Part shown: positions 1-24,000 of the stretch, piece by piece
How the letters are laid out: each line of letters opens with the position of its first letter
Position numbering within the stretch: position 1 is the stretch's first letter
Assembly (NCBI GenBank): GCA_949128025.1
Contig: CASBRD010000259.1
Coordinates: 5,175 to 29,174, forward strand
Direction: 5' to 3'
Source of the DNA: Oscillatoriales cyanobacterium PMM_0008
GTDB lineage: Bacteria > Cyanobacteriota > Cyanobacteriia > Cyanobacteriales > Aerosakkonemataceae
Length of the DNA stretch: 24,000 nt
Translations under genes and position numbers: made by a program
The notes under the pieces: model-generated
Databases searched by the model: none
The model's input: the letters and a program-made list of their open reading frames with translations, nothing else
What the model was told of the DNA's origin: nothing

Positions 1-39
1 TCGGCAGGCGGACACAGATATTAGTATCTAAAAGATATG

Positions 40-291
40 TCAAGCTAATTCCTCCCTTATTTCATACTCTCCTTGATCTTCTCGGATCAAAGGTTCATCT
101 TGAAAAGCACCTGCGGTTCTCTCAAAAAAATCAGATGGATAACCTAACTCTTCTGGCGTTTTATTTACAGTTGGCGTAACAGTTTCAATTGTTACTGTTA
201 CTTGTAAATCAGCATCTTTAAACTCTGTTGGAATTTTCATTTGTAATATACCATCAGATCCAACATGGGAACGAACTACGATTTGGTGCAT
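40..291 (-). CDS. small antitoxin-like protein (84 aa), family not firmly recognised
   Basis: The ORF track gives 40..423. I prefer the internal ATG at 291 (MHQIVVRSHVG...) because the upstream codons overlap the 3' end of the preceding gene (stop at 323) and a purine tract (AAAGGGG) lies ~9 nt upstream. It has a short beta-rich N-terminus and an acidic tail (FQDEPLIREDQGEYEIREEL), which resembles small cyanobacterial AbrB/VapB-like antitoxins from memory. No toxin ORF follows within the window. Confidence 0.5.
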   Translation of the reverse strand: MHQIVVRSHVGSDGILQMKIPTEFKDADLQVTVTIETVTPTVNKTPEELGYPSDFFERTAGAFQDEPLIREDQGEYEIREELA

Positions 292-322
292 TATCTTTAC
301 CCCTTTTTTAACTAAATTATCC

Positions 323-925
323 TCATGCGATCGCTTTTTCACTAGCAGTGTATTCAAGCTGATTTTCTTGGTACGAATCAAATCTTTTCGTGTATGTACG
401 AATTTGCCAGGGAACATCTTCACCAGTTAGGCGATCGCGCAAATCCGAAGGAATTCCACTTCCCAAGTCTTCTAACGCACTGAGAAGACCGATCGCTAAA
501 TCAACTTGTTTTAAGTCACAGCATCTCAGACGATTAATCATTGGTTTAATTGCTTCTTTAATTCCTGCTGCTGCTAGAGAACTTGCAGCTAAAGAAGGGT
601 ATTCTTCATCTTTGGCAATTGCATCTAATAAGCAGGAAACACCTACTTTAGAGCCAAATCTTAGAAGTATGACCGATGCCAAAATACTCGTTTCTAAATT
701 ATCCGATTCCTTCAGAAGTTTCTCTAGAGGTGTAACAACTAATGAACCTAAACGATATAGTCGTTCTGCGATCGGGAAACGGTGCGGACTTCTCCTAAAA
801 GCATCAACCGTTTGAACCGCCAGAAAATCTACAATTTCTCCCACCCGTTCTACTGCAAGCACCTGCTTTTCTACTTCCAAGGATTCTAAATTTTCAATTA
901 AGAAATCTACATCAATTTTGCTCAT
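323..925 (-). CDS. alpha-helical HEAT/armadillo-like repeat protein (hypothetical)
   Basis: The ORF track gives 323..949. The ATG at 925..923 overlaps the TGA (924..922) of the upstream ORF as an ATGA junction, indicating translational coupling. The sequence is helix-rich and Leu/Ala-rich with repeated ~30-aa segments (..LLDAIAKDEE..SLAASSLAAAGIKEAIKPMINRL..), which looks HEAT-like. Confidence 0.5.
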   Translation of the reverse strand: MSKIDVDFLIENLESLEVEKQVLAVERVGEIVDFLAVQTVDAFRRSPHRFPIAERLYRLGSLVVTPLEKLLKESDNLETSILASVILLRFGSKVGVSCLLDAIAKDEEYPSLAASSLAAAGIKEAIKPMINRLRCCDLKQVDLAIGLLSALEDLGSGIPSDLRDRLTGEDVPWQIRTYTKRFDSYQENQLEYTASEKAIA

Positions 926-1392
926 ACTCTTATCCTCTTTAGTAGACATTTGCCTTTGATTGTAGTGCCGACAGGAATACTATATATACTTCCGCCAAGG
1001 TTCAATATATTATTCGATATCCTCAATGGCCTGACTCTAATATTATTTAATAATAACGCTGTTTCTTCAGAAAATTGAATCGCGAATTTTTGCTTATCAC
1101 CAAAAACACCGATTAGTTCCAATTTCCCTTCCGTAGTCTCAAAACCCAAATCTGTGAGGAATATATCACCGGGATCGTTTGCCAGAAATGGGTTCGATCC
1201 TTGTCCAAATCGAAGTTCGCTGACAATGACCTGCTGCCCTACCTCCAGATTATCACCAAGAATTCCTGTAATCCCTGTCACCCCCTCAGTATTGGTAAAG
1301 TGACTAAATATCCTTCCTTGACCCAATTTGGGTGTAGTTGCGGGTGGCAGTAGCAGTAGGGACGAAAAAACTGCATAATCGATCGGTTGCAA
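922..1392 (-). CDS. hypothetical protein (156 aa, TTG start, no internal Met)
   Basis: The ORF opens with TTG directly after an in-frame stop, and GAGG lies 5 nt upstream. It is coupled by ATGA to the next gene. I recognise no family; the composition is Gly/beta-rich. Confidence 0.4.
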   Translation of the reverse strand: MQPIDYAVFSSLLLLPPATTPKLGQGRIFSHFTNTEGVTGITGILGDNLEVGQQVIVSELRFGQGSNPFLANDPGDIFLTDLGFETTEGKLELIGVFGDKQKFAIQFSEETALLLNNIRVRPLRISNNILNLGGSIYSIPVGTTIKGKCLLKRIRV

Positions 1393-1481
1393 TTACACCT
1401 CTATTCCAAAATGATAGGTAAATATCAAGATCGTCTGCTCTCACCAGATGTCAATTTATACCTTATCCTGGAATATCCAAA

Positions 1482-1553
1482 AGCCGATAGTGGGATTTGA
1501 ACCCACGACCAACTGATTACGAATCAGCTACTCTACCACTGAGCTACACCGGC
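1482..1553 (-). tRNA. tRNA-Thr (anticodon CGU)
   Basis: The reverse complement folds as a cloverleaf. Acceptor GCCGGTG pairs with TATCGGC, and D-stem GCTC with GAGT. Anticodon stem GCTGA/TCAGT carries the loop TTCGTAA (anticodon CGT). The T arm is GTGGG-TTCAAAT-CCCAC. The gene is 72 nt and does not encode CCA. Confidence 0.9.
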
Positions 1554-1585
1554 ACGATTTATTACTATAACACACTTTCCAGAAA

Positions 1586-4500
1586 TTAGATCGACAAACT
1601 TAACTGAGATCCATCTTGAGTTTTGACAACTTCGATCCGCGCTTGAAACGCCTCTTTGAAGGATGGCATATGGGTGACGGTGAGGATGCAGGCAAAATCT
1701 GAAGCGATCGCATTTATCGCCGCAATCAAGCGATCGCATCCCTCCCGATCCTGAGTGCCAAACCCCTCATCCACAATCAGCATTTGCAGCGCAGTCCCCG
1801 CACGCTGAGCCAACAGACGCGCCAAAGCGAGACGAATGGCAAAATTAATCCGAAAAGCTTCCCCACCAGAATAAGTCTCGTAAGGGCGAGTACCGCGAGC
1901 ATCAGCGATCAAAATGTCCAAAGTGTCAATCAGTTTACCCGTTTTCTTAGAAGTCCGACCGCTGCGCCCAGCTTTTTGGGTGACAAACTGAACGTGCAAC
2001 TGGTTACCGCTCAACCGCGCCAAAATCGAATTAGTTTCGGCTTCCAACTGGGGCAACACATTCTCAATCATCAGCGTCTGGATACCGTGTTTGCCAAAAG
2101 CTTTACTCAGTTCTTCGTAAATGCGATATTTCTGGCGGCATTCGATCAGTTGTTGCTGCTGCTTGTCGTACTGAGCCTGAAGGTTTTCGAGCTGAGTGGA
2201 GAGTTGTTGCAGACGCCCCAAACTTGCCAGTTGCTCATCCAGTTGGCGGCGTCGATCGAATATCTGCCCTTCCAGGATTTGAATTTCCCCCGTCGCATCT
2301 GGCATAGTGCCAAGCTGATTGACAATTTGCTCAATTTGTGATGACTGAGCTTCTCGATCGCGCGATCGCACTTCCCAAACCTGAGCTAACTCCTGAAAAC
2401 GCTGACAAAGTAAAGGATATTGCTGCTGAGCCTGACACAATTCCTGATAGCGGAGTTGCCAAGATTGGGCTTGGCGGACAGACTTGCGGATCGCATTATG
2501 TCCATCCAAGTTATAAGAAATCTCAACAATTTGGCGATCGAGCGTCGCAATCTGCCTAGCAAATTCCGAATTTGTTTGCAGTTGCTCGATCTGGCGTTGA
2601 ATACCGATAATTTGAGCTAAAATCTCTGGCTGTCGAGCCGACACCTGAGCTTGACGCTGCTGAGCCTGTTTAATTCTATCCTGCTTAACCTCTGCCCAAC
2701 GGCACCGCTCTACCTCATTTCGAGCCAAAGCGTGGTTTTTATCATCGTAGTTGAGTTGTTGCAAGTTTTGGTCTAGCTGCCTCAATTCTTGCTGCACATC
2801 AACAGCGTAGTCACTTGTTTGGAGCGATCGCTCAATCTGTGCTGCTTCAGCTACTATTTGTTGAAGACGATCTTGGGCATCGCCAGTCGCCGCAAGTTGC
2901 GCCTGCAATTGTCCTCGATGTTCCCGCAAACCATCATAGCCAACCAATTCCTGGGATAATTGCTTATATTCAGCCCTTAAAACCTGAAGTTCCGCCTCAG
3001 ATGCAGCCAATTGCTCCCGAACAATCCAAAACTGCTGCTCCATCTCCTTTTGCTCGGTTTGGGTTTTGTTTACCACACGCTTCCAGTGGTGTTCGTCGAG
3101 GGGCCGATCGCACAACGGACAGATAGCATCCGGCGTCCGCAGCATCTGAATTTTGTGCGTCAATTCTCCCAACTGTCTTTCGTATTCCCGTTGATTTTCC
3201 TGGAGACGATCGACAAAACTGCGCCTTTCCAGCCCTTTTTCCTGCACGCGCTGTTGGCGAACCCGTTTTTTCTCCAATTGCTCAATTTGGACAGCAACTT
3301 CCATCACCGCCTGCTGTAACTTTGGCTGACGTTTTTGTTGCACTTGCAGTTGCGATACAGAAGAGTGGAGTTCATCTAACCTCGCACTCAATCGAGCTTG
3401 AGAGCGTTCCAGTTGGCTCTGTAACTGCTGGCGACCTTGCAGTAAAGGGGTGACCTGCAAGTGCAACCTATCCATCTGAATCAGGCGACTGCGAGCCTGC
3501 TGCAATTGTGCCAGCCCAGCTTCTACTTCAGCAGATTGACTGAGGGTTTGCTGAATTTCTTTTTCCTGTTGCGCTAAAGCTTCTAGTTGAGCTTGAGCGT
3601 GTTGCAGTTGTTTATTCAGTTCGTTGATAGCTCGTTCTTGCTGTTGTTGTAACTGTCGCCGTTGTTCCTGTGCAGCTTGATGGGTTTGAAATTTGCTGGT
3701 AAGGGTTTCTTCCTGGGCTTGCAAATGTTGGAAATTGGTATATCCAGCGGTTATTTCATCTTGCTGTTGCAGAAGGACTTCCAGTTGTTGCTGCTGCTGT
3801 TGGATAATGGCTGAGTCTTGCTGGAGACGATCGCAATCTTGTACCAAATTTTGATATTGTTGCCGATGCCAACTTAGCTGTTGTTCCCAAGTTTGTCGCT
3901 GATGGTGTAAGGATTGCAGCTGTTGTAGCCGTTCGGTATCTTCTAATTGTGCTTGTCGAAGCAGAGTCAGGTTGCGATCTTGAGTAGCTTGTTCTTGCGC
4001 GATCGATCCTCGCTCCTGCAACTGCACTTTCATAGAACCCAAATTCCGATCTAACTCATCCGCCTGTCCCTTCAACTGCTTAGAAAAATCCTTCGCTTGT
4101 TCCGCCAGAGTTTCGTACTGATTGAGTTTGAGTAAATCGGCGAGAATTTCTTTACGTTCCCCCGGTTTTTTGAGCATAAACTCATCCGCCCTACCCTGAC
4201 GCAGATAAGCCGAATTGATAAAAGTTTCGTAATCCAGCTTCAAGTGATCTACAATCAACTGCTGAGTCGATCGCATTCCCCGCTCAGTCAAAGCCCGAAA
4301 ACCACTAGGCGTCTGCACCTGAAATTCTAGAACCCCCCCACCGCCAAGACGACGGGCCCGAATTACACGGTAGATTACATCTTGGTTCTTGAACATGAAA
4401 TCAACTTGGACTTCATCAGATCCCGCGTGGATAACATCATCTTCATTACCAGCACGACTTTCACCCCAAAGCACCCAGGTAATCGCTTCTAGCAGGGAAG

Positions 4501-4612
4501 ATTTACCCGCGCCATTGGCACCGCAGATACAAGCCGTATGCAGTCCACGAAAATCGAGGGTTGCTTTGCGATAGCTAAGGAAGTTTTTGAGGGTAAGTTG
4601 CAGAGGAATCAT
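1586..4612 (-). CDS. sbcC: SbcC/Rad50-family DNA repair ATPase (exonuclease SbcCD subunit C)
   Basis: The N-terminus has a Walker A motif (CGANGAGKSSLLEAI). A very long Gln/Leu-rich coiled coil follows, with a central CPLC zinc hook (DAICPLCDRPL). The C-terminus has the ABC signature YSGGEAF, Walker B LIVDEGFG and an H-loop VTH. Length is 1008 aa. Confidence 0.92.
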   Translation of the reverse strand: MIPLQLTLKNFLSYRKATLDFRGLHTACICGANGAGKSSLLEAITWVLWGESRAGNEDDVIHAGSDEVQVDFMFKNQDVIYRVIRARRLGGGGVLEFQVQTPSGFRALTERGMRSTQQLIVDHLKLDYETFINSAYLRQGRADEFMLKKPGERKEILADLLKLNQYETLAEQAKDFSKQLKGQADELDRNLGSMKVQLQERGSIAQEQATQDRNLTLLRQAQLEDTERLQQLQSLHHQRQTWEQQLSWHRQQYQNLVQDCDRLQQDSAIIQQQQQQLEVLLQQQDEITAGYTNFQHLQAQEETLTSKFQTHQAAQEQRRQLQQQQERAINELNKQLQHAQAQLEALAQQEKEIQQTLSQSAEVEAGLAQLQQARSRLIQMDRLHLQVTPLLQGRQQLQSQLERSQARLSARLDELHSSVSQLQVQQKRQPKLQQAVMEVAVQIEQLEKKRVRQQRVQEKGLERRSFVDRLQENQREYERQLGELTHKIQMLRTPDAICPLCDRPLDEHHWKRVVNKTQTEQKEMEQQFWIVREQLAASEAELQVLRAEYKQLSQELVGYDGLREHRGQLQAQLAATGDAQDRLQQIVAEAAQIERSLQTSDYAVDVQQELRQLDQNLQQLNYDDKNHALARNEVERCRWAEVKQDRIKQAQQRQAQVSARQPEILAQIIGIQRQIEQLQTNSEFARQIATLDRQIVEISYNLDGHNAIRKSVRQAQSWQLRYQELCQAQQQYPLLCQRFQELAQVWEVRSRDREAQSSQIEQIVNQLGTMPDATGEIQILEGQIFDRRRQLDEQLASLGRLQQLSTQLENLQAQYDKQQQQLIECRQKYRIYEELSKAFGKHGIQTLMIENVLPQLEAETNSILARLSGNQLHVQFVTQKAGRSGRTSKKTGKLIDTLDILIADARGTRPYETYSGGEAFRINFAIRLALARLLAQRAGTALQMLIVDEGFGTQDREGCDRLIAAINAIASDFACILTVTHMPSFKEAFQARIEVVKTQDGSQLSLSI

Positions 4613-4648
4613 TTAGACTGTCGCGCTACACTCTTATTTAAGAAATAG

Positions 4649-4664
4649 CAGTACGAACGTACTG
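4649..4664 (-). promoter_or_regulatory. candidate LexA (SOS) operator upstream of sbcC
   Basis: The site is CAGTAC-GAAC-GTACTG, with perfect 6-bp inverted arms, 37-52 nt upstream of the sbcC start codon. Its core AGTACGAACGTACT matches the cyanobacterial LexA box as I recall it (RGTAC-NNN-DGTWCB) at 13 of 14 positions. Confidence 0.4.
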
Positions 4665-4744
4665 TTGTATAGTCTGTCAAGGGAAAAAATAAGGATTTTA
4701 GGTATGAAGTAGAAATACTGGTTGCGGAAAGCCGAGCTTGAGAG

Positions 4745-5089
4745 CTATGAATAAATACTTAGAACAATGGCTAGCGCATCGGTAATTTCTTGCATGGCTG
4801 TATCAGAAAGGGTTCCCAGTTGCTGGATGAGTCTTTGTTGCGAGACTGAGCGCACTTGAAAAGTATCGGCTCCTGAGAGCTTAGTCAAACCGTTCTCTGC
4901 ATTGCGTTCCAGTCGCACCATCCATACTCTCTCTGCAAAATCCTTTTTCCATTCTGTGATGGGGACAATTACCTTTAGTCGCAAAACCCCAACTGTATCT
5001 TTGCTGACGATAACAGCAGGGCGAGTTTTGCTGATTTCGGCTCCAATAGTAGGCTCTAGGTTAACCAGCCAAATCTCTCCTCTACGCAT
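4745..5089 (-). CDS. mazF: MazF/PemK-family type II toxin (mRNA interferase)
   Basis: The protein has the typical PemK pattern: RGEIWLVNLEPTIGAEISKTRPAVIVS...VIVPIT...GLTKLSGADTFQVRSVSQQRL. It overlaps the upstream small ORF by 8 nt (ATGCGTAG). Confidence 0.85.
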   Translation of the reverse strand: MRRGEIWLVNLEPTIGAEISKTRPAVIVSKDTVGVLRLKVIVPITEWKKDFAERVWMVRLERNAENGLTKLSGADTFQVRSVSQQRLIQQLGTLSDTAMQEITDALAIVLSIYS

Positions 5090-5348
5090 ATGAATCTATT
5101 TTGGCAAAATGTTCATCTGTACTTTCGCAAAAATCTTCGCCATCGAGAGCAGTGAAAGCAGTTAACTCCTCATCTTGTAAGTAATCTAGTATTGCAAGTT
5201 GAGCTGTCATCGCGAGTTGTTGCTCTTTCTCTTCTGGGGTGAGTGATTTCCATTCTTCCCGCGCCAGACATAAGGCTAGTTTGGCAATGGTTAAACGATC
5301 TGCGTTGCTTTGGTGCTTGAGTGCTTTCAAGATTTCTGCCTTTGTCAT
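5082..5348 (-). CDS. putative cognate antitoxin (88 aa, helical, acidic C-terminus; not an obvious AbrB-type MazE)
   Basis: It lies immediately upstream of mazF and overlaps it by 8 nt. It is small with an acidic tail (DGEDFCESTDEHF). The call rests on gene context only. Confidence 0.6.
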   Translation of the reverse strand: MTKAEILKALKHQSNADRLTIAKLALCLAREEWKSLTPEEKEQQLAMTAQLAILDYLQDEELTAFTALDGEDFCESTDEHFAKIDSYA

Positions 5349-5504
5349 GGGTAGTGTAGTGAGTTAGGTGGACGATAGTCTTGCGTATTGCGCTGCCTTC
5401 AAATCTGATTGTCTCTCAACTATTAAAGCTGTTGCCATAGGTTGTCCTGTTTATTTGGAGTGCGATCGCGCTCCCTTCACACTTTATTATCATCGTAAAA
5501 TGAA

Positions 5505-5528
5505 CAAAACCCGCCTCGGCGGGTTTTG
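5505..5528 (-). terminator. rho-independent terminator after the receiver gene
   Basis: The GC-rich hairpin AAAACCCGCC..GGCGGGTTTT lies ~40 nt downstream of the stop at 5569. On the - strand it is followed by TTTTGTTCATTTT. Confidence 0.7.
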
Positions 5529-5568
5529 TCTGGTAGATCTGCAAAACACAAAGGCGCGATCGCATCTG

Positions 5569-5967
5569 TTAGATTTTTGGCAACATTGCCCGGATCTGAT
5601 TCAAAAACTCTTGATGATCGACCACTGGCTTGGGGATGTAGCCATCCGCACCGCTTTGTTCGAGCAAGTTTTCGCGATCGCCCTCGTTCGCGTGCGCTGT
5701 AACTAAAATCACAGGTAGTTTAGCGGTTGCCGGGTTAGCTTTCAGCATTTGAGTAATCTGAAGACCGTTCATTCGCTTTCCCTGGTAATAACTGTTACCC
5801 AGAGAAACATCCATCAGAATGATCTGCGCTTCCCCAGATTGGGCAATTTGGATTACTTCTTCCACATCTTCCGTGTGGCGTACCCCTAAGCCGCCTCCCT
5901 TAGTCAAAATCTTAGAGAAAACTTTAACGTTTATAGCCTCATCTTCAACAATCAGAACGGTTGTCAT
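5569..5967 (-). CDS. single-domain response regulator (CheY-like receiver)
   Basis: The receiver hallmarks are present: VLIVEDE at the N-terminus, the phospho-acceptor context IILMDVSL, VILVTAH, and a conserved Lys in YIPKP. At 132 aa there is no output domain. Confidence 0.88.
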   Translation of the reverse strand: MTTVLIVEDEAINVKVFSKILTKGGGLGVRHTEDVEEVIQIAQSGEAQIILMDVSLGNSYYQGKRMNGLQITQMLKANPATAKLPVILVTAHANEGDRENLLEQSGADGYIPKPVVDHQEFLNQIRAMLPKI

Positions 5968-6122
5968 AAGAAAGTCCTAGATACAATTGAATTCAAACGC
6001 AGACAATTCCAGCATTACAGCCCGATGTTAGCCTCATGCTTGAGTAATGTTTGTGCAATGTTAGGCTTGGCTGACTTAGCAAACAAATTTAACAAAACTT
6101 CAAAAAAGGTTATGGTTGAGCT

Positions 6123-8477
6123 ATGGCAAAGCGATCGCTCCAAGTATCTCCAGAAGGTATAAAAGAGGCAAAAAAAGCCTTCACTCGCGCCGGATTGATC
6201 CAAACACAGCTTGGCGATCGAGTAGGTTGCACTCGCCAGACAATTGCCAAGTTTTTACATGGCAAATCGGTAGATAGCTACATTTTTAGAGAAATCTGCT
6301 TTCAGCTTGAGTTGGACTGGGAAAACATAGCTGCACCTGAGCCTGCTGAAAATAATCTTAGCCCTAGCACCGATATTGACGCCCTCGTGCAACACATCCG
6401 AGAGAAGCTACGCCCCACCATCCAACAGAGGTGTAGCACAATACGAGTGCTAGATATGACTCAACCCATCGGTTTAACCGACATCTACACCAATGTCAAC
6501 ATTCTAGAGCAAATTACTGGGCGCAGGCCGCTGACAATTGCTGAGCTGATGCAAGTATTCGATCCAGATTCGGGAAATTTCGATCGCTTTGGACTGAGCA
6601 GAATTACCAGAAAACGAGTACCAGGGCTAGAAGCTGTAAAATTTTACCCTAAGCTGATGGTATTGGGCAAGCCCGGATCGGGTAAGACAACATTTTTAAA
6701 GTATTTAGCAATTCAGTGCTGTTATGGTGATTTTCTCAACCATTTAGTGCCAATTTTTATCACGCTCAGAGACTTCGCAGAGGCAAAAAATCATAGCGTT
6801 AACATCGAATTAATTGACCAGATGTTGTTGAATTCTGGCATTACAGATATTCAACTAACTGAGTTGCTCAAACACGGCAAAACATTAATATTACTTGATG
6901 GTTTGGATGAAGTCAGAGAAGAAGATGCCAGTCGAGTTATCAAGCAGATTCAGGAATTTTCCGATCGTTACCAAAGCAATCGATTTGTTATCACCTGCCG
7001 CATAGCAGCGCAGGAATATACTTTTGAAAAATTCACCGAGGTAGAAGTTGCCGATTTTAATCACTACCAAATTAAGGCATTTGCAACCAAGTGGTTTCAG
7101 GTCAAAGAAAATCGATCTTCAATTATTTTACCTGCTGAGGAAGAGATTCAGGCTAATACAGCCGATCGATTCATGCAGCAACTGCAATCAAATCCTTCAA
7201 TTAGAGAACTGGCGACAAATCCTTTGCTGTTGACCCTGCTGTGTTTAGAATTTGAAGATGCCGGTGATTTCCCAGCCGATCGCGCCGAATTATACAAACG
7301 AGGCATTACTACTCTACTGAGAAAATGGGATGCCAAACGCGGTATTGAGCGCGATCGAGTTTATAAAAAGCTGTCGGTACAGCGCAAGGAAGATTTACTC
7401 AGTCAAATTGCCTTAACTACTTTTGAGCGCAAAGATTACTTTTTTAAACAACAGGCTGCTGAATCTTATATTGGAAATTTTATTCGCAATTTATCCGATG
7501 CCAAAACTGACTCGGAAATTCTGCACTTAGATAGCTCGGCGTTGTTGAAATCGCTTGAAGCACAGCATGGAATCTTAATAGAAAGAGCGAGGGGTATTTA
7601 TTCTTTTTCTCATCTAACATTTCACGAGTATTTTACAGCCAGGAAAATTGTCAACAGTTCCGAACCGCAAGCGTTAGAAAAAGCTTTACAAAATTTGGTC
7701 AGCCATATTACGGATAAATACTGGCGAGAAGTATTTTTATTAGCAGTAGGGATGTTGCAGCCTGCTGATTATCTGTTGCAATTAATGAAAAAGCAGGTTG
7801 ATGTGCTTGTAGCTAGTGATGAAAGTTTGCAACAATTTTTGATGTGGGTAAGAGATAAATCGCTTTCTGTCAAGGTTCCTTATAAGCCTGCTGCTGTGAG
7901 GGCTTTTTACTTTAATCTTGCCTACGATCGCCACCCTCAGCGCGATTCAGTTGGTTACCGCGATCCAGAATTGATCCGCACCCTCGATCGTCGCCTTTTT
8001 ACTCTAGTTATTTTAGGCAATATCCGCGCCCTTGATGTCGGTCTTGATGATATCCTTGCTCTGGTTTGCGATCGCACTTTTAAGCTCGATCTGAATAATT
8101 ATCCCTATGCTTCCACTTATGCTTTTAAAGGGGCTTTTTTCCTGGCGTGCGATCGCGCCCTTTACCTCGAACCTAAGTTAGGACAAGCTTTGCAAGAACT
8201 CAAAAACCAACTTCCCGATCCCGATGCTGATAAGTGGAAATTTAAACAATGGTGGGAAGCTAATAGTCAAGCTTGGATAGAGCAATTAATATCAGCAATA
8301 ATTAAGTATCGCAATATAGGTCACAATTGGCAGTTCAGCAAACAGCAAAAAAAGTTGCTTCAAGCTTATTACAATGCCAATAAGTTACTGGTGGAGTGCC
8401 TGAATACCGATTGTTACGTGAGCCGTGAAGTGCGGCAGGAAATAGAGGATACGTTGTTATTACCATCAGAGAAGTAA
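6123..8477 (+). CDS. HTH (XRE-like) - NACHT STAND NTPase with a long helical C-terminal region
   Basis: The N-terminus has an HTH-like segment (TQLGDRVGCTRQTIAKFLHGK). Walker A is GKPGSGKTT (aa 182-190, nt ~6666-6692) and Walker B is LILLDGLDEV (aa ~255-264), with ITCR shortly after. The ~400-aa C-terminal region ends ...NKLLVECLNTDCYVSREVRQEIEDTLLLP, a tail I recall from cyanobacterial NACHT proteins. Confidence 0.85.
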   Translation: MAKRSLQVSPEGIKEAKKAFTRAGLIQTQLGDRVGCTRQTIAKFLHGKSVDSYIFREICFQLELDWENIAAPEPAENNLSPSTDIDALVQHIREKLRPTIQQRCSTIRVLDMTQPIGLTDIYTNVNILEQITGRRPLTIAELMQVFDPDSGNFDRFGLSRITRKRVPGLEAVKFYPKLMVLGKPGSGKTTFLKYLAIQCCYGDFLNHLVPIFITLRDFAEAKNHSVNIELIDQMLLNSGITDIQLTELLKHGKTLILLDGLDEVREEDASRVIKQIQEFSDRYQSNRFVITCRIAAQEYTFEKFTEVEVADFNHYQIKAFATKWFQVKENRSSIILPAEEEIQANTADRFMQQLQSNPSIRELATNPLLLTLLCLEFEDAGDFPADRAELYKRGITTLLRKWDAKRGIERDRVYKKLSVQRKEDLLSQIALTTFERKDYFFKQQAAESYIGNFIRNLSDAKTDSEILHLDSSALLKSLEAQHGILIERARGIYSFSHLTFHEYFTARKIVNSSEPQALEKALQNLVSHITDKYWREVFLLAVGMLQPADYLLQLMKKQVDVLVASDESLQQFLMWVRDKSLSVKVPYKPAAVRAFYFNLAYDRHPQRDSVGYRDPELIRTLDRRLFTLVILGNIRALDVGLDDILALVCDRTFKLDLNNYPYASTYAFKGAFFLACDRALYLEPKLGQALQELKNQLPDPDADKWKFKQWWEANSQAWIEQLISAIIKYRNIGHNWQFSKQQKKLLQAYYNANKLLVECLNTDCYVSREVRQEIEDTLLLPSEK

Positions 8478-8492
8478 CGGCTCTTTCGGAGT

Positions 8493-8574
8493 TGTTATGC
8501 TTTTGTTCATATAAGAACATTTTTATTTCTTTTCTCCTGGAGCCCCTCTGCCATAGCATAGTAAGCACGGAAGA
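8493..8574 (+). repeat. dispersed intergenic repeat, copy 1
   Basis: Block TTGTTATGCTTTTGTTCA is identical in both copies (18 nt), and ..AACATTTTTAT follows. A pyrimidine-rich variable spacer comes next, then AGCATAGTAAGCA(C/A)GGAAGA, which matches 23898-23988 at 19/20. A TATGCT/AGCATA complement brackets the element. Confidence 0.7.
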
Positions 8575-9009
8575 TCCGCATTACCGTAAGGCCGAGTGCG
8601 GATTGGCGTACTTGACGGAAGGCGAATGCCTACGGCAACCTACGCGATCGCAAATCTGACTATAGTAAGGAACTAATTCAGCAAACCTGCGTCCTTAGTA
8701 TATAGCTAAAAAGTTTTCGCCAGTACAACAAAAAACAATCGACAAATAGTTCTATTGCTTCCGGTTGATGAATAAGCCTTTGACCTCTCCTTAGAATTAA
8801 GAGTAATGAAAATTGGAGTAAAAAGCTCGCCGCACACTTAGGCCAAGCTCCAGCATCACACAACTATTTACACCAAAGTGATGACTCGAAATAACAGACG
8901 CTCTTTAGAGAGTCGCTCAAATCAACCAAACTCAACCTGCACTATCAGAAACAAACTTTTCAACACGGCGTCATTCGATATAACAAACCCAACAAGGAGG
9001 GTGCCATAA

Positions 9010-9768
9010 ATGTTTAATTCCCAACGCTGGCAATCTACAACCGCTGCACTACTCGCTTTAGGAATGAGCGCTACTACAGCTGCTCCGCTCCTAATTGCAT
9101 CGCCTGCCTTAGCTCAATCTCGTGTATCTCAATCACAACGAATTGATTACAGACTACCCGCTGGCACAAACATTCCAGTTACGTATGAGAAAGCAGAAAA
9201 AATCGTCTTAGCGCCAGACGAAACGGCGCGAATAACCCTCACAGTACAAGACGACGTAGTAGGTCGTGACGGCAGCATATTGATTCCATCTGGCAGTCGG
9301 ATAGAGGGACAAATAGAACCATATGGTAGAGGTTCTCGCTTTGTTGCCAGAAACCTGATTCTAGATCGAGGTCAGAGACGCACTATCAACGCGACTTCTG
9401 ATGTAATTACTCAAACAGAAGAAGTTCGTAGGGGTGGTACTAACACAACTTCTATCTTGACAGGTGCAGCAGTTGGTTCGGCAGCAGCAGCACTGATCTC
9501 AGGCATTTCTGGCGACAGACGTATCCGACCCCTAGAAGTTTTAGCTGGTACGGGAGCGGGTGCTGTAGGTGGACTGCTCCTGGGACGCAATCGGGATTCC
9601 GCTAAAGTGGTGGTCATTGACCCGGAAAGCGATCTGGATTTGACACTCCGCTCGGATTTAGTACTTAACTCCTCCTCCGGTTACAGCTCCGGGTCTAACT
9701 CTGATTACAACAATCGCGACTCCAGACCCATCCCAAGACGCGACTCTGGGTACGATCGAGGTATTTAG
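9010..9768 (+). CDS. secreted protein with TrbI/VirB10-like beta-barrel domain (paralogue 1)
   Basis: An AAGGAGG SD lies 9 nt upstream. The signal peptide ends ..ASPALAQS. The motifs LPAGTNIPV..., ILIPSGSRIEGQI, a Gly/Ala-rich segment and a C-terminal VVVIDPESDLDLTLRSDLVL fit the TrbI/VirB10 C-terminal pattern from memory. It is clearly paralogous to 10734..11414. Confidence 0.6.
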   Translation: MFNSQRWQSTTAALLALGMSATTAAPLLIASPALAQSRVSQSQRIDYRLPAGTNIPVTYEKAEKIVLAPDETARITLTVQDDVVGRDGSILIPSGSRIEGQIEPYGRGSRFVARNLILDRGQRRTINATSDVITQTEEVRRGGTNTTSILTGAAVGSAAAALISGISGDRRIRPLEVLAGTGAGAVGGLLLGRNRDSAKVVVIDPESDLDLTLRSDLVLNSSSGYSSGSNSDYNNRDSRPIPRRDSGYDRGI

Positions 9769-9786
9769 ATAGACATCCTCAATGGG

Positions 9787-9826
9787 AAAGCGATCGCAAA
9801 CTGAGATAGTTTGCGATCGCTTTTTT
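9787..9826 (+). terminator. rho-independent terminator
   Basis: A perfect 16-bp stem (AAAGCGATCGCAAACT / AGTTTGCGATCGCTTT) with loop GAGAT runs into a T-tract, 19 nt after the stop at 9768. Confidence 0.8.
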
Positions 9827-10020
9827 CTGAATTGGACTCTCTCGTGAGGGAGATAGCCTTTTAAAATAACATAAATTATGCTATAGTTTCAAACCTGGTG
9901 TCAAAAATAAGGAATAATACTCTTTATACAAAAATTTGTATACCAATCCGTCGCAACTAGGGTGCTTCAGGAAACCGTCAAACCATTTTTGTAGCACAAC
10001 ACAGATTTAGGAAGTCAGGT

Positions 10021-10560
10021 ATGGAAAAAGTCCTTTTTATTCTAGGGGAACTGAGCGATGACGACATTGATTGGATGCTACAGACGGGTAGGCGCGAGGA
10101 AGTTCCTGCCAACACAGTCCTCATAGAACAAGGAAAACCCATCGACACGCTGTACCTCCTCCTGGAAGGAACCTTGACTGTTTCTATTGCCGCCCTGGAT
10201 AATAAAGAAATTGCCATATTATCAAGCGGCGAGATGGTAGGAGAAATGTCCTTCGTGGATGCCCGCCCGCCTTCTGCCACAGTTAAGACTAATGAAAACT
10301 CACTATTGCTGTCGATCCCCCGACGGCAATTAGCGACACGACTACAGCAAGATACGGGATTTGGCTCCCGTTTTTACCGAGCGCTTGCGCTTTTGCTTTC
10401 TATCAGACTGCGTGGCACTATTGGCCAGCTTGGTTATGGCAAAATCCCACCTTATGATGGAGACATTGAAATCGAACAACTCAACCCAAACATCCTTGAC
10501 AATATTGCGATCGCTAGAACCAGATTTGACTGGATGCTACGACGCCTCAGAGACACTTAA
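10021..10560 (+). CDS. stand-alone cyclic-nucleotide-binding (CAP effector-domain) protein, no DNA-binding domain
   Basis: The cNMP-binding beta-roll motifs are present: IEQGKPIDTLYLLLEGTLTV...GEMVGEMSFVDARPPSATVKT. At 179 aa it lacks a C-terminal HTH. Confidence 0.8.
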   Translation: MEKVLFILGELSDDDIDWMLQTGRREEVPANTVLIEQGKPIDTLYLLLEGTLTVSIAALDNKEIAILSSGEMVGEMSFVDARPPSATVKTNENSLLLSIPRRQLATRLQQDTGFGSRFYRALALLLSIRLRGTIGQLGYGKIPPYDGDIEIEQLNPNILDNIAIARTRFDWMLRRLRDT

Positions 10561-10733
10561 CTTTATTGTACGAATAAGCAGTAAATGAATTTCGCAAACA
10601 AAAGCGACTAAAGAACCAGGCGCTTATTTTTAGTATTTGAAAATAAGATATTGACTTAAATAAAAATAGCAATACTAATGAAGCCTCTATTTAATGAAAA
10701 TAAAAACTAGGTATATGGTGGAGAAATAAATTC

Positions 10734-11414
10734 ATGTATAAGTTCAATGGTTGGCAGTCTGGAACTACTTTATTGTTAGCCTTCTCGATAAATGCCAGCA
10801 CCTTCACACCCATTGTGAAACAAGATCCGGCTTATGCCCAAAGAACATTACCGGCAGAAATAACTGGAAGAATTGCCGCCGGAACTCTGATCCCAGTTAA
10901 ATACCAGACAGCACAGAAAATTATCGTTGCCTCAGACGAACCAGGGCCAATTCCCTTAACCCTAATCGTGGCTAGAAACATTGTGACAACTCAACCAACT
11001 TTGTTGATTCCATCTGGCACTCAGATCGTCGGCGAACTGGTAACAATGCAAGAAATAGGAAGCGCTCAATTTGTTGCCAAACAGTTAGTTTTAAGCGATG
11101 GTAAACGAATTCCCATAAGTGCAAGTTCCCGACTTATTACCAAAACACAAGAGATTAGCGACAGCCCCATACTTGGTAGAACGATCGGCAATGCAGCTTT
11201 AGGTACAGGGGCGGCAGCTGCTCTAGCAGCTGTGAGCGGGAACCCAGCGATCGCCTCCGGACAAGTTGTGTTAAGTTCTGGGTTTGGCTCTTCTTCCGAA
11301 CTGTTGGGAAGATTCCGAAACCAGGAAACAGTTAGGCTGCTCTCGATCGAACCCGACAAGGACTTGACTTTAACCTTAAATTCCGATTTGATTTTGAGAA
11401 GGTCTGCCTCATAA
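10734..11414 (+). CDS. secreted protein with TrbI/VirB10-like domain (paralogue 2)
   Basis: It has a signal-like N-terminus (..DPAYAQR). The motifs IAAGTLIPVKY, LLIPSGTQIVGEL, a Gly/Ala-rich segment and LLSIEPDKDLTLTLNSDLIL are colinear with the 9010..9768 protein. Confidence 0.6.
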   Translation: MYKFNGWQSGTTLLLAFSINASTFTPIVKQDPAYAQRTLPAEITGRIAAGTLIPVKYQTAQKIIVASDEPGPIPLTLIVARNIVTTQPTLLIPSGTQIVGELVTMQEIGSAQFVAKQLVLSDGKRIPISASSRLITKTQEISDSPILGRTIGNAALGTGAAAALAAVSGNPAIASGQVVLSSGFGSSSELLGRFRNQETVRLLSIEPDKDLTLTLNSDLILRRSAS

Positions 11415-11429
11415 GGAAATTTTAGATTA

Positions 11430-12812
11430 CTATTGACTTTCTGGTAACCACACGATAAAAGTAGCCCCCACGCCAGCATTAGTAGGGTGCTGAGATGGAC
11501 TGAAAACCTCAATTTCACCCTGCATTTGCCGCACCAAATCTCGTGCGATCGCCAAACCCAAACCAGTACCAGGAATCTCCGATTGGGCCTGAACTCCCCG
11601 GTAATGCCGCTCAAACAGCCGCTCTAAATCTTGGGGAGGAATGCCAGGGCCAGTGTCACTCACCGCAACTCCCTGCAACCGACCTTGAGGCGATTCTCGC
11701 TCTACCCCTGCCTCAACGTAAACCCATCCTCCCGAAGGCGTATATTTCAAAGCATTATCGATTAAATTGCTGAACACTTCTCTTAAAGCCTTGGCATTAG
11801 CTCGAACAGGCGTCAAATTAGCCCTAATTTCAGCTTTTAACTTTATATTTCGCTCTTGGGCGATCGCATACGCCGATGACAGCAGCGGTTCTAAAACTTC
11901 GGCTACAGAGCAGGATTGCAGAGTCTCGACCGCCATCAACCCACCTTCGGGTAACAACAGTAGCGGTTTATTGGCCCGATCGGGCTCAGTCGCAGTCTCA
12001 ACCTTCCCTTCAACCGACACCTGAGAAGGATAAGCTAACAGCGATCCCCCTTGGCTGGCGGTCAAGTCAATCGCCTCATCAAACTGTGAGAGCAAATCTT
12101 GGATGCGATCGCTCTCCCTGAGAATATTACCTGCAATATCGCGGTTTGCATCGGACGGTCGCAGTCGCCTCAGCAGCAGCTTCCCAAAAGTCAGTAAAGC
12201 CGTCAGCGGATTGCGAAGCTGGTGCAACAAATTATGTAGAAGGTCATTTTGCTGACTCTGGAGACGCTGTTGTTGGCTAAATTGCTGCCCCAGCCATTGG
12301 GAGCGTTGGTCTAAAATACAAGCTAGAGCCATCGTATGGGCAATCCTTTCCACCTCAATCCGTTCCTGCTCATTCCAAGGTCGATCCTCACGACTGGTAA
12401 CCAACAATCCCATCACAACCCCCTCGTGGATCAGAGGTAAAACAATTTGGCGCTGTTGCACCAGAGAATGGCCTTCCCTGTGACGCCGTTGCTCCCCTCC
12501 CGTTGCATCTACCGGGGCCCCAGACCGCAGCAGGATTGAGGAGCCTTGAGGAGCCGCTGATAATAAGCGGGGGATATTATTGACCTTCTCGATCCCATGC
12601 GGTAAAAAAGCCAGCGAGTCATTCTCATCCCAAACCGCAGTTTGGTTAGGGTAAGCCACAACCGGAATCAGTTTAGCTTCTTCTGGCTCCACCAATTCTT
12701 CCGTCAAATAGACTACGCTCAAAGCCGCTCCCAGTGCCTGGGTAAGCAATGCGACCTGTGCTTGACACAGAGCAACAAATTCTGAACTGGCAGGCATCAA
12801 CATTCTTGTCAA
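11430..12812 (-). CDS. GAF-domain sensor histidine kinase (possibly the Hik2/CSK-type kinase)
   Basis: The N-terminal region is GAF-like. The H-box is LHQLRNPLTALLTFGKLL. HATPase_c motifs are present (NLIDNALKYTP, SDTGPGIPP, GTGLGLAIARDLV). The track start at 12812 is TTG; ATG alternatives at 12803 and 12797 are equally plausible. Confidence 0.85.
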   Translation of the reverse strand: MTRMLMPASSEFVALCQAQVALLTQALGAALSVVYLTEELVEPEEAKLIPVVAYPNQTAVWDENDSLAFLPHGIEKVNNIPRLLSAAPQGSSILLRSGAPVDATGGEQRRHREGHSLVQQRQIVLPLIHEGVVMGLLVTSREDRPWNEQERIEVERIAHTMALACILDQRSQWLGQQFSQQQRLQSQQNDLLHNLLHQLRNPLTALLTFGKLLLRRLRPSDANRDIAGNILRESDRIQDLLSQFDEAIDLTASQGGSLLAYPSQVSVEGKVETATEPDRANKPLLLLPEGGLMAVETLQSCSVAEVLEPLLSSAYAIAQERNIKLKAEIRANLTPVRANAKALREVFSNLIDNALKYTPSGGWVYVEAGVERESPQGRLQGVAVSDTGPGIPPQDLERLFERHYRGVQAQSEIPGTGLGLAIARDLVRQMQGEIEVFSPSQHPTNAGVGATFIVWLPESQ

Positions 12813-12940
12813 GCTCTAGTAGTTAACCGTGCCAAATGGCGGTGTTGCCCAAATGGCTTTCTGTTTCTCTGATATCATCTCTCTTCCTCCTAAAGACCCC
12901 CACTATCAGCGCGGCGGATATATCGAGCCTTTGGGCGAGT

Positions 12941-14556
12941 ACCGCCAATGCTTTAGTGGCGGTCGGAAACGGGGGATATTTTATGGGGTTCAATACCCCT
13001 AAAATATCCAAATCACTGTGCATAACTATATCCATCCTTTTTGTGAATGTGTTTGCAGTATTTGTGGCCGATCCCTTGAATCAGTCCGTCCGTTGTTGAG
13101 ATATTGAAACTACCCGTGGCGCGAGTTGCGACCCGTCCAACGTAAGTTCCAATCTTTTTCCCAGAGTTGACAATCGCTTTAACAATGTCACCCGTTTGAA
13201 AACCCTTGTGAAACTTGGCTCTAGAGCAATAACGACTCGGAAAACCCCATTTGTCAGTACGGCACTGCTGACGGGTTCCATGACCCTTGGCAGCAATCAG
13301 CAGGGGCTTAACCCCAGTCGTGATTAACTGTTCTGGGGTGGACGCTCCTACGCAGGCTGCATCCCAATAGTGAGTTTTTTCTAAGCCTCGGATTGTCCGG
13401 TTGTACTTGGTGCGACCGCCTGTGCCAACCTCGACAAGTAAGCCGGTTTTTTTGAGGTTTTCGTACAGATTCCATCGGGTTGCATTGACGGCTGCCGTAT
13501 CTGCCAAGGGTCTTTTAGCTTGAGCCAAAATCCGTTTGAGCAGGTCAGGCTGAAGAGAGAGAAAGTCTTTGATGTCCTGATTGCCCTTCTTCTGATTACA
13601 GGGAACGCAGGCTAAACAAAGGTTACTGACGCGGTTAGACCCCCCAATTGAAGTTGGCTGGATGTGTTCAATCTCAAGCTTGGTGTCTTTTGCACCGCAG
13701 TAAGCACAGGTCCTGTTCCACTTCGAGAGCAGAAATTCTCGTACTTCGTAACCAGCCAGAGTCCCCTGCTGGTAACCTACCCCGCTAATCTCAGAATCCT
13801 CCATCTGTTGCGTGTCAAACCGCACCAATTCTTGAGAAATGGCAGTAATCTGACACAGTGACGACAAGCGCTTGACAATCGTCAGGATGTTAGCCACTCG
13901 ACTATTTAATGATGGTGGCAACCATCCTTGTGGTCGGGTGCGATTGAGAAAACGCGGCTGACGGTAGCGGGTTTTACGGTTGCGTCGTGACCGTCGCAGT
14001 TGTCGGCGAGAGGTTAAGGCGTCCCGAATTTGGAAACCTCGGTGCTGTAACTCGGCTGCCCAAACAATTTCACCTGTGCTGTCGTTGACCAAGGCTAATC
14101 CAGTTGTTTTTGCACCAGGGTCAATCTTGATGCGGAGCGGCTCTAATGAAGGATTCAACACCTCCTCTTTCAAAACAATAGTGAAAGGATAGCGACGAAA
14201 AACAGCAGCTTTCCCTTGAGTTAAAAGCATCCTAGCTCTACCCGGATGAACGGGGTTAAGGGGCTGTTTGTTGGGATCTAGAACAAACACTTTGGACATT
14301 ACTGTCCCTCCTTGCGGGTAATGTTAGCCTGGACAATGATTTAAGGGCTTTTTACGCTAACAGCACTGACTCAAACCCGATGATTCTGCTTAACTGTTAG
14401 CCTCAGAGCTACAGACTGGCTTCGTATCCGTAGGTGAGATGACCTAAAAATCGTAGTACCGAAGTACTTAGTCGGGTAAACTCTGGGCGATTATCGCCCC
14501 CGCCATAGCTGTAATCAGCTTGGCGGCGGGTAATTTACCTACAAGCGTTATCTGAC
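12941..14556 (-). mobile_element. IS200/IS605-superfamily-derived IscB element (non-autonomous; no tnpA); boundaries approximate
   Basis: The element contains iscB and its upstream omegaRNA region. The left boundary is inferred from where homology with the second omegaRNA copy stops (~14540-14556). The right side is inferred from two hairpins (12941-12963, 12974-13009) directly after the iscB stop. No Y1 transposase ORF is present. Confidence 0.5.
13013..14299 (-). CDS. iscB: IscB: OMEGA RNA-guided endonuclease (PLMP-RuvC-bridge helix-HNH-RuvC), Cas9 ancestor family
   Basis: The 428-aa protein has these parts: (1) a PLMP-type N-terminus MSKVFVLDPNKQPLNPVHPGRARMLL; (2) RuvC-I IKIDPGAKTTGLAL (D60); (3) an Arg-rich helix RRQLRRSRRNRKTRYRQPRFLNRTR; (4) RuvC-II ISQELVRFD (E157); (5) HNH CAYCG...LEIEHIQP...NLCLACVPCNQKKGN (C198/C201/H212/C231/C234/N235); (6) RuvC-III KTHYWDAACV (H310, D313); (7) a ~100-aa C-terminal domain. 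Confidence 0.85.
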   Translation of the reverse strand: MSKVFVLDPNKQPLNPVHPGRARMLLTQGKAAVFRRYPFTIVLKEEVLNPSLEPLRIKIDPGAKTTGLALVNDSTGEIVWAAELQHRGFQIRDALTSRRQLRRSRRNRKTRYRQPRFLNRTRPQGWLPPSLNSRVANILTIVKRLSSLCQITAISQELVRFDTQQMEDSEISGVGYQQGTLAGYEVREFLLSKWNRTCAYCGAKDTKLEIEHIQPTSIGGSNRVSNLCLACVPCNQKKGNQDIKDFLSLQPDLLKRILAQAKRPLADTAAVNATRWNLYENLKKTGLLVEVGTGGRTKYNRTIRGLEKTHYWDAACVGASTPEQLITTGVKPLLIAAKGHGTRQQCRTDKWGFPSRYCSRAKFHKGFQTGDIVKAIVNSGKKIGTYVGRVATRATGSFNISTTDGLIQGIGHKYCKHIHKKDGYSYAQ

Positions 14557-14570
14557 CAGTTGGGGGCGAT
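14300..14570 (-). ncRNA. IscB-associated omegaRNA (scaffold ~14300-14553 plus 5' guide region; 5' end uncertain)
   Basis: This is a non-coding leader directly 5' of iscB on the same strand. It has a UUCG-capped hairpin (14456-14467), a GGGCG/CGCCC hairpin (14485-14499), and a long-range complement GGUAAA (14534-14539) with UUUACC (14475-14480). A 30-nt core (14405-14434) matches 17197-17226 at 28/30. The fold elements are conserved by compensatory change in the second copy. Confidence 0.7.
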
Positions 14571-14784
14571 GAATTAGAGACAACATATATTTTTATTACA
14601 GCTACTTCGATCGATATCTGTTTCCAGCTTAGCGCGATCGGTATCTGGGCTTTGCTTTCAGGGCATCTGAAAGATTTGTATCAATCATTTAATAAAAGTT
14701 GATTTTTAGAACTCAAGCCGATATACTTGCGACGGCTTTGGTAAATATCATTACAAAATAGTACTAAAAGAGGAGGTAACTAGC

Positions 14785-15102
14785 TTGGCTAGGAGACGTA
14801 AGCGCAAAAGTCGCCGTCGCCAAGAAGGGCGTAGGATTCTTGAGCACGTGCCTCAATATAGCATCGAAAGTGGGCTGGATAAACCAGTAACGGCGGCTCG
14901 AAAATTTATTCAAGCCGAAGGAATTGTGCCACCCGCTCTACTGCTGGTTAAGCGGAACGAGCATACTACAGATCGGTACTTCTGGGCAGAAAAGGGGCTG
15001 TTTGGGGCTCAGTACGTGGAAGAAAACCATTTTCTGTTTCCCAGCTTGAGAGAGTTAGAACACCCTAACGAAAAAGTTGCAGTTGCTGCTCAAAGTGGCT
15101 GA
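14785..15102 (+). CDS. conserved small cyanobacterial protein with highly basic N-terminus (possibly DUF3155-type)
   Basis: It has a TTG start with a perfect AGGAGG 8 nt upstream. The N-terminus is (M)ARRRKRKSRRRQEGRR. A strong terminator follows. The family name is from memory only. Confidence 0.6.
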   Translation: MARRRKRKSRRRQEGRRILEHVPQYSIESGLDKPVTAARKFIQAEGIVPPALLLVKRNEHTTDRYFWAEKGLFGAQYVEENHFLFPSLRELEHPNEKVAVAAQSG

Positions 15103-15198
15103 GACTTAACGGGTACGATTGGCTCCTAAGCGATTGAAATTCCCATTTTAGCGGCTCGAACACGACCTTTGCAGGGACGACTGAGTTGATTTACATTC

Positions 15199-15242
15199 AA
15201 TAAACCCCACTCAAAACTTGTTTGGTTTGAGTGGGGTTTATT
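15199..15242. terminator. bidirectional rho-independent terminator between convergent genes
   Basis: A perfect 17-bp stem (AATAAACCCCACTCAAA / TTTGAGTGGGGTTTATT) with a 10-nt loop is flanked by A/T runs on both sides. Confidence 0.85.
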
Positions 15243-15303
15243 ATCGCTTTTTATCTAAGAGCTATTTTCCCATGTCCTTGGGACAGGCTTTGCCAAAGGA
15301 AAC

Positions 15304-15858
15304 CTAAGCGCCTTCCCTAACGTCATCGCCAGGTTTTAATCCCAGCGCCTGTTGCAAAGCAGCCAATTCATCCCTATGAGCCGTAACAGCGATCGCACTT
15401 TGCACGACTTGAGTTTGCTCGCTAAGCACATCTTCAAACTTGAGCGACACCTGCTCTTGCCGTCCAGCTTTTTGCCAGTAAAATACACCAGCTAGAGGCG
15501 ACAACAATTCTAGCCCCAGAAATACGATCCCCGAATTGGGAAACAAAATCGACAAAACCAGAACAAGACTCAGGATTCCCACCGCCGCCAACAAAGTTAA
15601 GAAAATTGCCATAAACCAGCTGGGGCGGACAAACCCCACGAAAGTCACCTGGTTTTGAGCAGCATCCACAGATGCGACCCGGTAGGAACGCTGGGTAAAA
15701 TACTGCTGCAATTCAGCAAAAAGCGATTCTTGTGGCTGCTCGGAAATCAACCTAACTGCTTGAGTCCTATCTTTGACAGAAGCTTTGATAAAGAAAAACA
15801 GGCCGACCAACAGCAACAACGTCAGCAACAATGTCGAGTAAATAATTGTCGTGGTCAT
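15304..15858 (-). CDS. conserved membrane protein (about three TM helices), family not confidently recognised
   Basis: An N-terminal TM helix (IIYSTLLLTLLLLVGLFFFI) and two central hydrophobic helices are visible. The gene lies downstream of padR on the same strand. Confidence 0.65.
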   Translation of the reverse strand: MTTTIIYSTLLLTLLLLVGLFFFIKASVKDRTQAVRLISEQPQESLFAELQQYFTQRSYRVASVDAAQNQVTFVGFVRPSWFMAIFLTLLAAVGILSLVLVLSILFPNSGIVFLGLELLSPLAGVFYWQKAGRQEQVSLKFEDVLSEQTQVVQSAIAVTAHRDELAALQQALGLKPGDDVREGA

Positions 15859-15956
15859 CCTTACTGAGTTGGGAAGGGTTTGGTGACTTGAGATTTTAGA
15901 TTAACCATGAATCTAAAATCTTTATATCCGTAGCATTCCCCCTACTTTACACAACT

Positions 15957-16367
15957 TTACGATTTGTCGCTACCTTCCGAAACTCTTTGCCGCTGACTTG
16001 GTGAGGGTGAAGCCGAACGCTGGTCTTTGGTGGCATACTCTCGCCACAGACGAGCCAAATCCTGAGATATATCCCGCCAATCAGGACGAATGCGATACAT
16101 CCTCCGGGGACGTCCGCGTCCTTCTACTTTTTTCCAGTACCCGCCGATCGCCTGTTCCTCCTCCAAGAATTTGAGGGCGCTGTAGAGGACAGTATCGGAA
16201 AGCCGGTAGGCTGGGTATTCACTCTCTATAAGCTGGATTAGTTCTGTTCCATAAGATTCTCCTCGTACTAAGACAGAAAGTACGTAGCACACGGCTAGTT
16301 CTTTGCTCAGATATAGGGGAGGGGGATTGTGAAAAAACTGGTAAATATCGTCAAATTTCATCTGCAT
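15957..16367 (-). CDS. PadR-family winged-helix transcriptional regulator
   Basis: The PadR wHTH pattern is present: YVLSVLVRGESYGTELIQLIE...LSDTVLYSALKFLEEEQAIGGYW...GRPRRMYRI. The track start at 16391 is TTG; I prefer ATG at 16367 (16361 is also possible). Confidence 0.85.
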   Translation of the reverse strand: MQMKFDDIYQFFHNPPPLYLSKELAVCYVLSVLVRGESYGTELIQLIESEYPAYRLSDTVLYSALKFLEEEQAIGGYWKKVEGRGRPRRMYRIRPDWRDISQDLARLWREYATKDQRSASPSPSQRQRVSEGSDKS

Positions 16368-16918
16368 AACCGGCTGAACACTCTGTCCCAAACTGATTTA
16401 AAAGGCATCGGCTCTCGTTTGCCAGTTCCAACCGCACGCTCGAAGAGGCTTTTCAGGGGTGACGCCCGATGGCAGACCGATCGGCAGTATCGCTATGAGC
16501 GTGAATGGCGATGCAGTCCAATTCTGTCCGAAGAGGAACTGCTGAATATTACGATCAATTCTAGACAGTTAATTCTGGGTATGCCTGCCAGACTTCGTGG
16601 GTGATTTTGCCTCCCTCGTCGAAGTGTGCTTTATACAAAAGATAAAAGACCTTAACCAGCCCTTCGTCTAGACCAGGCTCGTAGCGTGATTTCAGCTTTA
16701 ATGGTGCTTCCCCTGCGGCTGGGAATCTTTCCTAAACTATAGGGTTTTTCAACCACTTGGATCTGTTGAATTTTATTTTCTTTAAAGAATTGGTGCCAAA
16801 CCCGGTAAATCTCCTCATCCTGGTGGACTTCATCTTTCTTCCTCCTTGGAGACTCCCGCCAAAACTGTACTCAGTTTGGCGGTGAGAGTCAAAGGAGGGC
16901 CGGGTAAAAGTTGCATAA

Positions 16919-17101
16919 CTATTCCTTTGGTCGGTGAGGAAACCGTTGCGCCTCAAAAGTGGTGAAACTTCTTGGCATACCTGCTGGCATTACAGGATTG
17001 AGGCTACCGATATTGTTCTGTGATTGACCCGCCGCTCCTAAGAGGAGCCGCTTCGCTAACGGTGGGGCGTTTAATTTGTTGGGGATTGCTCCCCCTCCCA
17101 T
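16919..17101 (-). pseudogene. decayed IscB N-terminal remnant (about 60 codons)
   Basis: The ATG at 17101 sits in the same AGTAATG context as the intact iscB start. The translation MGGGAIPNKLNAPPLAKRLLLGAAGQ.. is colinear with ..LDPNKQPLNPVHPGRARMLLTQGKAA.. of IscB. Similarity is then lost and a stop follows. No RuvC or HNH motifs lie downstream. Confidence 0.55.
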
Positions 17102-17372
17102 TACTGGGGTGATGTTCGCCTTGACAATGTTAGTGGTCGGTACTTTCTTTCGTAGCACTGGCTTAACCCTTTAGACCTGTTTAACTACTTGGTTCTAGAG
17201 CTACAGACTGGCGTCGCATCCGTAGGTAGGAACTTGAACTCTTGCCACTAACGTAGGTATTGCTACCTGAGTCTGGTAAACTAGGGCTTTTAAAAGCCCC
17301 CGCTATATCGGTACTCTGATCCTTCGGTGGGTTGTTTACCCACAGAGCCGCTATTCCACAGCATAATGGCAT
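17102..17372 (-). ncRNA. second omegaRNA-like scaffold without an intact IscB (solo or relic omegaRNA)
   Basis: It is colinear with 14300-14570. The 30-nt core 17197-17226 matches at 28/30. The position-equivalent hairpins have different sequences: a GCAA-capped stem at 17256-17267 against the UUCG-capped stem in copy A, and GGGCU../..AGCCC at 17284-17299 against GGGCG/CGCCC. The long-range pair GGUAAAC (17334-17340) with GUUUACC (17275-17281) is retained. Confidence 0.6.
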
Positions 17373-17539
17373 TGGCACAGTACTGAGTAAGAGTGCCAAA
17401 GGGATTTTGTAGTAGCGATCGCCTGCCAGTGTCTTTGAGCCATCTTAACCGGCGATCGAGGCACACCTGATGCAGAGAAGCCGAACTTCGCTTAAAGTTT
17501 CTTTATTGATAAAAGTTTTCCCATATCAAATCGGGTTTA

Positions 17540-18127
17540 ATGGGTATATATATGCCAGATCAATCAGAATCACAGTCCCTTCCCTCAACACTCCGGCAAA
17601 TAGCCTTCAATTTCCGTCTAACCGGCTGGATTAGCTTCTGGTCTCAGTTAGTCCTAGCTGTAGTTTCCAGCGTGGTTTTGCTGCTGTTTGCCGTCTTTAG
17701 TAACAATAGCACTAACAAAGCCAGTAATCCCGGCACTGGGTTAGGCATTTTTTTCGCCTTGTGCGGACTTGCGGTTCTGGGCGGAAGCATTTACTGGGCT
17801 TTCCGTTACACCCGCATCGCCAGACAGCTACAATCTCTCAATGCCGACACCCGCCCTCGGAAAACAGATACAATTCAAGTCCTGCGCCTGGGATTGCTCG
17901 TGAATTTAGGCGGGATGTTATTAACTCTTTTCGGAGCCTATGCAATTGTCGGTACACTAGCGGCCAGATCGATATCCCAACCGCAAATAGGACTGACGTT
18001 AGATACCAGTCGCCTGATTAGCTCTCTGGATATGTTCGCAGTGCAGGCAAATATTAATACCATTTTCGGTCACTTTGTGGGAATTGTCGCCACGCTGTGG
18101 CTGATGGATCGCGTTAACCGCACCTAG
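17540..18127 (+). CDS. conserved cyanobacterial/plastid-type membrane protein (possibly DUF3611)
   Basis: Four hydrophobic helices are visible, with the motif GWISFWSQLVLAVVS near the N-terminus. An alternative ATG lies at 17552. The family name is from memory. Confidence 0.65.
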   Translation: MGIYMPDQSESQSLPSTLRQIAFNFRLTGWISFWSQLVLAVVSSVVLLLFAVFSNNSTNKASNPGTGLGIFFALCGLAVLGGSIYWAFRYTRIARQLQSLNADTRPRKTDTIQVLRLGLLVNLGGMLLTLFGAYAIVGTLAARSISQPQIGLTLDTSRLISSLDMFAVQANINTIFGHFVGIVATLWLMDRVNRT

Positions 18128-18206
18128 TTAGCGCCCTTCGCTTAGGAGACATTTCGCCTTGGCGTTGTATCCTGATGTATTGGCAGAAAAAGCTTAAGGA
18201 ATATCT

Positions 18207-19526
18207 GTGCTAGACCTCAAACAGATACGGGAAAATCCACAACTTGTCCTGCTTCGGCTCAACAGTCGCAGTGTGGATCGATATGACATTGAGCCGATTT
18301 TACAGCTAGACCGACAACAGCGGGAACTGGAGAAAGCGCGATCGCATCTCGAAGCCCGCCGTAACGAAATCGCCAAATCGATCCCCAAAAAAATTAAAGA
18401 CGGTGGCGACCCCAACAGCCCAGAAATTCAAGTCTTGCGCGACGAGGGAAACCAAATCAAAGCGACTCTGAGCGAACTCGATCCCCAGGAAAAAGACCTC
18501 AAAGCCAAGCTAGCAGAAGTTCTGCTAGCATTGCCCAACTTACCTAGCGAATCCACGCCCATAGGTAAAAGTGAAGAGGACAATGTAGAAGTACGTCGGT
18601 GGGGTGATGAATACATTCCCCAAAACCCCAATATCCTCCCTCACTGGGAAATTGGCGAAAAACTCGGCATCCTCAACTTTGAGAGAGCCGTCAAAGTTGC
18701 CCAAAGTCGCTTTGTTACCCTTATAGGCGCAGGTGCTGCCCTGGAAAGGGCGCTGATTAGCTTCATGCTCGATCGGCAAACCAAAGCTGGGTATCTAGAA
18801 GTGATACCCCCCTTTCTAGTTAACAGCCAATCCCTCACCGCGACCAATCAGCTGCCCAAATTCGCCGAAGAAAGCTTTAAGTGCGAATCGGATGATTTGT
18901 GGTTGATTCCCACCGCCGAAGTACCCGTAACCAATCTCTACCGAGATGAAGTCCTAGAAGCATCACAGCTACCCATCCACCACTGCGCCTATACGCCCTG
19001 TTTCCGCAGAGAAGCCGGTGCTTATGGACGAGATACGCGGGGGCTGATCCGACTCCACCAATTTAACAAGATCGAGCTAGTTAAATTGGTTCATCCCAGT
19101 ACTTCAGAGGAGGAACATCAATCCCTTGTCCGAGACGCCGAGGCGATTTTGCAAGCCTTGCAGCTGCCTTACAGAGTAATGGAACTCTGTACTGCCGATT
19201 TGGGCTTCGGCGCGGCAAAGTGCTATGACCTAGAAGTCTGGTTGCCTTCTGCTGGCAAATATCGCGAGATTTCCAGCTGTTCCAATTTTGGTGACTTCCA
19301 AGCGCGGCGGGGCAGCATTCGCTTTAAGGAAGCTGGCAAGAAAGGAACCCAGTTTATACATACTCTCAACGGTTCTGGATTGGCGGTAGGTCGCACGATG
19401 GCGGCAATTCTGGAGAACTATCAACAACCTGACGGATCGATCGCAATACCGAAAGTCCTGCGATCGTATCTGGGGCGAGAGGTGCTTACTGGTGCCACAA
19501 CCTACAATAAAGAAATGTATAGCTAA
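18207..19526 (+). CDS. serS: seryl-tRNA synthetase
   Basis: It has a GTG start. The N-terminus (M)[10 protein letters not shown] is followed by a coiled-coil arm. The class II core motifs are present ([45 protein letters not shown]). Confidence 0.95.
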
Positions 19527-19544
19527 TTCAAATTAAATTTTGCC

Positions 19545-20870
19545 ATGTCAGTTTTGGCGGCGATCGCAGTCTTGGCGGTTTTGATTTTGGTACACGAAGC
19601 AGGCCATTTTATGGCCGCTCGTCTTCAGGGCATTCACGCCAATCGTTTCTCCCTTGGTTTTGGCCCGATCCTGTGGAAATATCAGGGATCGGAAACCGAA
19701 TACGCTATCCGGGCTTTTCCCTTGGGTGGATTTGTCGGCTTTCCCGATGATGACCCCGAAAGCGTTTATCCCCCCGACGATCCCAACTTGCTAGGCAATC
19801 GCCCCATTCTAGACCGGGCGATCGTAATTAGCGCTGGCGTGATCGCCAATCTGATCTTTGCCTACCTAGTGCTGGTGATGCAGCTTGGTGTAGTAGGAAT
19901 ACCGGAAGCGAAGCAGCCAGGGATTTTGGTTCCCCAGATTGTCGCACAAGTAAGTCAAGTAAGCGAGACGGCAGCTAAAGCAGGCATTAAACCGGGCGAC
20001 TTAATTTGGGTTGACGGTCAAAAGCTTAAATTCTCAATTAACGAGAAAAACTCCCAGAGTGAATTACTCGCAACTACTTCGGGCAAGCCAACTAAGCTCA
20101 TTGTGACTCGCAATAACGAGCAAGTTAAGTTGTCCGTGACGCCTCAACCGGGCGGCTACATGGGTATCCAGCTTTCTCCCAGTGTGGCAGCAGCAGCAGG
20201 GATAAAACCTGGGGACGTAATTTTGGCAGCTAACGGCCAAAATTTTGGTCGTTCCCTTAAAGAAGAAGCCGTTTTAAGAGAACTAATTAGAAGTAGTTCC
20301 GGCAAGTCAATTCAATTTACTATTCAGCGTGGCGAAGAGAAACTATCCCTGAGTGCATCTCCTCAGCCCGGTCCAGCTGGTGAAGCCCGGATCGGGATCT
20401 CCCTTGCACCCAACGGCCCCAAGGGTAACCCAGTAGTGTACCGTCGCCCCCAAAATGTTTTCGAGGTTTTTAGCCTTGCCGCTGAAGACTTCCAGAGGAT
20501 TGTGATTTTGACCGCTCAGGGCTTTTGGCAGCTGATTAGCAACTTTAAAGAAACAGCTTCTCAAGTGGCAGGCCCGGTCAAAATTGTCCAGATTGGTGCC
20601 AGTATTGCCCAATCTGACATCACAAAACTGTTTCAGTTTGCCGCTTTAATTAGCATTAACCTTGCCATCATCAACATCTTGCCCCTACCGGCGCTTGATG
20701 GCGGTCAACTTGCCTTTCTGCTGATTGAAGGCATTCGCGGTAAGCCATTGCCAACCAAAATCCAGGACGGGGTAATGCAGACTGGGTTGATGCTACTCTT
20801 AGGGCTGGGAATTTTTCTGATCGTCAGAGATACCGCAAATTTGGAAGGAGTTCAAAAGTTCTTCCGGTGA
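19545..20870 (+). CDS. rseP: RseP/M50-family site-2 zinc metalloprotease with two PDZ-like segments
   Basis: The HExxH motif is in TM1 (LVHEAGHFMAA) and FPLGGFVGF follows. Two PDZ signatures are present (AAKAGIKPGDLI, AAAAGIKPGDVILAANG). The C-terminus has NLAIINILPLPALDGG. Confidence 0.9.
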   Translation: MSVLAAIAVLAVLILVHEAGHFMAARLQGIHANRFSLGFGPILWKYQGSETEYAIRAFPLGGFVGFPDDDPESVYPPDDPNLLGNRPILDRAIVISAGVIANLIFAYLVLVMQLGVVGIPEAKQPGILVPQIVAQVSQVSETAAKAGIKPGDLIWVDGQKLKFSINEKNSQSELLATTSGKPTKLIVTRNNEQVKLSVTPQPGGYMGIQLSPSVAAAAGIKPGDVILAANGQNFGRSLKEEAVLRELIRSSSGKSIQFTIQRGEEKLSLSASPQPGPAGEARIGISLAPNGPKGNPVVYRRPQNVFEVFSLAAEDFQRIVILTAQGFWQLISNFKETASQVAGPVKIVQIGASIAQSDITKLFQFAALISINLAIINILPLPALDGGQLAFLLIEGIRGKPLPTKIQDGVMQTGLMLLLGLGIFLIVRDTANLEGVQKFFR

Positions 20871-21586
20871 GCATTACCCGTAAATGGGCTGCTTTGCAGC
20901 AACGTTCCATAGAAATTCTGATTCGCCTAAAGCGACTCTATCCAGAGGCAACCTGCACGCTCAACTACGAGACACCAGTGCAGCTGCTGGTGGCAACTAT
21001 TCTCTCGGCTCAATGTACGGACGATCGCGTAAATCAGGTCACACCCGCTTTGTTTGCCCGGTTTCCCGATGCCCCAGCAATGGCTGGGGCCCAGATTCAA
21101 GAGCTAGAGAAATTAGTGCGTTCCACCGGCTTTTATCGCAATAAGGCCAAAAATATCCAAGGTGCCTGCTTCAAGATTGTCGAAAAATTTGGCGGCAAGG
21201 TGCCAAAGCGTATGGAAGAGTTGCTGGAATTGCCGGGAGTAGCCCGTAAGACAGCTAACGTTGTATTGGCTCATGCCTACGGGATCAATCAGGGTGTCAC
21301 GGTGGACACTCATGTGAAGCGCCTCACCTACCGTCTGGGTTTGACAGTAGAAACCGATCCCGTCCGGGTGGAGCGAGATTTAATCCGACTCTTGCCCCAG
21401 CCTGATTGGGAGAATTGGTCAATCCGCCTCATTTACCACGGTCGGGCTGTTTGTACGGCCAGGAATCCTAAGTGTGACGCTTGTGTACTTGCTGACCTCT
21501 GCCCTGCGGCCACTCTACCTCAGATCCACTCCTCCAATGTCACTACGCTCAAATCCTCTGAAATCAAATCAGCCGCTAAAAGTTAA
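20867..21586 (+). CDS. nth: endonuclease III (DNA glycosylase/AP lyase)
   Basis: The GTG start overlaps the rseP stop (GTGA). LLVATILSAQCTD is present, and the HhH-GPD motif reads LPGVARKTANVVL...VDTHV. The 4Fe-4S cluster loop is C-x6-C-x2-C-x5-C (CTARNPKCDACVLADLC). Confidence 0.92.
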   Translation: MSITRKWAALQQRSIEILIRLKRLYPEATCTLNYETPVQLLVATILSAQCTDDRVNQVTPALFARFPDAPAMAGAQIQELEKLVRSTGFYRNKAKNIQGACFKIVEKFGGKVPKRMEELLELPGVARKTANVVLAHAYGINQGVTVDTHVKRLTYRLGLTVETDPVRVERDLIRLLPQPDWENWSIRLIYHGRAVCTARNPKCDACVLADLCPAATLPQIHSSNVTTLKSSEIKSAAKS

Positions 21587-21631
21587 GATAGGAAATGCTG
21601 TCTTCATTATTTAAGGGAACAAGAAGCATTC

Positions 21632-21934
21632 ATGGCTAAAAAGAGTATGATTGAGCGCGAGAAAAAGCGCCAAAAGCTTGTGGATAAGTACGCCGATCAG
21701 CGGGAAGACTTGCAAGAACAGTTTCGACAAGCTACTTCTCAACAAAAGAGGCTAGAAATCCACCGCCAACTGCAACAACTGCCGCGTAACAGTGCGCCCA
21801 CCCGCCTGCATAACCGTTGCTGGGTTACAGGTCGCCCCAGAGGCACTTACCGGGACTTTGGCCTTTCTCGCAACGTGATGCGGGAGTGGGCTCACAAAGG
21901 TCTGCTACCCGGTGTGGTGAAGTCCAGCTGGTAA
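21632..21934 (+). CDS. rpsN: 30S ribosomal protein S14
   Basis: The sequence [13 protein letters not shown]...[39 protein letters not shown] is canonical long-form S14. Confidence 0.95.
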
Positions 21935-21937
21935 GAG

Positions 21938-22025
21938 AAGTCAAAAGTCAAAAGTCACTCATTCAAAAGAAAGAAATAAAAATTATTGTTGTTTCTTTTG
22001 AGTGTTTACTTTTTGCTTTTGACTT
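21938..22025. terminator. long imperfect inverted repeat between convergent genes (probable bidirectional terminator)
   Basis: AAGTCAAAAGTCAAAAGTCACTC..CAAAAGAAA is approximately complementary to TTTCTTTTGAGTG..CTTTTTGCTTTTGACTT. The arms are ~35 nt, A/T-rich and contain several mismatches. Confidence 0.5.
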
Positions 22026-22354
22026 TATTGGCCGCAGCAGCGATCGATCCCCAGACTGTCTAAAAGCAGGTCGCTTACCGCATTAGCGATCGCAAACTCG
22101 CTATAGAAACTTTTAGAAAAGTCAAATGCCTGCATCTCTGTCACGATCGCAATTACGAGCGAACCCAGGTCATTTTCGCCCTCTAACCGCTGTCGAAGGT
22201 AGATCTGGGCTGCGCGAGTCGCGATCGTCTGATTCACGGGTTCTGGGATAAACTCTTCATCGAGCCACCTATGCAAAGCACGCAGCAACCACTCTCCCTC
22301 TTGCTGCGGATTTTGGCTCGGTGGCAAAGTTATTGCTGGGATTGGTTCAGACAT
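22025..22354 (-). CDS. conserved hypothetical protein (109 aa)
   Basis: This is a clean ATG ORF with protein-like composition (..WLLRALHRWLDEEFIPEPVNQ..MQAFDFSKSFYSEFAIANAVSDLLL..). I do not recognise the family. Confidence 0.6.
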   Translation of the reverse strand: MSEPIPAITLPPSQNPQQEGEWLLRALHRWLDEEFIPEPVNQTIATRAAQIYLRQRLEGENDLGSLVIAIVTEMQAFDFSKSFYSEFAIANAVSDLLLDSLGIDRCCGQ

Positions 22355-22460
22355 CTATAGTAACAATCCTCACTAAGTGCCAATCTATCTATTTTTATGC
22401 CCTTTTGCCCAAAGAACCTTGTTTTCCACACTAAGTGTTAAAGAGCCTAGCCCCTGATTT

Positions 22461-23039
22461 ATGCAGATTGACATTCCCAGTATTATCCAGGGGTATGCCC
22501 AAGGCAATTTCTTGATGGCTGATGAAGAGGGCAACGGCTTGGGATGGTATTATAGTCGCAAGCGGGCATTGATTCCCTTGGACGATCGGTTTCGCTACCC
22601 AAAATCCCTACAGCGCGTCCTCAACCAAGAGCGTTTCACTGTTGCTATCAACCGGGATTTCCAAAGTGTAGTTAGGGGTTGTGCCGATCGCGAAACCACC
22701 TGGATATCCCCAGAACTACACGAAATTTACTCGGCTCTTTACGAGGCCGGTTGGGCCTACAGTTTCGAGACTTGGTACGGAGATGAACTCGCCGGTGGAA
22801 TTTTAGGTATTGCGATCGGAGGAGCCTTTATTGGCGAATCGATGTTCTACCGGATTCCAGAAGGGTCGAAGGTAGCGATGGTGAAGTTGGTGGAAAAGTT
22901 GCGATCGCGCCATTTCGTCTTTTTTGACGCCCAAATGACCAACCCCCATCTAGAGCGCTTTGGATCTCACACTATTACAGACAAAGAGTATCAAATTCTG
23001 CTCAAACAAGCTTTAAGCCGTCGCTGTTCTCTGAATTAA
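22461..23039 (+). CDS. aat: leucyl/phenylalanyl-tRNA--protein transferase
   Basis: The Aat pattern is present: VVRGCADRETTWISPELHEIYSALYEAGWAYSFETWYGDELAGGILGIAIGGAFIGESMFYRIPEGSKVAMV. Confidence 0.88.
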   Translation: MQIDIPSIIQGYAQGNFLMADEEGNGLGWYYSRKRALIPLDDRFRYPKSLQRVLNQERFTVAINRDFQSVVRGCADRETTWISPELHEIYSALYEAGWAYSFETWYGDELAGGILGIAIGGAFIGESMFYRIPEGSKVAMVKLVEKLRSRHFVFFDAQMTNPHLERFGSHTITDKEYQILLKQALSRRCSLN

Positions 23040-23860
23040 TTGTTAATTTTTAACTCTTTGACCAGCGTCAGCGTCACCCATTCACCTTTGTCGTTATAGC
23101 TGCGAATCAACCGCTGACGGCGATCGGGCCTAAGCAACCAACCTACCTCCAGGAAAAAAGCTTGACCGACCTTAACTTTTAGCGGACAAGTACAAGAAGC
23201 ACCATCGGGGAGTAGCAAAACTTGGACAAGTTGCGAACTGCGATCGAACTGGATAATAGAGCCATCAATTCTGCCAGTAGAAGAGATTATGCGATCGCCA
23301 AAAGTCAGATTTTGAACTAATCTACCATCATTATCTAGATGAAGTTCTAGCTTAGTAGAATAAGTGTCTGGTGAACGCCAGTCTGGATAAATCGTCACAG
23401 CTTCTCCCCGCCATTCTCCCAGCAAATCTTCAGGCGTCAGATGTGGACGTTCTGGCGTCATTGCACTAGCAAGCTTTTCTCGAATTAATGTTAATCTCTC
23501 CAGCTGACCTGACTTGTCAAACATCTGCACAAGACGCAGACGCCTACTACCATCAATCAAACCCAATTCCGCTCCAAACTCCGAAAAAGGAGCCAGCTGA
23601 ATCGATCCCTGAGAAAAAGCACCGTTATCAAAAAATAAAATGTTTCGTCCCAGAGAACTATATTCCAGAACTTGCTCCCGCACTTCTTGAGAGGGTAAAA
23701 AACGGCGGATTATTTGACGAATCGTCTGATTGTTGTTCACTCCTTCCAGAGAAACCATTGTGGGAGTATCTTCCAATAGTTCCCCTTCTGGAGACAGACG
23801 GGTAAAAGAACCCTGCCATTCCCCCAAGTTTTCCAGCAAACATTCCCACTGCGATCTCAT
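23036..23860 (-). CDS. conserved cyanobacterial/plant-type protein (possibly DUF3598, beta-barrel)
   Basis: The N-terminus MRSQWECLLENLGEWQGSFTRLSPEGE matches my recollection of DUF3598 proteins. The gene is convergent with aat, with a 4-nt overlap (TTAA). Confidence 0.65.
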   Translation of the reverse strand: MRSQWECLLENLGEWQGSFTRLSPEGELLEDTPTMVSLEGVNNNQTIRQIIRRFLPSQEVREQVLEYSSLGRNILFFDNGAFSQGSIQLAPFSEFGAELGLIDGSRRLRLVQMFDKSGQLERLTLIREKLASAMTPERPHLTPEDLLGEWRGEAVTIYPDWRSPDTYSTKLELHLDNDGRLVQNLTFGDRIISSTGRIDGSIIQFDRSSQLVQVLLLPDGASCTCPLKVKVGQAFFLEVGWLLRPDRRQRLIRSYNDKGEWVTLTLVKELKINN

Positions 23861-23897
23861 AAATAAGCTGCTATACTATCTTTGGGTTTTTCAGAAT

Positions 23898-23988
23898 TGT
23901 TATGCTTTTGTTCAATAAATAACATTTTTATGCCTCTGCTCCTCTGCTCCTCTGCCCCTCGGCTCCTCTAGCATAGTAAGCAAGGAAG
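23898..23988 (+). repeat. dispersed intergenic repeat, copy 2 (with CT-rich octamer tract)
   Basis: It has the same two conserved blocks as 8493-8574. They are separated by a (C)CTCTGCT-like tract repeated about four times (23932-23968). AGCATAGT recurs at 23993-24000, so the 3' block may repeat in tandem beyond the window edge. Confidence 0.7.
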
Positions 23989-24000
23989 AGCCAGCATAGT

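Follow-up and report, generated by a model that had tools for sequence, protein, structure and literature searches.

A cyanobacterial HTH-NACHT-NCH2 protein as a probable XssQ-family transcription factor coupled to a divergent receiver gene

The gene at 6123..8477 (+) of the window (by which we mean the whole 24,000-nucleotide stretch of DNA that was analysed) codes for an HTH-NACHT-NCH2 protein, a STAND NTPase that we identified from its ORF, Pfam matches, alignment with XssQ and AlphaFold model. The protein adds a fairly ordinary member to the known XssQ family, and we think it likely that it works as an ATP-switched, probably self-regulating transcription factor of this family, coupled to the receiver that is encoded next to it. 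DNA binding, oligomerisation and the direction of regulation are properties that we infer. XssQ (Slr5058) is encoded on plasmid pSYSM of Synechocystis sp. PCC 6803. It is a DNA-binding STAND activator that binds AAGTTNNAC boxes in gel-shift assays. Controlled by a two-component system, with the kinase XssS and the regulator XssR acting before it, XssQ activates neighbouring genes, among them those for synechan, a sulfated exopolysaccharide (PMC8205485); XssQ and XssR together are sufficient in a heterologous host (10.64898/2025.12.18.694786), and according to the 2025 preprint Synechococcus elongatus PCC 7942 has no homologues of XssQ. By BLASTP, XssQ and the window protein are 36% identical over aa 1-784 (E = 9e-143), and the homology extends over the full length, from the N-terminal helix-turn-helix, for which the evidence is a family profile and a five-helix model, to an NCH2 domain that is present in both proteins.

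The reading frame of the gene (784 codons for amino acids) is intact, and the AlphaFold model of the whole protein has a mean pLDDT of 80.5. An XRE-like helix-turn-helix (HTH) at the N-terminus had been proposed in an earlier sequence-only reading of this DNA, and the proposal holds up. Profile and model together support a predicted XRE/Cro-type HTH in aa 1-72 (6123..6338, +): AlphaFold places a five-helix bundle at aa 10-69 (pLDDT ~90), with the recognition helix at aa 36-46, and a profile built from 52 N-termini matches XRE-type HTHs among solved structures, with HipB first (3e-5), followed by PbsX-family proteins, C.BclI and the 434 repressor. The Pfam model HTH_3 is below threshold in the single sequence (19.4 bits, compared to 23) and is called in several homologues. 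Next comes a conserved pre-NACHT region (aa 85-176; 6375..6650, +), with a column identity of 0.6-0.86 among 48 homologues and, in the AlphaFold model, a long helix at aa 85-104.

The NACHT P-loop module that had been recognised earlier is intact. The Pfam NACHT domain PF05729 covers aa 179-326 (6657..7100, +), with E = 9e-14 and a score of 52 bits compared to a cut-off of 26.7. It contains a Walker A motif of the form GxxxxGK[ST] (GKPGSGKTT, aa 182-190; 6666-6692, +) and a Walker B motif of the form hhhhD[GAS]hDE (LILLDGLDEV, aa 255-264; 6885-6914, +) with the NACHT signature D-G-L-D-E, which places the protein in the NACHT clade. Both motifs are invariant across the 48 homologues, the invariant residues being G182, K183, G185, G187, K188, T189, T190, D259, G260, D262 and E263. 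Foldseek matched the predicted fold to NLRC4 (E = 3e-13), NOD2 and NLRP3, with alignments some 500 columns long, as expected for an NLR-like arrangement of nucleotide-binding, helical and winged-helix domains; the TM-scores to these animal NLRs are low (0.3) because the domains are differently placed.

The helical and winged-helix portions of NACHT, together with the helices after them, occupy aa 338-600 (7134..7922, +), as judged by secondary structure, pLDDT and high conservation. This region leads into a variable helical segment (aa 601-686; 7923..8180, +; column identity 0.36-0.49), which is the sole poorly conserved, indel-rich part of the protein; insertions there are as long as 32 columns. 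The protein ends in NCH2 (NACHT C-terminal helical domain 2; Pfam PF22727, E = 8e-41) at aa 687-781 (8181..8465, +). The earlier description of the C-terminal region as helical and free of recognisable WD40/TPR repeats was right, as the region is all-helical and has no WD40 or TPR match in Pfam; with NCH2 at its end, it is not an anonymous region. The predicted model of aa 505-784 has a pLDDT of 92. With the C-terminal fold, Foldseek gave no match that reached E = 0.001, and the matches from VIA-align were generic four-helix-bundle look-alikes (Z <= 7.5, too low to be meaningful for helical proteins). A terminator-like hairpin (8474..8498, +; consensus scan only) overlaps the stop codon and suggests that the NACHT gene is monocistronic.

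On its upstream side the NACHT gene diverges, as had been reported, from the gene for a single-domain response-regulator receiver (5569..5967, -; Pfam Response_reg, 1e-19). The spacer between them is 155 bp long (5968-6122) and is 76% identical across two families. Midway between the two start codons are four direct repeats with the core AATGTTWG, phased by 11 bp (6024..6067, +), which on the basis of their sequence and the two-family alignment form a candidate operator for the HTH. In Floridaenema-type genomes the array is shorter by one whole 11-bp unit. Within the 5.8-Mb genome, this spacer and a decayed family gene on contig C55 are the only places with arrays of three units or of two AATGTT units, and a control pattern gave zero arrays. 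A position matrix found no second array within the window, and genome-wide pattern searches and the matrix found no further promoter arrays beyond the gene's own spacer.

Similar arrangements are found across the family. Paralogues have their own phased arrays, 40-100 bp upstream, and stringent arrays are almost confined, genome-wide, to family genes. Separately, one array in genome G029 is not at any known family gene. The sequence TGA[CG]TT is present in 32 of 61 regions upstream of family genes, compared to 25 of 334 control regions (P = 2e-15, in a comparison that ignores shared ancestry); these boxes are strand-specific, and their spacing peaks at 11, 22 and 32-33 bp. A relaxed reverse XssQ box, GTNN[AG]A[CG]TT, is present in 21 of the 61 family regions and 11 of the 334 controls, again with kinship among loci ignored. 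The family boxes (TGA[C/G]TT with 11-bp spacing) resemble the published XssQ box; the AATGTTWG units of the window match it only loosely.

The receiver keeps the canonical D/D/T/K residues, with its acceptor Asp in ILMDV, its Thr in LVTAH and its Lys in IPKP. In a FastTree tree the window's protein falls into a clade of seven members (support 100), and the divergent receiver-NACHT pair is kept in all seven, including genomes with different flanks. The same conserved block contains a gene for a GAF-HisKA-HATPase histidine kinase (11430..12812, -; Pfam), which is syntenic in all the relatives examined and in Nostocales loci. We tentatively regard this kinase, which may be linked to the receiver or to the NACHT protein, as the cognate of the receiver. 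With a kinase gene in the block, the receiver is not clearly an "orphan" as it had been called. Two-component proteins are the commonest neighbours of the family as a whole: Response_reg is the top family, with 19 of the 136 neighbouring proteins at 69 loci, and HATPase_c accounts for 11 of the 136 (the background is about 133 receiver domains in the 5.8-Mb genome). The strict pairing in the clade, the kinase in the block and the neighbour census all point to genetic coupling with two-component signalling. In 45 of 58 family loci the gene upstream is transcribed divergently, and these partners vary; receivers are the commonest, and there are also HATPase_c_2 kinases and small proteins without an assignment. 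The window's receiver has a paralogue that is a near-universal single-copy cyanobacterial receiver, 70-76% identical to it and found in 100 of 301 genomes. We considered a general partnership of this near-universal gene with NACHT genes and rejected it: in 27 of 29 other genomes the orthologue has no NACHT gene beside it, and the repeats are lacking upstream of it.

Homology to XssQ, phased promoter repeats and two-component neighbours all support the view of the protein as a transcriptional regulator, which was one of the two options raised by the sequence-only reading. In the mechanism that we propose, a signal would be read by the helical C-terminal region, relayed by the neighbouring two-component proteins, or both, and would make the NACHT module open and oligomerise in a nucleotide-dependent way. 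Several N-terminal HTHs, displayed by the oligomer, would then engage direct repeats cooperatively, at a spacing of one helical turn (11 bp); here these would be the four units at 6024-6067. Because the spacer with these operator-like repeats is also the upstream region of the divergent receiver gene, the protein would most likely control its own promoter, the receiver promoter, or both. The receiver may be an output of the NACHT protein, or an input to it as XssR is for XssQ.

The other option was an anti-phage sensor of the NLR-type bNACHT kind, in which the C-terminus would sense a phage or stress cue, the HTH would be the effector or adaptor (by turning on a response that protects or kills the cell, or by clamping DNA once the protein oligomerises), and the neighbouring MazEF genes would belong to a defence islet. 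We consider this unlikely. It draws on the true NACHT module of the protein: Kibby et al. (bioRxiv 10.1101/2022.07.19.500537) demonstrated antiphage activity for many NACHT proteins of bacteria, count DNA-binding domains among the adaptors, and include HTH and NCH among the architectures. The description of an HTH in the effector position as unusual was nevertheless overstated: the architecture appears both in that study and in Maeda et al. (PMC8205485), and HTH-NACHT-type proteins give more than 6,000 matches in cyanobacteria, with NCH2 present in 79 of 301 sampled genomes. In favour of defence, too, the family is multi-copy, with 1-12 matches per genome, tandem clusters and broken copies. 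Some clade members have EAD4 or short Q/N/G-rich N-termini, which are typical of conflict systems, and one paralogue adjoins what appears by eye to be a RES-Xre toxin-antitoxin pair. In the window itself, PADLOC gives a weak PDC-S60 match that covers only the NACHT region, and the gene for MazF (4745-5089, by Pfam) and its partner gene (5082-5348) end 775 bp upstream of the NACHT gene, in agreement with the distance of about 0.8 kb given before. The MazEF pair is, however, an independently variable cassette that comes and goes apart from the NACHT gene: it is absent in one relative (G010), replaced in another (G001) by a divergent allele whose MazF and MazE are 70% and 38% identical although the flanks are 96% identical, and placed beyond another gene in a third (G018).

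Nor do the other neighbours suggest a defence islet. No defence family recurs among the 136 neighbours at the 69 loci in PADLOC, where only SbcC itself recurs, and nothing specific emerged when the protein and its neighbours in the window were scanned with PADLOC and NCBIfam. No Avs or bNACHT model was matched (NCBIfam EruA scored 46 bits, compared to a cut-off of 1000). Synteny of the gene block extends from genus to genus and that of the NACHT cassette from family to family, and XssQ, the sole studied member of the family, is a housekeeping-type activator. The NACHT gene is under purifying selection, as its neighbours are: whole-gene dN/dS is 0.12-0.23 in five orthologue pairs, similar to the values for SbcC, the kinase and other flanking genes. 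The HTH is the fastest-evolving part among orthologues (dN/dS 0.19-0.49 in three well-diverged comparisons). In the variable segment aa 601-686, the putative sensor, dN/dS is 0.14-0.29, and there is therefore no sign of positive selection there. The gene is decayed or lost in several relatives, with orthologues reduced to fragments in Floridaenema-type and other genomes, so it is dispensable, which would suit a defence gene too.

A narrower possibility is that the HTH serves only for autoregulation and that the real output is an interaction between proteins, in which the NACHT oligomer would be a scaffold or switch acting on the receiver and its phosphorelay, with no wider regulon. The near-restriction of arrays to the family's own promoters and the strict receiver pairing within the clade both agree with this idea, and an extra copy of a near-universal receiver could tap an existing pathway. 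We nevertheless rate it as quite improbable, because the XssQ regulon comprises several promoters (PMC8205485, 10.64898/2025.12.18.694786) and most paralogues do not have an adjacent receiver. The fragmented orthologues of the NACHT gene and the decayed copy on contig C55 might suggest that the gene is itself a relic, decaying or without function, of a family that has expanded. This is very hard to believe given its intact frame, invariant catalytic motifs, low dN/dS across all five orthologue pairs and conserved promoter region.

Our preferred reading, of an XssQ-family regulator coupled to a receiver, has some consequences. Bacterial NACHT proteins are now widely taken to be immune sensors, and a large cyanobacterial branch of them would instead consist of DNA-binding regulators linked to two-component systems. 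If the operator and the receiver coupling hold, one spacer with two genes and four boxes would be a compact model, which could show how promoter control arises from the oligomerisation of an NLR-type ATPase and what keeps paralogues from interfering with one another. For annotation, such genes would be better labelled as XssQ-family regulators than as defence genes by default. A broader idea, which we find doubtful but worth stating, is that HTH-NACHT-NCH2 genes are general one-gene transcriptional NLR cassettes of cyanobacteria, each with its own phased operator and a divergent gene that it switches on. If so, the output in the window's clade would be an extra copy of the near-universal receiver, and NLR-type sensing, possibly of infection or damage, would be wired into a core phosphorelay.

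Among known systems, AfsR/SARP-LAL proteins of Streptomyces and MalT of Escherichia coli are similar only in the proposed mode of action, in which a nucleotide-switched STAND oligomer offers several DNA-binding domains to direct repeats. In the case of SARPs these repeats are phased by about 11 bp. AfsR and MalT belong to the NB-ARC/MalT-type STAND clade rather than to NACHT, they bind DNA through a winged helix (SARP) or through a LuxR domain at the C-terminus, and their sensors are TPR/SUPR repeats; Pfam finds no LuxR, SARP or TPR/SUPR domain in the window protein. Avs proteins are likewise STAND NTPases with a tripartite layout. The window protein differs from them in having an HTH as its N-terminus, in place of a nuclease, SIR2 or protease effector, and in having no TPR-like sensor, and it matched none of the PADLOC models for Avs1-5 at E = 0.01 or better. 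With bNACHT proteins it shares the D[GAS]hDE signature, the order of N-terminal output, NACHT and C-terminal region, and the abundance of paralogues in multicellular cyanobacteria, but it has neither an enzymatic effector nor a defence-island context. We know of no tested antiphage bNACHT member of the HTH-NCH2 type.

XssQ is much closer. The two proteins are equal in length and have the same series of XRE-like HTH, NACHT and helical region ending in NCH2; the xssQ gene adjoins genes for a response regulator and a kinase; and it has a box in its divergent upstream spacer, 40 bp upstream of xssQ itself. Its target boxes are also phased by about one helical turn, being 12 bp apart upstream of xssE and 23 bp apart upstream of xssL. 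On the other hand, the divergent partner in the window is a receiver-only protein of 132 aa, whereas XssR is a REC-GAF protein encoded convergently; the core is AATGTTWG in the window and AAGTTNNAC in the XssQ boxes; and XssQ has Asn at the position of the first Walker B Asp of the window protein. The 24-kb window contains no polysaccharide genes, neither for sulfotransferases nor for glycosyltransferases. XssQ belongs to a different clade, where its branch is long, and with this placement and 36% identity, the window protein is a paralogue of XssQ rather than its orthologue.

The NACHT gene (6123-8477, + strand) encodes a 784-aa protein in which the sequence-only reading had picked out an N-terminal HTH, a P-loop and a Walker B motif. 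Both nucleotide-binding motifs are unchanged throughout an alignment of 48 homologues, and Pfam places the NACHT domain at residues 179-326 (E = 9e-14). As a single sequence, the HTH scores under the Pfam threshold; it is backed by a profile of family N-termini (52 sequences), which matches solved XRE-type HTH proteins (HipB with E = 3e-5, followed by PbsX-type, C.BclI and 434 repressor), and by an AlphaFold model with five helices in residues 10-69 (pLDDT ~90). The C-terminus had been described as helical and lacking recognisable WD40/TPR repeats. The helical reading holds; the last 280 residues are predicted with confidence (pLDDT 92), and structure comparison of this region found no specific fold match, only generic helical bundles. 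The region does contain a named domain: Pfam identifies NCH2 ('NACHT C-terminal helical domain 2') at its extreme end (residues 687-781, E = 8e-41). Structural matches to the model of the whole protein were NLRC4, NOD2 and NLRP3.

Databases contain more than 6,000 relatives of the protein; almost all come from cyanobacteria, measure about 780 aa and share its architecture. In a sample of 301 cyanobacterial genomes, 79 encode NCH2, with one to seven copies apiece; all 14 control genomes lack it. The window's genome carries five copies of the family, four of them full-length with a matching HTH-like N-terminus, and related genomes show 1-12 matches each, some of them broken or arranged in tandem clusters. 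One cluster (contig C197 of genome G010, L024:1379-13210) consists of two HTH-less NACHT-NCH2 paralogues and large neighbouring genes; the N-termini have short Q/N/G-rich motifs in common (e.g. NVQVGGNLTTGD) that may resemble NLR-associated amyloid signalling motifs. A family gene on a contig labelled as a Tatlockia sp. MAG and binned as a Legionellales genome (L119) is 96-98% like that of Chlorogloea, and most likely reflects a binning error rather than transfer.

When we searched plasmids with the window's NACHT protein, plasmid pSYSM of Synechocystis sp. PCC 6803 gave a full-length match. The matching gene adjoins the polysaccharide genes of the xss set as well as two response-regulator and kinase genes. 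It encodes XssQ (Slr5058), a STAND protein with an HTH at its N-terminus that bound AAGTTNNAC boxes in a gel-shift assay, activates several xss genes, and is preceded in its pathway by the kinase XssS and the regulator XssR (Maeda et al., PMC8205485). XssQ and XssR are enough for xss control in Synechococcus elongatus (2025 preprint, 10.64898/2025.12.18.694786), and Anabaena has four XssQ homologues, each adjoining two-component genes (Anabaena paper). Because XssQ is a DNA-binding activator, the earlier suggestion of a transcriptional switch has direct experimental precedent.

Across three genera the gene order is SbcC, a variable MazEF, receiver, NACHT, two TrbI-like genes flanking a cNMP-binding gene, kinase, CCB1 and PadR. 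The window's genome has a specific insertion, an IscB element (12813-15303), in the gap that separates the kinase from CCB1; in genome G001 this gap is about 830 bp. Gene content turns over readily between SbcC and the first TrbI-like gene (loci L085-L093), making this slot a hot spot: some genomes have the gene intact, some an internally deleted version, and others 65-aa fragments or a second paralogue (52-59% identical). Among other Aerosakkonemataceae, the NACHT gene is fragmented in five genomes (G007, G324, G003, G005 and G009; in G007 an internal deletion fuses residues 1-72 to 594-781), is gone from this slot in genomes G013 and G017, which retain the second paralogue alone, and was not found adjoining the TrbI-like gene in G008, G012, G014 and G016. 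Floridaenema-type genomes also have the second paralogue in the slot. In a FastTree phylogeny of 90 family proteins, this paralogue is the orthologue of an SbcC-linked Nostocales gene, and the window's protein falls in a separate 7-member clade (support 100). Intact NACHT genes have dN/dS of 0.12-0.23, similar to flanking genes (0.09-0.27), with no raised dN/dS seen in the variable segment; the HTH is the fastest-evolving part.

The defence role that had been raised as one possibility is not supported. It keeps a low probability, since relatives can dispense with the gene, some clade members have EAD4 or short Q/N/G-rich sequences at the N-terminus, and antiphage activity is common among NACHT proteins; none of the tests made in this analysis points to defence, however. 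The MazF gene and its small partner do lie nearby (4745-5348, 775 bp upstream of the NACHT gene), as had been noticed, but the cassette is a variable insert in the SbcC/receiver gap (loci L017, L020 and L021): it is missing in G010, a divergent allele in G001 (MazF 70% and MazE 38% identical, flanking genes 96%), and in G018 has another NACHT gene between itself and the receiver. The proposed search for defence genes beside homologues, made with PADLOC on 136 neighbours (≥120 aa) of 69 family loci, found no recurrent defence family, SbcC being the sole repeated match.

The same neighbours, sorted by Pfam family, include Response_reg (19 of 136), HATPase_c (11), PAS (6), HisKA (5), HATPase_c_2 (5) and Hpt (4), against a background of about 133 receiver domains in the window's 5.8-Mb genome. 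The upstream gene is divergent in 45 of 58 family loci (L097-L176). Divergent partners that recur include a HATPase_c_2 kinase-like protein and two further proteins, one of 81 aa without a Pfam match and one of 224 aa without an assignment. At the window's locus the divergent gene is, as first read, a receiver (5569-5967, - strand), with all phospho-acceptor residues present. It is not obviously the orphan it was called, because a GAF histidine kinase (11430-12812) shares its conserved block. All seven members of the window's clade keep it, including those with differing outer flanks. Its paralogue is a highly conserved, near-universal cyanobacterial single-domain receiver, present as a single copy in 100 of 301 genomes (70-76% identity across families; L026-L054). 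Elsewhere this second receiver does not adjoin a NACHT gene, and one Nostocales genome has it flanked by gyrA and a TPR gene. Both copies occur in the window's genome, where the second is on contig C109.

The spacer between receiver and NACHT gene (5968-6122, 155 bp) is 76% identical over ten genomes from two families, in contrast to synonymous sites of the flanking genes, which are near saturation. Its central part (6024-6067), a candidate operator, contains an 11-bp unit with the core AATGTTWG four times in direct repetition, and exactly one such unit is missing in Floridaenema-type genomes. Other paralogues have phased arrays of differing sequence 40-100 bp upstream of their start codons. 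In comparisons that ignore kinship of loci, upstream regions of 61 family genes from many genera exceed 334 upstream regions of neighbouring genes in self-similarity at a 10-12-bp period (P = 1e-7), in TGA[CG]TT (32/61 versus 25/334, P = 2e-15) and in a relaxed reverse XssQ box, GTNN[AG]A[CG]TT (21/61 versus 11/334, P = 1e-11). The TGA[CG]TT enrichment is confined to one strand, with spacing peaks at 11, 22 and 32-33 bp, and boxes are equally frequent at family loci with no divergent gene.

Genome-wide searches showed that phased arrays travel with family genes. In the window's genome, window-type three-unit arrays are confined to the receiver/NACHT spacer and to the region preceding a decayed family gene (contig C55), a TGASTT-type array is found only ahead of the paralogue on contig C168, and control patterns have no match. 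The C55 array (AATGTTAGTTC, three to four units; L177:1500-1760, ~19724-19980) precedes a short ORF that resembles the family's pre-NACHT region (residues 117-147), near a contig end rich in CCCTAG repeats; it looks like a decayed paralogue with its operator retained. In five other genomes, one of two array matches is directly upstream of a family gene. A TGACTT/TGACTT/TGA array in genome G029 (C1:593532-593556), distant from the only family gene found there, may mark a genuine remote target or have arisen by chance, because the control pattern also gave one match in those five genomes. The most economical explanation of this association is HTH binding to the arrays, with family genes autoregulated.

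Together, the XssQ precedent, the phased promoter repeats and the receiver linkage support the original alternative of a signal-transducing transcriptional regulator. They favour an XssQ-family, ATP-switched transcription factor that would recognise the phased repeats of its own promoter region and would be functionally tied to the divergent receiver, which could be its input or its output. The receiver-linked cassette with its four-box candidate operator is a clean handle for experiments.

On pSYSM, five target genes have exact XssQ boxes on the coding strand at 73-125 bp upstream, with a spacing of 12 bp at xssE and of 23 bp at xssL. One box occupies the spacer from which xssP and xssQ diverge, at a distance of 40 bp from the start of xssQ. 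Boxes at XssQ targets are oriented towards the activated gene, a rule by which the window's array would be directed at the receiver. XssQ is 36% identical to the window's protein across residues 1-784 (E = 9e-143), with the N-terminal 70 residues nearly identical in pattern and NCH2 likewise C-terminal. The two differ at Walker B, where XssQ has Asn instead of the first Asp (LLLLNAFDEV, L181:6001-8349, versus LILLDGLDEV), and for this reason XssQ may handle nucleotide differently from the window's protein.

Follow-up and report, generated by a model that had tools for sequence, protein, structure and literature searches.

An ordinary but well-preserved IscB element with its guide RNA, of a kind already known from cyanobacteria

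Insertion sequences of the ISC group with an N|ATGA target were described from cyanobacteria in 2016, an example being ISC1-1_MA of Microcystis aeruginosa (Kapitonov et al., PMC4810608). The 5'-GT...|ATGA termini and the target of these cyanobacterial elements were verified with empty sites, in work that predates the recognition of the 5' region as a guide RNA (PMC4810608). HEARO RNAs were originally described together with these ORFs (Rfam RF02033). In the Geobacillus stearothermophilus system, GstIscB has the TAM TTCAT, located next to the left end (LE) of its element, and the HEARO side is the right end (RE); approximately 98.5% of iscB genes have no tnpA nearby (Meers et al., bioRxiv 10.1101/2023.03.14.532601). 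Gene-less PATE-like elements are also known from published work, and these often bear omegaRNAs that need use in trans. For OgeuIscB, the catalytic residues are D61, E193, H247, H340 and D343, and the PLMP motif occupies residues 14-17 (PMC9640706).

We analysed a window of 24,000 nucleotides, the whole stretch of DNA under study. It contains a mobile element of a cyanobacterial type already known, with IscB and its guide RNA, in a copy that is well preserved but ordinary. The region from 12879 to 14538 is very probably a non-autonomous insertion sequence of the IS200/IS605 superfamily (ISC group), with iscB lying behind an omegaRNA (HEARO) on the bottom strand. Its parts are as follows.

12874-12878, plus strand: target-site or TAM motif ATCAT, abutting the LE at the homology limit in 27 relatives
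12879-14538, 1660 bp, top strand identical to the plus strand of the window: the insertion sequence (mobile element), edges from the alignment of 27 relatives
12879-13012, 134 bp, plus strand: LE, from the TAM to the iscB stop codon, a conserved block in the downstream alignment
13013-14299, minus strand: intact iscB gene, 428 aa, with an ATG start and matches to NF040563, RRXRR and HNH models
14300-14538, minus strand: predicted omegaRNA scaffold, with an Rfam HEARO match at 14318-14538; its first base is the RE boundary
14539-14554, minus strand: predicted 16-nt guide, CAGATAACGCTTGTAG, in flanking host DNA just outside the RE

The edges of the element were set by aligning 27 relatives (82-90% amino acid identity) that are located in unrelated flanks. 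Both homology limits are sharp in these 27 copies, at 14538 and at about 12875-12879. On the right, homology stops exactly at G14538, which is the first scaffold base, and on the left it runs to ...GAAAGATGA (...GATGA), beyond which the sequence is variable. The LE has predicted subterminal imperfect hairpins, and the 12879-14538 element has no inverted terminal repeats and no duplication of the target in its flanks. Some relatives, and only some, carry a 43-nt palindromic insert inside the LE. An ORF of 66-70 aa that follows iscB at 12823-13035 was rejected as a gene, as it overlaps the LE, the TAM and the flank, has no Pfam match, and is broken by indels in relatives. An earlier reading of the window, made from the letters alone and here called the sequence-only reading, had placed an IscB nuclease with its RNA at 13013-14570. 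The feature does lie there, but the mobile element is larger, extending over 12879-14538, with the target motif at 12874-12878 and the predicted guide at 14539-14554 on either side of it. The transposon context was absent from that account.

On the iscB strand the motif at 12874-12878 reads ATGAT and stands 3' of the predicted protospacer. All of 5 diverged subfamilies, different in their adjoining ends, retain the terminal [AG]TGA (RTGA), and an ATGA(N) comes after the iscB element of the window, after the gene-less neighbour described below and after the relatives; the family consensus is TTCAT, and this copy has ATCAT. From these sequences the TAM of the 428-aa IscB is likely ATGA(N). The exact border between TAM and LE would fall between 12878 and 12879, a placement that rests on the alignment and the literature since two exact-match junction scans of a metagenome collection for an empty site, run for both elements with the pattern guide end, 0-12 nt and far flank, gave no match; divergent empty sites would escape such a pattern. 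The TAM can thus be read from the sequence, and the sequence-only reading had missed it. Directly 5' of the scaffold, the sequence is unrelated in all 27 copies. The guide length of approximately 16 nt is borrowed from OgeuIscB (PMC9640706), and both the length and the transcription of the guide are presumptive.

The profile search proposed in the sequence-only reading matched IscB, RRXRR and HNH models in the 428-aa ORF. The NCBIfam model NF040563 guided_IscB ('RNA-guided endonuclease IscB') scored 460.9 bits against a cut-off of 175, i.e. 2.6-fold, over residues 4-318 and profile positions 1-314 of 314; Pfam RRXRR (PF14239) scored 248 bits against a cut-off of 25; and three HNH models (PF01844, PF14279, PF13395) matched residues 198-241. 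Each of the IscB modules listed in that reading was found at the claimed place and in the order given there: a PLNP motif at residues 13-16, with P13 and P16 unchanged in all of 19 homologues; RuvC-I, with IKIDPG at 57-62 giving D60; an Arg-rich bridge helix, RRQLRRSRRNRKTRYR, at 98-113, after RuvC-I; RuvC-II, with SQELV at 155-159 giving E157; an HNH domain inserted between RuvC-II and RuvC-III, with CAYC at 198-201, EIEH containing H212, CLAC/CVPC at 228-234 and N235; and RuvC-III, with HYWD at 310-313 (H310, D313). Given the model scores above, these motifs are no chance resemblance.

Residues D60, E157, C198, C201, H212, N226, C231, C234, N235, H310 and D313 are invariant in the 19 homologues, down to 56% identity. 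The family profile aligns to TbaIscB, OgeuIscB/enIscB and HfmIscB with E = 1e-65 to 1e-43, and residues 1-116 align with residues 1-115 of OgeuIscB-derived chains. Over residues 1-348 the profile alignment places IDPG, ELxRF, the HNH His and HYxDA in register with solved IscB structures; D60, E157, H310 and D313 are in register with D61, E193, H340 and D343 of OgeuIscB, and H212 aligns with its HNH His. Judged by these alignments the 428-aa ORF is an IscB in which all catalytic positions are intact, as had been claimed earlier for D60, E157, H212, H310 and D313, and the protein would be expected to have nuclease activity.

In OgeuIscB the TAM-interacting C-terminal domain is a five-stranded beta-barrel. 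The C-terminal domain of about 100 aa that had been proposed here stands as a conserved region of approximately 80-100 aa, with residues ~349-428 conserved in 23 homologues, but a structural identity for it did not emerge: a profile of residues ~349-428 searched against PDB sequences found no solved IscB chain, its best matches being S1/OB-like barrels at chance level (E ~0.7). An AlphaFold2 model had a mean pLDDT of 35 and was built from a shallow alignment (29 sequences, 83-90% identity).

The iscB gene has a dN/dS of 0.045-0.078 (about 0.05) against 9 relatives with dS >1, the tenth pair having a saturated dS; these between-lineage ratios cannot date the constraint. For residues 321-428 alone the values are 0.03-0.09, with one exception of 0.20 against a relative (L031) whose alignment is shorter. 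Such ratios indicate that the gene is under strong purifying selection.

The stretch of about 250 nt 5' of the iscB ATG, which had been described as non-coding and rich in hairpins, corresponds to a known RNA family. The covariance-model scan that had been suggested for it matched Rfam RF02033 HEARO at 14318-14538 on the minus strand with 131.5 bits against a gathering score of 83 (E = 2e-27). This match is full length, covering model positions 1-211 of 211, and is not truncated; it stops at 14318, and the iscB ATG is at 14299 on the same strand. Both structures singled out earlier, a UUCG-capped hairpin (GUACUUCGGUAC) and a long-range helix (GUAAAUUA / (A)GAGUUUAC), fall within the HEARO alignment. 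The scaffold is 75-98% conserved among the 27 relatives, and compensatory double changes occur in 27 of the 51 pairs of an RNAalifold consensus from 23 sequences. We conclude from the match and its covariation that the predicted RNA upstream of iscB is its omegaRNA (HEARO). A Shine-Dalgarno sequence, AAGGAGG, is located 7 nt upstream of the iscB ATG and sits in the omegaRNA 3' tail. Matches to mir-4524 at 15200-15241 were set aside as spurious, being on both strands, well below threshold and over a palindrome.

A second omegaRNA element, which has no gene, is located 2.3 kb from the iscB element and was overlooked in the sequence-only reading. Its parts are as follows.

16829-16833, plus strand: TAM TTCAT of the gene-less element, the same as in the family consensus and for GstIscB
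16834-17339, 506 bp, minus strand: gene-less (PATE-like) derivative made up of an omegaRNA, 174 nt without a match, the last iscB codons and an LE
17340-17355, minus strand: predicted guide of the second omegaRNA, AATAGCGGCTCTGTGG, placed by analogy with the first element

The second omegaRNA has a full Rfam match at 17109-17339 with 126.7 bits, and its scaffold belongs to a different subtype from the iscB-linked scaffold. The 506-bp derivative matches relatives at both ends (75-84%), and its middle has no match; beside this omegaRNA no IscB remnant was detected by tblastn, and blastn returned only the last codons and the LE. The gene-less neighbour is a neat natural case of a guide needing use in trans.

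No Y1 (HUH) transposase TnpA (PF01797) was found among the called genes of a 21-kb neighbourhood or among the remaining ORFs of the window, and the element is therefore classed as non-autonomous, like most ISC elements; its TnpA would be encoded elsewhere in the genome. In several genomes two or three such copies occupy different sites, which shows past mobility of the family. In this species there is no sign of recent movement, because the same neighbourhood is found in 21 of the 21 public contigs read that contain the exact protein (six of them listed) and the empty-site scans were blank.

A homing cycle of the following kind would account for this arrangement. Transcription of the omegaRNA would start outside the RE, so that its first ~16 nt would copy flanking host DNA (CAGATAACGCTTGTAG). 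The scaffold would be bound by IscB through its PLMP, RuvC and bridge-helix surfaces, and the complex would look for guide-matching DNA with the motif ATGA(N) directly after it, cutting the target strand by HNH (H212) and the non-target strand by RuvC (D60, E157, H310, D313). Guide and motif would adjoin only at the donor joint left after excision of the element, 5'-CAGATAACGCTTGTAG|ATGAT-3', the excision being performed by a TnpA transposase supplied from elsewhere. The IscB-omegaRNA pair would in this way serve in homing.

The alternative that survives best, improbable in our estimate yet deserving real weight, is that this is a stranded relic, i.e. an immobile and idle copy that looks intact, with no compatible TnpA, a silent guide and an ORF that has not yet degraded. 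The single occupied site in every public contig with the exact protein, the failure of the exact-match junction scans to find an empty site and the lack of tnpA in the window are all as such a relic would have them, and the deleted gene-less sister element adjoining it shows that decay occurs here. A silent guide would also fit the surroundings of the RE: the upstream gene is divergent, so that read-through from it cannot supply the guide, and a consensus scan of the minus strand at 14539-14784, between the guide and that gene, found no sigma-70-like promoter. That scan covered one promoter type, however, and overall returned no more sites than shuffled sequence, which makes it uninformative. 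Against idleness, the full-length ORF has lost no catalytic or zinc-binding residue despite dS >1 to its nearest relatives (which are only ~90% identical, with dS saturated), the omegaRNA retains its full-length structure and the Shine-Dalgarno sequence is intact; the selection on the gene, for its part, carries no date.

A far less probable alternative is domestication, in which the host would use IscB with one or both omegaRNAs outside transposon maintenance, for instance in RNA-guided repression or defence; in one variant the gene-less second omegaRNA would supply a further guide in trans. In its favour are a position that does not vary between samples, strong purifying selection on iscB and, 2.3 kb off, a full-length second omegaRNA that has another guide; use in trans is also what published work expects of omegaRNAs on PATE-like gene-less elements. 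Both nuclease sites are intact, however, contrary to what is expected of a repressor, and both guides are the DNA beside their own element end, as the homing model predicts. The same element family also occurs at unrelated sites in other genera, and related genera showed no orthologous fixed locus. We regard as very doubtful a reading in which the resident IscB uses the guide of the gene-less element in addition to its own, and in which the host has kept this fixed single-copy pair for more than homing, e.g. for RNA-guided control or defence. If true, the two-guide pair would give a cyanobacterium a natural multi-guide arrangement of a pre-CRISPR kind.

The reading of the ORF as a stand-alone HNH or McrA-type restriction endonuclease with an unrelated upstream leader, to which we give almost no credence, has in its favour that many proteins of 85-89% identity carry the JGI name '5-methylcytosine-specific restriction endonuclease McrA' and that HNH Pfam models match residues 198-241, but it was rejected, as HNH accounts for only 44 of the 428 residues, the remainder is RRXRR and a split RuvC, with residues 1-348 alignable to solved IscB structures, the score on the curated IscB equivalog model NF040563 is 2.6 times its cut-off, and the upstream RNA belongs to the IscB-specific HEARO family. 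An HNH protein lacking RuvC, which the sequence-only reading had weighed against itself, is thus not what the searches returned. A CRISPR-Cas9 system was likewise rejected: the window contains no regularly spaced repeat family that would be a CRISPR array, the genes called in the neighbourhood include no Cas family, and Cas9 model scores are far below cut-offs.

The preferred reading, an IscB-omegaRNA insertion sequence, adds one example to a known system, and both of its parts are already recognised by databases. IscB-omegaRNA systems, the HEARO RNA, the transposon context and the homing role have all been published. The earlier remark that the family had already been described was correct, in that NCBI labels 84-90% identical proteins 'RNA-guided endonuclease IscB' and ISC elements with ATGA targets have been known since 2016 (PMC4810608). 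The practical value would be modest: a compact IscB of 428 aa, whose native guide can be read and whose TAM is likely ATGA(N), could join panels screened for genome editing. The clade is cyanobacterial and well populated, and its members offer natural scaffold variants.

Compared with the cyanobacterial ISC elements (PMC4810608), the element described here is likewise non-autonomous, encodes only a Cas9-like protein and resides in a cyanobacterial host. It has a 5' terminus of the form GT(A/C)A... and ATGA immediately after the 3' terminus, with subterminal hairpins and no target-site duplication. It differs from them in belonging to another sequence family and in that its target motif was derived from a multi-copy alignment and not from an empty site.

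With the GstIscB system it shares an omegaRNA (HEARO) that is located upstream of iscB and bounded by the right end, with the guide outside the element, a left end abutted by TTCAT (in the family consensus and the gene-less neighbour, the iscB copy having ATCAT), the lack of tnpA in the element, and the existence of gene-less PATE-like relatives. The host phylum is a different one. Activity, TnpA partnership and homing have been demonstrated for GstIscB and are predicted for the element in the window.

The module order of OgeuIscB (7XHT, 7UTN, 8CSZ), PLMP, RuvC-I, bridge helix, RuvC-II, HNH and RuvC-III, is retained, the catalytic D, E, H, H and D are aligned, and the predicted RNA likewise consists of a 5' guide and a scaffold of ~200 nt. 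Unlike OgeuIscB, which has 496 aa, the protein has 428 aa, and it can be aligned only to approximately residue 348, with no detectable C-terminal sequence similarity. The TAM of OgeuIscB is NWRRNA (NNRR in PMC9640706), versus a predicted ATGA(N) here.

Features held in common with Cas9 of type II CRISPR systems are the split RuvC, the HNH insert and the Arg-rich bridge helix, and Cas9d and Cas9 models give weak matches over the HNH region, far below their cut-offs. IscB is the ancestor of Cas9. Unlike Cas9, the protein at this locus has no REC lobe within its total of 428 aa, and in place of acquired spacers it would be directed by a single fixed guide derived from the flank.

The open reading frame that the sequence-only reading took for an intact IscB nuclease is real, with an AAGGAGG ribosome-binding site 7 nt 5' of its ATG, and each motif listed for it was found at the residue given:

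13013..14299, minus strand: iscB open reading frame, 428 aa, ATG start
IscB residues 13-16: PLNP motif
IscB D60: RuvC Asp, in IKIDPG
IscB residues 98-113: Arg-rich stretch
IscB E157: in SQELV
IscB CAYC 198-201, H212, CLAC/CVPC 228-234, N235: HNH insert
IscB residues 310-313: HYWD

Profile searches, which that reading had proposed as a check, identify the protein as IscB: the NCBIfam equivalog NF040563 'RNA-guided endonuclease IscB' scored 460.9 bits (cut-off 175 bits) over its full 314-position profile, Pfam RRXRR scored 248 bits, and three Pfam HNH models matched residues 198-241. The closest solved structures by sequence are IscB chains (TbaIscB, OgeuIscB and engineered derivatives, HfmIscB), with IsrB and small Cas9s ranking after them. 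A 19-member family profile aligned to the solved IscB chains at E = 1e-65 to 1e-43, up to about residue 348, with IDPG, ELxRF, the HNH His and HYxDA in register. OgeuIscB has its PLMP motif at residues 14-17 and catalytic residues D61, E193, H340 and D343 (RuvC) and H247 (HNH) (PMC9640706); the counterparts here, D60, E157, H310, D313 and H212, are invariant among homologues down to 56% identity. The dN/dS of iscB is 0.045-0.078 against nine relatives, all with dS > 1, dS being saturated in a tenth pair; the C-terminal third alone gives 0.03-0.09, except for 0.20 over a shorter alignment with one relative locus (L031). The C-terminal 80 residues are conserved and gave no sequence match to any solved target-adjacent motif (TAM)-interacting domain, a domain type in which the same fold is possible without sequence similarity (PMC9640706). 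An AlphaFold model reached a mean pLDDT of 35 because its input was limited to sequences 83-90% identical.

The approximately 240 nt from the ATG to 14538, previously described as non-coding and structured, contain no ORF and are strongly structured. The suggested covariance-model scan matched Rfam RF02033 (HEARO), a family since recognised as the IscB omegaRNA, at 14318-14538 on the minus strand (131.5 bits, gathering score 83, all 211 model positions). This RNA was aligned with that of a second, gene-less element and with 21 relatives; of the 51 pairs that RNAalifold predicted, 27 have compensatory double substitutions.

With each species represented by a single genome, a scan turned up 142 relatives. 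The 27 nearest (82-90% aa identity) come from Coleofasciculus, Microcoleus, Laspinema, Lusitaniella, Aerosakkonema and allied MAGs, frequently with two or three copies at different sites in one genome, and we set the element boundaries by aligning their flanks with the window. Upstream similarity starts precisely where the scaffold does, at G14538 (GTAAAT; GTAAAC or GTCAAC in relatives), and sequence 5' of it is unrelated between copies. Downstream, similarity runs about 135 nt beyond the iscB stop to the end ...GAAGAGAG ATGA, followed by variable sequence; [AG]TGA terminates all five more distant subfamilies, whose terminal sequences otherwise differ. The GT start and the ATGA after the end are like those of cyanobacterial ISC transposons, which have 5'-GT... 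termini and insert at N|ATGA, with empty sites as proof (Kapitonov et al. 2016, PMC4810608). They also agree with iscB elements in which the HEARO side is the transposon right end and the GstIscB TAM, TTCAT, is written beside the left end (Meers et al., bioRxiv 10.1101/2023.03.14.532601). On the flank alignment and both papers, the element's top strand is the plus strand of the window, with the following limits, the guide length being borrowed from OgeuIscB (PMC9640706):

12874-12878: likely TAM, ATCAT, from flank alignment and published elements
12879-14538: IS, 1660 bp
14539-14554, minus strand: inferred guide CAGATAACGCTTGTAG, 16 nt

Directly after the iscB stop, within the left end, lies a 43-nt near-perfect palindrome, GGATATTTTAGGGGTATTGAACCCCATAAAATATCC (about 12969-13009); only about one third of close relatives have it, which suggests a small insertion or optional hairpin. 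Gene calls in the listed public contigs include a 66-70-aa ORF at 12823-13035 (minus strand), which overlaps the stop codon of iscB and spans the left end, TAM and host flank; with no Pfam match and a frame that relatives do not conserve, it is probably spurious.

A second full-length HEARO (Rfam, 126.7 bits) was found at 17109-17339 on the minus strand, with no IscB after it. The element carrying it ends ...GGAGGAAGAAAGATGAA, the family left end plus TAM. By blastn against relatives, identity is about 75% in its omegaRNA and 80-84% over the final iscB codons and left end, and the middle 174 nt have no match. With matching ends, no IscB and an unmatched middle, it is a PATE-like derivative of this transposon family that has lost its gene; PATE-like omegaRNA carriers relying on a nuclease in trans have been noted in the literature.

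16834-17339: gene-less derivative, 506 bp, same strand as the IscB element and 2.3 kb away
16829-16833: its TAM, TTCAT
17340-17355: its inferred guide, AATAGCGGCTCTGTGG

In the omegaRNA alignment A3 (window 14300-14538, 17095-17339 and 21 loci), two scaffold subtypes occur with IscB proteins 85-90% identical to one another: one has a GTAAAC start and short linker, the other a GTCAAC start, 8 additional nt (AAGGCAAG) and a second hairpin that differs. The second-element RNA combines the opening helix of the GTAAAC subtype with the body of the GTCAAC subtype. The two inferred guides are alike if two gaps are allowed (shared ATA.CG.CT.TGT.G), probably by chance, since no similar bias is seen in the sequences flanking the 27 other copies.

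The 24 kb contain 27 copies of the cyanobacterial octamer HIP1 (GCGATCGC; 0.39 expected), none of them inside either IS element; as the expectation for the larger element is about 2, this hints only weakly at a foreign composition of the elements. An intergenic repeat of about 100 nt occurs at 8479-8577 and 23884-23992 (80-92% identity, 15.4 kb apart). A palindrome at 15200-15241, with the CCB1 gene on one side and the DUF3155 gene on the other, may serve as a bidirectional terminator; its sub-threshold Rfam mir-4524 matches on both strands are an artefact of its symmetry. Other neighbours are:

1482-1553: tRNA-Thr(CGU)
1586-4612: SbcC/SMC-like ATPase, 1008 aa
4745-5089: PemK-family toxin with small upstream partner
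6123-8477: NACHT NTPase, 784 aa
11430-12812: GAF/HisKA histidine-kinase gene, co-directional with iscB

SbcC/SMC-like ATPases, PemK toxins and NACHT NTPases belong to kinds frequently associated with defence or addiction. The left end of the IS and its TAM lie only about 60 nt 5' of the histidine-kinase start (interval 12812-12878), so iscB read-through could affect expression of that gene.

No Y1 transposase was found in the 21-kb gene table or the remaining window ORFs, so the IscB element is non-autonomous, as are approximately 98.5% of iscB loci (Meers et al., bioRxiv 10.1101/2023.03.14.532601). Its parts are present and intact, and the published homing model is the best-supported reading of the locus. 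TnpA acting in trans would excise the top strand and reseal the flanks, creating 5'-CAGATAACGCTTGTAG|ATGAT-3'; IscB, with the guide presumably transcribed from the flank, would recognise this joint beside the ATGA motif and cut both strands, and homing would be completed when recombination with an occupied chromosome copy restored the element.

A stranded, idle relic is a rather unlikely reading of this copy. The chance we allow that reading comes from five observations: no promoter-like site was found in the stretch separating the guide from the divergent DUF3155 gene upstream, ATCAT mismatches the consensus at its outermost base, the neighbourhood is the same in all 21 contigs read with the exact protein (six of the 21 listed), no empty site was found for the element, and no relative among the 142 is closer than about 90% identity. 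A CRISPR reading is rejected, since the array, Cas genes and REC lobe of type II Cas9 are lacking here (for Cas families, among the genes called in the neighbourhood). So is a stand-alone HNH enzyme of the McrA type, as JGI labels many homologues. The locus shows each defining feature that could be tested for IscB, for HEARO/omegaRNA and for a non-autonomous ISC/IS605 element.

The locus would not surprise a specialist and makes no open question testable; it supplies a compact orthologue that comes with a readable guide and a likely TAM, beside a natural trans-guide neighbour. Given these IscB, HEARO and ISC features, and since proteins 84-90% identical to this one already carry the NCBI name 'RNA-guided endonuclease IscB', the locus is an uncharacterised new IscB-omegaRNA example of an already described system.

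Follow-up and report, generated by a model that had tools for sequence, protein, structure and literature searches.

The window, the stretch of 24,000 nucleotides analysed as a whole, carries on its minus strand two scaffolds of the RNA family RF02033 (HEARO), the RNA today called IscB omegaRNA. Copy A, at 14318-14538 (-), is a full-length match to the family model (131.5 bits in a scan of the window), and directly downstream of it lies an ORF of 428 aa (13013-14299, -) whose Pfam domains, RRXRR and HNH, identify it as IscB. This protein has more than 8000 homologues in the database, the closest of which are named 'RNA-guided endonuclease IscB' by NCBI. Copy B, at 17109-17339 (-), is likewise matched over the whole model (positions 1-211 of 211, 126.7 bits, E = 2.8e-26 in the window scan), above the gathering score of 83 bits. 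It is like the HEARO/IscB omegaRNAs in its helices and covariation pattern, but it does not lie directly 5' of an IscB (RRXRR + HNH) ORF, and a non-coding tail of ~200 nt follows it instead.

Copy B is part of a larger unit. The stretch 17339-16834 (-) is a 506-bp ORF-less IscB guide-RNA mini-transposon, composed of the scaffold, the ~200-nt non-coding tail and a 72-nt far end; its identity, borders, family membership and intact structure are demonstrated, as is the absence of an ORF. The features of this unit, element B, and of the full-length element A, all on the minus strand, are as follows.

17340..17355 (-): predicted 16-nt guide AAUAGCGGCUCUGUGG, in flanking DNA 5' of the element and outside it
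17109..17339 (-): omegaRNA (HEARO) scaffold of copy B, full length, RF02033 126.7 bits, forming 39 of 42 consensus pairs
17097..17108 (-): hairpin 1 of the tail, CCCA-GUAA-UGGG, with a GNRA loop and containing the ATG 17101-17099
17081..17094 (-): hairpin 2 of the tail, GGGGA-GCAA-UCCCC, its 5' arm aligning with the Shine-Dalgarno region of full-length elements
17036..17060 (-): 25-nt insertion specific to B, a small hairpin GCUCC-ucuua-GGAGC, absent from the other four family members and not a multiple of three
16937..17017 (-): 81-nt tail core, a predicted three-way junction, 88-94% identical to L011 and L044
16834..16905 (-): far end of the transposon, where CCUCC (16898-16894) and GGAGG (16845-16841) are the outer arms of a long imperfect hairpin that encloses an inner one (16882-16856)
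16830..16833 (-): ATGA target site, the presumed TAM, host DNA outside the element
12879..14538 (-): full-length element A, 1660 bp, with omegaRNA (14318-14538), iscB (13013-14299), far end and ATGA (12878-12875)

Two diverged scaffolds of common structure

The sole part of copies A and B that blastn can detect as similar (82% over 51 nt) is a common core, ACCTACGGAT[A/G]CGA[A/C]GCCAGTCTGTAGCTCT, with 2 mismatches in 31 nt, in agreement with the 28 matches in 30 nt claimed by the original prediction. Over the whole scaffold, B is about 58-70% identical to A, and the closest IscB-linked scaffolds in the sample show ~63-64% gapped identity to B. The alignment of 47 related scaffolds gave an RNAalifold consensus of 42 pairs, with compensatory changes at 29 of them. 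On this consensus, 24 pairs are identical between A and B, one is changed on one side, 10 differ by compensatory double changes and 7 are unpaired in one copy. The individual helix changes that had been predicted are visible in the Rfam alignment, namely the tetraloop swap from GUAC-UUCG-GUAC to GGUA-GCAA-UACC and the replacement of GGGCG/CGCCC by GGGCU/AGCCC, and the 5' long-range pair is retained there as the closing helix GUAAAx/xUUUAC. Its Rfam score and the 10 compensatory pair changes relative to A establish copy B as a second structurally intact omegaRNA scaffold without a nuclease gene, as first proposed; it is IscB-related rather than a generic repeat. No B-type IscB was found among the best 120 of the more than 8000 homologues of the window IscB, all 120 being A-type. 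The guide was placed just 5' of the scaffold according to the IscB omegaRNA layout given in the available part of bioRxiv 10.1101/2023.03.14.532601, and its sequence occurs a single time in the window.

Other repeats are also present in the window. An unrelated dispersed repeat of ~100 nt is found in two copies (8484-8581 and 23889-23997, +), which are 74% identical and have the core TTGTTATGCTTTTGTTCA...AACATTTTTAT...CTAGCATAGTAAGCA. Long intergenic inverted repeats occur at 21938-22025, 9787-9823, 15199-15242 and 19057-19090, and the 88-nt one at 21938-22025 holds AAAGTCAAAAGTCA-type repeats.

Borders, ends and tail of the 506-bp element

Over its whole length (17339-16830), copy B can be aligned to two IscB-less loci (L044 and L011, Argonema antarcticum), and a metagenome scan with the tail motif yielded two further members, L046 and L047, plus one contig identical to the window. 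In the five-way alignment, homology begins abruptly at 17339, the borders are sharp (GTMAAC...GGAAGAAAG, directly followed by RTGA) and the flanks are unrelated. Cyanobacterial ISC elements have been found by empty-site comparison to have 5'-GT...CG-3' termini and to insert between N and ATGA (Kapitonov et al. 2016, PMC4810608). Together with the sharp five-way borders, this defines 17339-16834 as the element proper and the ATGA at 16833-16830 as its target. The interval of the original prediction, 16919-17372, does contain the omegaRNA scaffold, but the true unit is 17339-16834 plus its ATGA. All 23 elements examined end in this manner, one of them before GTGA. Element A ends with GGAAGAGAG directly before its ATGA; immediately behind its iscB stop it carries an additional perfect hairpin, GGATATTTTAGGGGT...ACCCCATAAAATATCC (13012-12975, -), which is absent in the full-length elements of Microcoleus.

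Over its last 72-77 nt, B shares 81-84% identity with the sequence directly behind the iscB stop in full-length elements of Microcoleus and Nostoc (L001, L031, L034, L040, L043 and L009), and the outer stem of this far end covaries, being CCCCC/GGGGG in L044. Subterminal imperfect hairpins with GAGUAC at each tip are present at both ends of B (17331-17297 and 16898-16841), and the scaffold, which contains the first of them (~17331-17297), doubles as a transposon end. The termini, GTAAAC... and ...GAAAG, do not form an inverted repeat, and there is no duplication of the flanks. A candidate outward promoter in the far end (TTGACT-17-TACAGT) was dropped because it is not conserved among relatives.

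Element B resembles the ISC transposons (Kapitonov et al. 2016, PMC4810608), which have 5'-GT...(C/A)G-3' termini, insert 5' of ATGA and carry subterminal hairpins without target duplication; B has 5'-GT...G-3' termini, lies between N and ATGA, carries two subterminal hairpins and shows no target duplication. ISC transposons are, however, defined by the iscB gene and measure ~1.6-1.7 kb here, whereas B is 506 bp long and encodes no IscB or other protein; it is therefore an ISC derivative and not an ISC element proper. With the PATE-like elements, as the available part of their description presents them (Meers et al., bioRxiv 10.1101/2023.03.14.532601), it has in common that they are short and protein-less, with conserved IS ends and an omegaRNA that would need a nuclease in trans: B is a protein-less 506 bp with IS200/IS605-type ends and five copies in unrelated flanks. 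The PATE-like elements of that account are from Geobacillus and have TnpB as partner, whereas B has an IscB-type RNA, a cyanobacterial host and an extra tail cassette. Like MITEs of DDE transposons, B is internally deleted, non-autonomous and multi-copy, but it has neither terminal inverted repeats nor a target-site duplication, and its movement would use a single-strand Y1 transposase.

The element is present in each of the 21 population contigs with the adjoining DUF3611 gene, whose identity is at least 99.9%; none of them has an empty site, and there is thus no sign of recent mobility. Short-read contigs L054, L055 and L056, from independent assemblies of the same organism, end inside the element, at 17109 (the scaffold/tail junction) and 17248 (the start of the conserved core), which suggests further near-identical copies in those samples.

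The ~200 nt between the B scaffold and the far end are confined to the five family members. Neither blastn nor a covariance model of the core found this tail in full-length elements or Nostocales mini-elements, a plasmid search returned scaffold matches only, and the covariance model R1 of the 81-nt core matches just these five in 373 kb of loci. The core has 93% mean column identity over the five members, while the similarity among their scaffolds, which belong to four clusters, is ~60-86%; tail and scaffold thus act as modules of their own and look exchangeable. Searches of the tail against Rfam gave noise alone at E<=10, and against Pfam no match. In hairpin 1, two stem pairs covary over the five members (CG/GC/UA) and the loops are GUAA or GAAA; the stem of hairpin 2 is invariant, with loops GCAA, GUAA or GAAA. 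With the predicted tail fold 92.4% of cells are paired, a value that drops to 36-46% when the fold is slid, for five sequences from which the structure was itself derived. It includes 9 compensatory pairs, a number reached in 0 of 500 shuffles, with n = 5 sequences and invariant core helices, and its z-score is -3.9 in sense and -3.0 in antisense. Peptide-like strings can be read on both strands (NIGSLNPVMPAGMPGSF and, on the other, WHTCWHYRIEATD), but a coding tail was rejected given the missing Pfam match, the stops and a 2-nt deletion. The variable sites in these strings are mostly non-synonymous, and the tail has no conserved frame, with stop positions differing between copies.

It had been proposed that the region behind the B scaffold keeps an AGUAAUG start-codon context and ~25 IscB-like codons of a gene decayed in place. 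A tblastn search of the window with IscB detected no similarity past copy B on its downstream side (best E=38), BLASTP gave no alignment of the 60-aa ORF behind B to IscB at E<=100, and Pfam reported no RRXRR and nothing at E<=10 in this ORF. In the multiple alignment, CCCAGUAAUGGG of B aligns to the small hairpin between scaffold and Shine-Dalgarno of full-length elements (CCCGCAAGG in A, CCAGUAAUGG in L021), and AGGGGG of B aligns to their Shine-Dalgarno AGGGAC. The AUG of B is thus not homologous to the start codon of A but belongs to the covarying GNRA hairpin, and the ATG 17101-17099 is absent in three of the five members (L011, L046 and L047). A full frame is broken by the 25-nt hairpin insertion in B and by the 2-nt deletion in L044, neither of which is a multiple of three. 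With no IscB similarity, no conserved ATG and frame-breaking indels, the decayed-ORF reading was rejected; what follows the scaffold is a conserved non-coding tail, common to four copies at unrelated loci, and then the transposon end and its N-ATGA junction.

IscB-less copies in other genomes and their target sites

A scan for the core motif in one genome per species gave 45 loci, nearly all from filamentous cyanobacteria. An Rfam HEARO match above the cut-off is present in 43 of the 45, and 29 of these 43 are without a following IscB; solo and nuclease-bearing copies stand at 2 : 1 in the sample. The solo scaffolds are as intact as the linked ones, with Rfam means of 132.9 vs 131.9 bits and, among the 47 aligned scaffolds, 41.1 (solo, n=32) vs 39.7 (linked, n=15) of the 42 consensus pairs kept. 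A search for the second hairpin and ATGA defined at least 13 further solo loci as mini-elements of 377-596 bp. Solo-only scaffold clusters are formed by 13 Nostocales copies, by B with L044 and by L004/L037/L049, while other solo copies fall within groups of linked scaffolds, as L011 does with the Microcoleus type. A single Scytonema genome (NIES-4073) contributes up to 7 core-motif loci.

The Nostocales mini-elements (L005, L006, L008, L015, L016, L023, L024, L025, L029, L032, L038, L041 and L045) measure ~410-600 bp; they have their own conserved structured tail of ~190 nt and modular insertions of 54-160 nt, and they end in ...TTTTCG directly before ATGA. A 377-bp element on plasmid p1 of Planktothrix agardhii PCC7805 (L049, 2990-3366) consists of scaffold, GNRA hairpin, intrinsic terminator (stem + T8), end hairpin and ATGA. 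Its two end hairpins are identical, the terminator comes directly after the scaffold, and its ATGA is the start of the annotated CDS WP_254034956.1. A near-identical copy (L037) lies on a MAG contig labelled Bacteroidota, a label that is probably a binning error. On plasmid pANACY.01 of Anabaena cylindrica PCC 7122 (L050, 3207-6191), the ATGA of a full-length IscB element leads into a small CDS with an HNH motif, behind which comes a TnpB gene, and thus IscB-type and TnpB-type nuclease elements stand side by side. Broken loci occur too: in L028 (oriented 5721-6028) the scaffold breaks off directly behind the core and is joined there to IscB codons 145-197, which is the appearance of a genuine broken relic, and L018 and L042 retain frameshifted IscB pieces.

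The ATGA target can be a host start codon. Of 22 independent elements, 8 have a target ATG that begins a reading frame of at least 100 codons, compared with 11.8% of 2822 control ATGA sites (p=0.003); for 7 of these 8 ORFs, the rebuilt empty site has the frame closed within 1-18 codons on the upstream side. The ORFs are real genes whose start coincides with the N-terminus of their family: CoaBC, FabF, an ABC permease and an MFS_2 transporter. Start-codon junctions are found at L001, L011, L021, L031/L043, L044, L046, L049 and L050, with one annotated HNH CDS among the genes, and the mini-element L011 separates acpP from fabF, all on one strand. At the element end a GGAGG stands 7-8 nt ahead of the target ATG, and this same GGAGG is the 3' arm of the covarying end hairpin (CCCCC/GGGGG). 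The target ATG of B (16833-16830) opens just 33 codons; past the ATGA of element A (12878-12875) there is a 20-codon ORF and then a GAF histidine-kinase gene. In L038, the frame of the rebuilt empty site runs open through 93 codons before the ATG, and this mini-element appears to have split a gene rather than landed at a start codon. A literature search returned nothing relevant on start-codon insertion by IS605/ISC elements. Host transcription into the omegaRNA, combined with a ribosome-binding site borne by the element, may be an attractive reading of these junctions.

Proposed life of a guide-RNA-only element

B is probably a PATE-like non-autonomous ISC element that relies on TnpA and IscB in trans and whose omegaRNA directs the cutting of the empty site. 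According to the available part of bioRxiv 10.1101/2023.03.14.532601, TnpA of this superfamily excises the element, the flank-guided nuclease cuts the rejoined site and the element is then regained by recombination. The same part describes ORF-less PATE-like elements carrying omegaRNAs as dependent on a nuclease in trans (Meers et al.). For B, the corresponding steps of transcription, IscB loading and TnpA mobilisation are put forward by analogy. A Y1 TnpA made elsewhere would recognise both subterminal hairpins and move the element; transcription entering from the 5' flank would give an omegaRNA with the 16-nt flank-derived guide AAUAGCGGCUCUGUGG; and an IscB made elsewhere would bind this RNA and, after excision, cut the empty site, recognised by the guide match and ATGA, for which the candidate target is AATAGCGGCTCTGTGG followed by ATGA. 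Recombination after the cut would then restore element B. Elements with a foldable scaffold would persist, which may be why structure is kept without a nuclease gene. Of the two options first offered, a stand-alone omegaRNA loaded in trans is the better: its intact IscB-less scaffold stands, and it is recast here as the cargo of a discrete ORF-less mini-transposon. The sole IscB of the window, 3 kb away, is a candidate partner at most, its own scaffold being just ~58-70% identical to that of B.

An inert mini-element, with an RNA that is not made or not used and a scaffold that owes its intact look only to copying of working elements or to constraint on the DNA end itself, is unlikely. No consensus promoter-like site was found upstream of the guide, and neither a TnpA gene nor a cognate IscB lies in the window; these absences would suit inertness, as would the uniform 21 population contigs, with neither empty site nor polymorphism. 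The compensatory changes at 21 of 42 scaffold pairs within the five-member tail family agree with constraint on solo scaffolds but are also open to inertness, since one tail is joined to very different scaffolds and an exchange of modules, instead of selection once the ORF was lost, may have produced the covariation. The solo-only scaffold clades, however, keep nearly all pairs, one mini-element has a dedicated terminator after its scaffold, and the transposase hairpin accounts for no more than roughly the initial 45 nt of a scaffold that is preserved over its full 231 nt. Moreover, orthologous solo copies in two Scytonema species have scaffolds that are 98.3% identical, compared with 72-93% for their 5' flanks (Fisher p=0.004), which is consistent with constraint on solo scaffolds; the conservation could come partly from DNA-level needs of the transposon end or from gene conversion between copies.

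It is highly improbable that scaffold and tail have been recruited by the host to serve independently of IscB, for instance as the leader of the PadR-CCB1 genes downstream or as their regulator. Element B is directed toward padR (15957-16391) on the same strand, and relatives of it lie within host operons, at start codons, but padR starts 440 nt further downstream, the family members adjoin unrelated genes, and both transposon ends and the target site of B are intact. Hardly credible is the decay in place of a full-length second IscB element down to ~25 codons, for which the ATG after the scaffold and a readable ORF of 60-79 aa might speak, given that IscB similarity is lacking, that the ATG lies unconserved in a covarying hairpin with indels breaking the frame, that the scaffold is 275 nt from the element end (~1430 nt in copy A), that the same tail is found in four copies at other loci, and that the true relics L028, L018 and L042 look different.

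B as a PATE-like non-autonomous ISC element is not a new system. The HEARO work of Weinberg in 2009 and the omegaRNA work of Altae-Tran in 2021 reportedly mention ORF-less or stand-alone copies, and many ORF-less hitch-hiking copies exist in filamentous cyanobacteria. Its kind is known, that of ORF-less IS200/IS605 elements with a guide RNA; new in B are the IscB type, the cyanobacterial host and the conserved tail. A broader proposal, rather doubtful as a whole and offered tentatively, is that ORF-less omegaRNA elements form self-propagating lineages rather than occasional debris, as their 2 : 1 excess and solo-only clades would suggest, that the B type has gained a new functional cassette, and that the family exploits host genes by inserting at ATGA start codons in sense orientation. 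Host promoters would then transcribe guide and omegaRNA, the terminal GGAGG would replace the lost ribosome-binding site, and the tail cassette might serve to process or stabilise the omegaRNA or to keep it apart from the host message. If they hold, start-codon insertion, the element-borne Shine-Dalgarno and the tail would give a testable answer to how an omegaRNA with an external guide is transcribed, and the side observations, should they hold as well, would offer compact natural omegaRNA variants for IscB engineering.

Solitary HEARO matches should be annotated as mini-transposons with definable ends instead of broken IscB loci. Element B illustrates how an RNA-guided transposon can lose its nuclease yet live on, with the guide RNA alone, as a parasite of its relatives, and in filamentous cyanobacteria the nuclease-less form appears to be the commoner one.
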